Shown here: piece by piece, positions 1 to 64,000 of the stretch | Layout of the letters: every line of letters begins with the position of its first letter | How positions within the stretch are numbered: position 1 is the first letter of the stretch | Source: an uncultured Myxococcales bacterium | Lineage (GTDB): Bacteria; Myxococcota; Myxococcia; Myxococcales; UBA5297 | Reading direction: 5' to 3' | Assembly: GCA_937910285.1 (NCBI GenBank) | Contig: CALEOC010000253.1 | Span: forward strand, 90,817-154,816 | Length of the DNA: 64,000 bases | Program-made: the position numbers and the translations under genes | The notes under the pieces: generated by a model | The model's input: the letters and a program-made list of their open reading frames with translations, nothing else | What the model was told of the DNA's origin: nothing | Database searches by the model: none

Positions 1-4
1 GGGT

Positions 5-2107
5 ATGCTTGGCCGCATGATCAATCCCCGGCCGTCGAAGAGAACCGTTGCACTCCAGCTCATCCTCGTGCTCTGCGCGGGCTGCGGCGAGCCGGTGACC
101 GGCAGCCCGGATGCCGGCCCGGATGGCGGGCCCGAACCAGGCGTGCGCGCTTTCTTCGACCCCACGCTCGCCCCCAAGCGTGGCAACCCCGCGGCGACAT
201 GGCTGGCCTATCCCTTCCCGGCCGATCACCGAAGGCTCGACGACGGGCACGTGCGGCTGTCGGACTTCCCGAACCCGGACGCGGTCTCGATGCTCACCAG
301 CTACTTCGAGGTGGGCGAGGCCGATCTGGACGGCTTTGGCACCAACGGCGCCGTCCACCTCGCCTTCGACGGACCACTCGACAAGACCTCGATTCCCACC
401 GACCCGGGCGCTTTCCTCTCGAACGCCGCGGCGATGCAGCTCATCGACATCACCCCGGACTCGCCCGAGTACGGCGCGCGACGGCCGCTGCGCTGGGAGT
501 ACTGGGCGAAGTCCGGCCGCTACGTCTTCGAGAACAGCCTCGCGGTCGCCCCGGTCTGGGGTTTTCCGCTGCGCGAGCGGACGACCTACGCGCTCATCCT
601 CACCCGGGCCGTCCAGGGCGCCGACGGCAACCCGCTGCGCGCCCCGGACCTCCTGCGCGCCTTGCTGACCGCGGCGCCGGCCGCGCCGGAGGTGAAGCCC
701 GAGGTTTCGGCCGAGCTCTACGCCGAGCTGCTCGAGCAGTTCGCGCCCCTGCGCGGCCGGCTGGCCGTCGACGAGATCGATCCGGCCAGCGTCGCGCTCG
801 CCACGGTCTTCACCACGCAGGACATCACCGGCCTGTTGGCGACGATCCGCCAGCAGATCGCGCGGCGCCCGACCCCGGCGCTCCAGCGCTGGGGTTTCCC
901 CGTTGGCGCGGCGGGCGGGCTCTTCTTCGAGCGCTCCTTCGAGTGGAAGGTGGGCTCGGCGGTCTCCTACTACGTGATGGAGGGCAGCTTCGACTCCCCG
1001 AACTATCAGAAGGGCGAGATCCCCTACGCGGTCGAGGGCGGCGGCTTCAACCTGGTCGACGGCGTGCCTGCTCCGGCGCGCACCGAGCGGCTGCGCTTCG
1101 TGCTCACCTTCCCGAAGAACCCGCCGGCCGGCGGAGGATGCTTCCCGATAGTCGAGGTCGCGCACGGCACCGGCGGCGACGCCTACAGCTTCTACGACGA
1201 CGAGACCGCGGGTCGGCTCGCCGCACGCGGGCTGGCCGGCGTCGGGCTTGACCAGCCGCTGCACGGCGCGCGGATGGAGGGCAAGAGCTTCGACGTCGAC
1301 ACGATGAGCTTCAACTACCTGAACCCCGAGTCCTCGCGGGCCAACTTCCGGCAGTCGGCCATCGACACCTTCGCGCTCACCAAGCTGCTCAAGAAGGGCT
1401 TCAAGGTGGCCTCCGACAGCAGCCCGACCGGCAGGGAGGTCTGTTTCGACACCGAGCGCATCGGGTTCTTTGGCCACTCGCACGGCGGGCTGACCGGCGC
1501 CATCGCCGCGGGGATCGAGCACGACGTCCAGAGCTGGATGTTCTCCGGGGCCGGCGGCGGCCTGGCGATCACGGTCACCGAGCGCAAGGACATCGTCGAT
1601 GTCCGCGAGGCGATCACCTATCTGCTCGGGCTGGGAGGCGACGAGCCGCTCACCGAGACACACCCGGTGATGACCCTGATCCAGACTCTCGTCGACGCGA
1701 CCGACCCCATCAACTACGCGCCGTACTGGAACCGCGACGCGGCCTTCGGCGAGCCGTCGAACGTGATGCTCACCTCTGGGCTGCACGACGAGCAGACGCC
1801 CTATCGCACGGCCAACGCGCTCGCGCTCGCGGCGCGCCTGCCGCCCATCGAGCCGCTGCCTCTGGCCATCCCCGAGTACGCCTGGGCGGGCATTCAGGCG
1901 CAACAGGCGCCGGTGAGCGGCAACGTCAACGGAGCGACCGCCGGCTTCCTGCAGTGGGGACCGCACGCGGCCAACCGGCACTACGACTCGCACTTCCTCA
2001 TCTTCTATAGGCCCGAGGCCATCGACACCTCGATGCGCTTCTTGCGGTCGGGAGTCGCTCAAGGCGCCGCGGTCATCGAGCGCAACCCGGACTCCGACGC
2101 GCTGTAG
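5..2107 (+). CDS. Secreted alpha/beta-hydrolase lipoprotein (putative esterase/lipase)
   Basis: The N-terminus carries a signal peptide with a lipobox (LILVLCAGCGE). A GHSHGG nucleophile-elbow motif (GxSxG) sits mid-protein in a 700-aa ORF. The start lies at the window edge and may be slightly upstream. Confidence 0.6.
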   Translation: MLGRMINPRPSKRTVALQLILVLCAGCGEPVTGSPDAGPDGGPEPGVRAFFDPTLAPKRGNPAATWLAYPFPADHRRLDDGHVRLSDFPNPDAVSMLTSYFEVGEADLDGFGTNGAVHLAFDGPLDKTSIPTDPGAFLSNAAAMQLIDITPDSPEYGARRPLRWEYWAKSGRYVFENSLAVAPVWGFPLRERTTYALILTRAVQGADGNPLRAPDLLRALLTAAPAAPEVKPEVSAELYAELLEQFAPLRGRLAVDEIDPASVALATVFTTQDITGLLATIRQQIARRPTPALQRWGFPVGAAGGLFFERSFEWKVGSAVSYYVMEGSFDSPNYQKGEIPYAVEGGGFNLVDGVPAPARTERLRFVLTFPKNPPAGGGCFPIVEVAHGTGGDAYSFYDDETAGRLAARGLAGVGLDQPLHGARMEGKSFDVDTMSFNYLNPESSRANFRQSAIDTFALTKLLKKGFKVASDSSPTGREVCFDTERIGFFGHSHGGLTGAIAAGIEHDVQSWMFSGAGGGLAITVTERKDIVDVREAITYLLGLGGDEPLTETHPVMTLIQTLVDATDPINYAPYWNRDAAFGEPSNVMLTSGLHDEQTPYRTANALALAARLPPIEPLPLAIPEYAWAGIQAQQAPVSGNVNGATAGFLQWGPHAANRHYDSHFLIFYRPEAIDTSMRFLRSGVAQGAAVIERNPDSDAL

Positions 2108-2147
2108 CGACCGGGGGACTGAACAAGCGATCGGTCGCAGGGCGGTA

Positions 2148-2240
2148 GGGGCGCATGGCAATGCGCCCGTCGAGGAATCGAGCAGAGGCGCGGACAGGCT
2201 TCCCGAGGCGAGAGGTTTCCGAAGATCGCGCCCCGGCACT
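2148..2240 (+). promoter_or_regulatory. Conserved ~85-nt non-coding motif, copy 1 (ATGCGCCCGTCGAGRAATCGAGCA ... TCCGAAGAYCGCGCC), preceded by palindrome GGGCGCAT-GGCA-ATGCGCCC
   Basis: Near-identical sequence recurs at 9046-9125. The spacer between the two conserved blocks differs by 5 nt, so the conservation is at nucleotide level rather than peptide level. Confidence 0.3.
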
Positions 2241-3390
2241 AGCATGGTCCCCGATGCCACGCTTGCGATTCGCTGCCTGTCTTTTCGCCGCCGCCATTCT
2301 CGGTTGCCCTGCCGTCAACCGAACCATCGTCGAGGAGAGCCGCGGCGGACCGCGGCTCGGCGGCGAGCCCATCGCGATGGGGCGCTCTTTCGAGCAGCAC
2401 GGGGGCTCGCGCCACCGCGCCCTCCTCGTCGTGCGCACGCGCCCGGAGTGGGACGGGCTCTGGCGCGCGCCGCAGCGCGCACCGGCGCTCGACTTCTCCG
2501 AGCAGATGGTCCTGGTGGCCTTCGCGGGTCGCAAGCCGACGGCGGGCCACTCGATGCGCATCGAGCGCGTCGTGCGCGCCGGGGCCGAGCAGATCGTCGA
2601 GGTAGTCGAGAGCTCGCCGGCGCCTGGTTGTCCGCTTGCCCAAGGCCCGACCCATCCCTTCCACCTCGTCACGGTGCCGCGCTGGGAGGGAACGGTGCGC
2701 TTTGTCGTCGAGAGGCGTGTGCGGCCGGGCTGCCTCGCCCCGCCCGAGATCCGCCTTTCGTGCCGCACGGCCTCGCCCGAGCCATGGAGGAGCGCCGGGC
2801 CGGTGCTCCATCCGAGCCCCGGCGACCGGGTCGAATGTGAGGCGAGGGGAGAGGGCGTCGTCGCCTGGTCTTGGAGCTTGCTCGGCAGGCCTGAAGGCTC
2901 CGCGGCGCGGGTCGAGTCTGAGGGTCCGCGAGCCGTGCTGGGGACGGACAGGCCAGGCGCGTACCTACTCGGTGTGCAGGCGCGAGCGGCCGACGGGCAG
3001 GCGAGCCTGCAGCGCGTCGAGGTCGCAGCGGGCAGCGCCGCCTATCAGCTCGTTTTGAGGGCCGAGGAGCCGGACGGCGCTCTCGGCTTGAGCCTGGTTC
3101 TTGAGCGGGGAGGATCTCGCTGCGTCTTCGGCGCAGCCGACGCGCCGCCCTGGTGTGCGGGGAGCGGCGACGAGTACGAGTCGCGCTTCGAGGTGCCCGC
3201 GGGCGAGGGCGACTACCGCATCCTCGTCCAGCGCACGCCCGAGGCGCAGCCGAGCGCGACGGTCCTCGTGCGGCTGGGTGATTGGGAGATCGCGCGCGTC
3301 GAGGTGCCGTCGGACGGGGCGCGGTGGTCTGCATCCGGTGCGTGGGAGATGGGCAGGCTCGACTCGGAGCGCGCGCGGCTCGCTCGCTGA
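2155..3390 (+). CDS. Lipoprotein with PrcB_C-like domain (protease-complex subunit PrcB family); true start probably the internal MPRLRFAACLFAAAILGCPAV (~2254)
   Basis: An internal signal peptide with lipobox is present. The segment ALVAFAGRKPTAGHSMRIERV...PFHLVTVP matches the PrcB C-terminal domain pattern. The C-terminal half looks Ig-like. Confidence 0.45.
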   Translation: MAMRPSRNRAEARTGFPRREVSEDRAPALAWSPMPRLRFAACLFAAAILGCPAVNRTIVEESRGGPRLGGEPIAMGRSFEQHGGSRHRALLVVRTRPEWDGLWRAPQRAPALDFSEQMVLVAFAGRKPTAGHSMRIERVVRAGAEQIVEVVESSPAPGCPLAQGPTHPFHLVTVPRWEGTVRFVVERRVRPGCLAPPEIRLSCRTASPEPWRSAGPVLHPSPGDRVECEARGEGVVAWSWSLLGRPEGSAARVESEGPRAVLGTDRPGAYLLGVQARAADGQASLQRVEVAAGSAAYQLVLRAEEPDGALGLSLVLERGGSRCVFGAADAPPWCAGSGDEYESRFEVPAGEGDYRILVQRTPEAQPSATVLVRLGDWEIARVEVPSDGARWSASGAWEMGRLDSERARLAR

Positions 3391-3399
3391 GGACGTGAA

Positions 3400-3495
3400 G
3401 CTGCGTCGAAGAGCCCTTCGAGCGAGAGCCGGCGTCTCGGGGGACCGGATACAAGGGCCTTTTCGACTCCGCCTCACTCGTTCCTCGGGAGGCTG
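3400..3495. repeat. REP-like intergenic hairpin element, copy a (partial; ...GGGCCTTTTCGACTCCGCCTCACTCGTTCCTCGGGAGGC)
   Basis: It shares CGAAG.GCCC..TCGAC and the GCCTC(C/A)CTCGTTCCTCGGGAGGC hairpin with the copies at 28681-28785 and 28838-28927. It lies 10-100 nt downstream of the stop at 3390. Confidence 0.5.
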
Positions 3496-3628
3496 GGAGC
3501 GGGATGGCGAGCCGAGGTCAAGGTGATTTCGCGACAGACCTCGAGGGCGGTGGGCGCTGCTCTGGGCGCAGGCGTCGAGAGCGCTCTCGCCCGGGGTCGG
3601 CCCGCGGCCCGGTGCGCAGCGTTAGAGC

Positions 3629-4705
3629 ATGGCCCTGCCCATCGAACCCCCGCTCGCGCCGATGCTCGCCCGGCTGCAGGCCGACCTCCCGCTCGGCGAG
3701 GGCTGGCTGTACGAACCGAAGTGGGACGGGTTTCGCGCCATCGTCTTTCGCGAAGGCGAGAGGTTGCGACTCGTCAGCCGAAACGGACAGCCACTCGAGC
3801 GCTACTTCCCCGAGCTGATCGAGGCGCTGCGCCAAGCGACTCCGGTTCGGTGTGTGCTCGACGGCGAGATCGTCATCGAGACTTCGGCGGGCCTCGACTT
3901 CGACGCACTCCTCCAGCGCATCCACCCGGCGGCCTCGCGGGTGCGCAAGCTGTCGGTCGAGACTCCCGCCTCGTTCGTCGCCTTCGACCTGCTCGCCGTC
4001 GAGGAGAGGAGCCTGCTCGAGAAGCCGTTCTCGGAGCGGCGGCGTCTGCTCGAGCGCGTCCTGGAGGGCGGGCCGAGGGTCTATCTCACGGCGCAGACCT
4101 CCGACCCGGAGATCGCGCGGCGTTGGTACGAGCAGCTCGAGGGCGCGGGCATCGAGGGCGTGGTCGCCAAGCGGGCCGGGCAGGTCTACGTCCCGGGCGA
4201 GCGCGTGATGGTGAAGGTGAAGCACGAGCGCACCGCCGACTGCGTCATCGGCGGCTACCGGCCGGCGGCGAAGGGCGGGGGCGTCGGCTCCATCCTGCTT
4301 GGCCTCTACGACGCGCAGGGCGAGCTTGTCTACGTCGGCTTCGCCTCGGCGTTTTCGGCTCCGCAGCGTCGCGAGATCCTCGAGCGGCTGCGGCCCTTCG
4401 AGGGCCGCGCGGGATTTGCCGAGGGCAAGGGGCCCGGTGGACCGAGCCGCTGGAATCGCGGGCACAAGCTCGGCTTTGTCTCGGTCGCCCCGCGGCTCGT
4501 GTGCGAGGTGAAGCTCGACAAGCTGCAGGGCGAGCGATTTCGCCACGCGGCTCAGTTCCAGCGCTGGCGCCCGGACAAGGAGCCCCGGGAGTGCACCTAC
4601 GAGCAGCTCTCGCTGCCGCGAGGCGGCCGCCGCCCGATGCCGCTGGCGACACCCGGGGCTGAAGAAACCCGAGGGCTCGAGGCGATCGATGAAAAGGCGC
4701 GCTGA
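3629..4705 (+). CDS. lig: ATP-dependent DNA ligase (LigC/LigD ligase-domain type, standalone)
   Basis: The adenylation motif I KWDGFRA (KxDG, catalytic Lys) lies in EPKWDGFRAIVF. At 358 aa it is typical of short bacterial ATP ligases. The opposite-strand ORF 3518-4786 is an arginine-rich artefact. Confidence 0.85.
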   Translation: MALPIEPPLAPMLARLQADLPLGEGWLYEPKWDGFRAIVFREGERLRLVSRNGQPLERYFPELIEALRQATPVRCVLDGEIVIETSAGLDFDALLQRIHPAASRVRKLSVETPASFVAFDLLAVEERSLLEKPFSERRRLLERVLEGGPRVYLTAQTSDPEIARRWYEQLEGAGIEGVVAKRAGQVYVPGERVMVKVKHERTADCVIGGYRPAAKGGGVGSILLGLYDAQGELVYVGFASAFSAPQRREILERLRPFEGRAGFAEGKGPGGPSRWNRGHKLGFVSVAPRLVCEVKLDKLQGERFRHAAQFQRWRPDKEPRECTYEQLSLPRGGRRPMPLATPGAEETRGLEAIDEKAR

Positions 4706-5178
4706 GCCCGACGCTGGATCGCCAACGAGCCTCTTCGCGCCGGCCTCGCCGTAGTTTGCCCACGCCTTAGAGGTCAGGCGCGGCACGACGTACGCGAGGA
4801 CACGAGCCGGCGCACCTCCTGGGGGACCATCGGCGCGCTGCGCGGCTCAGCGCTCCGCGATGGGGCGAAATCCCGAATGGTTCCCGATGCGAGTCGCCCG
4901 CCCCCCGGCCGCCCTGGAGTTGGCTTTGCCGGGTTGCGCAAAGGTGGCCGACGGGACGGTGCGCCTTTTTTTTTCCTTCGCCCGATGCCGTGGGTTGCCG
5001 CCAGGTCTCTGGCCGCCGAGCTTGCTGTAACCCGGGGGGCGGGTCTGGTGTAGTGCACCGGCGTCGGCAGGCGGGCCGTCGGGCGCAGCAAGCGCCAGCG
5101 GGCTCGTTCGTTTGATCGCTTCAAGCGCGGCCGGCAACCAACTCGTCGGCAAACACCTGACAGAGATGGAGGAGCGGG

Positions 5179-6096
5179 ATGCAGCCCAAGTTCTTCGTCG
5201 CGATGCTCGCAGTGGCGATCATCACCCCAGCGGTCGCGCTGGCCGACCACGAGGCGGTTCCGGTGGCCCCGCCCGGTGTCTACGTGGCGCCGGTGCCCGA
5301 CCACAGAGCCGCGGCCAAGGCGCATCGGGAGATGTACCGCTACCACAAGCGCGAACACCGCCGTCAGCGCCACGTGCGGCGCCACCTCCACGCCGCCGGG
5401 TACAGCTACCTCGCGCCCGTTCCCTTCGCTGCGCCCGTCGTTCCTGTGCCGCTGCCGGTCCCAGCGCCCATCGTGCCGATCCCGGTTCCCGTCCCCGCTC
5501 CGGCGCCGGTCTATGTCGCGCCGCCGCCGGTCTACGTCGCGCCTCCGCCCGCTCCGGTCGCGCAGGCCGCGGCCGAGCCGGACCTGTCGCGCACCATGCT
5601 CGGAGCGAACGTCCAGGCGCATCCTGACGGGGCCATCGTGGGAGTCACCGTCGTCACCGAGGGCAAGCGGCTCGGCTTGCACCTGGGGGCGAGCGGGGTC
5701 TTCGCCCGCGCCACAGACCGCTCGGCGGGGCTGGAGAGCCTCAAGCTCGTCGAGGCCCACCTGACGTACGCGCCGCTCTCCGGCTCGCGAGGCCGGGTGC
5801 GCCTCGAGGGCGGCGCCAGCGCGGCCTTCGGACCGACGACCGCGGCCATCGGCCCCGACGTGGGGCTCACCGGCGACTTGCGGCTCATCGGCTCTTTGGG
5901 CGTCGAGGGCGGCGCGCGGTACGCGCCGTTGCCGCACAAGCGCATCGAGACCTGGGCGGGTCTGTTCCTGGGCCTGGGCGCGCTGAGAGTCGAGGGTGGC
6001 TGGCGCAGCCTGTGGCTCGACGCGAAGGTGCTCGAGGGCATGCAGACCGTCGACTGTCTCCGCGGGCCGTACCTGGGCGCCACGCTCGTCTTCTGA
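5179..6096 (+). CDS. Secreted protein with proline-rich (PVP/APV) linker and Gly/Ala-rich C-terminal domain ending in Phe (possible outer-membrane beta-barrel)
   Basis: It has a signal peptide (MQPKFFVAMLAVAIITPAVALA), a PV-repeat region, and a C-terminal ...ATLVF. Confidence 0.5.
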   Translation: MQPKFFVAMLAVAIITPAVALADHEAVPVAPPGVYVAPVPDHRAAAKAHREMYRYHKREHRRQRHVRRHLHAAGYSYLAPVPFAAPVVPVPLPVPAPIVPIPVPVPAPAPVYVAPPPVYVAPPPAPVAQAAAEPDLSRTMLGANVQAHPDGAIVGVTVVTEGKRLGLHLGASGVFARATDRSAGLESLKLVEAHLTYAPLSGSRGRVRLEGGASAAFGPTTAAIGPDVGLTGDLRLIGSLGVEGGARYAPLPHKRIETWAGLFLGLGALRVEGGWRSLWLDAKVLEGMQTVDCLRGPYLGATLVF

Positions 6097-6125
6097 TCGG
6101 CCGCAACTCGCCGCCGCGCTCTCTT

Positions 6126-6166
6126 CCGGCCGCTCGTTGCTCGGGCGGCCGGTCGACTTCTTTGCG
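6126..6166 (+). terminator. Putative intrinsic terminator (CCGGCCGC-tcgttgctcgg-GCGGCCGG followed by TCGACTTCTTTGCG)
   Basis: An 8-bp GC stem with a T-rich tail lies 30 nt after the stop of the 5179-6096 gene. Confidence 0.3.
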
Positions 6167-6297
6167 CCGCCTCCTCGCCGTCCGGACGGCCCCCGGGCGT
6201 GCGCGCGCGGGCCGGGCGTGCCTCTGTTCCACGGGTTGGCGGGGCCCTTCTCACATGGCTACCGTCCTGATGAAAAGCGCTCGACTAGAGGCGCGGA

Positions 6298-6894
6298 GTG
6301 GGAGGGACCCAGGTGTCCCGTGGGAGGGGTCAAATGAAACTCGCGCAACCTTGCGCCGCTCGCCGGATGATCGCGCTTGCGGCCGCGGTGATGGCCTCCG
6401 GCTGCGCGGTCGCGCGGGTGACGGTCGACTCGGCCGCGGGCGGAGCGCCGGCGCCGACACCCGAGGCGGTGCCGATGGTGATGCAGCTCGACTTCTCGCC
6501 GCAGCAGCGCGACACCGAGCGCGCGCGGCAGGAGATCATCGAGGCGAGCCGCGCGCTCGACGGCACCGCGGTGTTCTTCGAGACCGACAAGGCCGAGCTC
6601 TCCAACGAGGGCAAGGTCAAGCTGCGGCGGGTCGCCGAGATCCTGCGGCGCTATCCCGCCTTCCGAATCCGCATCGAGGGCAACGCCGACGACCGGGGCG
6701 CAGTCGAGTACAACTACGACCTCGGCTATAGGCGCGCGTGCAATGCGCGCAACTACCTCGTCTTGCTGCAGGTCAGCCCGCAGCAGGTCACCTGCATGAG
6801 CAACGGTGAAGCGAGACCTCTTGCCCCGGGCAAGACCGAGGACGACTACCAGCTCAATCGCCGCAACGACGTGGTTCCGGTGACCGACAAGTAG
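6298..6894 (+). CDS. OmpA/MotB-family peptidoglycan-binding lipoprotein (Pal-like); likely start MKLAQPC... at ~6334
   Basis: A signal peptide with lipobox (AVMASGCAV) is present. The OmpA C-terminal domain is marked by FFETDKAELS...LGYRRACNARNYL...NRRNDVV. Confidence 0.75.
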   Translation: MGGTQVSRGRGQMKLAQPCAARRMIALAAAVMASGCAVARVTVDSAAGGAPAPTPEAVPMVMQLDFSPQQRDTERARQEIIEASRALDGTAVFFETDKAELSNEGKVKLRRVAEILRRYPAFRIRIEGNADDRGAVEYNYDLGYRRACNARNYLVLLQVSPQQVTCMSNGEARPLAPGKTEDDYQLNRRNDVVPVTDK

Positions 6895-7007
6895 AGCCGG
6901 TCCTGCGACGGGTCGCCGGCCCGCTCGAGGCCCGGCGGCCCGTCCGTCTGCGCGGCGCGTCCGATGGCCCCAGCCCGCGGGCCGGTCTTTGCCCGATTGG
7001 ACGGGGA

Positions 7008-7092
7008 CCACCGCCGCCTCGGTGGCCTGCGCGTCCGAAGAAGAGGCACCCGAGCGAGCTTCAGAAGGATTTCTCGACGGGTCTTCAGGAAA
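7008..7092. repeat. ~80-bp direct repeat, copy 1 (GGCCTGCGCG.CCG..GAAGAAGAGGCACCCGAGCGAG.CTTCAGAAGGATTTCTCGACGGG)
   Basis: It is ~90% identical to 7435-7522. Both copies lie inside a ~1.07-kb gene-free gap (6895-7967). Confidence 0.55.
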
Positions 7093-7434
7093 AACGCGCG
7101 ATCGCGCGCCATTTCGGGACCAGATCGGCCCGAGAAGGCCCCTGGCTGGCCCGTAGAGCGTTTTTGCCTCCCCAGGCCTGCTTTAGTGGGGCTGGCGGTC
7201 GAACGGCACCTCCTGGGCCATCCTAGCGCTCCACAGGCACCTTCCTGGTGCTTCCGCCGGACGCTCCAACCTCCCGTGGATACAGCCTTTTTTCGTCCGC
7301 CGAGGCCGGGCTTCCCGAACAGGAAGAGCGGGGCTGCCCCCGCATCGGGGTCAGGAAGGAAGGAGTGTTCGCGGCTCCGTTCGCGCCGGGCCCCCGAAGA
7401 GGTGTCGGGAAGCTTATCGCGCGAGGCGTACGAG

Positions 7435-7522
7435 CGCCGCCGTCTCGGCGGCCTGCGCGCCCGGGCGAAGAAGAGGCACCCGAGCGAGGCTTCAGAAGGA
7501 TTTCTCGACGGGCCTTTCGGGT
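7435..7522. repeat. ~80-bp direct repeat, copy 2
   Basis: See copy 1. Confidence 0.55.
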
Positions 7523-7967
7523 CGGGGGCGCGCCTCTCCTTTGCTCTGGACTTGGGAACCGCTCGCCTCAGACGCTCAGCGCACGGCAAAGGCGCGGAAA
7601 CCGAGAGGGCTTCGACTCCGACCGCTCCGCTCATCGCCTCGACACCGAGCAAGGGCAAAGCCCATTCGCGGGGCGGTCGATCGCACGGGGTCTGACGGCC
7701 CGGGGAAGGTGCCGCACAGGCTGGGGCCGGAAACCCGAAGGCCCGAGAGCTTGGCACACCCCCCATAAGACGGGACGCCCCCCAGGATTGCCGGGGGGCG
7801 AGGGAGCGCCCGGTGGCTAGGATGATCGGACCAAGAGCGGTGGGCTCCTGAGGGGGTGCCGGGGACCCCTTGCCCAACAGGACCAGCGATTTTGCGAGGC
7901 GGGGCGGCTGGCTGCCCCGGCCATCAGACTGGCGCGCCCGGCCGGCCGGTCCCGGAGGTGTCGCGAC

Positions 7968-8891
7968 ATGGCCGCGAGGCACGAGCTGTCGCAGCTCGTC
8001 GATCGGTTGAAGCGCGGAACCGGATTGGAGCGTGAGCAGGCCGCCGAGGAGCTGGCCGTGATGAGCAGGCTCGGGTTGAGCACCAGCGACGCGCTTCGCG
8101 CCCTGCAGTCGGCGGCCGCCGAGCTTGCCCCCCGCGCCGACGGCAAGGACACCGGTGCCCAACTCGTGCGCGCCGCCGCGCGCATGCCCAGGCGCGTCTA
8201 CATCCCGGTCATCGAGGAGCACTTCGCCCGCTACAGCAAGGCGGCCAAGGTCGAGGCGCTGCGGCTGCTGCTCCACATCGGGGACCAGAAGGCGGCCAAC
8301 ACCTACATGGCGCTCGTGCGCCGGTTCGCAGGCGAAAGGCTGCCGAGCCTGGCCGCGGACGCGCTGCTCGACAAACCCGAGCACCTCGAACGCTACTTCC
8401 CCGCGCTGCTCGCCTGCGTCGAAGAGCCCTGCCTGGCGGCCGAGGTGTGCGAGCTTGCCGTCGCGTTGTGCGAGAACGGGCTGCTCGAGCCGTCCAGCCT
8501 GCGACCGCTCGCCCCGGCCGTCGTGCGCGCCTATGCCTGGAGGCGCGAGAGGCTGCTGCGGGCCGAGCGGGGCGAGGCTCGCGATCCGCTGCGCCAGGCC
8601 GAGCTGCACGGGCTGCGAGGCGAGGCGTTGCTGTTTCTCGAGCTGTTCGGCTTTCTCGCAACTCCAGAGGCCGAGGCCGAGCTGCACTCGGCGCTCGGCT
8701 ACCGGGACCCGAGGCTCCGGGCGGTCGCGGTCGGCGCCCTGCTGCGGCTCAACCGGCACGTCGATCCGACGCACCTTCGCGGCGTCGCCGAGGACCCGGA
8801 GACGCGCACCTGGCTGACCGGGAGATTGCGGCAGATAGGCAAGCTCTCGCTCTTGTCCGAAGCGCGCCTGCCCGAGGCGACTACGCGCTAG
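7968..8891 (+). CDS. Hypothetical cytoplasmic alpha-helical (HEAT/ARM-like) protein
   Basis: It has balanced, non-repetitive composition with Leu-rich helical repeats. It is preferred over the overlapping 688-aa arginine-rich minus-strand ORF 6846-8912. Confidence 0.5.
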   Translation: MAARHELSQLVDRLKRGTGLEREQAAEELAVMSRLGLSTSDALRALQSAAAELAPRADGKDTGAQLVRAAARMPRRVYIPVIEEHFARYSKAAKVEALRLLLHIGDQKAANTYMALVRRFAGERLPSLAADALLDKPEHLERYFPALLACVEEPCLAAEVCELAVALCENGLLEPSSLRPLAPAVVRAYAWRRERLLRAERGEARDPLRQAELHGLRGEALLFLELFGFLATPEAEAELHSALGYRDPRLRAVAVGALLRLNRHVDPTHLRGVAEDPETRTWLTGRLRQIGKLSLLSEARLPEATTR

Positions 8892-9045
8892 GCGGCAGGG
8901 CTCGAACGACAAATCAGCGTCAAGGGCGCACGCCCCCGGGCTTGGTCAGGCACCTCACGCCGGCCGAGCCGGAACCAACCGGGGAGCCGAGGCCGCAGAA
9001 CCCGGACCCCAGGTCCGAATCGCGAAGCGATGGGCCGTGGGTTGG

Positions 9046-9125
9046 CCCATTTGCCATGCGCCCGTCGAGAAATCGAGCATCCGCTCGGCCGACACGAAGG
9101 CCGGCCCTCCGAAGACCGCGCCGCG
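9046..9125 (+). promoter_or_regulatory. Conserved ~85-nt non-coding motif, copy 2 (ATGCGCCCGTCGAGAAATCGAGCA ... TCCGAAGACCGCGCC)
   Basis: It matches 2148-2240. It sits in the 850-bp non-coding leader upstream of the PFOR gene. Confidence 0.3.
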
Positions 9126-9741
9126 GGCTCCGACGGCCTCCAAGCGCCTCTCCGACCCTGGAATTCCGGCCCCGTGCGCTCGTGTTCGCCGAGGAGAGCT
9201 CGAGAGCGTTTCCGGGTCGGTCGGCCGGCATGCCCGGACAGGTGCTTCGGCGGGCGCGAGAAGGCCCGGGAGGAGCCCGCGGCGCCCGGCTGTTCATGGG
9301 TCTGGGCGCGGCGCCCCGGGGAGCGGAAGACTTCGGTGTTTATCCAGGAACTTCAAGCACTTGCTTCTCGGGTGGGCGGCGGCCGCCGTGCCGCTCGCCT
9401 CGTCCCCTTTTTTGCTGGCGCTCCGATCCTTTCGCGCATAGCATGCGCCCGCCTCGAGGGCCCAGAATTGAACAGTACGTGGATTGTCCCGAGTCGCACG
9501 CGACCGACCGGTTCTCGGCACCTCAAGCGAGGCGCAGCCGGCAGGGGCGTTGTCGAGGGAGGGCTTGCGGGCCAGGCGCCTTGGAAGCTCTTCTCGCCGC
9601 AGTAGGCCCACCGCTCGGCAACGAGCGCCAGAAGAGTTTCGTCGGCCATTGTTGAAGCGGAGTCGCGGCCGAGCTCCCGGGCGGCAAAGCTTGAAGCCAA
9701 CCGTGAAAGTCGAAGCCAAGTCAACGTATCGGAGGAAGTAA

Positions 9742-13335
<3,594 letters not shown>

Positions 13336-13364
13336 GCTTCACGCCTCGAGGCTGAGTCGATGAC

Positions 13365-13411
13365 GGCCCCGGTTCGCGCCTCCGAGCGCGGGCCGGGGCC
13401 GTCGCTTTTCC
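13365..13411 (+). terminator. Putative intrinsic terminator of PFOR gene (GGCCCCGG...CCGGGGCC stem then GTCGCTTTTCC)
   Basis: A GC-rich inverted repeat with a T-rich tail lies 30 nt past the stop. Confidence 0.4.
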
Positions 13412-14053
13412 AGCCGCAGATTCGCAAGGCGCAGGGTCAGCGCTCGTCCACGGGCTTGGCCGCGCGAGGGGTCGGGATTTCGTTGCCGCTGCGAGGCGCG
13501 ACACTCTCGCGGTTTTCCGCGCGGGCGCCCCGCGATCCTCGCAGTCTCCCCAAGCCGCCGCGCGCCAGGCTTCGGGCAGGGGCTGGTGGCCGGGAGCGCG
13601 CCGGGTTTCCCCGACCTCCGCGGTCGGTTGGAAATCCGACGCTCGCGGCGCGGCTGCGGCAGTCTTCCCCGCCGAGCACGTTCATCAGGGGGCTCGGTTG
13701 AGCCAAGGTCTTCTTCCACAGGGTGAGTCGCTGCGGCGGGCGGTCCGCTGGATCAGCGAGCGCCGCCGCGACGATCCGCAGGCGAAGCTCGCGGCGATCA
13801 TCGAAAGAGGCGGCGCCGCGCTTCGATCTCTCGCCGCTGGAGGCCGACTGGCTCTGGCGCAACCTGCCTCGGGCGGGGACCGAGCCGTGACGCGGGTGGG
13901 CGGGGGACGGTGGAGGCTGGGATTCGCGTGGACGGAGCGCGCCGGGGGGCGCTGGCAGCTCGAGGCTTCGAGGGGGATGACCGCAAACCCGGAGAGCCGC
14001 CGCGCAGGCTTGCGGCGGAGGGCGCCTGCGCGACCTGCCGAAGGAGGATCGAA

Positions 14054-14689
14054 ATGAAGGCCAGTGGCTCATTCCTGTTGGCGGCGGTGCTCGTCGTGGC
14101 CGCCTGTGGCAGCACCGAAGAGAAGGCGGCGAGCGACGCGGGCACTCTCCGGGAGGACGCGGGCGGGGAGAGCGGCGATGCCGGCTCCGGCGTGCCCGAC
14201 GGCGGATGCGAGAAGGAGAGCTGGACGGTCGATTGCCCATTCTCGAGCCAGCCGCCGACGGTGCTCGAGGCGCTCCGGGCCTTGGAGGCCTCGGCGCGCA
14301 CCGACTATCCGGCGGCGACCTGGCGGGGCGTCGTCGCCGCCAACATCCTCACCCGCGACGGGCGGCTGGCGAGCAACGGCCTTCTGCTGGCGAGGTTCTG
14401 CGACAACGAGCCCGGGGAGCCCCGGGAGCTCTTCTTCGTGATCAACGCCCAGGGATGCAGCGCGGAGCGCCGATGCGTCGAGGACATCTGCGAGGTCCCG
14501 GCCGAATTCCCGAGCATCGACTCCGACCAGGCGATCGGGATCGCCTATCCCGGCGAGTCCGAAGAGAACCGCTACGGCATCAGCTACCTCTTCTCCGAGG
14601 GGAACTTCTGGAGCGTCAATCCCGCGGTCGAGGGCGGTCTCGACCGCGTCGTCAAGGTCGACGCGACGAGCGGAGAGATCGTCGACTGA
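14054..14689 (+). CDS. Lipoprotein, unknown function
   Basis: It starts MKASGSFLLAAVLVVAACGS (signal peptide plus lipobox). GGAGGA lies 6 nt upstream of the ATG. Confidence 0.5.
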   Translation: MKASGSFLLAAVLVVAACGSTEEKAASDAGTLREDAGGESGDAGSGVPDGGCEKESWTVDCPFSSQPPTVLEALRALEASARTDYPAATWRGVVAANILTRDGRLASNGLLLARFCDNEPGEPRELFFVINAQGCSAERRCVEDICEVPAEFPSIDSDQAIGIAYPGESEENRYGISYLFSEGNFWSVNPAVEGGLDRVVKVDATSGEIVD

Positions 14690-14724
14690 GCCGGGAGCCG
14701 GCCTGGCGGCTCGCGCCCGCGTGA

Positions 14725-15000
14725 GGAGCGCAGGACAACTCCGGCAAGCTCGTCGCACATCTGCGCAAGGCCGGCCGGGAGCTGGCCGAGAAGGACGGCC
14801 AGCGGTTGATCCTCATCGACGGGCCGCCGGGGATCGGCTGCCCGGTGTGCACGCCTCGCCTGGAGGCGTCGACGCGCTGGTGGCGCTCACCGAGCCCTCG
14901 GGGGCTGGCGAGCATGACCTCGAGCGGCTGCTGCGGCTGGCGGCCCGCTTTGGCCTGCCGGCTGGAGTGGTGATCAACCGCTTCGATCTCGTGCTCGAGG
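14725..15000 (+). pseudogene. Frameshifted C-terminal fragment of a MinD/Mrp/CooC-like P-loop ATPase
   Basis: It reads ...SGKLVAHLRKAGRELAEKDGQRLILIDGPPGIGCPV, then continues in another frame as GVDALVALTEPSGAGEHDLERLLRLAARFGLPAGVVINRFDL. The N-terminal Walker A region is absent. Confidence 0.4.
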
Positions 15001-15099
15001 CCGTCGAACCGATCGAGAGCGCCTCGATCAAAAGGCAACGCCTGCCGCAATCCCAACCTCCGGCGCCACTCCGACATACGGCGCCCACGGCGCAATCAG

Positions 15100-15590
15100 C
15101 GCACCGACGAAGAGCCGCATCGTCAAACCAACCCGGGACGAACCCCACATCGTGGCGTCGAGCGCGCCTTTTACCTCTGTGACGTGGAGAAGACCCGTAG
15201 TCGGCGCCCGGGTCGCGTGGACTCACCGGTCGTATTCGACAGCTCGAGGCCCTCCATCGCCCGGTATCCCGCGACGGCCACCGCGTTGAGTTGGAAGCTC
15301 GCCGCTGAGTCGCGCAACGGCCAAGCGATTCGGGCTCGCAGGCCTGCCGTGCCTCCGTGCTCCACGAGTCCGAAGTCACCTTCCACTTGAAGAAGGCGCC
15401 ACGGACGCACCGCCGCACCAAAGGTCCACCGCTGGCCGAGGTCGACGTTCGCGAATTGGGCGACACGGAGGCGCGCCCGCCAGAGAGAGTTGCAGCGCGA
15501 CGGTTTCCCGAAGCTCCTCGGCGCGCGCGTCTGCAGCGCTGCAGAGCAAGAACACTGCGATTCCGCATGCAGTCGCGATTCTCATCTGCC
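15100..15590 (-). pseudogene. Decayed gene for a secreted/outer-membrane beta-barrel-like protein
   Basis: The signal peptide MRIATACGIAVFLLCSAADARA is followed by a stop after ~70 codons. Barrel-like segments (RARIAWPL...FQLNAVAVAGYRAMEGLELS; VGFVPGWFDDAAL) continue in the two other frames. Confidence 0.3.
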
Positions 15591-15844
15591 CCTCATTCGA
15601 TGTCGGCCTTGGCGAAGAAGCTACCAGGCAGGGTCCCCAACGAGAATCAGGCTCCGGGATGGTCCCGGCCTCCGGACCGGGCCTTTCCGGAGTGGTCCAT
15701 TCCCGGGCGCGGGCGCACTTCCTCGCTTCACGCGGCCCGCCGCTCCGCTCCCCAGCGTCATCGAGCCCTGTCGCCGGCGCCCTCGCGGCGATCGCGCTTC
15801 GGACCCCATCTCTGCCGGATTGCCGCGAGCGCGCCCGCTGCTGG

Positions 15845-16100
15845 AGGCCTTCCGAACGGCCCTCAGCAGGTGCCACTCGCTTCCCGAAGCCTCCGGACCG
15901 CGAATCGCGCCGCACCCGACCGCTTTCGGAAGACTCCGCGATCGCATTTCGCGCGTGCCAATCGCCTTCGGAAGGCTCCGCCGCGCGATTGCCCGCGGCG
16001 CCCCCGCGTTCCGGAGGCCTGCCTTGGCGGTCGTGAGATCGTCGAAGGGAGCCTTCCAAACCAGATTGGCACAGAGCCAATCGCGTTCCGGGGCGCCGAG
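15845..16100. repeat. Degenerate tandem array of ~42-44-bp units containing TTCGGAAG(N)CTCCGCG...CGCGAT
   Basis: Three clear consecutive units lie at 15880-16008, with weaker flanking copies. The array is in the non-coding region upstream of the GT39-like gene. Confidence 0.45.
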
Positions 16101-16217
16101 AAGCGGTGGGCATCCGTGGACACCCGGTCCCAAGTCCCCGCCCGGCGATTGACGAGTCGTGACGGGCGGTTGGACGCCTTGGGGCTGTCCATTGGCCCCT
16201 CCGCCTATAATCCGCGC

Positions 16218-17774
16218 ATGTCTTCCAGCCGACGCAGCGTCGGCCTCGAGGTCGGGGCTGCGAGCTTCCTCTGCCTGCTCCTCGGCCTGCCGTCGCTGAC
16301 GTTCCCCATGGGCGTCGACCAGGGCACGCTCGGCGTCTGGGCCCAGCAGCTCGCGCGCGGTCTCGTGCCCTACCGCGACGTGTGGGACCAGCGCCCGCCG
16401 CTGATGCACCTGCTCCACTTTTTGGTCTACGCCGGCGGCGTGAGCGGCATGGAGCTGACCCGCGTCACCGACCTGCTCGTGCAGGTGGCGACCGCGGGCG
16501 TCCTCGGCCTGCTCGCGCTCCGCATGTTCGGCCGGGGTGCGGGCATCCTCGCGGGCGCTCTCTACGCCTACTGCTACTTCGGTCAGGCCGACTTCCACCA
16601 CACCTCGCAGCCCGACGGGCTCGTCGGTCTCTTCGCGGCGCTCGCGATCCTCTTCGCGCTGCAGTCGGGCCCGAAGCGCAGGCTGCTCTCGGGCGCGATG
16701 TTCGGCCTCGCCTTCCTCGCCAAATACCCGGCGGCGCTGCTCTTCCCGGTGCTCGTCGGGATTGCGCCCGAAGGCGGCGACCGGAAGCGGCGGGCGAGAC
16801 AAGCGATGGAGGTCGCGCTCGGCGCGGCTGTGCCCGTCCTCTCTCTCATCGTCTGGCTCGCCGCCACCGGCGCCCTGGGCGACTTCCTCATGGACACCGT
16901 GGTCTTCAACCTCGGCCACGGGAAGATCGGAACCGAGCGGCCGGAGCTCTCGATGCAGGCGCTCGAGGTGCTCGCCCAGCTCCTCAATCGCCGGGAAGTC
17001 CTCGCGCCGCTGCTGCTGCTGCCCCTCGCGCGACTCGAGCGGCGCTCGACGCTGGTCGCCGGCGCGTGGGGGCTCGTCTCGTTCTTGATGGTGCTCGTGC
17101 AGCGGAAGTTCTTCTCGTACCACTTCCTCCCGCTGGTCGCGCCGCTGGCCCTGCTGTCGGCGGGCGCCGTGCGCGGCCTGGCGCTGCGCTTGGTGGCCGA
17201 GCCCGCGCCACGCATGCGCAAGGTGACCTGGGCGATCGCGCTGGTGTTGACGCTGGGCGCCGGCTACCGCACTGCCGCGCGCTGGGGCCGAAGCGCCGTC
17301 GCCGCGGTGCAGGTTGCCTCCGACGACGAGGCCCGGAGCGCCTTCCACGCGCTACACGTCAACCCGTTCCTCGGCTTCTCGCTGGGCGACGACCTCGAGG
17401 CGGCCGCGGCCATCAAGGCGATGGCCAGGCCCGGGGACAGGCTCCTCGTCTTCGGTGCGCCGCTGCTCTACTACCTCTCGGAGCTGCAGCCCGCGACGCG
17501 CTTCATCATGGACAGCCCGTTCGTCGCCAAGGGCCATCCGGAGCGCTACGACCGCGAGCTCGAACGCGCGCTCGACTCCCGGCCGCCGGAGTTCGTCGCG
17601 GTCTACCTGCGCAACACCTGCCGCGCGGTGACCGGCTACGACGAGCCGAGCGCCTCGCTGCTGCGCCTGCAACCGAAGGCACAGCGGCGGCTCGCGGAGC
17701 TGGAGAAGGTGCTCGAGCTGGAGACGGTCGCCGTCTACGCGTCGCGCGAGCGGGCCGCGGCGCTCGCACCATAG
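16218..17774 (+). CDS. GT-C fold integral-membrane glycosyltransferase (GT39/ArnT/PMT-like)
   Basis: It is a polytopic membrane protein starting MSSSRRSVGLEVGAASFLCLLL, with the conserved N-terminal loop YRDVWDQRPPLMHLL. The upstream 860 codons of the annotated ORF are low-complexity and non-coding. A TATAAT sits 5 nt before the ATG. Confidence 0.5.
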   Translation: MSSSRRSVGLEVGAASFLCLLLGLPSLTFPMGVDQGTLGVWAQQLARGLVPYRDVWDQRPPLMHLLHFLVYAGGVSGMELTRVTDLLVQVATAGVLGLLALRMFGRGAGILAGALYAYCYFGQADFHHTSQPDGLVGLFAALAILFALQSGPKRRLLSGAMFGLAFLAKYPAALLFPVLVGIAPEGGDRKRRARQAMEVALGAAVPVLSLIVWLAATGALGDFLMDTVVFNLGHGKIGTERPELSMQALEVLAQLLNRREVLAPLLLLPLARLERRSTLVAGAWGLVSFLMVLVQRKFFSYHFLPLVAPLALLSAGAVRGLALRLVAEPAPRMRKVTWAIALVLTLGAGYRTAARWGRSAVAAVQVASDDEARSAFHALHVNPFLGFSLGDDLEAAAAIKAMARPGDRLLVFGAPLLYYLSELQPATRFIMDSPFVAKGHPERYDRELERALDSRPPEFVAVYLRNTCRAVTGYDEPSASLLRLQPKAQRRLAELEKVLELETVAVYASRERAAALAP

Positions 17775-17876
17775 CGGCCCTCGTGCAGGACGCGGTGGGA
17801 CGTGCGCCCCCCGAGTCGCTGCTCCACCGAGTCGACGTTTGCCGGGGGAGCCCAGCAAACGGGACGCCCCGGAAAG

Positions 17877-18067
17877 GCGTCCGGGACATCGGAAATCGCG
17901 TCCGGGACATCCGAAATCGCGTCGGGGACATCCGAGATCGCGTCCGGGACATCCGGAATCGCGTCCGGGACATTGGAAATCGCGTCCGGGACATCCGAGA
18001 TCGCGTCCGGGACATCCGGAAATCGCGTCCGGGACATCCGAGATCGCGTCCGGGACATCCGGAAATC
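17877..18067. repeat. Tandem array A: 9 copies of 21-22-bp unit GCGTCCGGGACATCCGAAATC
   Basis: It is a near-perfect tandem repeat. Its reverse complement matches array B (~14/21 identity). Confidence 0.85.
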
Positions 18068-18096
18068 GCGTCCGGGACGTCTCATCCGCGGTGATG

Positions 18097-18201
18097 CATG
18101 TCCCCGCTGCCCTTCGGCATGTCCCGCGAGCCCTTCGGCATGTCCCGCGAGCCCTTCGGCTTGTCCCGCGAGCCCTTCGGCTTGTCCCGCGAGCCCTTGC
18201 A
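18097..18201. repeat. Tandem array B: 5 copies of 21-bp unit GCATGTCCCGCGAGCCCTTCG (inverted relative to array A)
   Basis: It is a tandem repeat. Together with array A it forms a ~320-bp imperfect inverted repeat centred at ~18085, between two convergent genes. Confidence 0.85.
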
Positions 18202-18207
18202 TCTGTA

Positions 18208-20514
18208 TCAGCGGGGGTTCATCGACGAGCTCGAGCGGCTCCGGCGCCGTCCGGCGAACGCCAGGCCGCCCATCACGAACAGCGCGACCGAGGTGATCGC
18301 CGCGCCCGCGACGAACGACCTGGGACGGTAGACCAGCTCGACGCGATGCTGGCCCGCGGAGACTGGAACGGCGCGGGCGAGATAGTCGGCGCGATAGAGC
18401 GGGGCGGGCGCGCTGTCGACCCGGGCTTGCCATCCGGGGAACCAGGAGTCGCTCACCACGAGCACGCCGTCGCCGCAGGCCTCGACGTCGACGACCATCC
18501 TGTTCGCCATGGCCTCTTCGATGCTGGCGGTCGAACCCGCGCAGTCGGTGAGAGAGGGCAGGGGCTCGCCCGGATCGAGCTCGAGGAAGGCGTATTCGCG
18601 CAGGGGACGGCTCGGATCGAGCAGCGCCGCGCGCGCCTCGGCCTCCGACGCGGCGACGGCTCGGTGAACGACCAACGCGCGCGGGAAGGCCGTGCGGCTG
18701 CGATAGAGGTTGGGGATCCGGAAGAGCGCCTCGTCGGCATCATCGTCGTCGCCGCCGGCGCGCTCGAGGCCGGAGAAGGGCGCCTCGCCGCGGCGCACGT
18801 ACCAGGCGACCGAGGCGAAGTCGAATAGGGCGCGCTCGTCGTCGGCGAGCACCGACGCGAGCCGGCGCGGCGCGCGCGGCCCCTCGCCTTCGATGCTCGA
18901 GAGCCGCTCTTCGACATGCCGGTTGCCGACGAACGCCTCGCGGCTCAGGCGCACGTAGCGCTTGAGCTGCTCGCGCTGCGAGGCCGATTCGGTGAGCGCC
19001 TCGGCCTCGTCGCGGTGCTCGGAGCCGCGGCTGAAGCGGGTCCACGGCTCGGCGCGCATCAGCTCGGCGAGGCGCGAGGGGGTCGAGAGCGCCTCGGCGG
19101 TCGCGTAGAGCGGCCGGCCGAAGAGGTTGTGCGCGAGGAGCACCTCGAGCGCCGTCAGCCCGACGAGGACGGCCCGCGCGGCCTGCGCCCGCGCCCGGGG
19201 TCGGCCGGGAAGGAACCCGAGGAGCAAGCCCGCCAGGCCGACGAGGACCGCCGCGAGCAGCGCGCCCAGCCCGGCCTGTCCGCCTGTGGAAGCGATGCGC
19301 GCCGCGGCGACGAGCGAGGCCGCGAAGAGCCCGACGCCCGCGGGTCTCAGCCAGCGGGGCCTGCGGCGCGCCCAGGCGACGAGCTGATCGAAGCCGAGCG
19401 CCGCGAGCGGAGCCAGCACCGCCGTCGCGGCGACGAGGTACTTCACCGGGAAGCGGAAGAGCCGGAAGGGGAAGAGCCCGAGCGCGAAGGACGAGGGCGC
19501 GAAGTTGGCGCCGAGCGACAGCAGCGCGAGCAGCAGACCGGCGACGGCGAAGGGCAGGGCGCGCCGGCGCCGCGCACGACCGGCGAGCGCGAGCGCGGTC
19601 AACGCGCAGAACAGGCCGCCGAGGTGCAGGGTGATGACGAGCCGCTGCGCCTGCGCATCGGGCGGCGCGGGGTTTGCCCCGGAGACGAGCGTCGCGAGGT
19701 CCGGCAGACTCGCCGACCACGCGAGCGCCGCGTCCGCAGGAGGCTGCTCGACCTGCCCCGCGAGCTCGGCCGCGGGGACCAGCGCGATGGCCGCGAGCGC
19801 GGCGCCCCAAGCCAATCCGAGCGCCGTGCCCGCGACGGGTTTCGGGCGCGGCTTGCGGCTCCAGACGGAGACGAGTAGCGCGGCGATGCCCTGGGCGAGC
19901 AGGATCTCCGGCGAGCCGCACAACGCCGATGCTCCCGCGCTCGCCGCGAGCAGGAGCAGGGCCGAGGGGCGCGGCCCGCGGCGCAGGTCGAGCACCGCGG
20001 CGAGCAGCGGCCCGGTCCAGGCGAGCGCGTTGGCCATGTTCTGCTCGTTGCCGAGGTAGGCGTACATCACGCTCAGCCCGAAGGCCGAGCCCGCGAGCAG
20101 GCTCCCGAGCCGCGAGCCGCCGAGCCGGCGCCCGACCGCGGCGGTCCCCGCGACGGCCAGCGCGACGTGGAGCAGGTGCTCGACGGTGATCGCCCAGACC
20201 GGACCGAAGACGAGGACGGCGAGCACCCGCGGCGGATAGAAGGCCTGGGCCTGGACGGTCGCGGCGAACGGATGGCCGAGCCAGAGATACGGGTTCCACA
20301 GCGGCAGCTCGCCGTTGCTCAGACACTCGGCGAGGAAGGCGGCGTCCGGGATGAAGAGCCGGAAGATGTCCCGGCCCGCGAGCGCTTCGCCGGAGAGGAC
20401 CGGGCGATAGGCCCACGCGGCGGCGCCGAGCACGGCCAGCGCGCCGAGCGCACGCCTCGCGATCCGGAGGCGTCGCGGGGAGCGCTGTACGTCGGCCGAG
20501 CTCATGGCCGGCAC
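18208..20514 (-). CDS. YfhO-family polytopic membrane protein (putative glycosyltransferase)
   Basis: The N-terminal signature is ...GELPLWNPYLWLGHPFAATVQAQAFYP. It has more than 12 predicted TM helices and a C-terminal soluble domain ending ...YRADYLARAVPVSAGQHRVELVYRP. Confidence 0.6.
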   Translation of the reverse strand: MPAMSSADVQRSPRRLRIARRALGALAVLGAAAWAYRPVLSGEALAGRDIFRLFIPDAAFLAECLSNGELPLWNPYLWLGHPFAATVQAQAFYPPRVLAVLVFGPVWAITVEHLLHVALAVAGTAAVGRRLGGSRLGSLLAGSAFGLSVMYAYLGNEQNMANALAWTGPLLAAVLDLRRGPRPSALLLLAASAGASALCGSPEILLAQGIAALLVSVWSRKPRPKPVAGTALGLAWGAALAAIALVPAAELAGQVEQPPADAALAWSASLPDLATLVSGANPAPPDAQAQRLVITLHLGGLFCALTALALAGRARRRRALPFAVAGLLLALLSLGANFAPSSFALGLFPFRLFRFPVKYLVAATAVLAPLAALGFDQLVAWARRRPRWLRPAGVGLFAASLVAAARIASTGGQAGLGALLAAVLVGLAGLLLGFLPGRPRARAQAARAVLVGLTALEVLLAHNLFGRPLYATAEALSTPSRLAELMRAEPWTRFSRGSEHRDEAEALTESASQREQLKRYVRLSREAFVGNRHVEERLSSIEGEGPRAPRRLASVLADDERALFDFASVAWYVRRGEAPFSGLERAGGDDDDADEALFRIPNLYRSRTAFPRALVVHRAVAASEAEARAALLDPSRPLREYAFLELDPGEPLPSLTDCAGSTASIEEAMANRMVVDVEACGDGVLVVSDSWFPGWQARVDSAPAPLYRADYLARAVPVSAGQHRVELVYRPRSFVAGAAITSVALFVMGGLAFAGRRRSRSSSSMNPR

Positions 20515-20643
20515 GATAGCGGCGCGCCGCGGAGGCCCGCAAGAAAGGCGCGGGCGTGGGCGTCGGGGCGACCGACCGCCTTCCGGAGCCGCTTCCGAGC
20601 GAGGCTCCGCCGCAACCGCGTTGCAGCCGGCGATTGCAGACGT

Positions 20644-22359
20644 CTAGTAGCGCCTGCGCAGGACCACACCCCGGTTCCCGACGGCCCAGACATCGTTCGC
20701 GGAGAACCCCCACAGCGCCTCGAGCGATTCGGTCGTCGGGCTCTTCGCGTCCATCCAGAGCGCGCCATTCCAGTGGGCGATCTCCCCTCCGCTGCCCACG
20801 GCCCAGGCGTCGTCGGCCGAGGCCGTCCAGACTGCTTTCAGATTCGAGGTGCTGCGTACCGAGCTCCAGGAGCTGCCGCTCCAATGGAGCAGAATGCCCG
20901 TAAGGCCGACCGCCCAGACGTCGTCGGAAGCGCTGCCCCAGATCCCGAAGATGTCCAATTCCGCCGGGTTCGCGACCGACGCCCAGGAGTTGCCGTTCCA
21001 GTGGAGGATGGTCCCGAAGTTGCCGACCGCCCAGACGTCGGTGGGGCCGCTTCCCCACACAGCAATCAGGGAGCTCGCTTCCGCCGGGGCGGTGCGCACG
21101 GACCACGAATCGCCGTTCCAATGCAGCAATGCCGCGTTTGGAAACTCGCCGCCGACCGCCCAGACATCCGTCGAGGACGAGCCCCAGACCCCACTGATGG
21201 GCAGGCCCGAGGGCGCCTCGGCCCATGACCAGCGGCTGCCGTCCCAATGCAGGAGCACGGTCGCCAGGTCGAAGATCCCGTACCCGACTGCCCAGACGTC
21301 GTTCGACGCGCTGCCCCACAGGCCGGTCATCTCCGTCATCGGCACCTCGAGTGACTCGGTCCATTCGGACCCGTCCCAGTGCAGGATGACCTGCCAGCCC
21401 GCGACCCAGACATCGTCTGCCGAGCTGCCCCAGACCGCCCTGAGGCTGGCCGTCGTCGGGGTCGCGAACTGCTGCCAGCCCGGCTCGCAGGTGTTCGGCG
21501 TGCCGCTGCCTTCGCAGACGAGCGGCTCGGCGCATCCGGCGCAGGTGACCGTGCGCCACCTGCCGCAGCGGTCCTCGAGGTCGAGCTGGCCGCACTCGAT
21601 CTCGTACTGGGCGCAGAGCTCGGCGTCGGTCTGGTCGCAGGCGCAGAGGTTGGGCCAGCCCGAGCCGCCGCAGACGAGCGGAGAGGCGCACTCGCCGCAG
21701 GAGGCGACCGTGCGCGGCAGGCCGCAGGCGTCGCTCGCCGACACCTCGCCGCAATCGAGCCGCAGGCGCGCGCACAGCTCGCCATCGGTCTCCGGGCACC
21801 CGCAGACGTTCGCCGCGCGCGCGCCGCAGACGAGCGGAGCCTCGCACTCGCCGCAATCCACCGTTCGGCTGCGGTCGCAGTTGTCGAAGCTCGTCGCCTC
21901 CTCGCAGTCGGCGCCTATCCGACTGCAGAGCTCGGCGTCCAGCTCGGAAACGCAGCTCTTCGAGCCGCAGACGTTGGCCGTCCCGCCGCCGCCGCAGGTC
22001 ATCGGCTGGCTGCAGCCGCCGCAGTCGAGCCTGCGCTCAGTCCCGCAGCCGTCGGTCGTCTCCACCTCACCGCAGTCCTTGCCGAGGGCGGCGCAGAGCT
22101 GCTCATCGCTCTCGCCGACGCATCGGCAGAGGCCGGCTTCGCAGCTCAGGCCCCCAGAGCACAGGCCGCCGCAGCAGGGCTCGTCGGGTCCCCCGCAGGC
22201 GCGGCAGAGCTTGTCCGCGGCGCACTCCAGGCCCGAGTTGCAGGCCTCGCCCTCGCAACATCGCTGGTCCGAGGCTCCGCAGGCGCGCTCGAGCTCCTGG
22301 GGGCAGGCGCACAGGAGGATGAGCAAAGCGAACGAGCTGAGCGAAAGGACAGGGCGCAT
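20644..22359 (-). CDS. Secreted myxobacterial Cys-rich-repeat (TIGR02232-like) protein with C-terminal DVWAVG beta-propeller repeats, paralog 1
   Basis: It has a signal peptide and 6-7 repeats of ~38 aa (C.PETD.ELCA.LG.DCGEV...D.CG..RTV.CG.C..PL.CGG.G..N.C). About 8 repeats of the form ..DVWAVG..G.ILHW.G..W follow. Confidence 0.6.
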   Translation of the reverse strand: MRPVLSLSSFALLILLCACPQELERACGASDQRCCEGEACNSGLECAADKLCRACGGPDEPCCGGLCSGGLSCEAGLCRCVGESDEQLCAALGKDCGEVETTDGCGTERRLDCGGCSQPMTCGGGGTANVCGSKSCVSELDAELCSRIGADCEEATSFDNCDRSRTVDCGECEAPLVCGARAANVCGCPETDGELCARLRLDCGEVSASDACGLPRTVASCGECASPLVCGGSGWPNLCACDQTDAELCAQYEIECGQLDLEDRCGRWRTVTCAGCAEPLVCEGSGTPNTCEPGWQQFATPTTASLRAVWGSSADDVWVAGWQVILHWDGSEWTESLEVPMTEMTGLWGSASNDVWAVGYGIFDLATVLLHWDGSRWSWAEAPSGLPISGVWGSSSTDVWAVGGEFPNAALLHWNGDSWSVRTAPAEASSLIAVWGSGPTDVWAVGNFGTILHWNGNSWASVANPAELDIFGIWGSASDDVWAVGLTGILLHWSGSSWSSVRSTSNLKAVWTASADDAWAVGSGGEIAHWNGALWMDAKSPTTESLEALWGFSANDVWAVGNRGVVLRRRY

Positions 22360-22383
22360 GGCGCTCCTCCGAACGATGGGCGC

Positions 22384-24261
22384 CTATTCGAGGCGGCGCA
22401 TGATGACCCCTTCGGTGCCGACGGCCCAGACGTCGTTGACGCTGGCGCCCCAGACGCCTTGGAGGACCGTGTCTTCGGTGGCGGTCGGCTGAACCGTCCA
22501 AGCTCCGCCGCCCTGCCGTCTGAGCACGGTCCCGTAGCTGCCGACCGCCCAGACGTCTTGCGCCGAGGCTCCCCGGACCGCCGTGAGCCACTGCAGCGAA
22601 GGGCTCGTCATGAGCATCCACGAGCTGCCGTCCCAGTGGAGGATGAGGCCCATCGAGCCGACCGCCCAGACGTCGTCCGACGCGCTGCCCCAGACGCCGT
22701 CGAGGTGCTCGATCGCAAGCTCGGTCGGCGGCATCTGATGGCGGACCCAGGTCAGCCCGTCCCAGTGCAGCAGGGTGCGCTCGTTGCCGACGGCCCAGAC
22801 GTCGTCTGCGTGCATGCCCCACACGCCGAGCAGACTCTTGGTGTTCGGCGGCAGCGTCAGAGCGCTCCAGGCCGAGCCGTTCCAGCGAATCGCGAGCCCT
22901 TCACTGACGCCCCCGACGGCCCAGACCTCTTGCGGCGAGTGGACCCAGACGCTTCTCAGGTTGCTCACCTCGAAGGGCGGCGTCGCTGTCGACCATGTCG
23001 AGCCGTCCCAATGGACGACGATGCCGTCGAGCCGCTCGCTGGCATGGCCGACGACCCAGACGTCGGCGGTGGAGGAGCCGCCGATGTCCAGGAACGCGGC
23101 GCCGGCGACGGTGTGCTCGAGCGACCAAGCGGTGCCTTGCAAGTGCCAGAGCGAGCCCTGGTCGGTGGTTGCCCAGACGTCTTCGCTCGCCGAGCCCCAT
23201 ATGCCGCTCAGGTTCTCCGTGATCGGCGTGGAGACGAGGGCCCAACCGACCTCGCAGCGGTTGGCGGTCCCCGAGCCGCCGCACGCCAAAAAGTCGGCGC
23301 AGTCGCCGCAGTCCACGCTTCGCGGCTTGCCACAGACGTCCAGGGTGGCGACCGGGCCGCACTGGGCGCCGCGTCGCTCGCAGATCTCGGCATCGGTCTC
23401 TGGGCATCGGCACAGATTGGCGAAGCCCCGAGCCCCGCACTCGAGCGGCTCGGCACAGCCGCCGCAGGAGACCGAGCGCTCGATGCCGCAGGAGTCGAAG
23501 TCGGTGAGCTCGCCGCACTCCTTGTCCAGTCGCTCGCAGAGCTGCGCCTCGGTCTCGGGGCAGCCGCAGGCGTTCGGCTGAACCGAGACTCCGCAGGCGA
23601 GGGGCGAGGTGCACGAGCCGCAGTCGACGCCGCGGTCGTCGCCGCAGTTGTCGGTGGCGGAGAGTGAGCCGCACTCGGCGCCGAGCCGCGCGCAGAGCTG
23701 CCGGTCGGTCTCCGGCTCGCAGGCGCAGACGTTCGGTTCGTCGCCTCCGCCGCAGGTCTCGGGGGGGGTGCAGGCGCCGCAAACGACGGTCCGTCGTTCC
23801 CGGCAGGTGTCGGTGCCCGAGACCTCGCCACAGTTCTTTCCCAGCCGCGCGCAGAGCTGCGCGTCACTCTCGGCGGCGCAGCGGCACAGCCCGTCGGCGC
23901 AGCGCAGGCCTGAGCCGCATCCCTCTCCTGCGCAGCAGACCGCACCCTCGGCACCACAGGCTCTGCACCGTCCGTCGGATGCGCAGGCGAGGCTCGCTTC
24001 GCACTGTCGGTTCCCGCAGCAGGCTTCGCCGTCGTAGCCGCAAGCGGCGCGAATCTCTTGCTTGCAGGCGAGCACGCAGGTGGCGGCGAGGAAAAGGAGG
24101 AGTGAGAGAGGGCGACTCACGCGGGCTCCGAGTGCCGGCAGTCTAACTCTGCGGAGCCACCGGATGTGTCGTCGGACCGAGGCTTCGGGTGGCTCGTCTG
24201 CGCGCCCGGGCCGGTCGCGGCCCGGCTCGAGCTCGGTCGAAGGGACAATAGACATCGACAC
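22384..24261 (-). CDS. Secreted myxobacterial Cys-rich-repeat protein with C-terminal DVWAVG beta-propeller repeats, paralog 2 (start may be the internal GTG before VSRPLSLLLFLAATCVLAC)
   Basis: It shares the architecture of paralog 1 and lies tandem on the same strand. Confidence 0.6.
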   Translation of the reverse strand: MSMSIVPSTELEPGRDRPGRADEPPEASVRRHIRWLRRVRLPALGARVSRPLSLLLFLAATCVLACKQEIRAACGYDGEACCGNRQCEASLACASDGRCRACGAEGAVCCAGEGCGSGLRCADGLCRCAAESDAQLCARLGKNCGEVSGTDTCRERRTVVCGACTPPETCGGGDEPNVCACEPETDRQLCARLGAECGSLSATDNCGDDRGVDCGSCTSPLACGVSVQPNACGCPETEAQLCERLDKECGELTDFDSCGIERSVSCGGCAEPLECGARGFANLCRCPETDAEICERRGAQCGPVATLDVCGKPRSVDCGDCADFLACGGSGTANRCEVGWALVSTPITENLSGIWGSASEDVWATTDQGSLWHLQGTAWSLEHTVAGAAFLDIGGSSTADVWVVGHASERLDGIVVHWDGSTWSTATPPFEVSNLRSVWVHSPQEVWAVGGVSEGLAIRWNGSAWSALTLPPNTKSLLGVWGMHADDVWAVGNERTLLHWDGLTWVRHQMPPTELAIEHLDGVWGSASDDVWAVGSMGLILHWDGSSWMLMTSPSLQWLTAVRGASAQDVWAVGSYGTVLRRQGGGAWTVQPTATEDTVLQGVWGASVNDVWAVGTEGVIMRRLE

Positions 24262-24283
24262 GCGCTCGGCCGGACGGATGGGG

Positions 24284-25456
24284 TCAGAGGGCGGCCCGCA
24301 GGATCGACGCGATCTCCGCGTCGGTCAGGACCACGGGGTTCGACTTCATGCTCGAGCCTCGCGACTCCTTGACGACGGCGGCCAAGCTCGACTCGGCGAG
24401 GCCGAGCTCGCCGAGCCGCGGGATCTCCAGGCGCGCGACGAGCGACTGCGCCGCGGCGATCCCCGCCGCGCGCGCGTCGGTCGAGCGCTCGAACCGCTCG
24501 CCAGTCAGCGCCTCGCCGATCGTCGCGTAGCGCTCGAGCGCGGGGCTCGAGGCCTCGCGCGTCTCGAGCGCCTCGACGTTGGCCTCCATCGTCTGCCAGA
24601 GCACCGAGGCGCAGGCGACTCCGTGGGCGATGCCGAAGCGTGCGCCCAGCGCGGCGGCGATGCCGTGGACCGCCCCCAGTCCCGCGTTGGCGAGGCACAG
24701 GCCGCCGAGCAGGCTGGCGAGCGCCATGTCGTCGCGGGCGTCGCGATCGGCGCCGTCCTCGACGGCGCGCGGCAAGGCCTTGACGGCGCGGCGGATTCCC
24801 TCGAGCGCCAGCGCGTCGGTCGCCGGCTGTGCGCGCAGCGAGACGTACGGCTCGATGAGCTGGGTGAGCGCGTCGAGCCCGCTCGCCGCCGTCTGCGCGG
24901 GCGGCACCGAGTCGGTGAGCGCCGGGTCGACGAGCGCGACCGCCGGCAGCAGCAGCGGGCTGCGGATGCTCTTCTTGAAGCCCTCCTCGCGCGAGGAGAC
25001 GACCGCGTTGCGCGTCACCTCGCTGCCGGTGCCCGCGGTGGTCGGCACCGCGATGAGCGGCAGGGCGGGCTTCTGGAGCGCCCGGCCGGTGCCGACGCCC
25101 TCGAGGTAGTCGCGCACCGAGCCGCCGTTGGTCGCGAGGCCCGAGGCCGCCTTCGCGAGATCGAGCACCGAGCCTCCGCCGATGCCCACGACGACCTTGC
25201 TGCCGAGCGCCCGCGCCCGGGCGGCCGTCTCGTCGACCGCGGCGACCTCGGGCTCGCCGGTGGCAAAGACGCGCTCGGCCGCGACCCCGCGCTTCTGGAG
25301 CTGGTACTCGAGGCGCTGGAGCGTCTCGGAGCGCTGCAGGTGGCGGCCGGCGACGACGAGCGCGCGATCGCCGTAGCTGGCGACCAGCTCTCCGAGCAGG
25401 TCGAGGCGCCCGCGCCCGAAGGCGACCTGGCGGGCAGTCGCGAATTCGAAGTTCAT
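24284..25456 (-). CDS. Iron-containing (group III) alcohol dehydrogenase
   Basis: It has a GGGSVLDLAKA NAD-binding motif and His-rich metal site (HGIAAALG...HGVACA). It is 390 aa. Confidence 0.85.
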   Translation of the reverse strand: MNFEFATARQVAFGRGRLDLLGELVASYGDRALVVAGRHLQRSETLQRLEYQLQKRGVAAERVFATGEPEVAAVDETAARARALGSKVVVGIGGGSVLDLAKAASGLATNGGSVRDYLEGVGTGRALQKPALPLIAVPTTAGTGSEVTRNAVVSSREEGFKKSIRSPLLLPAVALVDPALTDSVPPAQTAASGLDALTQLIEPYVSLRAQPATDALALEGIRRAVKALPRAVEDGADRDARDDMALASLLGGLCLANAGLGAVHGIAAALGARFGIAHGVACASVLWQTMEANVEALETREASSPALERYATIGEALTGERFERSTDARAAGIAAAQSLVARLEIPRLGELGLAESSLAAVVKESRGSSMKSNPVVLTDAEIASILRAAL

Positions 25457-25465
25457 GGCGCGCCC

Positions 25466-25774
25466 CTACCAGGCCGATTCGGCTTTGGGGAACAGGCTCT
25501 CGTACTTGGTGCCGACGCGCGGCTGAGCCATCCAGTCCTTCACCGTCTCGCGCCAGCGCAGGTAGTGCTCGGTCTTCTGGTGCGACTCGAAGCCGGACTT
25601 GTCGCGGTAGACCTCGTAGAGCGCGAAGCGGTCGGGGTCTTCGAGGTGGCGGCTGACGTCGAAGCGCAGGTTGCCCGGCTCGTTGCGGGTGTTGCGCGCG
25701 TTCTCGAGCGTCGCGCGGACGAACTCCTCGCGGTGCTCCGGCTTGACGTGGACGTCTACGACGACGACGAACAT
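25466..25774 (-). CDS. Antibiotic-biosynthesis-monooxygenase (ABM/Dabb) domain protein
   Basis: MFVVVVDVHVKPEHREEFVRATLEN...EPGNLRFDV is a ferredoxin-like ABM fold signature. It is ~102 aa. Confidence 0.65.
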   Translation of the reverse strand: MFVVVVDVHVKPEHREEFVRATLENARNTRNEPGNLRFDVSRHLEDPDRFALYEVYRDKSGFESHQKTEHYLRWRETVKDWMAQPRVGTKYESLFPKAESAW

Positions 25775-25952
25775 GGGGCACCTCTCCGTGCGGTGTGAGA
25801 AGGCCCGGATTATTCGGGATGGCTGGGGAGAGGGCAACCGGGGACGGCGGGCTCGGAGGTCGAGCAAGCCGAGGGCACGGCAGGGCGCAGGCCCCCCGCG
25901 AGCTCATCGCCCGCGCTGCGATCTGATCGTGCGCAAGCTGTGCGAGCGGGGC

Positions 25953-26381
25953 TCAAGCTGGCAAGACCGCGAATCCCAGCTTCGAGGCGTTCACGCGTAC
26001 GCGGCGCTCCGCCGAGAGCATCGTCAAATTGCAGCCGGCTTCACGCTCGAACGCCACGGCGGTCGCCAGGTGGATGGCGTCGAGGGTTCGGAGGGGCTCG
26101 ACGGGAAAGGGCTCGCCGGCCCGCTGAAGGACTCTTGCGCTCATGTCGATGACCAAGCAGCCCGCGACGAATTCGCGAAACCAAGCCAACAGGCTCGAGC
26201 GCTCGTCGTCCGTAAACCTGCCGTCGAGGGAGGCTCGGAGCAGCACCCTCTCAACTTCGGCGATCGTCAAAGCCGAGGTAATCAGGTTGGGAAAGCCTCC
26301 GACTGGCTGAAGCAGGCGCGCGTCGTCGCTGAGCGCGACCTGTAATAGCGCGCTGCTCTCGACGTAGAGCACCGGTGTCAC
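25953..26381 (-). CDS. vapC: PIN-domain toxin (VapC-like)
   Basis: At 142 aa it shows the PIN pattern (LYVESSALL...EVERVL...LDAIHLATA). It overlaps the upstream antitoxin by 4 nt. Confidence 0.55.
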   Translation of the reverse strand: MTPVLYVESSALLQVALSDDARLLQPVGGFPNLITSALTIAEVERVLLRASLDGRFTDDERSSLLAWFREFVAGCLVIDMSARVLQRAGEPFPVEPLRTLDAIHLATAVAFEREAGCNLTMLSAERRVRVNASKLGFAVLPA

Positions 26382-26704
26382 GGGCGCTTGTCCTCGCGGA
26401 GATCATCGAGAATCTCCTGGGCGGCATTCTGGGGAAGCGCGACCTTGGGCCGCCGCCTGGCGAGTTGCCGGATGTGGGCGCGCAGGTCTTCCGGCGGAAC
26501 CATCGCGGGCTTGACGAAGCCGCTCTCGATGGCCCGCTGGAGCCGCACTTCGAAGGAGTCCGTGGCTTGGCCTGCGGTCTTCGGGGAACGGACCTCGGCG
26601 ACCACGCGACCGCGATCGGTCACCAGCACGACCTCGCCTCGTTGGACTTCGCGCAGATACTCACTGAGCTTGGCCTTGAACTCCCGGACCCCCGCGGTCT
26701 TCAT
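26378..26704 (-). CDS. Phd/YefM-family antitoxin
   Basis: MKTAGVREFKAKLSEYLREVQRGEVVLVTDRGRVVAEV matches the Phd/YefM N-terminus. It has an ATGA overlap with the toxin. Confidence 0.65.
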   Translation of the reverse strand: MKTAGVREFKAKLSEYLREVQRGEVVLVTDRGRVVAEVRSPKTAGQATDSFEVRLQRAIESGFVKPAMVPPEDLRAHIRQLARRRPKVALPQNAAQEILDDLREDKRP

Positions 26705-27047
26705 GCGCTGATTGTGGCCACCGATGACCACATTCGTTAGCCGTCGCCTCCCCTGCGGCCGGCCGTCCGGCTGGGAGCAAGCGTGTGTGCCGTTGCCAGC
26801 AATCGGCAGCGCCGCGCGGGCCTCGGGCGCGCCTTCGCGGGTGGACGAGCGGGTGCCGTCGCTCGGGGGAGCCGACCGCGCCCCGGCGCCGGCTGTGCGA
26901 TAGTCCGCGTCTGCTCATGAACCTCGAGCCGCTCGTCAAATCGCCGCCCTGGCTGCCGTCTTCGCGACCGTCACGCTCCAGCGGAATCCGGCAGCGCCCC
27001 ATGAGGACCGGCTGCTCGCGCGAGCTCATTCGCGAGGAGGTCTTGCG

Positions 27048-28625
27048 ATGCGCTTCTGGAATAGAAGAGCGGCTGCGGACGAGGCCGACAGCCCGGCCCG
27101 GCTGTTGACGCCCGCCGAGCGGCCCCGGCAGCCTTTCCCGCGCTTGGCGGCGCTCGCCGTGGGGCTGGGCGCGCTCGTCAACATCCCCATCCCCGAGAGC
27201 GCGGGGCTGGCGCTGGCGCCGGGCTTCGCCGTGGCCATCCTCGGCGCGGCGTCGATGGCCGCGTGGCTCGAGGAGCGCATCTACTACCGGATGGCGCGGC
27301 GCCCGATGCCGGCACGCCTGGCCTTAGGTGCGCTGCTGGCGCCGGTTGGCCTCGTGGCTGGCATCCTGCTGGCGGCGCTCCTCAGCCCGCTGGGAAAGGT
27401 GTTGGGCGACGAGGCGACGCTCGCGGTCGCGGTCTTCCTGGGCGCCTGGTGGCTCTCGATGGCCTCGCTCGGCAGCACCGTCATCCTGGTCATCGACGCC
27501 CTCGCCAGCATCGCGCGGCGGTTCCGCTCGCGAATCATCCTCGCCGTGCTCGGCTTGCTGCTACTCGTCTCCTCGGTCTCGGCCGCGGCGGTCTTCGCGG
27601 TCAGCCAAGCCATCAGCGGGGCGGTGGGCGCCGAGAAGGCGCACTTCAACGCAAACTTGTCCATCGGCTACGTCCGCATCGACCGCGACGCCGGCGCCAT
27701 CTTCTCGAAGGACGACACCTCGTCGCTCGTCGTCATGCTGCTCTGCTTGGTCACCGTCGTCGCCCTCCCCGCGCTCCTGAGCGCCTGCGGCAAGCTGGCC
27801 GACGCGGTCATGGAGCGCCTCCACCCGCTGGCGGCGGGCTTTCGCGCCATCGCCGCGGGCGACTTCGACGTGCGCGTCGAGGAGGCGGGCAGCGTCGAGA
27901 TCATCGACCTGAACCGCGGCTTCAACGCCATGGCCGCGCACCTCGGCGTCGCGACGCGGATGGAGCGCGCCTTCGGCACCTACCTCGGCAAGCAGGTGAT
28001 GGAGCGCATCCGGGCGCAGCACGGCGAGGCCTCGCTGCCGGCGGCCTCGCGCGAGGCGAGCGTCTTCTTCGCCGACGTGCGCGGCTTCACCGCGATGAGC
28101 GAGAAGCTCGAGCCCGCGCAGGTCTTGGCCGTGCTCAACCGCTACTTCGAGCGGGTCGTCGAGGTCATCGACGAGCACGAGGGCTACCTCAACAAGTTCA
28201 TCGGCGATGCGGTGGTGGTGGTCTTCAACGGCCCCATCGATCAGCCCGACCACGCCGAGCGCGCCGTGCGCTGCGCCCGCGCCCTGCTGCAGGCGGTGGC
28301 GGCGATGAACGCCGCGGGCGCCTTCGCCGACGTCGGCGGTCTGCAGGTCGGCGTGGGCCTCGCCACCGGCCCGGTCGTCGCCGGCAACCTCGGGTCGTCC
28401 AAGCAGATGGAGTACACGGTCATCGGCGACACGGTGAACCTCGCCTCGAGGCTCACCTCCAAGGCGCCTGAGGGCGAGGTCTGGGCGAGCGAGCAGACCG
28501 CAAAGAGCTTGCCGGCCGGAGAGGCGCAGGCGCTCGAGCCGATACGAGTCAAGGGCAAGGAGAAGCCGGTCGCGCCGTACCGGGTCTGGCCGAAGCCGGG
28601 CGGGGTAGAGGCTGCGGTGGGGTAG
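27048..28625 (+). CDS. Membrane-bound class III adenylate/guanylate cyclase with HAMP domain
   Basis: It has ~6 TM helices, a HAMP region (AAGFRAIAAGDFDVRVEE...LNRGFNAMAAHL), and a cyclase domain (VFFADVRGFTAMSE...FIGDAVVVVF...TGPVVAGNLGS). Confidence 0.85.
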   Translation: MRFWNRRAAADEADSPARLLTPAERPRQPFPRLAALAVGLGALVNIPIPESAGLALAPGFAVAILGAASMAAWLEERIYYRMARRPMPARLALGALLAPVGLVAGILLAALLSPLGKVLGDEATLAVAVFLGAWWLSMASLGSTVILVIDALASIARRFRSRIILAVLGLLLLVSSVSAAAVFAVSQAISGAVGAEKAHFNANLSIGYVRIDRDAGAIFSKDDTSSLVVMLLCLVTVVALPALLSACGKLADAVMERLHPLAAGFRAIAAGDFDVRVEEAGSVEIIDLNRGFNAMAAHLGVATRMERAFGTYLGKQVMERIRAQHGEASLPAASREASVFFADVRGFTAMSEKLEPAQVLAVLNRYFERVVEVIDEHEGYLNKFIGDAVVVVFNGPIDQPDHAERAVRCARALLQAVAAMNAAGAFADVGGLQVGVGLATGPVVAGNLGSSKQMEYTVIGDTVNLASRLTSKAPEGEVWASEQTAKSLPAGEAQALEPIRVKGKEKPVAPYRVWPKPGGVEAAVG

Positions 28626-28680
28626 GGACCGCCCGTCGTGCCCCACGGCCCGGAGCGCCTTCGAGCTGGCGTTTCCCGCG

Positions 28681-28785
28681 GCCCGCCCGCCCCCGATCGC
28701 CGAGAGCGGAGGCCGAGCTTGCGAGGCCGAAGTCGAAGGGCCTCTCGACTCCACCCCTTCGTTCCTCAGGAGGCTACGCTCGAGG
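28681..28785. repeat. REP-like double-hairpin element, copy b
   Basis: It reads GCCCGCCCCCGATCGCCGAGAGCGGAGGCCGAGCTTGCGAGGCCGAAGTCGAAGGGCCTCTCGACTCCACCCCTTCGTTCCTCAGGAGGC. It is in tandem with copy c. Confidence 0.55.
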
Positions 28786-28837
28786 TGAGCGGCGGTCGGG
28801 CCGAAGTCGAGCAACTGTCTCATTGGTCAAGAGCCCG

Positions 28838-28927
28838 AGCCCGCCCCCGGTCACCCCGAGCGCAGGCCCAGCTTGCGAGGCCGAAGTCGAGGGGCCTCGA
28901 CTTCGCCTCCCTCGTTCCTCGGGAGGC
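28838..28927. repeat. REP-like double-hairpin element, copy c (best preserved)
   Basis: Stem 1 is CGAAGTCGAGG-GGC-CCTCGACTTCG and stem 2 is GCCTCCC-TCGTTCC-TCGGGAGGC. Stem 2 ends exactly at the prs stop codon, so it is a probable bidirectional terminator between convergent genes. Confidence 0.55.
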
Positions 28928-29854
28928 CTACAGCTCGCTCTTCAAGTAATCGGCGAAGAGCCCGGCGACCGATTCGATCTCGAGCAGCGACGAGCGCAGC
29001 TCGAGCGCCCGCGGGTGGCTGTCGGTGCAGACGATGTGCTCGAAAAGGCCCGAACGCTGCAGCCGGCCCAGGGCGTCGCCCGGCAGCACGCCGTGCGTCG
29101 CGATGGCCGAGATGCTCGCCGCGCCGGCCGCCCGATAGGCGCGGGCGGCGTTGATGAGCGAGCCGCCGGTACGGATCATGTCGTCGTAGATGACGACGTG
29201 GGCGCCCTTGACGTGGGCGCTCACCGCGGTCACCTCGGTCGTGCCGTCCTCGTGCCGGCGCTTGAAGACGAACGAGGCGGTGACGCCCGAGTCGAGCGCC
29301 ATCCGCTCGACCCACTTCGCGCGGCCGGCGTCGGTGGCCGCGAGCACGAACCCCGGACCTGCGAGCCGCTGGGCCGCGCGCATGATGACCGGCGTGCCGC
29401 GCAGGTGCACCGGGCGGATGGCGCCCTCGAAGTAGAAGGGGATGCCCTCCGAGTGCAGGTCGAGCAGCACCACCCGGCTGCCGGTGGCCGGCACCGGAAT
29501 GGACGAAAGCAGCCGCGCCCGGGTCTTCGCCGTGACGATCTCGCGCGGCTTCGAGACCCGCTCCATCGTCGCGTAGCCGAAGAACGGGATGACCAGCGTC
29601 AGGCTGCGCACGTCCTCCTGCACGAGCCCGCAGGCGAGGTCGTAGAGCTCGAGCGTCTCGGTCTCGTTGATCGTCCCGCCGACCACCACCGCGTCGCGGC
29701 CGTCCACGTCGCTGAGGATGCGCTGGTAGTGCTCACCGTCGGGGAACTGCTTGCGCTCGAGCTGGCCGAGATCGAAGTCGGCGAGCGCGGCGATCTGGCC
29801 CTGCAGCTCGAGGTAGGAGCTGGTTGCGAAGACGAGCGGCTTGTCGTGCTTCAT
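28928..29854 (-). CDS. prs: Ribose-phosphate pyrophosphokinase (PRPP synthetase)
   Basis: Prs family: ...RKQFPDGEHYQRI..., a PRPP-binding loop VVIYDDMIRTGGSLINAA, 308 aa. Confidence 0.9.
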   Translation of the reverse strand: MKHDKPLVFATSSYLELQGQIAALADFDLGQLERKQFPDGEHYQRILSDVDGRDAVVVGGTINETETLELYDLACGLVQEDVRSLTLVIPFFGYATMERVSKPREIVTAKTRARLLSSIPVPATGSRVVLLDLHSEGIPFYFEGAIRPVHLRGTPVIMRAAQRLAGPGFVLAATDAGRAKWVERMALDSGVTASFVFKRRHEDGTTEVTAVSAHVKGAHVVIYDDMIRTGGSLINAARAYRAAGAASISAIATHGVLPGDALGRLQRSGLFEHIVCTDSHPRALELRSSLLEIESVAGLFADYLKSEL

Positions 29855-31326
29855 TGCTGGAGCTGCCTCGCTTTGAGAATGAGCCGGGTCTTGACGAGGT
29901 GGAGGGTCTCTTCGAGACCGGCCGGATACGAGTGAGGATTGAGAAAGCGCTTGATGCTCGGGTGCAGCATCGAGAGCTGGCTCCTCGTCCTTTCGCGCGC
30001 CTGGTCGAGTGGCGGTGGTTCGTAGACCTTTTGGCCGCCCCTGAATACCGGAACGAGCAGGTCTTCGCCCGGTGAATCTTCCGAGAAGCGCTGGCGGCGC
30101 GTCGCGTCGGAGGGGTCGACGATCGTCGGCGGGCTCGCGCCCGGCCCGAGCAGCTCGTCCCAGATCATGTCGCCGGCGAAGAGCCCGTTGGCGGTGAAGC
30201 GGCGCGTCTGCAGGATGCCGGGCGTGGTGGTCTTGGTGAGCTGCTCGGAGAGCTTGAGCCGATGCTCCCAGCGCCCACCGGGCTCGCGCACCGCCGACAG
30301 CTTGTAGATGCCGCCGAGCGCCGGCTGGTCGAAGGCCGTGGCTAGCCGCGTGCCCACGCCCCAGAGGTCGATGCGCGCGCCCTGCTCCTGGAGGCTCTCG
30401 ATGATCTGCTCGTCGAGGTCCCCGCTGGCGACGATCTTGGCGTTGGGGAAGCCCTCCTCGTCGAGGATGGCGCGGGCGCGGATGCTCAGGTACGCGAGGT
30501 CGCCGGAGTCGAGCCGGATGCCCAAGAGCTCGTGGCCATGCTCGCGCAGCCAGCGCCCGGTCTGTGCCGCGCGGCGCGTGCCCTCGAGGCTGTCAAAGGT
30601 GTCGACGAGCAAGATGCAGTTGTTGGGCATCGCCTCGGCGTAAGCCTGGAAGGCTTGCTGCTCGTGCTCGAAGGCCAGCACGAAGCTGTGCGCGTGCGTG
30701 CCGCGCACCGGGATGCCGAAGATCCTGCCGGCGAGCAGGTTGGAGGTCGCGTCGACGCCGCCGACGAAGGCGGCGCGGCACGAGGAGAGGCCTCCGTCGA
30801 CGCCCTGCGCGCGCCGCAGGCCGAACTCGACTACCGGCTGGTCCTTGGCGGCGAGCTTGACGCGCGCCGCCTTGGTCGCGACCAGGGTCTGGAAGTTGAT
30901 CAGCGTCAGCAGCGGCGTCTCGAGGAGCTGGCAGTGGAGGATGGGGCCTTTGACGCGCACCAACGGCTCCTGCGGGAAGACGACCGTGCCCTCGGGCACC
31001 GCGTCGAGGTCGCAGGCGAGCCGCAGGCCGCGCAGGTGATCGAGGAACGCCGGCCTGAAGAGCGGCTTGCCGTCGGCGCCGTTGAGCGAGGCGAGGTAGG
31101 CGAGGTCGTCGTCGTCGAAGCGCAGCGTCTCCACGTAGTCGACCGCCGGTCCCAGCCCGCAGGCGACCGCAAAGCCACCCTGGAACGGGTTCTCGCGAAA
31201 GTGCAGGTAGAAGACGGCCTCGCGCTCGGCGACGCCGGACTTCCAATACGCGTAGGCCATCGTCAGTTGATACAGGTCCGTCAGCAGCGCGAGCGATGGC
31301 CGGTACAGCTCACTCGGAACCTTCAT
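29851..31326 (-). CDS. pncB: Nicotinate phosphoribosyltransferase
   Basis: LLTDLYQLTMAYAYWKSG...GLRRAQGVDGG...GIRLDSGDL is diagnostic of NAPRTase. It has a 4-nt overlap with prs. Confidence 0.85.
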   Translation of the reverse strand: MKVPSELYRPSLALLTDLYQLTMAYAYWKSGVAEREAVFYLHFRENPFQGGFAVACGLGPAVDYVETLRFDDDDLAYLASLNGADGKPLFRPAFLDHLRGLRLACDLDAVPEGTVVFPQEPLVRVKGPILHCQLLETPLLTLINFQTLVATKAARVKLAAKDQPVVEFGLRRAQGVDGGLSSCRAAFVGGVDATSNLLAGRIFGIPVRGTHAHSFVLAFEHEQQAFQAYAEAMPNNCILLVDTFDSLEGTRRAAQTGRWLREHGHELLGIRLDSGDLAYLSIRARAILDEEGFPNAKIVASGDLDEQIIESLQEQGARIDLWGVGTRLATAFDQPALGGIYKLSAVREPGGRWEHRLKLSEQLTKTTTPGILQTRRFTANGLFAGDMIWDELLGPGASPPTIVDPSDATRRQRFSEDSPGEDLLVPVFRGGQKVYEPPPLDQARERTRSQLSMLHPSIKRFLNPHSYPAGLEETLHLVKTRLILKARQLQQ

Positions 31327-31552
31327 CGAGACGACCCCCGGGAGAATGCGAGCGCCAGTCAGCGCGCGGCCCGCCCGGAGGGTCAAGGCAGCAGCGGCGG
31401 CCGGAGGGGCGATGTGCCGTCTCGCAGACGCGGCGGGAGGTCCCGAGCTCCGCAGGAGAGGCGCGGGCGGAGGGGCGGCGAGCCGGCTTCTCCGCGCAAT
31501 CGGGCGAGTCGCGTCCGGCCGCTCGCGCGTCGGTGCGGCAGACAACCGCCGT

Positions 31553-32515
31553 TTAGACCGCCGGGGAGGTGCGGCGGCCCGGCGTCTGCTTTCGACGAGC
31601 GCGCGTCAGCCGGGCGGCGATCGCCCCGCCCGCCGCGCAGGCGGCGGGCGCGGTCGCCATCCCGGCGATCACGTCGAGGACGTAGTGGTGCGACAGGTAG
31701 ACCGCCGAGAAGGCGACCAGGGCGGCGAAGCCGATGCTGAAGACGCGCAGGAAGATACCCCGGTGCCACAGGTGCCAGACGGCGATGAGCGGGTAGGCCG
31801 CGTGGAGGGAAGGCATCGCGCCGAAGACGTTGGGGTTCATCGAATAGATGCCGGCGAAGACGCCGACCCCGAACATCTCGTCGAAACGCCCCGCGCCCGC
31901 CGAGTGGGGCAGCGCCGCCGGATCGGCCGGGCCGAGCCCGTGCGCGAGCACGTACCACGGCGGCGCGGCCGGATAGAGCGTGTAGGCCGACACCGCGATG
32001 ACGTTGGCCGCGAAAAAGCACCAGCCCATCGCCTCGGCGCGGTCGGGCTCGACGAAGAGGTAGACCAGCAGCGTGCCGAAGAACGGCGCGACGAAACCCA
32101 TGTACGCGATGCCGGCGAAGAGGTCGGCTATCGGATTGGCCCGCGTGGCGAACCAGGCGGCCCAGGGCATCGGCTCCTCCCCGGGGGCCGGAAAGAGCGC
32201 GGCGTCGAGCAGGAAGAGGTCCCCGGTGTGGATCTCGCCGCGCAGGGAGGCGAACGCGAGCTGTTGCAGGTCGAGGTAGAGGAAGAGCGCGAGCCAGAGC
32301 GGCAGTCCGGCGCGCAGCAGCGCCGCGGTGCGACGGCCGCCAAGGGCGAAGGCCGCGAGGACCCCGTCGAGAACGTAGTGCTCCCAGCGCAGGTGGCCGG
32401 AGGCGGCCAACAGCGCGAAGTGGGCGCTCGCGGCGCAGAAGGCCCCTGTGGCCAAGCGCGTTCGCGCAGGGTGCGGCGCGCCGCCTCGCCGAAGCTCGTT
32501 GCTCCCGTCGCTCAT
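31553..32515 (-). CDS. PAP2-superfamily integral membrane protein (AUR1/PAP2_3-like)
   Basis: It is a multi-TM protein with PAP2 motifs PSLHAAYP and SHHYVLDVIAG. Confidence 0.5.
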   Translation of the reverse strand: MSDGSNELRRGGAPHPARTRLATGAFCAASAHFALLAASGHLRWEHYVLDGVLAAFALGGRRTAALLRAGLPLWLALFLYLDLQQLAFASLRGEIHTGDLFLLDAALFPAPGEEPMPWAAWFATRANPIADLFAGIAYMGFVAPFFGTLLVYLFVEPDRAEAMGWCFFAANVIAVSAYTLYPAAPPWYVLAHGLGPADPAALPHSAGAGRFDEMFGVGVFAGIYSMNPNVFGAMPSLHAAYPLIAVWHLWHRGIFLRVFSIGFAALVAFSAVYLSHHYVLDVIAGMATAPAACAAGGAIAARLTRARRKQTPGRRTSPAV

Positions 32516-32810
32516 GAGCAGCGTTCGTAGCGGGGGCGCGGCGCGCGAGGCGAGCCCCGCGAGGCTGCGGCGGTCGCAGAAGTTCGCTGGCGTGCGATTC
32601 GGCCGAGCGCGGCCACGGCAGAAGCGCTCGGGCTTCGAGGGGTCGGTCTCGCCGTTGGTGCGCGCGCCGCTGCGGAGGGTCCGGGGCGAACGAAGCCGAC
32701 CTGCGCGGCGGCCTCGGGCGACGTCGTCGCGGGGGAGCCCGCCGGCCGAGCCGCCTCGACGCTCTGGATTCAGCAGACCCTGGATGCGCGGGCGCGAGGC
32801 CCGGCTCGCC

Positions 32811-34064
32811 TCAGAAGATGCCGTCGCAAGCGGTGCCGAGCACCTCGCCGGCGTATGCGCCGAGCTCGCCGTAGGCGAAGGCCGCGTTGCGGTCGACCGC
32901 GAGCCACACCAGCGAGGTGCGCAGGGCCCCGACGACGAATTCGGCCTCGGTCTGGGCTCCGCGCTTCATCTTCAGGCGCCCGAGCGAGGTGAAGAAGATC
33001 TCCCCGGCCTCATCGACGATGGCGTCCTCGACCTTGATCGCGCGCATCTTGCCCTTGGTCCCGATGAAGAGGCGGAAGTCCTTGTTGCCCTCGGGCTCGC
33101 GCGCCCGATCGACGAAGTAGTAGTTGCCCTCGTCGTCGCGGGCCAGCGCGTGCGCGTGGCGGCGCCAGCGCGGCTTGTAGAGCTGCGCCTTGTCGAGCAG
33201 CTTCTTCGCCTCGCTCTTGCCGAGCAGCTTCAACGGCGCGGCCGTCTTGCCGCACTGCAGTTGCGGGGTGCCGTCCTTGACGCCAAACCCGGCCTGCCAG
33301 CGCGCCGGCGCGCGCGGCTCCCAGAACGAGTAGTCGAAGGAGCCCCCCTGCGCGCTCGCGCCGACTATTCGCTGCTCGAACAAGCGCTTGCCGTCGCCGA
33401 CGAACAGGGCCTGACCCTCGCTCGAGTAGGGGACGAAGGCGAAGTAGCGGCCCTTGCCATCGGTGGCGACCTGCAGCTCGGGGCGCTTGCCGGCGAAGTC
33501 GTAGGGCTCCTCGGCCCAGGCCGGCGCGACCGGCCCGCTCTCGGACGGCAGCGCGGGCTTGCCGTCGGTGCGCGCCGGTCGTGGCGCCGGCGGCGCGAGC
33601 TCGGGGTTGCCGAAGAGCTCCTTGATCATCGGCGCCATCGCGTCGAGCACGTCGTCGACCGTGCCGTTGCGGATTCGCCGATTGGCCTGGGCGAGCATCT
33701 TGGCCCGCTTCACCTCCATCAGCTTGAAGGTGACGAGCCAACTCTCGCCGAGCTTGGAGAGGGTGCCGAAGAGGAGGTGCTCGACCCCGAGCGCGCCCCC
33801 GACCTCGGCGATGCACGTGTCCTCCTGACATCCCAGCAGGGCGCGCTGGCGATCGAAGCCGAGCAGCGTGCCCACCTCCTGCTGCGTGATGAGCTGGATG
33901 CTGGGGATGCGGCGCACCTCGGAGGTGGCCACCTCGGTGATCGAGGCGGCGATCTTCTCGCTCACCCCTTCGCCGGCGGTGAGCGGGACGATGGCGACCT
34001 TGACCTTCTGGGACGGAGCGGCGGAGGTGGCGGCCGCGAGCAGGGCGATGAGCAGGGTAGGCAT
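32811..34064 (-). CDS. Secreted hypothetical protein
   Basis: The signal peptide MPTLLIALLAAATSAAPS opens a ~417-aa, well-balanced sequence. The upstream ORF extension is low-complexity. Confidence 0.4.
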   Translation of the reverse strand: MPTLLIALLAAATSAAPSQKVKVAIVPLTAGEGVSEKIAASITEVATSEVRRIPSIQLITQQEVGTLLGFDRQRALLGCQEDTCIAEVGGALGVEHLLFGTLSKLGESWLVTFKLMEVKRAKMLAQANRRIRNGTVDDVLDAMAPMIKELFGNPELAPPAPRPARTDGKPALPSESGPVAPAWAEEPYDFAGKRPELQVATDGKGRYFAFVPYSSEGQALFVGDGKRLFEQRIVGASAQGGSFDYSFWEPRAPARWQAGFGVKDGTPQLQCGKTAAPLKLLGKSEAKKLLDKAQLYKPRWRRHAHALARDDEGNYYFVDRAREPEGNKDFRLFIGTKGKMRAIKVEDAIVDEAGEIFFTSLGRLKMKRGAQTEAEFVVGALRTSLVWLAVDRNAAFAYGELGAYAGEVLGTACDGIF

Positions 34065-34218
34065 GCCCGATATTCCTACTCCAGGCGAGGGCTCGCGATC
34101 ACCTCGGGGCGGGGCCGGACGACGGCGCGCATGCATCGCCGGGGCTTCTTTGGTCCGGGCGTATCGCGACGGACCCCGTGCGAGCGCGCGCTGCTTCGAG
34201 CGACTTGCCGACACCCCA

Positions 34219-35142
34219 TCAGTCGAGCTGGAAGGTGTACGTGTAGGTGATCTCGGTGACGATGGGCTCGCCACCTTCGGTGCCCGGCTTGAAGGCGAAG
34301 CGGCGCACCGCCTCGAGCGCGGCTTCGTCGAAGCCGTGGCCGGCGCGCTTGACCAGCCGGGCCTGGGTCACCTTCCCGGTCGCGTCGATGGTCAATTCGA
34401 GGATCACCTGGCCCTCGATGCCCAGCTTGCGCGCCTCCTCCGGGTACTTCGCCTTCACCTCGCGCGAGAGCTCCGGCAGCTTGGTGACCTTGTAGCGCGG
34501 CACGTAGCGGCCGGTGGGCGACGCGTAGGGCTTCACGTCCTCGGCTTTGGGCGCGACTGTCGGGGCGCTTCCGTACAGGGTGTTGCCGACCGGCGCGGCA
34601 AACGAGCCGGCCGTGGTCGTCGAGGACATGGAGATGCCGATCATGATCGGCGCTTGGGGCGCGGTGTCGGCCGGCGCAGCGTCGTTGGGCGGAGGGGGCA
34701 GCTCTTCGGTGAGCTCCGGGGGCGGCGGCGGCGCGTCCTTGGGGGGCGGGGGCGCGGGCTGCTCGAGCGGCTTGGGCGGCGGCTTGGGCTTGGTTTTCAC
34801 CACCTTCGGTGGTTCGGGCTTCTTCTCCTCGGGAGCGGGCTCGGGAGCGGGCGGCGGTGGTGGCGGCTGCTTCTGGACGACCTCGAATTCGACGGGCTGC
34901 TGCGCCTCGGGAGGCGGCGGGGCGCTGGCTTTGAAGGCGATGAGCAGCGCGAGCAGCGCGTGAAGGGCGGCCGAGCCCGCCAGCCCGGCGCCTTGGGCGG
35001 CGCGGGTCCTCGCCGGTGGTGGAGCGGCGAGCCTGGGCCCCGCGGGCGCCGCCGGGCGCGAGGCCTGCGCGCCGTTCGCCCGGCTGGCGGGCGGCGGGTG
35101 AGCCGAGTGCCTGTCGCTAGGCGGCTGGAGGGTGGGATCCAC
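34219..35142 (-). CDS. tonB: TonB-family protein
   Basis: It has an N-terminal TM, a Pro/Lys-rich spacer (PPPPPAPEPAPEEKKPEPPK...), and a C-terminal TonB domain (...GIEGQVILELTIDATGKVTQARLVK...). Confidence 0.75.
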   Translation of the reverse strand: MDPTLQPPSDRHSAHPPPASRANGAQASRPAAPAGPRLAAPPPARTRAAQGAGLAGSAALHALLALLIAFKASAPPPPEAQQPVEFEVVQKQPPPPPPAPEPAPEEKKPEPPKVVKTKPKPPPKPLEQPAPPPPKDAPPPPPELTEELPPPPNDAAPADTAPQAPIMIGISMSSTTTAGSFAAPVGNTLYGSAPTVAPKAEDVKPYASPTGRYVPRYKVTKLPELSREVKAKYPEEARKLGIEGQVILELTIDATGKVTQARLVKRAGHGFDEAALEAVRRFAFKPGTEGGEPIVTEITYTYTFQLD

Positions 35143-35154
35143 CAGGGCTCCGGG

Positions 35155-35574
35155 TCAGTTGGCCGTCACGTCCTTCTCGATGTTGATAGCGAACTTGGCT
35201 ATCCCGGCTCCCTTGATCAGATCGATGACGCGGACGACCGAGCCGTGCAGGGCGTTCTTGTCCGCGCTGATGATCGCGCGGGCCTCCTTGTCCTTGGCGA
35301 GCGCCTCGGCGACCTTGCGCTCGAGGGCGGCCTCGTCGCCCTCGACCCCGTCGACGAAGACCTTGGCGTCCTTGGTGAGCACGATGTTGAGCATCACCCC
35401 GACGCTCTCGCCGCCGTGCGCGGCCCGGGGCAGCTCGACCTCGATGGACTCGCGCACGATGTAGGTCGCGGTCACCATGAAGATGATGAGCAGCACGAGC
35501 ACCACGTCGACCAGCGGCGTCACGTTGATGCCGGCGATCAGCTCCTCGTCGTGGTTGTCTTGGGGGAGAGCCAT
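35155..35574 (-). CDS. exbD: Biopolymer transport protein ExbD/TolR
   Basis: INVTPLVDVVLVLLIIFMV is the ExbD signature. Confidence 0.85.
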   Translation of the reverse strand: MALPQDNHDEELIAGINVTPLVDVVLVLLIIFMVTATYIVRESIEVELPRAAHGGESVGVMLNIVLTKDAKVFVDGVEGDEAALERKVAEALAKDKEARAIISADKNALHGSVVRVIDLIKGAGIAKFAINIEKDVTAN

Positions 35575-35640
35575 CGCTCTTTTCTCGGCGCGTGAAGTGG
35601 TCTTTGGCGCGGCGGTGTGGGGCGTCGTGGGCTCCTCGAG

Positions 35641-36282
<642 letters not shown>

Positions 36283-36675
36283 CGATTATCCGCAGATGAA
36301 GAGACTACACGGGCGTACCGCGTGCGCTGCTAGCCATTTCGCGCTGTGTGGTCCCTGCCCGTGAGAGTGGCCATTGAATACTTGCTGGCTGCCAAGTCAA
36401 GCACCGGCCATGCCCTCGCCGGTGCAAGCGCGCTGCTGGCGTCCGACGCACGCCGGGAGGCCCGCGGGCCGCCCGGGGACCGGCCGTGGCTTCTGAGCGG
36501 CCTGACAGCGTTTTGCCGGGTGCCTGCGATGGCCGAAGCGAGGGTGGCAAGCGAGTTCTCCGTCCATGGAGTCGCGTGAGAGGCAATCTTGCGATGCCGC
36601 CTTGGCCTCGCAACGCGCCGCTCGAGCACCTGGGGACGAGGGCCTCGCCCAATTGCTGAGGCTTCGAGTGGCGTG

Positions 36676-37152
36676 CTATGCCAGCGGGCCATGGATATCG
36701 CCATCCTCAAGAGAATCCCGCTCTTCGAAGGCCTCAACTCGACCCAGCTCGCCAAGGTGGCCGGCATCACCGTCGAGCGCGTGTGCAGAAAGGGCGAGAA
36801 GATCTTCGCGGAGGGCGATGCGGGCTATGAGTTCTTCGTCATCGTCGAGGGCCGCGTGCGCATCTCCAAGCACGTGCCGGGCATCGGCGAGGAGGCGCTG
36901 GCCATCCTCGAGCCCGGCTCCTACTTCGGCGAGATGGCGCTGGTCGACGACACGCCGCGCTCGGCGGACGCCATCGCTCACACCGACTGCCTCCTGCGGG
37001 TCATCAAGCGCGATGAGCTCGACGGGCTGATGTTCACCGACAAGGACATCGCCTACACGCTGCTCTGGACCTTCGTGCGCACGCTGGCGGTGCGACTGCG
37101 CGAGACGAACGACAAGATCAAGGCGTTCTTCGCGATGGCCGCGCGCTTCTAA
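36676..37152 (+). CDS. Standalone cyclic-nucleotide-binding (cNMP) domain protein
   Basis: LFEGLNSTQLAKVAG...GEKIFAEGDAGYEFFVIVEGRVRI...GSYFGEMALVDDTPRSADA is the CAP effector-domain signature. No HTH domain is present. Confidence 0.75.
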   Translation, partial: LCQRAMDIAILKRIPLFEGLNSTQLAKVAGITVERVCRKGEKIFAEGDAGYEFFVIVEGRVRISKHVPGIGEEALAILEPGSYFGEMALVDDTPRSADAIAHTDCLLRVIKRDELDGLMFTDKDIAYTLLWTFVRTLAVRLRETNDKIKAFFAMAARF

Positions 37153-37276
37153 CCGCCTCGGCGCGCCTTGTCGTCCCTCCGAGCGCGCTTTGCGGCGACT
37201 CGGCAGGCGCGCGTTTCTGCCAGGTGAGGCCGGCGCGGGTGGGGGGCGGCGCAGCGCGTCGGGGAGAAGCGCTCGG

Positions 37277-37885
37277 CTACTTGATCATCGTCCCCAGGCT
37301 GCTCCAGACGAACTCGAAGCGGTCGTTGAGAAAGTCCTTGGGCGAGATGCCCATGATGTTGCCCTCGGCCCAGCCCTGACCGGTGGCCTTCTGCAGCGAC
37401 TTCTCCACGAGCTCGGTGCAGGTGAAGCGCGACTCGTCCTCGAAGTCGAGGTCGAAGTCGTAGGGCTTGCCGATCTGCGAACGGGCATACTCGATGGCCT
37501 CGGCGACCTGCTCCGGGGCGAGGCCCTTGGGGCGGACCACGATGGCCGCATCGCCCTCGCTGCAGAACTCGGCGAGGTCGACCTCGCGCACGTCATGCGT
37601 GGTGGCGTCCACGATCCTGCCGTCGCCCGCGTAGAGCGCGGCATGGCCCCAGTAGCCGGGGATGACCCAGTTCGAGGTGGTGCCGTCGGTGCGCCGGAGG
37701 ATGACGTCGCCCGGCTCGAGCGCCTCCGAGAGCCTGCGGCGGGCCTGGTCGTCGAGCCGATGGACATGCGGGTCGTAGTCGATGCCGGTGAGGAAGAGGA
37801 CGACGTGCTTCTTGAAGCGATACCAGGGGCCCTCGGGCGGATGCAGCGGAACGGCACTTTCGACTGACGTGGGCGACGGGGGCAT
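37277..37885 (-). CDS. YiiX/YaeF-like permuted papain-fold (C92/NlpC-P60-related) hydrolase; start uncertain (ORF open to 38344)
   Basis: ...WGHAALYAGDGRIVDAT...GKPYDFDLDFEDESRFTCTELVEKS carries a catalytic Cys in the permuted-papain arrangement. Confidence 0.4.
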   Translation of the reverse strand: MPPSPTSVESAVPLHPPEGPWYRFKKHVVLFLTGIDYDPHVHRLDDQARRRLSEALEPGDVILRRTDGTTSNWVIPGYWGHAALYAGDGRIVDATTHDVREVDLAEFCSEGDAAIVVRPKGLAPEQVAEAIEYARSQIGKPYDFDLDFEDESRFTCTELVEKSLQKATGQGWAEGNIMGISPKDFLNDRFEFVWSSLGTMIK

Positions 37886-38697
37886 CGTCAGGCAGACCTG
37901 CGGCTTCGCCTCGCCGCGGGCGAAAGAGTCGGGCCTGGCCGTCACGGCCGCCTGTCCCGTGGCCTGGGGCTTGGTTTCGAGGGCGGGGATGAGCTGCGGC
38001 TGCCGCGGCTGGACTTTCACGTTGAGCCTCCTCGCTTTCGCGGGGCATTTTCGACGCCACTGCGCCCTGAGTTGCTCGAGGCCGAGAGCTCTTTTCGCCT
38101 TCTGCTCGAGTCTGCTCCCGCTCGCAGCACACCACTTCGACCGGCCTTCGGACTGGGGAGGGCAGGATGCCGAAGCATCGTAAACCACGGCTAGATGGCC
38201 CTTGAAGGCCGAAAGCCTGTTGTCGTCGAGTCGAGTCTTGCCCGGGTCGGCGGGATTATTGATGGCCGGGGCTTCGACAACCTTGGGCGTCGGGGGCCGA
38301 TGGTACCGGCCTTGGGGTCGGCAAGTCGATGGCGTGATCGACAAAACCGCGGGTTGCGGCCAGGTCGATGTCGAGATCGATCGAATCGATCATGCGCCCC
38401 TACCACCCCGCGGCCGGTCGCCCAGGTTCCCGACTCTCGACTCTGCTGTTCGCCATTTTGCGGCCGAATCAGCCCCCGCCATCCCAATCGCTGGCGGAGG
38501 GACTGCGGCTTCGGCCCAGCGCGAGAGCGCCATCAGCGGGAAGGCGAACGGGTACGACGGGTAGTTCAAGCAAGTGAACGCGCCGGTGCGCGGTCGCTGG
38601 CCTGAACGGCGTTCGCCGCGCGCCGTCTCGGCTCTGGCGGGGGCCCGCCGCGCTTCGTCCGCCTGCCACCCGCCCGGCCAGCTCCTCAGTGCAGGCA

Positions 38698-39957
38698 TCA
38701 GCGGTGCGGCGGGCTCGCCACCGGGCCAGCGGAAGGGCCGGTGGAGAAGCGGAAGGTCTCGCCGGGGACCGGCAGGGTCCAGGCTGCGCCGTGCGGCCCG
38801 CAGCGATCAGGTGCGCAGTCGCTCTCGGTCTTGTTGAGCGGCGCGACGCCGCGTCTCTCCGGTAGCTCGCGCTCGACGATGTCGACGAAGCGCTCGAGGG
38901 CCGTGTCGTCGAGGACCACGCGCAGCGGCTCGAGCGGATCTGAGCGAGGCTGCAGGAAGTCCTCCCAGTGTCCGCCGATGACGTAGCGCACCTTGTGGTG
39001 GCGCAGGAGCGGACCGGGATAGTCGTCGGTCTCCTCGAACCCGGGGACGCAAGAGATGTGCAGGTCGACGTCGCGCTCGGCCACCTTCTCCTTCGAGAAG
39101 AAGCCATGGGGAGGCGAGGCCGCCGCGTCGGTGTAGTGGATGCGGAAGGCGACCTCGCCGCGCTCGTTGAGCAGGTCGATGAGGAAGGCCCAGGTGTTGC
39201 CAAGCTTGAAGTCGTCGGCGGAGGAGGGCAGCTCCGGCCGCGGCTGCTTGACGTACCCGCCGTAGGCCGCCACGTCGAGGCCGGCGAGGTTGAGGTGCGG
39301 GGCGTGGCCATGGTGGGCCGGGGTGATGCGCATGCCGGCGAGCGGGCAGCGCGCCGTCTCGTCGCCGCTGCCGTAGTCGAGCGGGGCGACGCAGCCGAAG
39401 CGAGAGGTCATCGCCGCGAGAATGTTGACGGTGGAGCGATCCGCTATCAGCGCGGGCTTGCCGGCGATCAGGCCTTCGGCGAAGAAGCCCGGCACGTCGG
39501 CGACGTGGTCGACGTGGCCGTGGGCGATGAGCACGGCGGTCACCTCGCCCACCGGCGTTCCTGCGAATCCCGCGCGGACCGCGGCCTCGTCGGGGACGAT
39601 CTGGACGAGCGAGGAGACCTGTGAGGCGAGGAGGCGCTGGACGCTGTGATTGGTGAAGTAGGGCGCCGCCAGCAGGTAGCTTTTTCCCCACCGGATGCCC
39701 CAGCCTCCGGCTCCGTAGTAGTGCAGCACCACGACGCCGGCGGGGGCGTCGAAGTCTTGCAGGCGCGCAGCGAGCGCGCGCTCGGGAATCGGCTGGCCGC
39801 GCAGCGTCAAGCCTCCCGCGGAAGAGCGCGCGGAAGGTGGTGCCAACCCCGGGGCGGCCGCGCCCGGCTCGGTCGGGGCAGGGCGAGCGTGCGAGCAGGC
39901 GGTCACGAACGCAGCGAAGGTGGCGCAGAGCAGGAGGCGAGGAGCAGGGACGCGCAT
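38698..39957 (-). CDS. Metallo-beta-lactamase-fold hydrolase lipoprotein
   Basis: It starts MRVPAPRLLLCATFAAFVTAC (lipobox). The HxHxDH motif IAHGHVDHVAD is present. Confidence 0.6.
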   Translation of the reverse strand: MRVPAPRLLLCATFAAFVTACSHARPAPTEPGAAAPGLAPPSARSSAGGLTLRGQPIPERALAARLQDFDAPAGVVVLHYYGAGGWGIRWGKSYLLAAPYFTNHSVQRLLASQVSSLVQIVPDEAAVRAGFAGTPVGEVTAVLIAHGHVDHVADVPGFFAEGLIAGKPALIADRSTVNILAAMTSRFGCVAPLDYGSGDETARCPLAGMRITPAHHGHAPHLNLAGLDVAAYGGYVKQPRPELPSSADDFKLGNTWAFLIDLLNERGEVAFRIHYTDAAASPPHGFFSKEKVAERDVDLHISCVPGFEETDDYPGPLLRHHKVRYVIGGHWEDFLQPRSDPLEPLRVVLDDTALERFVDIVERELPERRGVAPLNKTESDCAPDRCGPHGAAWTLPVPGETFRFSTGPSAGPVASPPHR

Positions 39958-40166
39958 GGCGCAGACTTTGAGCTTCGGTCGCGCCCGGGAGTCAACCCGC
40001 TTCTTTCTCGGCCACTCGAGCGACAGGAGGGGGCGATGCGCGGGAGCTCGGACGCGGACCGGTGGCGGGAATCCCGCGGCCAGACGGCCCCCGGTGCTCG
40101 TCGGGGCGTCCCGAGGTGCCTGAGCCGCGATCGCAGGCAGGTCTTGGTCCCGCCGCCAGCCAAGCC

Positions 40167-42110
40167 TCAGCAGTCCTGACTCGCCCTCTCGAGCCGCTCC
40201 TGCACCTCGGCCCACTGCGCGAGCAGCCCCTCGAGCTCGACTTTGTTCTTCTCGTAGGTCTCCATCAGCGGGCGGGCGCGCGCGAAGTCGCCGTAGAACA
40301 CAGGGTCGGCGAGCTGCGGTTCGATCTCGCTCTGCTGCGCCTCGATTGCAGCGATGCGCGCCTCGCACCGGGCGACCTCTTCGCGCAAGGGCCTCAGGCG
40401 CGCGTTGAGCGCGTTGCGCTCTTCGGCCTCGCGGCGCCGGCGATCCTTCTCGGTCTCGCGCTTGGGCTCGGCCGAGCTCTGGGCCGCCTGCTGTCCGTCG
40501 CCGCTTTGGGCGAGGTGGTAGAGGTAGTCGGCCAGGTTGCCCGGCCAGTCGACGATCTTTGCTTCGCGCACGTCCCAGACCCGCGTCGCCAGCCGGTCGA
40601 TGAACCGGCGGTTGTGCGAGACGAAGAGCAGGGTGCCGCCGTAGCCTTCGAGCGCGTCGATGAGCTTCTCGGTCGAGCTGATGTCCAGGTGGTTGGTCGG
40701 CTCGTCCATCAGCAGCAGGTTCGACGGCAGGACGAGCAGCCGTGCCAGCGCGACTCGCGCCTTCTCGCCGCCCGAGAGCACGCCGATGCGCTTGTCGACG
40801 TCGTCGCCCGAGAAGAGGAAGGCGCCCAAGACCGAGCGCACCCAGGTCTGGGGACGGTCGGGCACCATCGACCAGATCTCCTCGAGGATGGTCTTGGCCG
40901 GGTCGAGCAGGTCGGTGTGGTGCTGCGCGTAGTAGGCGAGCTCGACGTGGTGCCCCTTCTCGATGCCCCCGCGATCGAGCTCGAGCTCGCCGGCGGTCAG
41001 CTTGAGCAGCGTGGTCTTGCCCGCGCCGTTGGCTCCGATGATCGCGATGCGCTCGCCGCGGTAGACCGTCTGCTCGAGCCCCTCGTAGATGCGCTTCTCG
41101 CCGAAGGCCTTGGCCACGTCGCGAAAGCGCAGCGCCTCGCGGCCCGAGCGCGCCGCCTCCGGGAACTGGAAGTGGATCGTCGAGCGCTTCTCGAGGACGC
41201 TGATGACCTCCTGCTTCTCGAGCAGCTTGATGCGGCTCTGCACCTGACGCGCTTTGGTCGCCTTGGCGCGAAAGCGCTCGATGAACTCCTCCATCTGCGC
41301 GCGCTCGGCGGCCTGGCGGCGCGCACGGCCCGCGAGCTCCTCCTCCTCGGCGGCGCGTTGGCGCTCGTAATCGTCGTAGTTGCCGCTGTAGCCGCGCAGC
41401 CCCTCGATCTCGAACGACAGGACCCGGTCGATCTGCCGGTTGAGGAAGTCGCGATCGTGGCTGACGACGAGCAGCGCCTTGCCCGCGCGGCGCAGGAAGT
41501 CGTCGAACCAGACGAGCGAGGGGACGTCCAGGTGGTTGGTCGGCTCGTCGAGCAGCAACAGCTCGGGACCCATCAGCAGCAGGCCGGCGAGCGCGGCGCG
41601 CATCTTCCAGCCTCCCGAGAGCCTCTGCACGGGCCGCTCGAAGTCCTTCTTCTCGAACCCCAGGCCGGCCAGGATGCGCTCGGCCTGATGGCGCCCGTAG
41701 CGCTCCTCGAAGGCGTTGAGCTCCTCGTGCAGGTCGGCGAGCTGGGCGGCGAGGTCGAGGCGCTCGTCGTCGTCGTCGGCCTCGGCGAGCGCGGCCTCGG
41801 TCGCCAGCAGCCGCTCGGTGAGCCGGTCGCGATCGGGGACGGCCGACAGCACCGTGTCGAGGAGCGCTCCGGGCGGCAGCTCCAAGATGTCCTGCGGCAG
41901 GTAGCCGGCGCGCACGCCCTTGCTGAAGCTGACCGTGCCGTCGTCGGGCGCGAGCTGCCGGGAGAGAATCTTGAGCAGCGTCGACTTGCCGGTGCCATTG
42001 GCGCCCACCAGGCCGATCCGGTCGCGGGCGTTGATGGAGAAGCTCGCCTCCTCGAGCAGCACCTTGGGGCCGAAGGAGAGCGAGAGGCGGCTGGCGGTCA
42101 CGAGGCTCAT
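40167..42110 (-). CDS. ABC-F family ATPase (Uup/YheS/EttA-like, two ABC domains plus C-terminal coiled coil)
   Basis: Two Walker A motifs (GANGTGKST, GANGAGKTT), two LSGG signatures, and a C-terminal charged coiled coil are present. No TM domain is present. Confidence 0.85.
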   Translation of the reverse strand: MSLVTASRLSLSFGPKVLLEEASFSINARDRIGLVGANGTGKSTLLKILSRQLAPDDGTVSFSKGVRAGYLPQDILELPPGALLDTVLSAVPDRDRLTERLLATEAALAEADDDDERLDLAAQLADLHEELNAFEERYGRHQAERILAGLGFEKKDFERPVQRLSGGWKMRAALAGLLLMGPELLLLDEPTNHLDVPSLVWFDDFLRRAGKALLVVSHDRDFLNRQIDRVLSFEIEGLRGYSGNYDDYERQRAAEEEELAGRARRQAAERAQMEEFIERFRAKATKARQVQSRIKLLEKQEVISVLEKRSTIHFQFPEAARSGREALRFRDVAKAFGEKRIYEGLEQTVYRGERIAIIGANGAGKTTLLKLTAGELELDRGGIEKGHHVELAYYAQHHTDLLDPAKTILEEIWSMVPDRPQTWVRSVLGAFLFSGDDVDKRIGVLSGGEKARVALARLLVLPSNLLLMDEPTNHLDISSTEKLIDALEGYGGTLLFVSHNRRFIDRLATRVWDVREAKIVDWPGNLADYLYHLAQSGDGQQAAQSSAEPKRETEKDRRRREAEERNALNARLRPLREEVARCEARIAAIEAQQSEIEPQLADPVFYGDFARARPLMETYEKNKVELEGLLAQWAEVQERLERASQDC

Positions 42111-42304
42111 GGCGAAGGAACAAGGGAGAGCGGCCCCGTCGAGCCGCGCGATTTCAAGCAGCGGCACAGGGTGCCCAAGAGGCGCCGGGCACGCAAGCGT
42201 TGCTCAGCCTGGGGTGGCCGGCCGCGCCAGCGAAGGCTCGCTCCTTCGGCAAGCAAGCTGGTAGAAGAGAGCGCCAGCCCTCTGCTCGAGTCCCGGGAGA
42301 TGAA

Positions 42305-45300
42305 ATGCCGACAGCCGCCGAGCGCGTTGAGTCTGTTGATCTCATGCGCCTGCTCTCGGCAATTCCCGTGGGGATCGCTCACCTGACCAACGAGCGGATC
42401 GACTACGTCAACCCCGCCCTCCTCGAGCTGCTCGAGCGGACCGAGGAGACGATGCTGGGCGCTCGGTTCGTCGAGCTGGTCCACCCCGACGATCGCCCCG
42501 CGGTCGAGGCGCGCTACCGGGCGCGCGTTGCCGGCGACAAGGCGGTGCCGCCGAGCTACGAGACCACGCTGCGGCGCGGCGACGGCTCGGAGGTGCGGGT
42601 CGAGCTCGAGCCCAAGGCACTCGGCGAGCGAGAGCTGCTCGTGTTGGTGCGCGACGTGACCGGCCGGGTGCGGGACAGCGCCCTGCTCGCGGCGCTCTCC
42701 TCGGTCGCCCTCCAGGTGCAGCGGGCGCGCACGCCGCGCGAGGTGCTGTGGGCGGCCGCCGAGGGGCTGCGCGAGCTCGGGATGAACCTGGCGGCCTTGC
42801 GTCTGGCCGGTCCGGACGAGCTCGTCGTCGAGTGCCTGAGCCTCGACGAGGGGAGCCTTCGCGCGCTCGAGTCGGTCTTCGGCGCTCCCTGGCGCTCATG
42901 GCGCTTTGCCCTGGCGGACCTGCCGATGAGCTCGCGCGCCTTGGCCGAGAGGCGCAACCTCTTCGACAGGGCGGTGGTCGAGGACCTCGTCCGCATCGCG
43001 CGCCGCAGCTCGTCCTCCCGAGCCGCCCAGGCAGAGGAGCAGGTTCTGCGTTCGGGCCTGCAGCGGGGCGTCTTGTGCCCGCTGTTTGTCCACGGCCAGC
43101 CCTGGGGGTTTTTGGACATTGCCTCGGCGACCCTGACCGCAAGCGACGCGGCGGCCGTCGGCCTGTTCGCCTCGAAGGTCGCCTCGGCGCTCGAGGTGAC
43201 CTCGACCATCGCCGAGCTCGAGCGCAAGAACCGCGAGCTCGCCGCTATCCAGGAGCTCGCCGAGGCGGGCAGCGAGACAGATTTCGAGCTGCTGCTGCCC
43301 GAGCTTCTGCGCATCGCCTGCGGGGCCGTGCGGAGCGACGCGGGGGCCCTCTACCTGCTGGACGGCAACCGCGCCCAGTTCATCCTGGCCGCCGACCATG
43401 GCGGCATCGCCGCCTTGCGTTCGAAGCACAGCGTCCTGCCCATCGGCTCGCCCATCGGCCGCGCGGCCCTCACCCTCGAGTCGACCGCTCTGGGAACGAG
43501 CCCCCTGCTCGCCGATTTCTCGCGGGAGCTGGCCGCCGAGGGCATCTGCGAGATGGCGCTCGTTCCTCTGCACATCAAGGGGCGGCTCGCCGGTACGCTG
43601 AACCTGGCGCGCTGCAGGCCAGAGCCCTTCTCCGAGGACGAGCTGCGGTTCGCCTCACAGCTCAGCGGGCAGGTTGCTATCCAGGTTGAGAACGCGCGTC
43701 TGTACTCGGACACCAGCCGGCGCGTCAAGCTGCTCACCGTGCTCTTTGGCCTCAGCCGCATGGGAGCCGAGGCGCTTGAGGTCGCACCGCTGGTCGAGCG
43801 GGTGCTCGACAAGGTCTCTGAGGCCGTCCCGGTCGAGGCCGTGGCGCTGCACCTGCTCGAAGGCGATTGCCTGCGCCTTGCGGGCGAGAGGGGCGAGGGC
43901 GGAGGCTGGGACAAGGAGACCGCCATCCCGCTCGATCGCCAGATGCTCTGCGGGCGGGCAGCCATTGAGCGGCGCACGCAGGTGGTCGACTTGTCCTTGT
44001 GGCCCGAGCGCGGCGGCGGGGAGCTTGCGCGCAGTCGCGGGATGATGCATGCGGCCTCGGTGCCTCTGGTCGCCAGCGACCGCCTCATCGGCACCCTGTG
44101 TGTGCTGCGGCGCGCCGACCGCGCCTTCGTCGACGAGGAGATTGGCCTGCTCGAGAGCAGCGCCGCGCAGATCTCCTTGGCCATCGAAAGGGCCAGGCTC
44201 TTCGAGCGGGAGCGCAAGCGGGTCGAGGAGCTGCAGCTTTTCCTCGAGGTCGGACGGGTCATCACCGCCTCGCTCGACCTTGAGCTCATCCTCGAGTCCT
44301 CGGCGGCGAGCATGGCGCGCATGGCCGAGGCGACGCACGCCTTTGTCCTGCTGCAGGAGCCCTGCAAGCGGGTGCTCAGAGGCGTAGTCGCCTCGGCCCC
44401 CGAGCACCGGGATCACTTCCGCACCGTGCGCCTCTCGCTCGACGCGGCCTCCGCGGCGGCTCTGGCGGTCAGGACCCGCGCCCCGGTGCGGGTCGCCGAC
44501 ACCAAGGGGTCCAACCTGGTGTGCCGCGAGCTTGTCGAGAGCTACTCACAGAAGAGCGTGCTCGCGCTGCCGCTGCTGGTGCGCGGCGAGCCCATCGGCG
44601 CGGTGCTCATCGGCGATGCGCGCTGGCCGCGCGCCTGGAGCGAGGCCCAGAGCGATCGCGCGATGGCCGTGGCGCGCCAGGTCGCCGTCTCGGTGGCGAA
44701 CGCGCGGCTCTACGAGGACTTGAAGCGCAGCTACGACCAGCTCGCCCGGGCCCAGGAGGAGCTGGTCAAGCGCGAGAGGCTCGCGGCCCTCGGCGAGCTG
44801 TCGGCCGTGGTCGCCCACGAGGTGCGCAACCCCCTGGGCGTCATCTTCAATTCGCTCGGTTCGCTGCGCCGGGTGCTGCACCCGAGCGGCGACGCGGCGA
44901 TGCTGCTCGACATCGTGGGCGAGGAGGCCGACCGGCTCAACCGCATCGTCGGCGAGCTGCTCGACTTTGCGCGGCCCTCCGATCCCGCGCTGCAGCTCGA
45001 GCCGCTCCTCGAGGTGCTGGGGGCCGCGGCCGAGGCGGCCGCGCCCATCGCCGAGCCGGCCGGAGTGCAGATAAAGATCGAGGCGCCCGAGCCATCGCTG
45101 CGCGCGCCGGTCGACGCTCACATGCTGCGACAGGCGCTGCTGAACCTGATCATCAACGCTATCCAGGCGATGCCCAAGGGCGGCACGGTGGCCGTCGCGG
45201 CGTCGACCGAGGAGCACCAGGGGCGCAGGCTTGCCCGCATCGAGGTCTCGGACACCGGCGCCGGGATCTCCCCGGACCTCGCCGGCCGCATCTTCCAGCC

Positions 45301-45448
45301 GTTCTTCACGACCAAGGCCTCGGGGACCGGGCTCGGGCTGACGGTCGTCAAGCGCACCGTCGAGGCTCACCGCGGCGAGCTTGACCTCGAGTCGCCTCCG
45401 GGACGCGGCGCGAGATTCGTCCTGCGGCTGCCGCTCGAGCAGCGGTAG
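42305..45448 (+). CDS. Multi-domain sensor histidine kinase (PAS, tandem GAF domains, HisKA, HATPase_c)
   Basis: The H-box is LAALGELSAVVAHEVRNPLG. The G-boxes are DTGAGI and GTGLGLTVV. The N-terminus carries a PAS domain and several GAF-like modules. Confidence 0.85.
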   Translation: MPTAAERVESVDLMRLLSAIPVGIAHLTNERIDYVNPALLELLERTEETMLGARFVELVHPDDRPAVEARYRARVAGDKAVPPSYETTLRRGDGSEVRVELEPKALGERELLVLVRDVTGRVRDSALLAALSSVALQVQRARTPREVLWAAAEGLRELGMNLAALRLAGPDELVVECLSLDEGSLRALESVFGAPWRSWRFALADLPMSSRALAERRNLFDRAVVEDLVRIARRSSSSRAAQAEEQVLRSGLQRGVLCPLFVHGQPWGFLDIASATLTASDAAAVGLFASKVASALEVTSTIAELERKNRELAAIQELAEAGSETDFELLLPELLRIACGAVRSDAGALYLLDGNRAQFILAADHGGIAALRSKHSVLPIGSPIGRAALTLESTALGTSPLLADFSRELAAEGICEMALVPLHIKGRLAGTLNLARCRPEPFSEDELRFASQLSGQVAIQVENARLYSDTSRRVKLLTVLFGLSRMGAEALEVAPLVERVLDKVSEAVPVEAVALHLLEGDCLRLAGERGEGGGWDKETAIPLDRQMLCGRAAIERRTQVVDLSLWPERGGGELARSRGMMHAASVPLVASDRLIGTLCVLRRADRAFVDEEIGLLESSAAQISLAIERARLFERERKRVEELQLFLEVGRVITASLDLELILESSAASMARMAEATHAFVLLQEPCKRVLRGVVASAPEHRDHFRTVRLSLDAASAAALAVRTRAPVRVADTKGSNLVCRELVESYSQKSVLALPLLVRGEPIGAVLIGDARWPRAWSEAQSDRAMAVARQVAVSVANARLYEDLKRSYDQLARAQEELVKRERLAALGELSAVVAHEVRNPLGVIFNSLGSLRRVLHPSGDAAMLLDIVGEEADRLNRIVGELLDFARPSDPALQLEPLLEVLGAAAEAAAPIAEPAGVQIKIEAPEPSLRAPVDAHMLRQALLNLIINAIQAMPKGGTVAVAASTEEHQGRRLARIEVSDTGAGISPDLAGRIFQPFFTTKASGTGLGLTVVKRTVEAHRGELDLESPPGRGARFVLRLPLEQR

Positions 45449-45518
45449 GCGGCGCGGCTTGCGCAGGCGCGAGCCCAGCGCCCCTCGCCCGGAATGCGGC
45501 CTGCCATGCGGCCTGTCG

Positions 45519-46433
45519 CTAGGCGACCTGCAGGTACTCCTTCTTCACCAGCTCGACCAGAAGCAGGCTCGCCTCGAGATCCGAGCCGTCGGCCTTGTCG
45601 ATGATCGTCTGCGTCGTGCCCGTGTTGTAGACGAGCTGCAGCATGTCGAGCTGTTCGGGGCTCAGGTCGCGCAGCGGCGCGTTGAGCGGCATCGCCAGGG
45701 TCAGCCGTGCGTCGGGGGCCGGCAGGTCGTTGGCGATGCGGCGCAGCTCGTCGAGCTGACGCAGGCCCTCCATCAGCAGGGCTTCGGTCGGCTCCTCGAG
45801 CTCGATCATGAAGTCCTGGGGATCGGGGGGCAGCAGCTCGAAGTCGCCGACCTCCCAGCGGATGATGCGGTAGAAGCTCTTGAGCGGGCCGAGGTCGTGG
45901 TTGTCGTCGATGGAGGCGTAGTAGATGCGGCCCTGGCGCAGGTAGATGCGGCCCTCGTGCACGTCCTTGACGAACAGCACGCCGTTCTTTTTCGAGGTGC
46001 CGAAGAGCTGGAGCAGGTCGGGGAGAGGGACCTCTTCGATCTTGCCGGTCATCGAAGAGGAGCGGGTCTGGCGCGCGGCGGCCGCCGCGGCCGCCTCCTC
46101 GAGCTTTTTCTTCACCTGCTGGTCGTCCATCTGCGGGGCATTGCCCTGCGCGACGAGCTTGAGGATGGAGGTGCCGATGAGGACGCGGTCGCCTTCCTTG
46201 AGGCGCGCCTGCTTGATCTTCTCGCCGTTGACGAAGGTGCCGTTGGTCGAGCCGAGGTCCTCGATGAGGATCTTGCCGTCGCTGCAGGTGATTTTGGCGT
46301 GCTTGCGGCTGACCATGTCCTCGACGAGCACCATGTCGAGGTCCGAGGAGCGCCCGACCACGATTTGCTTGCCGGGCTTCACCGGAAACTCGCCGCCCTG
46401 GTACTTGCCCGAAATGAATTTCAAGGCGTACAT
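45519..46433 (-). CDS. FHA-domain protein with C-terminal DUF4388-like domain
   Basis: The FHA core is GRSSDLDMVLVEDMVSRKHAKI...GSTNGTFVNGEKI. Confidence 0.75.
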   Translation of the reverse strand: MYALKFISGKYQGGEFPVKPGKQIVVGRSSDLDMVLVEDMVSRKHAKITCSDGKILIEDLGSTNGTFVNGEKIKQARLKEGDRVLIGTSILKLVAQGNAPQMDDQQVKKKLEEAAAAAAARQTRSSSMTGKIEEVPLPDLLQLFGTSKKNGVLFVKDVHEGRIYLRQGRIYYASIDDNHDLGPLKSFYRIIRWEVGDFELLPPDPQDFMIELEEPTEALLMEGLRQLDELRRIANDLPAPDARLTLAMPLNAPLRDLSPEQLDMLQLVYNTGTTQTIIDKADGSDLEASLLLVELVKKEYLQVA

Positions 46434-46523
46434 CGCCGACCTCGTGCTTGGTTTCTTTTTTTTTCGTTTCGCGAAGCGCAGCGAATCCTACCCGCTGTGC
46501 CCGGGGGCGGGCAAACCGGGGGA

Positions 46524-47231
46524 CTAGGACTTCGAGTCGCAGACGAGGCCCAGGTACATCTCGGCGGTCTTGTTGCCCGGGTTGCGCCGCAGCACCTCTT
46601 CCCATTCGCCAATCGCCTCTTCGGTTCGCCCGAGGCTGTAGAGCACGATGCCGAGCTGAGTGCGGGCAGGCAAGTAATGGGGCGCCTCTTCGACTGCGCG
46701 CCGATACTCGCGAAGCGCTCCGTCCTTGTCGCCCTTGTCGCGAAGTGCCCCGGCGAGCTTGGCGCGCAGATCGACGAAGGTGGGCCCAAGCTCGAGGGCG
46801 CGCCGATACTCGGCGATCGCCGAGTCGAACTGCCCGCTCGAGAGGAACACGTCGCCGATGTCGGCGTACATGTTGGCGATCTTGCCTTTGACGAAGCGGT
46901 CGAGCTCGCCCGGCTGGCTGCCGCCGCGCGAGACGGCTGCCTGGTAGACCTCGCGGGCCTCCTGATACTTGCCCATGTCGTTGTAGATGATGGCCAGGTT
47001 GAGGGCGGCTTCGGTGTAGGCGGGGTTGATCTTGAGCGCGGCCTCGAACGAGCGCTCGGCCCGGGCGAACTGGCCCTGGTCGTGGTAGATGACGCCGAGC
47101 ATGTTGTAGACGTCGGCGAACGAATGGTTCTGCTCGACGACCTGCGACAGGTACTTTTCGGCGCGCCCGTACTGCTTGTGCTGAAAGTAGCTGCGACCGA
47201 GGTTGAGCAGCTCCCTGGCGAATTCGTCCAT
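46524..47231 (-). CDS. Tetratricopeptide-repeat protein
   Basis: It has six or more TPR units (e.g. YNMLGVIYHDQGQFARAERSFEAALKINP). Confidence 0.7.
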   Translation of the reverse strand: MDEFARELLNLGRSYFQHKQYGRAEKYLSQVVEQNHSFADVYNMLGVIYHDQGQFARAERSFEAALKINPAYTEAALNLAIIYNDMGKYQEAREVYQAAVSRGGSQPGELDRFVKGKIANMYADIGDVFLSSGQFDSAIAEYRRALELGPTFVDLRAKLAGALRDKGDKDGALREYRRAVEEAPHYLPARTQLGIVLYSLGRTEEAIGEWEEVLRRNPGNKTAEMYLGLVCDSKS

Positions 47232-47288
47232 GCGTGGCCTCGCTCTGGCGCCCGAGCGCGCAGCCGGGCAGCAGGTGTGCGCTCGAAC

Positions 47289-47930
47289 CTACCTCAGTCC
47301 CTCGGATATGCGAAGGTTCGAGCCTTCGCGCACGAGCCGAAAACGCCGGCGCACCAGCTCCCCGCCCGGCCCGCGCCGCTCCTCGAGGACCTCGGCGTCG
47401 CCGCGCTCGTTGCGCACGTACCACGCCTCGGCCCGGCCCGCGGGCGCCGAGGCGGGCTGTTCGAGCCGTCCGAGCAGCTCTTGGCGCGCCAGGTGCGGAT
47501 CGCTCCAGCGCTGCGCGACCAGCGCGCGCAGCGCCGCCCCGTCGCCGCGCTCGGCGGCCGCCGCGCGGCGCAGCATCAGGGAGAGGATCTCCTGCAGGCC
47601 GGGCAGCGCCGCGCCCGTGGGGCGCCACTGGCCGTCGGCGAGCTCGAAGCCGATGCGCTCGCGCCCAAGGTAGCTGACGCGGGCCTCGGCGACCCTCGCT
47701 TCGGCGTCGACGGTGGCGACGGCGACGAAACGCCCGCCTTCCGGCTTGACGAGGAGGCGGTCGAAGCGCGCCTGGACGAGCTCGACCTGGCCGCCGGGGA
47801 CCTCGAAGCGCGCGCCGCCCTGGCCGAGGAGGACAAGAGCGCGGGCGATCTGCGCCTCCGGCCCGGCGAGCCTCTCGCAGGCCCCGCAGGAGGCCAGCAG
47901 CAGGCCAAGCAGCGCCGCCGGGCGGCTCAC
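47289..47930 (-). CDS. Lipoprotein, unknown function
   Basis: It has a signal peptide plus lipobox (LLLASCGAC). It overlaps bamD by 4 nt. Confidence 0.45.
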   Translation of the reverse strand: MSRPAALLGLLLASCGACERLAGPEAQIARALVLLGQGGARFEVPGGQVELVQARFDRLLVKPEGGRFVAVATVDAEARVAEARVSYLGRERIGFELADGQWRPTGAALPGLQEILSLMLRRAAAAERGDGAALRALVAQRWSDPHLARQELLGRLEQPASAPAGRAEAWYVRNERGDAEVLEERRGPGGELVRRRFRLVREGSNLRISEGLR

Positions 47931-48703
47931 GTCAGGCTCGCGAGCAGGCTCTGGGCGTCGGCGTGGTTGGGGTCGTTCGGCAGGTCGCGGATGAGACGCT
48001 CGAGGGCATCGCGGGCCTTCTCCTTGTCGCCGAGCTTCAGGTGTGCGCCGGCCAGCTTGAAGAGCGCCTCACCCTCCACCTCGGTCCCCGGATACTTCTC
48101 GAGCAGGTGGTCGAGCCTTCCGACCGCTGCGCGCCAGCGCTCGCGGTGGAGGTAGAAGTCGGCGACGTAGAGCTCGTGGCGCGCCAGCCGCAGCCGCACA
48201 TCCTGGTGCAGGCGCTTCGCCTCGGCCGTGTGCTCGGAGCTCGGATAGCGCTCGACGAACAGCCCGAAGGTCTCGAGCGCCTTGCGCACGGCGGTCTGAT
48301 CCTTCTCGGAAGAGGGCGGAAAGATGAAGAAGTCCGAGGGGATGTCCTTGTAGTGCGAGAGCGCCACGCGGAACTCGGCGTAGTCGGACCTCGGGTGGTT
48401 GGGGCGCAGCTTGAGGAAGTTGCGGTAGGCGTCGATGGCCTCGAGGTACTTCTCCTGGCTGAAGTAGGTGTCGCCCACCGCCAGGTCGGCAAGCGCGGCG
48501 TGGCTCGAGTAGGGGAACTTGTAGCGGACGTGCTCGAAGTACTTGAGCGCCTCAAGATGGCGACCATCGTCGAGGGCCTTCTGTCCCCGGCTGAAGTTGA
48601 CCTCGGAGTCGTCGGCGTAGGACGGCTCGCCCGTCGAGTCGAGCGAGGCACAACCGGCGAGCAGCGAGAAGGCTGCGAGGAGCGTCAGGGGCTTGGAAAT
48701 CAT
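47927..48703 (-). CDS. bamD: Outer-membrane protein assembly factor BamD (YfiO)
   Basis: It has a lipobox LLAGCAS and the BamD TPR pattern (ALKYFEHVRYKFPYSSHAALADLAVGDTYFSQEKYLEAIDAY...HPRSDYAEFRVALSHY). Confidence 0.7.
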   Translation of the reverse strand: MISKPLTLLAAFSLLAGCASLDSTGEPSYADDSEVNFSRGQKALDDGRHLEALKYFEHVRYKFPYSSHAALADLAVGDTYFSQEKYLEAIDAYRNFLKLRPNHPRSDYAEFRVALSHYKDIPSDFFIFPPSSEKDQTAVRKALETFGLFVERYPSSEHTAEAKRLHQDVRLRLARHELYVADFYLHRERWRAAVGRLDHLLEKYPGTEVEGEALFKLAGAHLKLGDKEKARDALERLIRDLPNDPNHADAQSLLASLT

Positions 48704-48932
48704 GGCGCGCAGGAAGTTACCCTCAGGGGGCGAATCGGTCAATTCGCCAGTATCTACGGGCTTGTAGGGCTGGCGAGGGAGGCGCCCGTGGAGGGGGCGC
48801 CTCAAGGGCGCCCGACGCGGGGCTCGGGGCCTGCCTCACCGGTCCCCAGGGTGCGCGTCCAGGCCCAGGCAGGCATGAGGGCAGGATCGTCTCGGGCCCC
48901 GAGGACTGCAAGAGCAGTGGCGCAGCGCGATT

Positions 48933-49568
48933 TCAGTACGAGGCGGGCTCGGCGGGAGGCTCGCTCGACTGAGGCGGTTGCTCCATCGAGAGTCGGTAGG
49001 TCTCGGCGAGCGCCCGCGTGGTCACCAGGGCGCCCCAGAAGCTCACGAAGAACGCCCCGACGATGCAGGCGAGCGTCCCGACCGACGAGAGCAGACCGAC
49101 GATGAGCGCCATCGCCACGTAGAGCGCGAGGTTGGTCGGGTTTTGCTTGATGTAGGCGAAGACCTGGTCGAGCTCGAAGGCAGCCGAGAAGCGGTTGGTG
49201 ACGAAGTAGCGGGTCAGCGAGGCGGGCACGAGCACCATCGCGGCGAGGCCCATGAGCATCGAGATGCAGGTGCCGAGGCAGGGGATGAACGCCATCAGCA
49301 CGCAGGCGAGCCAGTAGAGGACGTGAATGCCGAGGATAGGCACGCCCTCGGCGAGGTCCTTGCTCACCTCGAACTCGGGCAGCGGCGCGTTCTCGTCGTC
49401 CACGAGCGCGAGAAAGAGCTTCTTCTGGTAGCCCAGCGAGATGAAGGCCCCGACCAGGACGACGGACAGCAGGTGGAACAGCCCGCCGAGCAGGACCTTC
49501 TGAACCCAGCCCGGGTCCTTGAACACGTAGGTGAAGGGCCGTTCGAAGTCGATGGTTCTGGCCGCCAT
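48933..49568 (-). CDS. DUF4013-like integral membrane protein
   Basis: It has 4-5 TM helices and a conserved N-terminus FERPFTYVFKDPGW. AAGGAG lies 7 nt before the ATG. Confidence 0.5.
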   Translation of the reverse strand: MAARTIDFERPFTYVFKDPGWVQKVLLGGLFHLLSVVLVGAFISLGYQKKLFLALVDDENAPLPEFEVSKDLAEGVPILGIHVLYWLACVLMAFIPCLGTCISMLMGLAAMVLVPASLTRYFVTNRFSAAFELDQVFAYIKQNPTNLALYVAMALIVGLLSSVGTLACIVGAFFVSFWGALVTTRALAETYRLSMEQPPQSSEPPAEPASY

Positions 49569-49671
49569 GGAAGGGCTCCTTGTCGCGCTATTTCAAGGCA
49601 GACTCCTTATCGCATTTGCCACAGAGCCTGCTACCGACATGGGCGGGCTGTGGGCCGAGCGCGCTGGCGAC

Positions 49672-49692
49672 CTCTCTCTCTCTCTCTCTCTC
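49672..49692. repeat. (CT)10 / (GA)10 dinucleotide microsatellite
   Basis: It is a perfect 21-nt CT run, ~105 nt upstream of the DUF4013 gene start and ~25 nt downstream of the TerB-like gene stop. Confidence 0.9.
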
Positions 49693-49716
49693 CGCTTTGC
49701 CTCGGGAGCGCCGCCT

Positions 49717-50250
49717 CTAGGCTGCGGACGACAGGCGCGTCCTCACCTCGCCGAGGATCTGGTCGGCTCTCTCGTCGTCGAGGTGAAGCTCGTCCATCAG
49801 CGCGTTGAGCGCCTCGTTGTCCTCGTTCGCCTCCCGGCCGTCGGCGGCCACCACCGCGGCGCACAGACGGAAGGCCGACTCGGCGAGCCCGTGGTCTTCG
49901 CGCAGCAGCCGGCCCACCGTCTCCACCCGGGCGGCAAAGCCTTCGGCCTCCAGCCTCTCGGCAAACGCGGCGAGCAGCTCCTCGATCTCTCCGGGGTCCA
50001 ACTCCGCCGAGGTCATCTCGTGGAGCACCGAGCGCGCCGCGTCCTCTTCCTCCTCCATGACGCGTCCCTCGACGGCGATCATCAGGAAGAGCGCCTCCAG
50101 CGCCCCGAGGACCTTCGAGGCGGCTGCGTTCTCGGCGAGCAGCCGGTCCTCGGCGTCGTGGATGCTCCGCAGGCCGGCGGCAAAGCCCTCGCTCGGCTCC
50201 TCGCCACCCGCACGACCGGCCAGCACAACGAACTTGTCGCAATCGAACAT
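49717..50250 (-). CDS. TerB-like (tellurite-resistance TerB / DjlA-N-like) acidic helical protein
   Basis: It has a two-fold internal repeat with LLAENAAASKV...AVEG.. / AVVAADGREANEDNEALNALMDEL, characteristic of TerB. Confidence 0.4.
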   Translation of the reverse strand: MFDCDKFVVLAGRAGGEEPSEGFAAGLRSIHDAEDRLLAENAAASKVLGALEALFLMIAVEGRVMEEEEDAARSVLHEMTSAELDPGEIEELLAAFAERLEAEGFAARVETVGRLLREDHGLAESAFRLCAAVVAADGREANEDNEALNALMDELHLDDERADQILGEVRTRLSSAA

Positions 50251-50469
50251 GGCTTTGCCCCCGTCAGGCGCGCTGCTTTGTCAAAGGGGGCGCAGCGGTA
50301 GCAGGGGCTCCCGGGACTGGCCACAGGCAAAACCGGGGGAAGCGGGCAACCATCGACAAGTGGAGACTTCCGGCAACCCGCTCTTTCGCGCCCGAACGAG
50401 AAGAGGGCCCCCGCGTCGGCGGGAGCCCTCGCATACTGCGCGGCACGGGCGCGGGGGGGCGCGCCCGGG

Positions 50470-51855
50470 TTAGAACCGCTCGATCTCGAAGCCCGGGTCG
50501 TTGGGATCCGGCTGGTTCGACTGCGGCGCGGCGGGCCGCGCCGGCTGCTGCGTCGGCTGTTGCATTGGCATCGCCGGCATGCCCGGGCTGCTCGGATAGC
50601 GCGGCTGGCCGGGCATTTGACCCATCATCGGCGCCATGGGGGCCATCGGAGGCGCGGCGGGATTGGTCGGATAACGCTGCTGAGGCACCGGGGGCGCGGT
50701 CGGCGAGGAGGTCGGGTACCGCTGTCCGGGGGCAGGCACCGGCGCCGCGGGCTTCTCGAAGTCGTCCCAGGAAGAGTCGCTGGTGCCGCTGATGCCCGAG
50801 ACGCGCAGCGCGAAGTCGTCGGGGTTGGAGGTCTGGCGCAGCGCCTCCTCGTAGGAGACCAGGCCCTGCTGCAGCAGCGACATCAGCGACTGATCGAAGG
50901 TCTGCATGCCGTAGGTCTGGTGACCTTGGGCGATCGCATCGGTCAGCTCCCGGGTGCGGTCTTTGTCCTCGACCATCTCGCGCACGCGGGCCGTGGCGAC
51001 CAGCACCTCGACCGCGGCGACCCGGCCACGCCCGTCGGCCCGCGGCACGAGGCGCTGGCTGACCACGGCCTTGAGCACGGCGCCAAGCTGCATGCGCACC
51101 TGCTTCTGCTGGTAGGGCGGGAAGACCGAGATGATCCGGTTGATGGTCTCGGTGGCGTCCAGGGTGTGCAGCGTGGACATGACCAGGTGGCCGGTCTCGG
51201 CCGCGGTCAGCGCGGTCTCGATGGTCTCGATGTCGCGCATTTCGCCGACGAGGATGACGTCCGGGTCCTGGCGCAGCGCGCTCTTGAGCGCTTGGCCGAA
51301 GCTGAGCGTGTCGACGCCCACCTCGCGCTGATTGACGATCGACCGCTTGTCGCGGATGAGGAACTCGATCGGATCCTCGATCGTCATGATGTGGCAGGTT
51401 TCGTTGGAGTTGACGTGGTCGACCATCGCCGCCAGCGTGGTCGACTTGCCCGAGCCGGTCGTGCCGGTCACGAGGATGAGGCCGCGCTGGGAGAGGGCGA
51501 TCTTCTCGAGCACCTTGGGCAGCATGAGCTGCTCGCAGGTGAGGATCTTGAAGGGGATGACGCGAAGGACCGCGCCGATGGTGCCGCGCTGCTGGAAGAC
51601 GTTGACGCGAAATCGCCCCAGGCCGGGCACGCCGTAGGCCAGGTCTATCTCGTTGGTCTGCTTGAACTTCTCCTTCTGGTAGTCGTTCATGATGCTGAAC
51701 GCCATCCGCGCGATCTCCTCGGGCGGCAGCCGGCGGGCGTCCTTGAGCGGCACCAGCGAGCCATCGACGCGGAACATCGGCGGCAGACCGGCCTTGAGGT
51801 GGATGTCCGAGGCTCCACCGCGCAGCGCTATCTGCAGGATTTCATTCAACTCCAT
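50470..51855 (-). CDS. pilT: Type IV pilus retraction ATPase PilT-family protein with ~120-aa Pro/Gln-rich C-terminal extension
   Basis: MELNEILQIALRGGASDIHLKAGLPPMFRVDG..., Walker A GTTGSGKSTT and an AIRNLIRE-equivalent are present. The tail is PAAPVPAPGQRYPT...QQRYPTNPAAPPMAPMAPMMGQMPGQPRYP. Confidence 0.85.
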   Translation of the reverse strand: MELNEILQIALRGGASDIHLKAGLPPMFRVDGSLVPLKDARRLPPEEIARMAFSIMNDYQKEKFKQTNEIDLAYGVPGLGRFRVNVFQQRGTIGAVLRVIPFKILTCEQLMLPKVLEKIALSQRGLILVTGTTGSGKSTTLAAMVDHVNSNETCHIMTIEDPIEFLIRDKRSIVNQREVGVDTLSFGQALKSALRQDPDVILVGEMRDIETIETALTAAETGHLVMSTLHTLDATETINRIISVFPPYQQKQVRMQLGAVLKAVVSQRLVPRADGRGRVAAVEVLVATARVREMVEDKDRTRELTDAIAQGHQTYGMQTFDQSLMSLLQQGLVSYEEALRQTSNPDDFALRVSGISGTSDSSWDDFEKPAAPVPAPGQRYPTSSPTAPPVPQQRYPTNPAAPPMAPMAPMMGQMPGQPRYPSSPGMPAMPMQQPTQQPARPAAPQSNQPDPNDPGFEIERF

Positions 51856-52093
51856 GCAAGACTCCCTCGGACCCTGCCGGTCCGATGGGGGCGGCTTGTC
51901 GCCCCCGGTTGTAAGGATGCCCGATGATAGCAAAGCGTCGACACCAGCCCCAAGGGGGCGATCGGCGGGCGCTCACATTGAACGAGCGGGGGGCCCGGCG
52001 CTCGGTCGGCCGCGCGAAAAGGACCGAAGCGCCCGCAAGGCTTGACGAAGACGCCTCGAGTCTCCCAGGCTCCAGGCGCTCTCGAGGACGGCC

Positions 52094-52594
52094 ATGACCA
52101 AGACGGCTCTTTTCGCTCTGCTGGGGCTCGCGTTTGGCGGCTCGGCGCTCGCCGCCGAGAGCGCGCCGGCCTACGTCTGCTGGTCGACCGACGACCCAGG
52201 CTGCACGAGCCGCCGTCATGGCGAGCTGCCTGTCGACAAGGCGAGGTTCGAGGCGCTGCTCGGAAAGCTTCGTGCGGTCGACAAGAGCGAGCCGCAGATG
52301 AACCTCGTCGCGCAGCGCGAAATCGCCGAGCACGGGCGCTACCTGACTTGCGCGCAGCTCGCCCGGATACTCGAGAGCTTCCGGAGCACCTCGATGCGCG
52401 TGGCCCTCCTCTATGCCCTCGCCAATCGCGTGGTCGACCCGGAGAACGCCGCGGTTGCCGCCCGCCGGCTCGAGCCGGACAGCAGGATGGTCGAGCAGGC
52501 GCGCCAGCTTCTTTCGGGCGCGATCTCCGTCTGGCCCGCCGAGACCGAGGGCGAGGAGGCGCCGCGCGAACGAAGCCGTGCCTCGGACCGCTGA
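52094..52594 (+). CDS. Secreted DUF4476-like protein
   Basis: The signal peptide is MTKTALFALLGLAFGGSALA. It is 166 aa. Confidence 0.45.
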   Translation: MTKTALFALLGLAFGGSALAAESAPAYVCWSTDDPGCTSRRHGELPVDKARFEALLGKLRAVDKSEPQMNLVAQREIAEHGRYLTCAQLARILESFRSTSMRVALLYALANRVVDPENAAVAARRLEPDSRMVEQARQLLSGAISVWPAETEGEEAPRERSRASDR

Positions 52595-52974
52595 GGCGCA
52601 GGGCCCCCGGTCACCCCGAGCTCGTTGCCGGTCCCTTGGCCGGCTGTGACCTTGGAACCGGCAGGGCTGTCAGTTGGGAGCTTGTCGAGGGGCCTCGAGC
52701 GAAGCTGGCCCAGCCGTCTCTGGAGCCCAGAGCTCCGTCCGGTGCGGGCGAGTCGAAGGCCGCTCTCCGTTTTTCGCGAGCTCGGCGACAGGCGGGGCGC
52801 AACCGCAGCTTCGCCAGCGCCAAAGGCTTTCGGGCCGCCAGGGGCCTGGGAACCCACCCCGGCAGATTCTGGCCAGACTGGCAAGAATCTGGAGCCTGAA
52901 GCCTGAAGTCTGGGGTCTGCCGGCCGCCCCCGATCTCCCGGAGTCATTTTGGTTCCGGCTCGGCCGGCTTGGGC

Positions 52975-54204
52975 TTAGGCCGACGGCTCGAGCTCTTCGG
53001 GCTCGCTCTCCGGCTCCTCGTCGCCCCGCCGCCGCTCGAGGATCCACACGAGCAGCACGCCGAGCTCGAAGCAGACCGCCATCGGCACCGCCATCATCGC
53101 CAGGTTCACCGCGTCGCCGGTCGGGGTGATGATCGCCGCGAGGGTGACGCAGGCGACCAGCGCATAGCGCTGCGAGCTCCAGACCCAGCGAAAGCGCAGC
53201 ACCCCGAGCAGGGCGAGCACCGCCATGATCAGCGGCAGCTCGAAGATCGCGCCGAAAGCTATCTCGAGGACGAGCACGAGCGAGAGCTGCTCGCGCATCG
53301 AGAGCATCGGGCGGGTCCACTCCTCCTGGCCGAGCTCGCCGCTGGCGGCCGCGAGGCGGCGCTGGGCGCCCCAGACCGCCTCGAGGGTCTCTGGCTCGGT
53401 CGGCAGGGCTGCGGCGAGCGCGGTGACCGCCTCTTCGAGCTTGCGCGACGCCTCGCGGGTCGCACCCTCGGCGAGCAAGGCGCTGGCCTGCTGGTGCAGG
53501 TCGATGCTGCGGACGAGCTCCTGTCGCCGGCTGCCGGCGTTGGCCGCCACGGCCGAGTCGAGCAGCCGCGCGAAGCGCGACAGACGCTCGGTCAGCTCGA
53601 CCTTGCTCGAGGTGAGCTTCGAGGGGGCCGCGACCTTGCCCTCGCCGCCGCGGCCCAGGGCGTCGTCGGCCCGGCGGGCCAGCTCGAGGGCGCGGCCGTC
53701 GTCGCCGAGCACCAGCATCCGCGCCGCGTCGTCGCCGCGCGCCCGGGCGATCTCGATGCGCTCGCGCAGGCTGCCCGAGCCCCCCGGGGTCAGCAGGAAC
53801 TTGAACATCGGGGGCAGCACGACGAGGTAGCAGAAGAGCGCGCCGAGCAGGAAGAAGAGCGTCCCCAGCGTCACGAACGGCCCGAGGAGCCTGCGCTCGT
53901 GCTTGAGCAGCCCGGGCGCGACGAACTTCCAGAGTTGATAGAGCGCGACCGGCGTCGCCAGGAAGAGGCCGGCGTACAGGCCGACCTTCAGCAGGACGTT
54001 GAGCTCCTCGATGCCCGAGGTGTAGATGAGCGAGCGGCCCCCCTCGGGAAGCGCGGCGAGCACCGGCCGCATCAGCCACTCGAAGAGCTCGCGCGCAAAG
54101 CCCAGCGACAGGCCGCCGAGGACGAGCACGGCCAGCACCACGCGCAACAGGCGCGAGCGCAGCTCGGTCAGATGCTCGGTCAGGGTGAGCTTGAGGTCGT
54201 CCAA
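52975..54204 (-). CDS. tatC: Sec-independent translocase TatC with ~150-aa cytoplasmic insertion
   Basis: The N-terminus MDDLKLTLTEHLTELRSRLLRVVLAVLV and the C-terminal TM5-6 (LVLEIAFGAIFELPLIMAVLALLGV) match TatC. Between TM4 and TM5 lies an Ala/Arg/Glu-rich helical insert absent from canonical ~250-aa TatC. Confidence 0.8.
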   Translation of the reverse strand: MDDLKLTLTEHLTELRSRLLRVVLAVLVLGGLSLGFARELFEWLMRPVLAALPEGGRSLIYTSGIEELNVLLKVGLYAGLFLATPVALYQLWKFVAPGLLKHERRLLGPFVTLGTLFFLLGALFCYLVVLPPMFKFLLTPGGSGSLRERIEIARARGDDAARMLVLGDDGRALELARRADDALGRGGEGKVAAPSKLTSSKVELTERLSRFARLLDSAVAANAGSRRQELVRSIDLHQQASALLAEGATREASRKLEEAVTALAAALPTEPETLEAVWGAQRRLAAASGELGQEEWTRPMLSMREQLSLVLVLEIAFGAIFELPLIMAVLALLGVLRFRWVWSSQRYALVACVTLAAIITPTGDAVNLAMMAVPMAVCFELGVLLVWILERRRGDEEPESEPEELEPSA

Positions 54205-54210
54205 GGGGCG

Positions 54211-54612
54211 CTACTTCCCTGTAGGTGCCGCCGCGGTGGGCTCAGCCTCGCTCGGCGTGGGAGCCGTCTCGGCGGGCACGGCCTGATCTCCAGCGGCTGT
54301 CGCGGCGGGCTCCGAGAGGGCGGGCGCCGCCGACGGGCCGCTTCGGGCCACCGACTCGGGATTCGGCTCGGTGAGCGGTGCGTTGGCTTTCGCCTCCGCG
54401 GCAGGGGCGAACGGCGGGCCGGCAGGCGGGGGCGGGTCGTCCATCCGATAGAACTCCGATTCGACGCTCGAGCGCAGGTCGTCGGTGGCGCGGCGAAACT
54501 CACGCAGCCCCTTGCCCAGAGAGCGCGCCAAGCCGGGCAGCTTCGCCGGGCCGAGCAGCAGCAGGGCTAGGACGAAGACGATCGCGATCTCTGTACCCGA
54601 CATCCCGAACAT
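54211..54612 (-). CDS. tatB: TatA/TatB-family Sec-independent translocase component
   Basis: MFGMSGTEIAIVFVLALLLLGPAKLPGLARSLGKGLREFRRA is the Tat APH signature. It has a Pro/Ala-rich tail. Confidence 0.7.
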   Translation of the reverse strand: MFGMSGTEIAIVFVLALLLLGPAKLPGLARSLGKGLREFRRATDDLRSSVESEFYRMDDPPPPAGPPFAPAAEAKANAPLTEPNPESVARSGPSAAPALSEPAATAAGDQAVPAETAPTPSEAEPTAAAPTGK

Positions 54613-54855
54613 GGTCGTTGCTTGTCCCCTGAGGAAACGGCTCCCGCGGGTTATCGGCCGAAGCCCGCTCTCGACGCAACTGCTCGCGCTGCGCCGGAAG
54701 GGCGCGCTCCAAAGTGGCGCAGGGCCTCGCCAGTCTGGGGCGACCTGGACGTGCCCCTTGCCAAACCCTCGAAGAGACGAGGCTCTTCCTCCGGCGCGCT
54801 CCTTGCCAAGCGAAGGATACGGACGGCCAAGGGCCCTTCGACAGGAGGCAGGCGA

Positions 54856-56501
54856 TGGCGACAAGGCTCACGCAGGAGATGACCGACCAGGCGGTGCGCT
54901 CCGCGGTTCGCGCGGTGCGCCAGGAGGCGTGCGGCCGTCCGGACAACGGCTGGCGCGGCGGCAAGCCGATAGAGGACCCGGAGAAGACCAAGCGCTGGGG
55001 GTTCGTGACCGCCAAGCCCTCCGAGTACCTCGTCCACATGCGCCGCGGGAAGATCCTCGGGCGCAGCAGCGGCCAGGGGGCGAGCTGCTTCAAGTGGCCC
55101 TGGGACTCGGTGGCGATCATCCCCACCACCCTCCAGCACATCTACTTCGCGGCCGACCAGGTGACCTCGGAGAAGGTCGGCGTCCAGGTCAAAGGGCTGG
55201 CGGTCTACCGTGTCGCGAGGCCCGAGCTGACGGTGCGCATGCTCAACTTCAGCTTCCCCGAGCGCGCTCAGCAGAAGCTCGCCGAGACGCTGGGCGACAT
55301 GTTCATCGGCGCGGTGCGCCGGCTGGTCGCGAACCTCACCGTCGAGGAGTGCCTGGTGCGACGCAAGGAGGCGCTCGCCGCCTTCCTGATGGCCGAGATC
55401 GCCCCGGTCGTCTCCGGCGCCGGCCGCGCCAGCGACAGCACCGACCGCGGCTGGGGCGTGGTCATCGATACCATCGAGATCCAGGACGTCGTCGTGCTCA
55501 GCGAGGCGGTCTTCGCCAACATGCAGGCGCCCTATCGCAATCAGCTCATGCTCAAGGCGCGCGAGGCCGAGCTGGCGCGCGAGCGCGAGCTCGAGGAGAC
55601 GCAGGCGCGCGCCGACGCCCAGCTTCGCGAGCTGCGCGCGCAGGCCGAGACCGCCGCGGCGCAGGCCGAGTCGGCCGCGCAGATGAAGCGGCTGGCGGCC
55701 CAGACGCAGGCCGAGCAGGCCAGAGTGCAGGCCGAGCGTGAGCTCGAGCACGCCAAGCTCGAGGCGGACCGCGAGCTCGAGCGGCGCAAGCTCGAGAAGG
55801 AGGCCGAGCTCTCGCGCGCGCGGGCGGAGAAGGACCGTGAGGCCCAGGCCTACCGGGCCCGGGGCGAAGCCGAGGCGCGCAAGGTGAAGGCCGAGGCGTC
55901 GGCCCACGCGGCCGAGGCCGAAGCGCTCGCGGGGGAGCGCGCCCAGGAGCTTCGGGCGCAGTCGGCGCACAACCAGCTGTCGCGCGAGCACGAGCTGGCG
56001 AAGACGAAGCTCGCCCACCAGACCGAGCAGGCGCGCGAGCGGGCGATGGCGGAGCGTGAGGCGGCCGAGGCCGAGGACGCGCTCGTCGCCGAGCGTGCAC
56101 AGCGCGCCCTCGAGCTGCAGAAGAGCGAGGCCGCCTCCTCGGCCGAGGTGCGCCGGCTCGAGATGGAGCTGACGCGGCTCGAGGGCGAGCTGAAGGCCTC
56201 GGTGGCCGCGCGCCAGCGCGAGGTCGACAACACCATCTCTCTCGAGAAGCTGCAGAGCGACTTCGTCAACAAGGCCCTGCCCGAGATCGCCCACGTGCTG
56301 CAGCAGCAGTTCAGCAAGGTGGAGATCATCGCCGGCGCGAACGAGAACCCCTTCGGCTTCCTGGTCCACGCCTTCGAGGGCGTGATGGAGATGGCCAGGT
56401 GGGGCGGGCTCTCCTCGGCGGTGACCACCCCCGGCGCTCTGACCCGGCCGCCGGCGCGGGCGAACGGGGCGCACCCGGTCGTCGAGAAGAAGCCCTCGTA
56501 G
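54856..56501 (+). CDS. SPFH/band-7 flotillin-like protein with long EA-rich coiled coil
   Basis: The N-terminal SPFH domain is followed by ~250 aa of A/E/R/Q heptads (flotillin domain). AGGAGG lies 6 nt before the ATG. Confidence 0.7.
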
Positions 56502-56599
56502 GCCAAAGCCGAGCGGCCGTCGCCGGTCACGCTCGCTCTCGCTCCCGAAGCATCGTTCGGGGCGAGAGGGGGTGACCGGCTCTCGTTTCCAGGCCCTCG

Positions 56600-57370
56600 C
56601 TACTGAACCGGCTCCAGCGTGACGCGGGTGCGCGCGTCGGCGCTGATATCAACGGCGACCTTCTTGTCCTTGAAGCCCGGCGCGCTGACCCGCAGGGTGA
56701 TCGTCCCGGGCGAGAAGCCGGTAAAGACGGCAGGACTCGGCTTGGCCATCGGCATCCCGACCACCTGGACGGTCGCTCCAGGCGGCGTGGTCTCGACGAG
56801 CAGCGTGCAGGACTTCTTTTGAGTGCCCCAGCGAGTCGGGAGCTGCGAGACGGGCAGCGGCGCCTGAGGAGGCGGAGGAGGGGCCACTTGTGGCTGCGCG
56901 GAGGTCGCGGGAACCCCGACGGTTGCCGGCAGAGGCGGCGGGGGCACGGGGTTCAGCGAAGGTGGCCCCACCGCCGCGGGATTCAAGAGAGCAGGCTGCG
57001 CGAGACCGGCGGGCGGCGGAGGAGGCGGGACCTGCGCCTGATAGGCGGGCGCGACCGCGGGCTGCGCCGGGCGAGGCGGCGGCTCGATGATCCTCGGCGC
57101 TGGGTTGAGCGGCGCGTGGATCTGCAGGTCTTCGCTTCCCGAGACCTGCAGCAGGTCGACGCGGGTGACATAGCCCTCGGCCGCGAGCTTCAGCTCGTGC
57201 GTGCCGGGCTCGACCTTGGGGATGGTGACCGGCGCCGGGCCGTAGGCCGTGCCGTCGAGCTGCACCAGGGCGCCCGGCGGGTCTGTCGAGATCTTCAGCG
57301 AGGAGGCAGAGGCGAGCGCCGGCGCTGCGAGAAGCAGGCTGGCGAGCAGAGTGCGGATGGGCGTGCGCAT
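56600..57370 (-). CDS. Secreted protein with two PEGA domains separated by a Pro-rich linker
   Basis: A signal peptide is present, with PEGA cores ISTDPPGALVQLDGTAYGPAP...GTHELKL and VETTPPGATVQVVG. Confidence 0.65.
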   Translation of the reverse strand: MRTPIRTLLASLLLAAPALASASSLKISTDPPGALVQLDGTAYGPAPVTIPKVEPGTHELKLAAEGYVTRVDLLQVSGSEDLQIHAPLNPAPRIIEPPPRPAQPAVAPAYQAQVPPPPPPAGLAQPALLNPAAVGPPSLNPVPPPPLPATVGVPATSAQPQVAPPPPPQAPLPVSQLPTRWGTQKKSCTLLVETTPPGATVQVVGMPMAKPSPAVFTGFSPGTITLRVSAPGFKDKKVAVDISADARTRVTLEPVQ

Positions 57371-57504
57371 GGGCCCGGTTGTAGGCCGCAGCGCGAGGGC
57401 GGGTCAAACTCCGGGCCCGCCCATCGTTCGGAAGGATTGGGGCTCGGCGACCCTACTGGCAGCAACGGCGGCGACCGGCAGGAGGAGCGTGCGGCCCGCC
57501 GGTC

Positions 57505-58329
57505 TCAACCCGCGTCGGCGATCGGCGCCTTCGCGCAGGCGTCCAGGCTCGCGGTGAGCAGCTCCCAGGCGCGGCTGGCGCTGGGCAGACGGCCGCCCAC
57601 CTCGCTTCGGGTCAGCTCGATCGCGCGCTTGGCCGAGCCCGTCGCCGCTTCGCGGGTGAGCGCCCCTGAGCGCACCTGCAGGTGGAGCAGCAGCAGGAAC
57701 GACTGCAGCACGTCGGTCACGTTGTAGGCCTGCACCTCGTCGAGACGGCCGCTGGCCACCATCGACTCGACATCCTTGCCGCTCATCCCCGGTTTGCCCG
57801 GGAGCCCGTGGAACTTGCAGAGCAGATCGAACCGCCCGACCCGTCCGTGCGAGCCGGCCGCCTCGCGCTGCAGGTCGCAGTTGAGCGCGGGGGCGACTCG
57901 CGGGCTGTGCGGCGAGTCGAAGTATGCCGGCGCGGCGAGGCGCATCCGGGAGGCCCACAGCTCCATCAGCGGCAGGTCGAAGCCGGTGCTGTTGAAGCCG
58001 ACGCAGACCCGTCCGGCGATCGACTCAAAGAAGCTGCCGACAAACCCCTCGAGCGGCGCCTCGTCCGCGCGCCAGCAGAGCCAACCGGTCGCGACGATGG
58101 GCGCGGCGGGAGCGGCCTCGCGCCTCTCGGCGAGCAGCACCGCGCCGCACACCGGCTCGTGGAACGGCAGCTTCAGAAAGCCGCTGCTCTCGGCGTGCCC
58201 CTGCTCGACGAGCCGCTGGCAGACCTCGAGCGGATCGACGCAAGGGGCGAGGTCGAGCACCTCGCGGGCGAGGGCGAGGTTGCAGCGCGTCTCGAGATCG
58301 AGGATGGCCCACTTCGGTTGGCTGTTCAC
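57505..58329 (-). CDS. PolB-type 3'-5' exonuclease domain protein (RNase H-like, COG3298-like)
   Basis: Exo I is WAILDLET, Exo II is VGFNSTGFDLPLM, and Exo III is QAYNVTDVL. Confidence 0.5.
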   Translation of the reverse strand: MNSQPKWAILDLETRCNLALAREVLDLAPCVDPLEVCQRLVEQGHAESSGFLKLPFHEPVCGAVLLAERREAAPAAPIVATGWLCWRADEAPLEGFVGSFFESIAGRVCVGFNSTGFDLPLMELWASRMRLAAPAYFDSPHSPRVAPALNCDLQREAAGSHGRVGRFDLLCKFHGLPGKPGMSGKDVESMVASGRLDEVQAYNVTDVLQSFLLLLHLQVRSGALTREAATGSAKRAIELTRSEVGGRLPSASRAWELLTASLDACAKAPIADAG

Positions 58330-58461
58330 CCGGCCATCCTAGCAACCAAGCTCGAAAGACCGAGGTTTCATCCGCTCGGAGCGAAGGCGCCCTGCGCGCG
58401 CTGGCCCTTCGGCCGAAGAGGACAAGCCGCCCGATGCGGATTCTGTTGCCTCGCGCGCCGC

Positions 58462-58860
58462 TCAGCCGCGCGCGCGCGCCCGTCTCGCCCGCAAAATCCG
58501 CAGCGGCGACAGGTCACTCCGCGAGACGCCGATGAGCGAGACCAGGGCCAACAGGGTGAACGGCGTGATGAGCGCGAGCCACTCGGCGTGCACGATGTGG
58601 GTGACGATGGCCCCGAGCATCACCGCGCTGATCAGCGCCGCGCCGAACGAGGTCAGCCTCGGGACGAGCAGCAGGATGGCGCCCGCGGTCTCGACCGCGC
58701 CGACGAAGAACATGACCCAGAGCGGATAGCCCCACCCGATAAAGTTGGTCGGGTGCGGCGGGCTCGCCGCCAGCTTCTGCGTTCCGGCCAGGAGGAAGAG
58801 CGCGGAAGCGACGAGGGTCGCGAACCAGAGGGTCGCCTTTCCAAACAGGCCTGCTTTCAC
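58462..58860 (-). CDS. DoxX-family membrane protein
   Basis: It has four TM helices with a DoxX pattern (LFLLAGTQKL...AVETAGAILLL). Confidence 0.7.
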   Translation of the reverse strand: MKAGLFGKATLWFATLVASALFLLAGTQKLAASPPHPTNFIGWGYPLWVMFFVGAVETAGAILLLVPRLTSFGAALISAVMLGAIVTHIVHAEWLALITPFTLLALVSLIGVSRSDLSPLRILRARRARARG

Positions 58861-58950
58861 GAGTCGCCTCCGGCGGCGCGAACCAAGGCCGGGGCGCAGC
58901 GTGGCGGCGGCAATCGCCCCGGCTGCGCCTCTTCGATCGAGTGTCTGTCC

Positions 58951-59157
58951 TCAGAGGTCCGCAAAGCTGATCTCTTCGGGTATCTGCCCGGTCCCTCCGC
59001 AATAGCTGCAAGGGTCTTCGACTCTGGTCAGACCGACGTAGCGGCCCTTGCCGAGGCAGCCCGGGCAGGTGATTTTCCGCTCGCGCTTGTCGCGCTCGGA
59101 AAAAGCCGAGCGATCCAGCACGAAGCCGTCTGACAGGAGGTTGACTCGCGTCGTCAT
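58951..59157 (-). CDS. Small zinc-ribbon protein (CPGC...CSYC)
   Basis: It is 68 aa with two CxxC pairs: KITCPGCLGKGRYVGLTRVEDPCSYCGGTGQIPE. Confidence 0.3.
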   Translation of the reverse strand: MTTRVNLLSDGFVLDRSAFSERDKRERKITCPGCLGKGRYVGLTRVEDPCSYCGGTGQIPEEISFADL

Positions 59158-59468
59158 TCGATCCCTCGAGTCCTTGAAGAGGCGCGGTCTCTTCGCGAAG
59201 AGGCGCGCGCTGTGGAGATCCTGAAGGTGCGGCCCCGGCGCGCGGGCCACCAGCCGCGTTTTTGCGGGGGCGGGCGCGCTCGGTGGGTCCCTGGCGCGCG
59301 CTCGCCACGCGAGCGTGCAGCGACGTCTCCCTCCGTTTGGCGCGCGATGGGCTCGCCCCTCCGCACGTCGATGCATCCTCGCCCCCAACACAAAGACGAA
59401 GTGAGCCGGCTGCCCGCGGGAGCTCCGCGGGCAGGCCGGCTCGAGGCGAAGGGGAGCTGAAGGGACTG

Positions 59469-59935
59469 CTACTCGGACTTGCGGGACTTGCGCTTGCCGG
59501 TCGCGAAGTAGTCGATGGCCGGCTTGAGCGCGTCGGCGAGGACCGGATCGCTGTCGGCGATGCGCACCAGCGTCGTGTAGTAGGCGAGCGCCGCCCACCA
59601 GCACTCCGAGCGCGCGGTCAGGATGGTGTCGGAGAGCGTCTGGGCGAGGGCGGCGGTCTCGGCCTCGACGGGCTGGAGCTGGTTGGCCAAAGCGAGGTCG
59701 TTGCGCATCCCCTCGACCGAGATGCCCGGCAGCGACACGCCGTAGCGGGTGGCCAGGGTGGCCATCAACTCGACGATCCACTCGCCGTTGGGCCGCATCT
59801 TGAGCGCCTGCGAGCGCTCCTCGGTCGACAGGGGCTGCGTGAAGGGCTCGCACTTCTTCGCCGCCGTGCGAATCCCGCCGCGCACCTCCTCGATCGTCTC
59901 GGGGCTGGGGTTGTTGCTGCCAACACGGTCTTTCA
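59469..59935 (-). CDS. Hypothetical protein (155 aa)
   Basis: It has balanced composition and starts MKDRVGSNNPSPETIEEV. It has no recognisable domain. Confidence 0.4.
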
Positions 59936-60096
59936 TAGGGCTGCCTCCTGTCTGCGGGGTGATTGACGCGGGGAGGCTATGCGCAAAAGAAACCGGGGGA
60001 CACCAAAAAATATCAGCGGGCCCGGGAATGTCGTAAATCGGACTGCAAATCGACTCGATGACACCCCCGAAAGGGTGGGTGATCCAAAATGGCCTA

Positions 60097-60342
60097 TCTC
60101 GGAGACCGAATCTTCGGTCCTCGAGACCGGATTTCTTGTCGCCCACACCCGATGGAGGCTCCCGGAGACCGAGCCATCGGTCTTTCCGACACGACGTCGG
60201 CTCGGCGAGGCGGAACCGCCGGTCCTCGACACCCGAGGTCGGCTCCGAGAGATCGGAGCGGCCCTCCTCGAGACGAGACGGAGGCTCGGAGAGACCGAGG
60301 GTTCGCTCGTCTTGAGGGAGTATCGGCTCCGGAGGGGCGAAC
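60097..60342. repeat. Tandem array of ~6 degenerate 42-bp units, each containing a GACCGA-NNNN-TCGGTC-type hairpin
   Basis: The units run from (T)CTCGGAGACCGAATCTTCGGTCCTCGAGACCGG... through CCCGGAGACCGAGCCATCGGTCTTTCCGACACGACGTCGGCT and onward. The 42-nt periodicity is visible as a 14-aa pseudo-repeat in both overlapping ORFs. Confidence 0.6.
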
Positions 60343-60552
60343 CAAGCGCGCACTGGGCAGGCGTGGCGCAAGGGCGAAGCGGCTGCCGTTTCGCGGGAAC
60401 TCCGCCGCCGGTGCCGGCGCTTTCATGGACCGCGGTGGATTGTGCGGCGGGCCATCAAGGTCGGGGGCGCTCAATGGGAGAAGGGGCAATGAAGGCCATC
60501 GAAGAGCTTGTCCAGGGAATGGCTCAAGGGCGTGAATGGAGCCTGATGGGCG

Positions 60553-61941
60553 ATGCCGACGCGGTGCGCGGCCTGCTCGAGCGCGTCTACGACGAGCGGT
60601 ACGGCTCACCACAAGGATCGCTTTCAGCTACGAGTGAACCTTCAGAAGAAGGATGACGCCGCCTCGTATGCCGGCTGGATCACCGCCGAGAACCGCTCCT
60701 CTGGCCCGTATCAGGGCACCTCGTTCGTCTGGATGCCCGGCGACAAGGGCAGCGTCGCGGTCCTGGTCATTGGCACCGACGGTTTCGGCGCCGACAGCGC
60801 CATACTCGGCCGGCCCGGGCACGGCCGTCGACTGCGAGCGCTCTCGCGCCTTCATCGAGGCAGCGTCTGGGTCAAGCCCGACCTCCTCGACATCGCGACC
60901 GAGGTCCCATCCGCCGTCACCGATCGTTGGCCCGAGATCCCGGCCGCGCTCAAGCAATACGGTCGGGTCATCTACGCCGCGGTCGCCGTGCGCGGCGCCG
61001 GCGACGGCGGCGCGGTCGAAGACCTGCTCGACCTCTTCTTCCACGAACACGGCACGCCCCTGACCGCAGATGCGAAGAAGCGTTGGGACGGTCGCCTCGA
61101 AGAGATCGCCGGGGCCGTCTTTCCGGCCGTCGAGCCCGAGGGGGTCCTCGCCATTCTTCGCGAGCGGCGGTTCGTCGTCCTCGAAGGTCCCCCGGGCACT
61201 GGGAAGACCCGCCTCGCCTATCAACTCGCCGACCGCATCGGTTCGGCCACCCGGGTGCAGTTCCACGCGGCGCGCACCTACGAAGACTTCGTCGTCGGGC
61301 TCTTCCCCAGGCCGACGGGGGACGGCTTGGCTTTCGACGTTCGACCCGGTGAGCTGCTCGTCGCGAACGCGGCGGCGCGCACGCGCGAGCATCTGCTGGT
61401 GCTCGACGAGATCAACCGCGCCGACCTCGCCCGCGTCCTCGGCGAGGCGATCGTGCTCTTCGAGCCTGGCGAGCTGGACCGGAGCGTGCGCTTGCCGCAT
61501 GCGCCCGAGGGCCATGAGCCCGAGCTCCGGCTCTCGCCCCACCTGCTCGTCCTCGGCACCCGGAACACCGCCGACCGGAGCATCGCGCGGATGGACATCG
61601 CCATCCGCCGGCGCTTCGCGTTCATCGAGCTGTGGCCCTCACTGCACGCGGTCGAGCACGGGGGCGTCGACTTCGCCACCGAGCTCTTCGCCGATGCGGT
61701 CCACACCTTCGTCGAGTTCGCCGACGAGGAGACGCTGCGCCTGCTTCCCGGCCATGCCTACTTCCTCGATCCGCGGCCCGATCTCGAAATCGCCGGACGC
61801 GCCGACCGGGTGGCGCGCCGCATCCAGTTCGAGCTCTTGCCGCTGCTGCGCCACTACCTCGACGAGAAGCTGTGCGCGGGAGCGAGCGAGGCTGTCGCCG
61901 GCCTCGCGGACCGAGTCGAGGCGCGGCTCTTGGAGCGCTGA
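60553..61941 (+). CDS. mcrB: McrB-like AAA+ GTPase subunit of a type IV (modification-dependent) restriction system; N-terminus may begin at 60489 in another frame (frameshift)
   Basis: Walker A is VVLEGPPGTGKTRLA, Walker B is LLVLDEINRADLARVLGE, and the McrB-specific motif is MDIAIRRRFAFIEL. Confidence 0.8.
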   Translation: MPTRCAACSSASTTSGTAHHKDRFQLRVNLQKKDDAASYAGWITAENRSSGPYQGTSFVWMPGDKGSVAVLVIGTDGFGADSAILGRPGHGRRLRALSRLHRGSVWVKPDLLDIATEVPSAVTDRWPEIPAALKQYGRVIYAAVAVRGAGDGGAVEDLLDLFFHEHGTPLTADAKKRWDGRLEEIAGAVFPAVEPEGVLAILRERRFVVLEGPPGTGKTRLAYQLADRIGSATRVQFHAARTYEDFVVGLFPRPTGDGLAFDVRPGELLVANAAARTREHLLVLDEINRADLARVLGEAIVLFEPGELDRSVRLPHAPEGHEPELRLSPHLLVLGTRNTADRSIARMDIAIRRRFAFIELWPSLHAVEHGGVDFATELFADAVHTFVEFADEETLRLLPGHAYFLDPRPDLEIAGRADRVARRIQFELLPLLRHYLDEKLCAGASEAVAGLADRVEARLLER

Positions 61942-63341
61942 TGGCGAGAGGACGGGGCAAGAAGGCGCGCTCGCTCGGGACGCTCGCCGCGGCGGTCGCC
62001 ACTTCGCGCCCGTTGCTGAAGGCCCTCGACCACGGCGAGCCGATAGCGGTCGAGGGGCGCGACGTCGGCGCGAGCGGCGATCGGTGGGTCGAGCCGTTTC
62101 TGATCGCCAATCAGGCCGGGCTGCGCCGCCTCGAGCTGCGCCCCGAGGTCCGCGCCGACCCGACGCTGCGAGTCCTGCTTCGGCCGGGCTCGCGTATCGG
62201 CGCGATACCTCTGCTCAGCCCCGCGACCCGAAGGGTGTCGGCCGGTCTGCTCATCGAGCCGCGCTTTCGGTGGGCCGCGCTCGGCGCCGTCTTCGACGCC
62301 ATCGGCTTCTCGGTCGAGCCTGTCCTCGGTGGCGCGGCGTTGGTGCCCGGGTCGGCGCGCGAGGTGCCTCCCTGGATGCTGGCGGCGCCGGTCATCGAGC
62401 GCATCGCGTCGCTGCTGCGGCATCGGCGACGAGGCTTCGTCGAGAGGAGCGAGAAGCGGACCAGCCCGCGGGGCCGCGTCGACTGGACCGGCTGGGCCTG
62501 CTCGCACATTCCGCGGGGCGCATGGACGACCTTCCCTTGCCACTTCACCGAGCCTGACGACGACCCCGACCTGCTCGCCTCGATTCGTTGGACGCTGTCT
62601 CGCCTGGAAGAGGAGCTCTCGACCGTAGCGTGGTCGCTGCCGGCCAGACACCTGTTGCGGCGCGCGGCCGAGATGATGAGCGCGCTCGGCCCGGGAATCG
62701 CGCGCCGGCCCTCTGCCTCGCCCATGCTAGGCGGCGGCTCGGAGTTCGTCGCGGCTGCCCTCGAGGCGATGGGATGGGTGAGCGAGGAGCGCGGGCTCGG
62801 TGGGGCTCGAAGCCTCGACGGGCTCGCCTGGGATCTCTCCATCGATGCGGTCTGGGAGGCATGGGTCGCCAGCTTCTCCTCGCTGCTCGCGCGGTCTCTC
62901 GGAATGGTCGCGAGTCCGTTCCAGGGGGCAAGGCGGTCACTGAGGTGGGAGGGCTCGGCCCAGTCGATGGGCGCGCTGGTCCCCGACGTCGAGCTTCGAG
63001 CGGCGGACCGCGTCGTTTGGCTGGATGCCAAGTACAAGGCACACCTCGCACTGCTCGCACGCCGTGGATGGAGCGGTCTCTCGGAGGAGCTTCGCGCAGA
63101 GCACCGCGCCGATCTGCACCAAGCGCTGGCTTATGCGGCGCTCGCCGATGCGCCGCAGGTCGACTCGGTCCTCGTCTACCCGCAGCTCGGGCAAGACGAT
63201 CGCTCGCCAGCGACCGTGGCCACCGTCACCTCCGGCCGACGACGCGTGCGCTTGATCCTTGCCGCTGTCCCCTTCGGCTACCGCGGCCCCGAGCACCAGG
63301 AGCGGTCGCTCAAGTCCTTCCGCGAGTTGCTCGCTGCCTGA
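61941..63341 (+). CDS. mcrC: McrC-like nuclease subunit (PD-(D/E)xK)
   Basis: Its ATG overlaps the mcrB stop (TGATG). The nuclease core is PDVELRAADRVVWLDAKYK (D...D/E-x-K). Confidence 0.7.
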   Translation: MARGRGKKARSLGTLAAAVATSRPLLKALDHGEPIAVEGRDVGASGDRWVEPFLIANQAGLRRLELRPEVRADPTLRVLLRPGSRIGAIPLLSPATRRVSAGLLIEPRFRWAALGAVFDAIGFSVEPVLGGAALVPGSAREVPPWMLAAPVIERIASLLRHRRRGFVERSEKRTSPRGRVDWTGWACSHIPRGAWTTFPCHFTEPDDDPDLLASIRWTLSRLEEELSTVAWSLPARHLLRRAAEMMSALGPGIARRPSASPMLGGGSEFVAAALEAMGWVSEERGLGGARSLDGLAWDLSIDAVWEAWVASFSSLLARSLGMVASPFQGARRSLRWEGSAQSMGALVPDVELRAADRVVWLDAKYKAHLALLARRGWSGLSEELRAEHRADLHQALAYAALADAPQVDSVLVYPQLGQDDRSPATVATVTSGRRRVRLILAAVPFGYRGPEHQERSLKSFRELLAA

Positions 63342-63403
63342 AGGCCGCGCGGGCGGCGCGACTCGTCGGTCAGAGGCGGCGCTTGGCTCGCCGCCTGCTG
63401 CCC

Positions 63404-64000
63404 TCACCCCACCACCCCCTCGAACCCCGCCCGCGCCACTCGCTCCGCCGCGCCCGAGGGCGTCAGCGGCTTGATCCCTCGCTTGGAGAGCCGCGCAAAG
63501 CGCACGAGCAGCGTGACGCCGACCGCGGTCAGCCCGGCGCACAGCCCCCACCAGAGCCCGGTGATCCCTTTGCCGGCGAAGATCCCCAGGCCGATCGCGA
63601 TGGGCAGGCCGACCACGTAGTGGCCGAGCAGGTTGGTGACGAACGCGAAGCGGGTATCGCCCGCCCCGCGCAGCACCCCCGAGCCGACCGCCTGCAGGCC
63701 GTCGGAGATCTGGAAGAAGGCGGCCACGATCACCAGCGGCGTGGCCGCGGCGAGCACTTCGGGCCGGTCGCTCATCACCGCGGCGAGCGTCTCGGGGAAG
63801 AGGAAGAAGACCAGCGCCGAGCAGGCCATGAAGCCTCCGCCCGCGGCGAAGGCGGTCAGCCCGGCCCGCCGGGTCCCAGCGGTGTCGCCGGCGCCTATCG
63901 CCTGGCCGACCCGCACCGAGCCGGCGGCGCTCACCCCGAGGGCGACGGTGAACGAGAAGCCCGCGAGCGTCAGGGCGACCTGGTGCGCGGCGAGCGAGCC
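63404..64000 (-). CDS. MATE-family efflux transporter, C-terminal part (N-terminus beyond window end)
   Basis: The TM helices carry MATE C-lobe motifs (QISDGLQAVGSGVLRGAGDTRFAFVTNLLGHYVVGLPIAIGLGI). The reading frame is open to position 64000. Confidence 0.7.
   Translation of the reverse strand, partial: GSLAAHQVALTLAGFSFTVALGVSAAGSVRVGQAIGAGDTAGTRRAGLTAFAAGGGFMACSALVFFLFPETLAAVMSDRPEVLAAATPLVIVAAFFQISDGLQAVGSGVLRGAGDTRFAFVTNLLGHYVVGLPIAIGLGIFAGKGITGLWWGLCAGLTAVGVTLLVRFARLSKRGIKPLTPSGAAERVARAGFEGVVG

Follow-up and report, generated by a model that had tools for sequence, protein, structure and literature searches.

Opposed arrays of 21-bp repeats between convergent membrane-protein genes in an uncultured myxobacterium: a candidate lineage-specific composite minisatellite

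The stretch of DNA analyzed here, to which we refer as the window, comprises 64,000 nucleotides of a contig from an uncultured Myxococcales bacterium. Two membrane-protein genes converge in it on a spacer that holds a block of tandem repeats (Table 1). Public gene calls place the start of the left gene, which encodes a PMT_2 membrane glycosyltransferase, at 16116 (552 aa), and the protein encoded by the right gene, a member of the YfhO family, has a public counterpart (P0001) that is 100% identical. The ORF list and Pfam agree with the original prediction, made from the letters of the sequence, that the block lies between the stops of these two genes; the arrays begin 82 bp after the PMT_2 stop and 7 bp after the YfhO stop. 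The wider neighborhood in the window consists of ordinary chromosomal genes. In Pfam searches and gene calls, genes of the rep, par, or regulator type were missing next to the arrays, both in the window and in the homologous loci described below. Neither parA/parB nor parM/parR genes occur among the called neighbors of the window locus, and a partition centromere of the parC/parS type was rejected because par genes are missing there. A replication terminus or origin was also considered, as gene orientation switches at the array, but the GC skew in the window tracks the coding strand and shows no replication pattern.

Table 1. Features of the repeat block and its flanks in window coordinates; loci are denoted by L numbers.
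Feature	Position	Strand	Description	Evidence
Left flank, PMT_2 gene	15357..17774	+	GT-C fold, ArnT/PMT-like membrane glycosyltransferase	ORF list; Pfam PF13231, E 2.8e-10; called gene in L012/L061
Short inverted repeat	17836..17861	.	11-nt arms, 4-nt loop, in the spacer 3' of the PMT_2 stop; without T-run	Repeat search
Degenerate outermost unit	17857..17876	+	AAACGGGACGCCCCGGAAAG, left edge of array 1	Sequence; repeat search, first copy at 68% identity
Array 1	17877..18067	+	Nine units, consensus GCGTCCGGGACATCCGAAATC	Tandem Repeats Finder, pattern search, unit parsing
Variant terminal unit and centre	18068..18095	+	GCGTCCGGGACGTC + TCATCCGCGGTGAT	Sequence; alignment to L023
Array 2	18096..18200	+	Five 21-bp units GCATGTCCCGCGAGCCCTTCG	Tandem Repeats Finder, pattern search, alignments
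Right flank, YfhO gene	18208..20514	-	YfhO-family membrane protein; TGA stop 18208-18210	ORF list; Pfam PF09586

Tandem Repeats Finder, a pattern search, and reading of the sequence all confirmed the two arrays within the predicted interval, 17877-18201. Tandem Repeats Finder delimits array 1 as 17877-18078 (period 21, 9.5 copies, 90% matches, score 330) and array 2 as 18096-18198 (period 21, 4.9 copies, 95% matches, score 169). The other arrays in the window are far weaker, with scores of 92 or less. In the pattern search, the two 21-mers had 9 and 4 matches with up to three mismatches, compared with none in 100 shuffles. A unit of array 1 is made of a 14-nt core, GCGTCCGGGACATC, and a variable part of 7-8 nt, which takes the forms CGGAAATC, CCGAAATC, CCGAGATC, CCGGAATC, TGGAAATC, and CCGGAAATC. 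Seven of the nine units are 21 bp long; the other two, at 18003 and 18046, are 22 bp long and have one extra base in the variable part CCGGAAATC. The last four units of this array are a duplicated 43-bp higher-order repeat, that is, a double unit. The units of array 2 have the form GC(A/T)TGTCCCGCGAGCCCTTCG, in which the core ATGTCCCG has the opposite orientation to that in array 1. The longest word that the two units share is the core CGGGACAT, which is common to both arrays and stands in opposite orientation in them. Between the arms, separated by about 28 bp, lie the variant unit and a centre of 14 nt, and both are conserved in the homologous elements (L022, L023, and L033).

The second unit had been described as a degenerate reverse complement of the first, with about 14 of 21 positions matching. 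The inverted relation holds insofar as it is better than the direct one (10/21), but it is weaker than claimed: the best ungapped circular match between unit 1 and the reverse complement of unit 2 is 13/21 (P ~0.03 versus shuffled units). Similarly, the supposedly palindromic centre has some symmetry (GGGAC...GTCCC plus CATC...GATG), but only that of a weak, imperfect palindrome. Within the unit there is a near-palindrome, GTCC-G-GGAC, with 4-bp arms around a single base. The GC content of the block is 68%, and an AT-rich stretch is absent. The block is not a CRISPR array, because its units abut directly and the 7-8-nt variable parts are variants of one sequence rather than unique spacers.

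The possibility of an assembly artefact, raised in the original prediction, is countered by the recurrence of the block in three assembly sources besides that of the window. In NCBI assembly GCA_002408385.1 (L012), both sides are 100% identical to the window and a run of N lies inside array 1. The contig from ENA ERZ724025 (L013) is 99.3% identical to the window and carries both arrays, and two contigs from ENA ERZ27283037 (L014 and L062) approach the arrays from opposite sides, both breaking off within array 2. L012, L013, and L062 have the 22-bp unit too, which is therefore no homopolymer error of a single assembly. The expected variability of copy number was seen as well: array 1 has nine units in the window and seven in L013 and L062, genomes that are at least 99.3% identical, with a gap in L012, although these counts come from short-read assemblies and may therefore reflect partial collapse. 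The difference between seven and nine units amounts to exactly one 43-bp double unit. Contigs break inside arrays at L014, L023, L033, and L062, and those of L063 and L064 begin just past the arrays; in all, seven contigs stop in or next to such arrays.

Orthologous loci lacking the arrays were found in close relatives. At two of them (L015 and L016), YfhO is 88% identical to that of the window, the convergent PMT_2 neighbor is the same, and the coding DNA aligns at 89-91%. The spacer there is 272 bp long and has no arrays, only a single unit-like stretch that adjoins the YfhO stop. Homology to the window restarts only at 18172; the segment that aligns with L015 comprises the final array 2 unit and the 12 bp that precede the YfhO stop. 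The unit-like stretch implies either that array 2 grew from a pre-existing unit-like sequence or that the relative kept a solo unit after collapse. Between the window and L015, ~390 bp are replaced by 222 unrelated bp, which is not a clean contrast of filled and empty site. At three more distant YfhO loci with available DNA, the downstream spacer measures 24-105 bp. The arrays are dispensable in close relatives.

To collect candidate arrays, one genome per species was scanned for two exact cores and metagenomes for three. Related composites, consisting of an array, a GACGTC variant unit, the centre, and an inverted array, were found at 80-85% identity at unrelated loci on other Myxococcota metagenome contigs. 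Three loci from a fermentation metagenome (L022, L023, and L033; GC 0.63-0.73) align to window positions 17901-18178 at 85% over 236-279 bp. Their array 1 has units GCGTCCGGGACATCGGGAA(A/T)C, the last one being 22 bp long, followed by the variant unit GCGTCCGGGACGTCTCAC and by a centre ending in GATCCATGTCCCC; their inverted array has four units with (A/G/T)TGTCCCG. The flanks of these loci have nothing in common with those of the window. At L022 and L023 the element lies upstream of a cobalamin riboswitch and a gene for a TonB-dependent receptor, whose closest named relatives are from Myxococcales and Anaeromyxobacter. Two loci with a 56%-identity ortholog of this receptor (L066 and L067) have the riboswitch and lack the arrays; when L022 and L066 are compared as filled versus empty site, the riboswitch is the sole part that they share. 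The third locus, L033, matches L022 and L023 over ~385 bp at 95-96% and then changes abruptly into a different gene.

A weaker version lies between an M16 peptidase gene and prmA (L037) and ends with GGGACGTC plus inverted GTGTCCCGG. Arrays with the same extended core, in one orientation only, were detected in a Kofleriaceae MAG (L005, with a 24-bp unit), in a Polyangiaceae MAG (L007, L043, and L045), and in two Abditibacterium genomes (L002 with 4 units and L003 with 10 units). No common neighbor gene emerged from an all-against-all BLASTP search of the ORFs within 3.5 kb of every array, which returned only redundant loci and repeat-derived ORFs. A search for the 21-mer had been proposed as a way to see whether the repeat is dispersed or unique. 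Within the 64-kb window, the core occurs at this locus only, besides one chance-level 8-mer, and beyond it the related composite stands at unrelated loci of other Myxococcota contigs. Because the same composite recurs in this way, the block would belong to a small dispersed repeat family rather than being a local accident. Recurrence of the whole composite had not been foreseen.

Tandem arrays from many groups turned up in the core scans as well (Abditibacteriota, Bacteroidota, Firmicutes, Actinobacteria, Chloroflexi, and viruses); their periods range from 11 to 33 bp and their GC contents from 0.40 to 0.73. In the viral collection, the reversed core hit 1 locus and two shuffled cores hit 1 and 4 loci, versus 3 for the real core, and across the broad array set the bases adjoining the forced core are not conserved. 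Since the controls match as often, most of the broad hits are a background of unrelated tandem repeats, and any 10-11-mer would recover such hits from the large tandem-repeat pool. On these grounds (controls and unconserved flanking bases), we rejected a widely conserved or universal core motif. Known repeat families offered no counterpart, as the original prediction had surmised: Rfam gave nothing but sub-threshold noise in the window and no hits other than riboswitches and tRNAs in the array loci, the plasmid and phage collections contained no match to the arrays, and a literature search for the core returned primers only.

The block is real and non-coding, is absent from the spacer of a close relative, differs in unit number, and has counterparts of its composite at unrelated Myxococcota loci. 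We read it, with a probability of roughly 55%, as a non-coding, lineage-specific composite minisatellite in which two opposed 21-bp arrays with the core CGGGACAT surround a short conserved centre and in which copy number differs between assemblies. The wider set is best read as a new family of intergenic minisatellites that are dispersed and prone to slippage, akin to MIRUs or BIMEs. Slipped-strand mispairing, or unequal recombination between units, would lengthen and shorten the arms, a process with which the step between seven and nine units, one 43-bp higher-order repeat, would be consistent. The two arms may stem from an old inverted duplication, and the family may spread, or be copied, between intergenic spacers. 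At this site the element probably has no dedicated function and would do no more than separate the 3' ends of convergent genes as a structured spacer prone to recombination; as it stands, we found nothing that indicates a role for the cell. Several observations weigh against the minisatellite reading. Dispersal to unrelated loci needs a mechanism, and we found no terminal inverted repeat (TIR), target-site duplication (TSD), transposase, or RAYT; the core was seen at one locus only in the 64-kb window; and variants fall mainly in the spacer while the core is kept, hinting at constraint.

This last observation leads to an alternative that we consider unlikely, a phased protein-binding array. 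In such an array, about 14 GGGACAT half-sites, spaced by 21-22 bp (two helical turns) and divided between two opposed blocks, would cooperatively bind a protein of the iteron, centromere, or operator type encoded elsewhere. The period of 21-22 bp and the near-palindrome GTCC-G-GGAC within the unit would suit such binding, as would a perfect 15-bp palindrome, GATGTCCCGGACATC, that makes up the unit of another array (L034). Within and between loci, moreover, the core is conserved and the spacer varies. Of the 7 distinct variants in the window array, about 5 affect the 7-8-nt spacer and not the 14-nt core (P ~0.045, a binomial estimate). That same core is the part kept between loci, a pattern inflated by the ascertainment of a core-based search. 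Conservation of the core hints at a sequence-specific constraint that is not predicted for a purely neutral repeat.

Two viral contigs (L048 and L049) have TATGTCC(G/C)GGACATA arrays that immediately follow a gene for a replication initiator (phrog_26369, E 4e-12 and 3e-9; Pfam DnaA_N), and in L049 the arrays are followed by an AT-rich stretch and a ParB-like gene; the ATGTCC-S-GGACAT arrays of these phage-plasmid-like contigs are presumed iterons. The viral arrays share only the searched core with the window, however, and shuffled cores give as many viral hits. The binding reading is further weakened by the lack of a rep, par, or regulator gene beside the arrays of the window and its homologous loci, by a block of 68% GC without an AT-rich unwinding region, and by a site between two gene ends, where there is nothing to regulate. 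In addition, the 64-kb window contains no further copies of the palindrome, and the arrays are dispensable in close relatives. A related idea, which we hold to be somewhat less likely still, treats the composite as a protein-recognized module. It would be bound by a Myxococcota protein of the Rep, transposase, or centromere-binding type that either mobilizes the element or builds a nucleoprotein complex on it, serving as a decoy or handcuffing site or as a barrier between the convergent genes.

Mobilization is also central to a reading that we regard as improbable, namely that the block is a MITE-like derivative of an insertion sequence. The opposed arrays would then be multiplied subterminal transposase-binding repeats of an element that lost its internal gene and is mobilized in trans. 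A real insertion sequence provides a precedent for the inward-pointing core on both sides: the IS481-family element at L024, with TG..CA ends, carries TCCGGGACATGCTTGAC four times in direct orientation at the left end and twice in inverted orientation at the right. Consistent with mobility, the loci of the composite are unrelated, orthologous spacers lack it, and elements F1 and F2 have an abrupt right boundary in common (comparison of L033 with L022/L023). Yet neither a terminal inverted repeat nor a target-site duplication could be recognized by eye around the window element. The comparison with L015, in which ~390 bp are replaced by 222 unrelated bp, yields no clean filled and empty site, and at this locus the final unit of array 2 seems to be ancestral. 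A tblastn search with the L024 transposase found no transposase in the window or at the array loci except L024 itself, which has in common with the window just the 10-mer required by the search. Furthermore, nine near-identical units exceed what known IS ends carry. The L048/L049 iterons and the L024 ends are accordingly analogies to the window element, not homologues.

Slightly less credible again is an element acting at the RNA level, as a long structured 3' region that would block read-through or exonucleases, or as a GGA-rich minus-strand RNA that would titrate an RNA-binding protein. Its position 7 bp past the YfhO stop and 82 bp past the PMT_2 stop would be appropriate for such an element, and related arrays likewise lie just downstream of gene ends. 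Folded as RNA, the 386-nt region is predicted to be more stable than its shuffles, with -194 kcal/mol for the plus strand (z -3.2) and -200 kcal/mol for the minus strand (z -4.0), and the inner part of the region has a z of -3.1. As DNA, the region folds no better than its shuffles (z -1.8) and the ensemble is diffuse. The homologous element of L022 does not support a conserved structure either: it folds no better than shuffles (z -1.3), and L022 and L023 do not retain the complementarity that the arms of the window element have beyond the 7-8-nt core (CCGAA/TTCGG). In the predicted folds, array 1 pairs mostly with itself, because GTCC-G-GGAC is nearly palindromic, and the apex is off centre. 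For these reasons (self-pairing of array 1, position of the apex, and the z scores of the DNA and of the homologue), the proposal of one very long hairpin or cruciform is not supported.

The suggested bidirectional terminator fared no better, as no intrinsic-terminator consensus (a hairpin followed by a T-run) occurs in 17300-18700 on either strand (0 sites). No sigma-70-like promoter consensus was found at the block. A CsrA-type GGA sponge on the minus strand was rejected, since the GGA motifs lie in stems rather than loops and nothing else speaks in its favor. The RNA-level reading therefore faces the absence of a hairpin-plus-U-tract terminator and of an Rfam match, as well as the absence of the element from close relatives.

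The repeats produce spurious ORFs of 164-329 aa on both strands, and these are artefacts, as the original prediction had warned. Six-frame translation shows that all six frames are broken or shifted by 22-bp units or stops; at the two 22-bp units, the recurrent peptide (e.g., ISDVPDA on the minus strand) hops among all three frames. Read on beyond its TGA, the YfhO frame meets a further stop in the centre. Pfam matches none of the long ORFs crossing the block, and public gene calls leave the spacer empty except for one call of 21 residues at the cut end of contig L062. When the six-frame translation was used as a query against 5.8 billion proteins, it gave just three weak, low-complexity hits, to membrane proteins of the YhgE/Pip type. 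A coding frame conserved across homologous loci would have spoken for a protein domain; instead, the units of array 2 in the homologue are 22, 22, and 21 bp long. In the ortholog without arrays, the stretch resembling an array 2 unit is in another frame relative to the YfhO stop, and the orthologous spacer lacks the block altogether.

It is thus very improbable that the arrays encode a small protein or a low-complexity heptad tail (ISDVPDA, ASGTSEI, or KGSRDKP), such as one added to the C-terminus of YfhO by read-through. Array 2 is in frame with YfhO beyond the TGA with a high GC3 (GC3 frame plots of related arrays are uninformative within low-complexity repeats), several related arrays keep the DVPD(A/G) frame open, and at the Abditibacterium loci it continues in frame into the downstream beta-helix gene, but these points are outweighed by the two frame shifts, which other assemblies confirm, by the in-frame stops at 18208 and in the centre, by the unit lengths of the homologue and the frame of the ortholog, and by the lack of a Pfam match, a protein search with no more than three weak hits, and a spacer that gene callers leave empty.

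For annotation, the block means that long ORFs on both strands should not be recorded as proteins. For assembly, it is a place where short-read assemblies of this lineage break or collapse. The unit number could serve in strain typing as a marker of this uncultured myxobacterial population. Few dispersed intergenic repeats are known outside Enterobacteria, Mycobacteria, and Neisseria, and this undescribed family extends their list. If the core were a protein-binding site, it would point to a novel DNA-binding or mobilizing activity in Myxococcota.

Of the known systems with which the block can be compared, plasmid and phage iterons share with it direct repeats of ~21-22 bp phased at two helical turns and a conserved core with a variable spacer; the palindrome ATGTCC-S-GGACAT of L048/L049 belongs to the same comparison. 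The gamma origin of R6K, for example, has seven 22-bp repeats (iterons). On the other hand, the window is chromosomal and has no adjacent rep gene, AT-rich unwinding element, or par genes, and its likeness to the viral arrays is limited to the searched core. An iteron origin was therefore rejected: the repeat spacing fits (21-22 bp, nine plus five), but the Rep gene and the AT-rich region are missing. Subterminal arrays of insertion sequences and MITEs, such as L024, resemble the block in having several direct copies of a ~20-bp site at one end, with inverted ones at the opposite end, and in being variably present at orthologous sites. They differ in that the block has nine plus five near-identical units with ~28 bp between the arms, and no transposase, TIR, or TSD was found with it.

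BIMEs and REPINs of Enterobacteria and Pseudomonas are likewise dispersed, lineage-specific, and variable intergenic mosaics that have their short motif in both orientations and typically lie at 3' ends and between convergent genes. REP units are palindromes of 20-40 nt that fold on their own, alternate in orientation, and number tens to hundreds per genome, whereas the palindrome of the block has only 4+4 bp around one base, its orientations are segregated into two arrays, and there is one locus in 64 kb. Membership in the REP/BIME/REPIN class was rejected because the units are not self-folding (different units pair), the orientations do not alternate, and no other copy of the core occurs in the 64 kb beyond the chance-level 8-mer.

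The remaining comparison is with VNTRs of the MIRU type and other bacterial minisatellites; MIRU-type VNTRs are, together with BIME mosaics, what the element resembles most. MIRUs (mycobacterial interspersed repetitive units) are 40-100 bp long, whereas the block has units of 21-22 bp, two opposed blocks, and a conserved centre; it comes from uncultured Myxococcota, and its homologues lie on other contigs. In common with these repeats, it is intergenic, lies by gene ends, has related units at several unrelated loci, and does not require a function. Above all, its units are arranged head to tail in a spacer between two stops, and their number differs between close genomes, as in a minisatellite or VNTR.

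Within positions 1-36000 of the window, the two opposed 21-bp arrays lie at the point where gene orientation switches: ORFs that passed the coding filter are on the plus strand at 1-17.8 kb and mostly on the minus strand at 18.2-36 kb. Over the same 36,000 nt, the GC skew tracks the coding strand, which is C-rich, rather than following a replication pattern. Approximately 8 kb from the arrays is a toxin-antitoxin pair, made up of a PhdYeFM antitoxin and a PIN toxin. The window also has further tandem repeats (for example, CGCGCCGCCGCCGGTCTACGT, 3.2 copies); these fall within ORFs of high GC3 and probably represent coding repeats. Coordinates of these and the other features are collected in the table.

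Locations of features in the window and in related or similar loci
Feature	Location	Source or remark
PhdYeFM antitoxin and PIN toxin pair	window, approx. 25.9-26.5 kb (L012 1-553)	precomputed Pfam matches, public gene calls
Further tandem repeats	window 5496-5563 and 55555-55811	period 21-33, scores 58-92
Second dispersed repeat	L015 3790-3930	fills array-less spacer of YfhO ortholog
Second dispersed repeat	L023 400-480 / L063 60-160	beside arrays at TonB-receptor locus
Cobalamin riboswitch	L023 601-823	Rfam RF00174
Cobalamin riboswitch	L063 262-484	Rfam RF00174
Cobalamin riboswitch	L066 3736-3952	Rfam RF00174
21-bp unit array	L002 2407-2480	Abditibacterium genome
21-bp unit array	L003 7010-7200	second Abditibacterium genome
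Complete IS481-family insertion sequence	L024 111-1505	contig Ga0126311_10142781
Palindrome array	L049 1590-1750	viral contig IMGVR_UViG_3300025970_000009
Palindrome array	L048 5740-5910	viral contig IMGVR_UViG_3300005264_001131

The YfhO proteins of the two close relatives differ in their C-terminal tails, which read …RRRSRSSSSMNPR* in the window (18208-18260), whereas the ortholog from the array-less locus L015 ends in …QRRSRSRS* (3690-3725). A small indel has shifted the stop codon between the two; therefore, the gene end beside the arrays is itself unstable. Another short dispersed intergenic repeat, …CCCTCGACTCCG…GCTCG(C/G)GATGACCGG, is distinct from the arrays and absent from the window. 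The cobalamin riboswitches at the TonB-receptor locus scored 73-80 bits, and both a TonB-dependent receptor and an uptake operon of the ABC type lie downstream of them; the repeat composite is present immediately 5' of the riboswitch only in the metagenome contigs L022 and L023.

The 21-bp unit GCGTCCGGGACATCCGTCACC is present in 4 copies in one Abditibacterium species (L002) and in 10 in the other (L003). In both cases, the array is located immediately 5' of a gene for a right-handed beta-helix protein and in frame with it (VTDVPDA), and it could be either a variable N-terminal extension of this protein or a promoter-spacing repeat.

Core-based scans also returned L024, where an IS481-family element with TGT..ACA ends adjoins a tRNA gene. 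It carries TCCGGGACATGCTTGAC as 4 direct copies at its left end and 2 inverted copies at its right end, which is unusually rich in repeats for a pair of ends. In two viral contigs, L049 and L048, the arrays consist of 6-8 copies of the palindrome TTATGTCC(G/C)GGACATAA spaced 21-33 bp apart. They are immediately preceded by homologous replication-initiator genes (phrog_26369, Pfam DnaA_N) and followed by an AT-rich stretch and then, in L049, by a ParB-like gene. This arrangement looks like an iteron-type origin of a phage-plasmid.

Follow-up and report, generated by a model that had tools for sequence, protein, structure and literature searches.

A probable BIME-like cluster of GTAG-tagged palindromic repeats between convergent cyclase and prs genes of an uncultured Myxococcales bacterium

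What is the repeated, hairpin-rich DNA that lies between a cyclase gene and prs in an uncultured Myxococcales bacterium: a terminator shared by two convergent genes, a MITE, a set of RNA genes, a local duplication, or part of a dispersed repeat family? We addressed this question in a stretch of 64,000 nucleotides, hereafter the window, from a MAG that occurs in fermentation and bioreactor metagenomes. Here, a 302-nt spacer separates a HAMP/guanylate-cyclase-domain gene (27048-28625, + strand; domains from Pfam) from prs (28928-29854, - strand). The spacer carries two direct copies of a ~100-nt sequence, A (28685-28782) and B (28839-28937), which are 154 nt apart and 84% identical over 101 nt (E=2e-20), in agreement with an earlier note on this DNA that had described two copies. 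The indels between them measure 1-2 nt, and the similarity is therefore not coding; for the core motifs, shuffled sequences gave an expectation of 0 chance matches. Our analyses indicate that the DNA at 28626-28940 is very probably a cluster of the BIME kind, built from palindromic REP-type units with a GTAG tag, which belong to a modular family abundant in this uncultured Myxococcales lineage.

Anatomy of the spacer copies and of the family unit

The spacer is composed of the following parts.

About 28679-28803, + strand: copy A, in which two REP-like units make a complete head-to-head dimer, with the short inverted arms CGGCCCGCCCGCC / GGCGGTCGGGCCG closing it.
28695-28728, + strand: left unit of copy A, made up of flank GATCGCCGAGAGC, a degenerate tag (GGAG by mutation) and a short hairpin of class X1, GGCCGAGCTTGCGAGGCC.
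28728-28752, no strand assigned: central palindrome H1 of copy A (CGAAGTCGAAGG..CTCGACTCC), made by the 3' tails of both inverted units.
28752-28795, - strand: right unit of copy A, CCGCTCACCTCGAGC-GTAG-CCTCCTGAGGAACGAAGGGG.
28803-28834, + strand: spacer module GAAGTCGAGCAACTGTCTC...TCAAGAGC, matched here with 0 mismatches and recurrent within the family, being present also in loci L080, L029 and L013 (reverse strand).
28836-28927, + strand: copy B, a dimer in which the end of prs replaces the right-hand flank.
28847-28882, + strand: left unit of copy B, CCGGTCACCCCGAGC, with tag GCAG (a mutated GTAG) and hairpin GGCCCAGCTTGCGAGGCC.
28882-28892/28895-28905, no strand assigned: H1 of copy B, a perfect 11-bp palindrome CGAAGTCGAGG / CCTCGACTTCG, 100% complementary.
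28905-28930, - strand: H2 of copy B at 28905-28927, GCCTCCC-TCGTTCCTC-GGGAGGC (GCCTCCC-GAGGAACGA-GGGAGGC), directly after the prs stop.

The two adjacent stem-loops reported previously for copy B were found at their expected places (H1, 28882-28905; H2, 28905-28927), and the element does end at the prs stop, as had been claimed, with the last base of H2 (28927) abutting the stop codon (CTA on the + strand, 28928-28930). The gene end itself, GAGCTG-TAG, mimics the family tag GAGC-GTAG, and H2 directly follows it. On the minus strand, which is the prs-sense strand, copy B forms three hairpins and folds better than 200/200 shuffles (z=-3.5). In copy A the H2 stem is degenerate and the fold z-score is ~0. 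Neither copy possesses the outer inverted repeats that are found elsewhere in the family. The partial CCGAAGTCGAG copy that the earlier note saw between A and B is present as sequence, but it belongs to the separate recurrent module GAAGTCGAGCAACTGTCTC (28803-28821), which is the one shared with the three loci listed above.

The earlier note took the unit to be an element of ~90-100 nt. The real unit is a GTAG-tagged hairpin module of ~50 nt, which is used in inverted pairs and in longer composites. This basic unit reads GGTCAsCCCGAGC-GTAG-(GC-rich hairpin)-CGRAGTCGAGGG; family units are also written as GAGCGTAG-hairpin units. The hairpin is a GC-rich stem-loop of 4-11 bp that comes in at least five interchangeable sequence classes, each self-complementary, with the stems CCTCCC/GGGAGG (H2), CTCCCG/CGGGAG, AGGC/GCCT, GCC/GGC and others. 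H2 combines a 7-bp stem (GCCTCCC/GGGAGGC) with a 9-nt loop, while the stems of classes X2 and X4 measure 5-11 bp and that of X1 4 bp. All left-unit classes begin with GTAG. In a regex-based set of 108 units, every hairpin class closes as G(tag)...C, with the last G of the tag paired to a C, and the tag is thus not wholly unpaired. In 43/61 copies H2 is directly followed by CTAC, which is GTAG read on the opposite strand, with GCAG and GTCG as tag variants, and the flank TACGCTCGGGGTGAGCGGG after H2 is 70-87% conserved; both observations concern positions that the search pattern did not cover.

The commonest arrangement consists of two units head-to-head with GTAG outward, which gives the double hairpin of the earlier note, the hairpins of the two units usually being of different classes. 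The 3' tails pair to form H1 and the 5' flanks pair to form an inner inverted repeat or outer stem, so that one strand of an intact element adopts the fold of a long, branched hairpin. Extra outer inverted repeats, CT(G/C)AAGAGGTGTCGAAGAATC ... GATTTCGCGACACCTCTT(G/C)AG, are present on about half of the copies and extend them to elements of 140-230 nt. These outer repeats were found on 34 distinct long-form copies, some of them without H2. The long form is typically ~170 nt, with full-length borders CTG-AAGAGG...CCTCTT-GAG (the hyphens mark the borders), and an intact long-form copy folded as ssDNA gave z=-5.4 relative to shuffles. The stem of H2 is paired in 94.5% of cells, with a few compensatory (double-sided) changes and a score reached by 2/500 shuffles. 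Compensatory changes in the outer repeats are seen in L066, and not generally. Further variation is provided by tandem arrays of H2 units with a period of ~60 nt (L014/L074, L059 and L060), by an alternative right flank, GCTCCTAACCAACAGC, in some copies, and by truncations and mosaics.

Relatives of the spacer copies occur elsewhere in the window and in the collected loci.

3396-3545, + strand: a decayed but complete long-form element, with outer inverted repeats at 3396-3425 and 3522-3545 and an H2 unit at 3471-3493.
52603-52700, + strand: a mosaic relative made of the left flank CCCCCGGTCACCCCGAGC, the reversed 'alternative flank' GCTGTCAGTTGGGAGC, a TT joint and GTCGAGGGGCC.
52656-52690 in the window, and L073 1262, L024 11473, L023 4681 and L032 (-) 1203: 'hairpin-less' junctions.

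The first of these had been taken for a partial copy at 3400-3495, a description that the outer inverted repeats overturn. It lies between the PrcB_C-domain gene (2155-3390) and the neighbouring ATP-dependent DNA ligase gene (3629-4705), and is present in every strain sampled. Its stems are decayed (fold z-score ~0), and 3423-3493 holds a 31-nt core with 93.5% identity to the spacer copies. The weaker similarity previously placed at 52600-52720 proved to be the mosaic relative, in which blocks of 19/19 (52603-52621) and 15/15 (52684-52698) are exact and the GTAG-hairpin cassette is absent. In such 'hairpin-less' units, 2-3 nt separate the conserved GAGC flank from GTCGAGGGG, as in GAGC-TT-GTCGAGGGG; a loose regex for them returned mostly noise and a handful of real cases. 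They look as if the GTAG-hairpin cassette were missing or had been cut out, and they could mark empty sites. One strain (ERZ922848) departs from the window sequence precisely where a minus-strand gene, 52975-54204, ends (window ~52980; L090 2525 onward), and has a small ORF and an AbiEii-domain gene there instead.

Distribution, copy number and relation to transcription

Both sequence collections were scanned with the pattern CGACT-N7-10-TCGTTCCTCNGGAGGC. Among 185,579 species genomes, 5 true members were found in 2 other Myxococcales MAGs, all at non-orthologous sites, together with 4 chance matches. The metagenome scan yielded 71 stretches, mostly from one population of ~7x coverage in assembly UOOR01. 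Merging of duplicates left 62 distinct loci with unrelated flanking genes, with 52 strict matches in UOOR01 alone. The elements thus form a dispersed family of small REP/BIME-like repeats, as the earlier note had suspected, and not a duplicated gene 3' end. Copies A and B lie in direct orientation 154 nt apart, which would speak for a mere tandem duplication at this site, or for the duplicated 3' end of a gene that other loci resemble by chance; given the 62 distinct loci with unrelated flanks in several genomes and the shuffle expectation of 0 for the motifs, we attach virtually no probability to this explanation.

The earlier note's view of the family as genome-specific is not supported: it is common to four or more populations or MAGs, between which orthologous genes share only ~70% nucleotide identity. 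The orthologous genes of the UOOR01 organism share only 69-73% nucleotide identity with the window, yet this organism has the same H2 unit. In 404 kb of flanking DNA that had not been selected for the pattern, we counted ~64 generic units and ~30 H2-type units per Mb; extrapolation from the former value indicates that a genome probably contains a few hundred units.

At least 53 of the 62 loci are intergenic according to a GC3-based gene call. Where both neighbours were called, the contexts were 14 convergent, 22 tandem and 6 divergent, compared with 10.3/22.8/8.8 expected from the background of intergenic regions, which is not a significant difference (p=0.33), and between tandem genes the element has the same orientation as the genes in 10 cases and the opposite orientation in 12. 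This random orientation, together with the context statistics, argues against a strand-specific relation to transcription, and the 3'-of-gene bias that the earlier note had proposed to look for is not significant in our sample.

These data bear on the earlier proposal of a bidirectional intrinsic terminator. If the element served the convergently arranged cyclase and prs genes mainly in this way, or by stabilising their 3' UTRs, this would account for the stable GC-rich hairpins directly downstream of both genes, for the fold of the prs-sense strand of copy B, which surpasses all 200 shuffles (z=-3.5), and for the slight excess of convergent over divergent contexts (14 vs 6); moreover, known REPs can have such a side effect (PMC3733652). 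However, the hairpins are not followed by a T/U tract on either strand, with no T run after H2 or after the third minus-strand hairpin, and a terminator scan found nothing at the element. The contexts match the background and the orientation is random, copies also occur between divergent genes, and a second strain has entirely different repeats at the prs 3' site. The loops and flanks are conserved as well, which a terminator does not need. We therefore consider a mainly terminating or stabilising function unlikely, though it is the least improbable of the rival explanations.

A second functional explanation would be that the copies are genes for structured small RNAs, or RNAs that regulate in cis. 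In its favour, G-U pairs occur on the minus strand of copy B, and H2 shows weak covariation. On the other hand, the Rfam comparison suggested by the earlier note found no match that reached the gathering score, either in the window or in ten loci, and only chance-level matches on the region at E up to 10. No promoter-like sites were found at the element, both orientations relative to genes are equally common, the family forms tandem arrays, truncations and mosaics, and hundreds of copies are estimated per genome. An RNA function of this kind appears very improbable.

Turnover at prs and the question of mobility

The repeat content at the 3' end of prs differs between near-identical strains. 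The window strain, as well as L001 and L002, has copies A and B downstream of prs. A second strain with 99.4% identical flanks, represented by four independent assemblies (L003, L095, L096 and L097), has instead a second GTAG repeat composite, GTAGGGGCGCATGGCAATGCGCCC + GCCGGCCTTCGTGTCGGC. In a third lineage (L098-L101), prs is followed by a tandem array of this second repeat with a period of ~118 nt. Six of the seven prs contigs in L095-L101 end 34-91 nt past the prs stop, as repeats would lead one to expect; those at this spacer systematically break short-read assemblies. The family thereby accounts for metagenome contigs that break right after prs and at similar spacers.

The second GTAG-tagged family, GGTAGGGGCGCATGGCAATGCGCCCGTCGAGGAATCG, is often joined to the GCCGGCCTTCGTGTCGGC hairpin and gave 13 strict matches in 757 kb of loci. 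Its sites include window 2144-2180 and 9040-9125, L003 2190-2330, L098 4928-5307 and L023 ~960-1010, and in L023 it is combined with an H2 unit. The called ATG of the PrcB_C-domain gene lies inside a hairpin of this second family and other assemblies call a 378-aa product; from the position of this ATG, the true start is probably downstream.

Several other observations were made. In strain 2 (L003), ~1.5 kb of the cyclase gene, corresponding to window 26838-28318 and thus to most of the gene, is missing, and the 3' end that it kept (28318-28631) is only 92% identical to the window. The lower identity of this segment is suggestive of recombination involving a diverged allele. In the window, a PhdYeFM antitoxin and PIN-domain toxin pair (25953-26704, - strand) lies immediately upstream of the cyclase gene. 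Within the NAPRTase gene (window 30238-31031), L001 (GCA_002408385.1, DHSB01000179.1) is rearranged relative to the window and L002, which is probably a mis-assembly in this MAG. An apparent 191-nt insertion in L091 turned out to be a scaffold gap of Ns.

How might such units have spread? GTAG-tagged REPs are defined by a terminal GTAG, 6-13-bp stems, alternative complementary stems, head-to-head dimers, clusters and an extragenic position (Di Nocera 2013; PMC3733652). The units described here are likewise small palindromes with short loops and a terminal GTAG, present at high copy number outside genes and arranged in head-to-head dimers and clusters. REPINs, which consist of two inverted REPs, are thought to be mobilised by RAYT transposases (PMC3337134), and the defining partner of a REPIN is a RAYT gene flanked by repeats (PMC5581495). 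By analogy, the Myxococcales units would be mobile DNA of a non-autonomous kind, spreading in the form of single-stranded hairpins after cleavage next to the GTAG tag by a RAYT-type Y1/HUH transposase or a functional analogue, and copy B may owe its position to insertion 3' of the prs end, which resembles GTAG. We put this mechanism forward tentatively, at somewhat less than an even chance.

Several points count against the REP reading and such mobility. In the 0.85 Mb formed by the window and ~7 kb of DNA flanking each of the 62 copies on both sides, no RAYT or Y1 transposase was found, whether by tblastn with the verified sequence of E. coli TnpA-REP, by a motif regex, or with an HMM of 120 enterobacterial RAYTs run against six-frame ORFs; this negative result is weak, since the HMM is enterobacterial and the search covers 0.85 Mb. 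One weak tblastn match, in L077, fell on the wrong strand of a DnaJ-like gene. Neither a clean empty site nor a target duplication was recovered among the loci examined, and the copy borders showed no convincing direct repeats of the target-site duplication type. The window copies are decayed, with the tags GGAG and GCAG and with fold z-scores of ~0 for copy A and for the copy at 3400. The extreme conservation of H2, moreover, arises in part from ascertainment by the search pattern.

The outer repeats raise the alternative of a classical MITE, which derives from an insertion sequence by internal deletion, is bounded by terminal inverted repeats and is mobilised by a DDE transposase, with a target-site duplication as the result. 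The long forms of 140-230 nt with ~14-20-nt terminal inverted repeats, CT(G/C)AAGAGGTGTCG, and the long hairpins formed by intact copies fit this description, and the TGA that most copies show at both of their borders could represent a duplication of 3 bp. The TGA can, however, equally belong to the inverted repeat, and it differs between the ends in several copies. No transposase gene lies between distant outer-repeat pairs in the fetched loci; these pairs enclose SurA-like, radical SAM and ABC transporter genes, and were rejected as insertion-sequence ends because the enclosed genes are housekeeping genes. Furthermore, copies A and B of the window do not have outer repeats, and the internal units bear the REP-type GTAG-hairpin signature. 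A MITE identity for the element is therefore rather improbable, although a DDE-type MITE origin of the outer repeats is possible.

Another possibility would be a REPIN-like population of Myxococcota in which GTAG-hairpin cassettes are interchangeable between conserved flanks, and which is moved, or maintained by the host, through a non-RAYT enzyme or mechanism. The near-identity of units across genera, the 'hairpin-less' versions and the lack of a nearby RAYT would fit this scenario, which we regard as doubtful.

With respect to the biology of cyclase and prs, the BIME-like cluster is probably only a set of 3'-UTR hairpins. It could plausibly serve as a 3'-UTR hairpin barrier, and the stable hairpins in the two 3' UTRs would probably act as 3' exonuclease barriers or weak terminators, as secondary effects. 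Liang, Rudd and Deutscher (2015) reportedly observed that a REP within ~15 nt of a stop codon lowers the expression of the upstream gene, and copy B, by its position, would qualify as such a case.

Comparison with known repeat systems

Our findings add a REP/BIME-type repeat family to Myxococcota, a phylum for which we found no description of such repeats in the literature searched. In that literature, REP-associated tyrosine transposases and Myxococcus were not mentioned together in any paper, and nothing specific on myxobacterial REPs, RAYTs or MITEs was found; myxobacteria and REPs appeared together only in passing, in a natural-product screening study. Annotators should be wary of assigning ORFs or small RNAs to such spacers. 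Should a cognate transposase come to light, the way in which hairpins vary like cassettes between fixed flanks would offer a useful natural test of RAYT-type recognition.

With Rho-independent terminators, the elements share stable GC-rich hairpins directly 3' of genes, but they lack a U-tract, their loops and flanks are conserved in sequence, and they form a dispersed family without orientation preference. Bacterial MITEs include the Correia elements of Neisseria, ERIC/IRU and Nezha. These are similar to the present elements in being non-coding, intergenic and 100-200 nt long, with terminal inverted repeats and the capacity to fold into long hairpins; in the Myxococcales family, by contrast, a target duplication is not demonstrable, a parent insertion sequence was not found, and the internal GTAG-hairpins are typical of REPs. 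The BIMEs of E. coli are mosaics of REP Y and Z units with other short motifs, and BOX elements are found in Streptococcus pneumoniae. Both resemble the family in their mosaics of recurrent short modules, in the variable number and tandem arrays of these modules in spacers, and in a content that varies between strains at a given site. Sequences and hosts are nevertheless unrelated, and some of the present composites add an outer inverted-repeat pair.

The closest resemblance is to the GTAG REP super-family and REPINs, such as the E. coli REPs, the Pseudomonas REPINs and the Stenotrophomonas SMAGs (Di Nocera 2013, PMC3733652; Bertels and Rainey 2011, PMC3116915, PMC3337134), which are likewise extragenic, GC-rich GTAG stem-loops. 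Shared features further comprise head-to-head dimers with the capacity to form one larger hairpin, sub-families whose complementary stems differ in sequence, clustering, and a copy number per genome in the tens to hundreds. Among the differences, no RAYT was found near any copy, the H2 loop is 9 nt and the host is an uncultured Myxococcales lineage. The conservation of ~13-nt flanks on both sides of the hairpin across classes is unusual for classical REPs. Even with these differences, the family belongs to the known REP/BIME class of bacterial intergenic repeats and is not a new kind of element.
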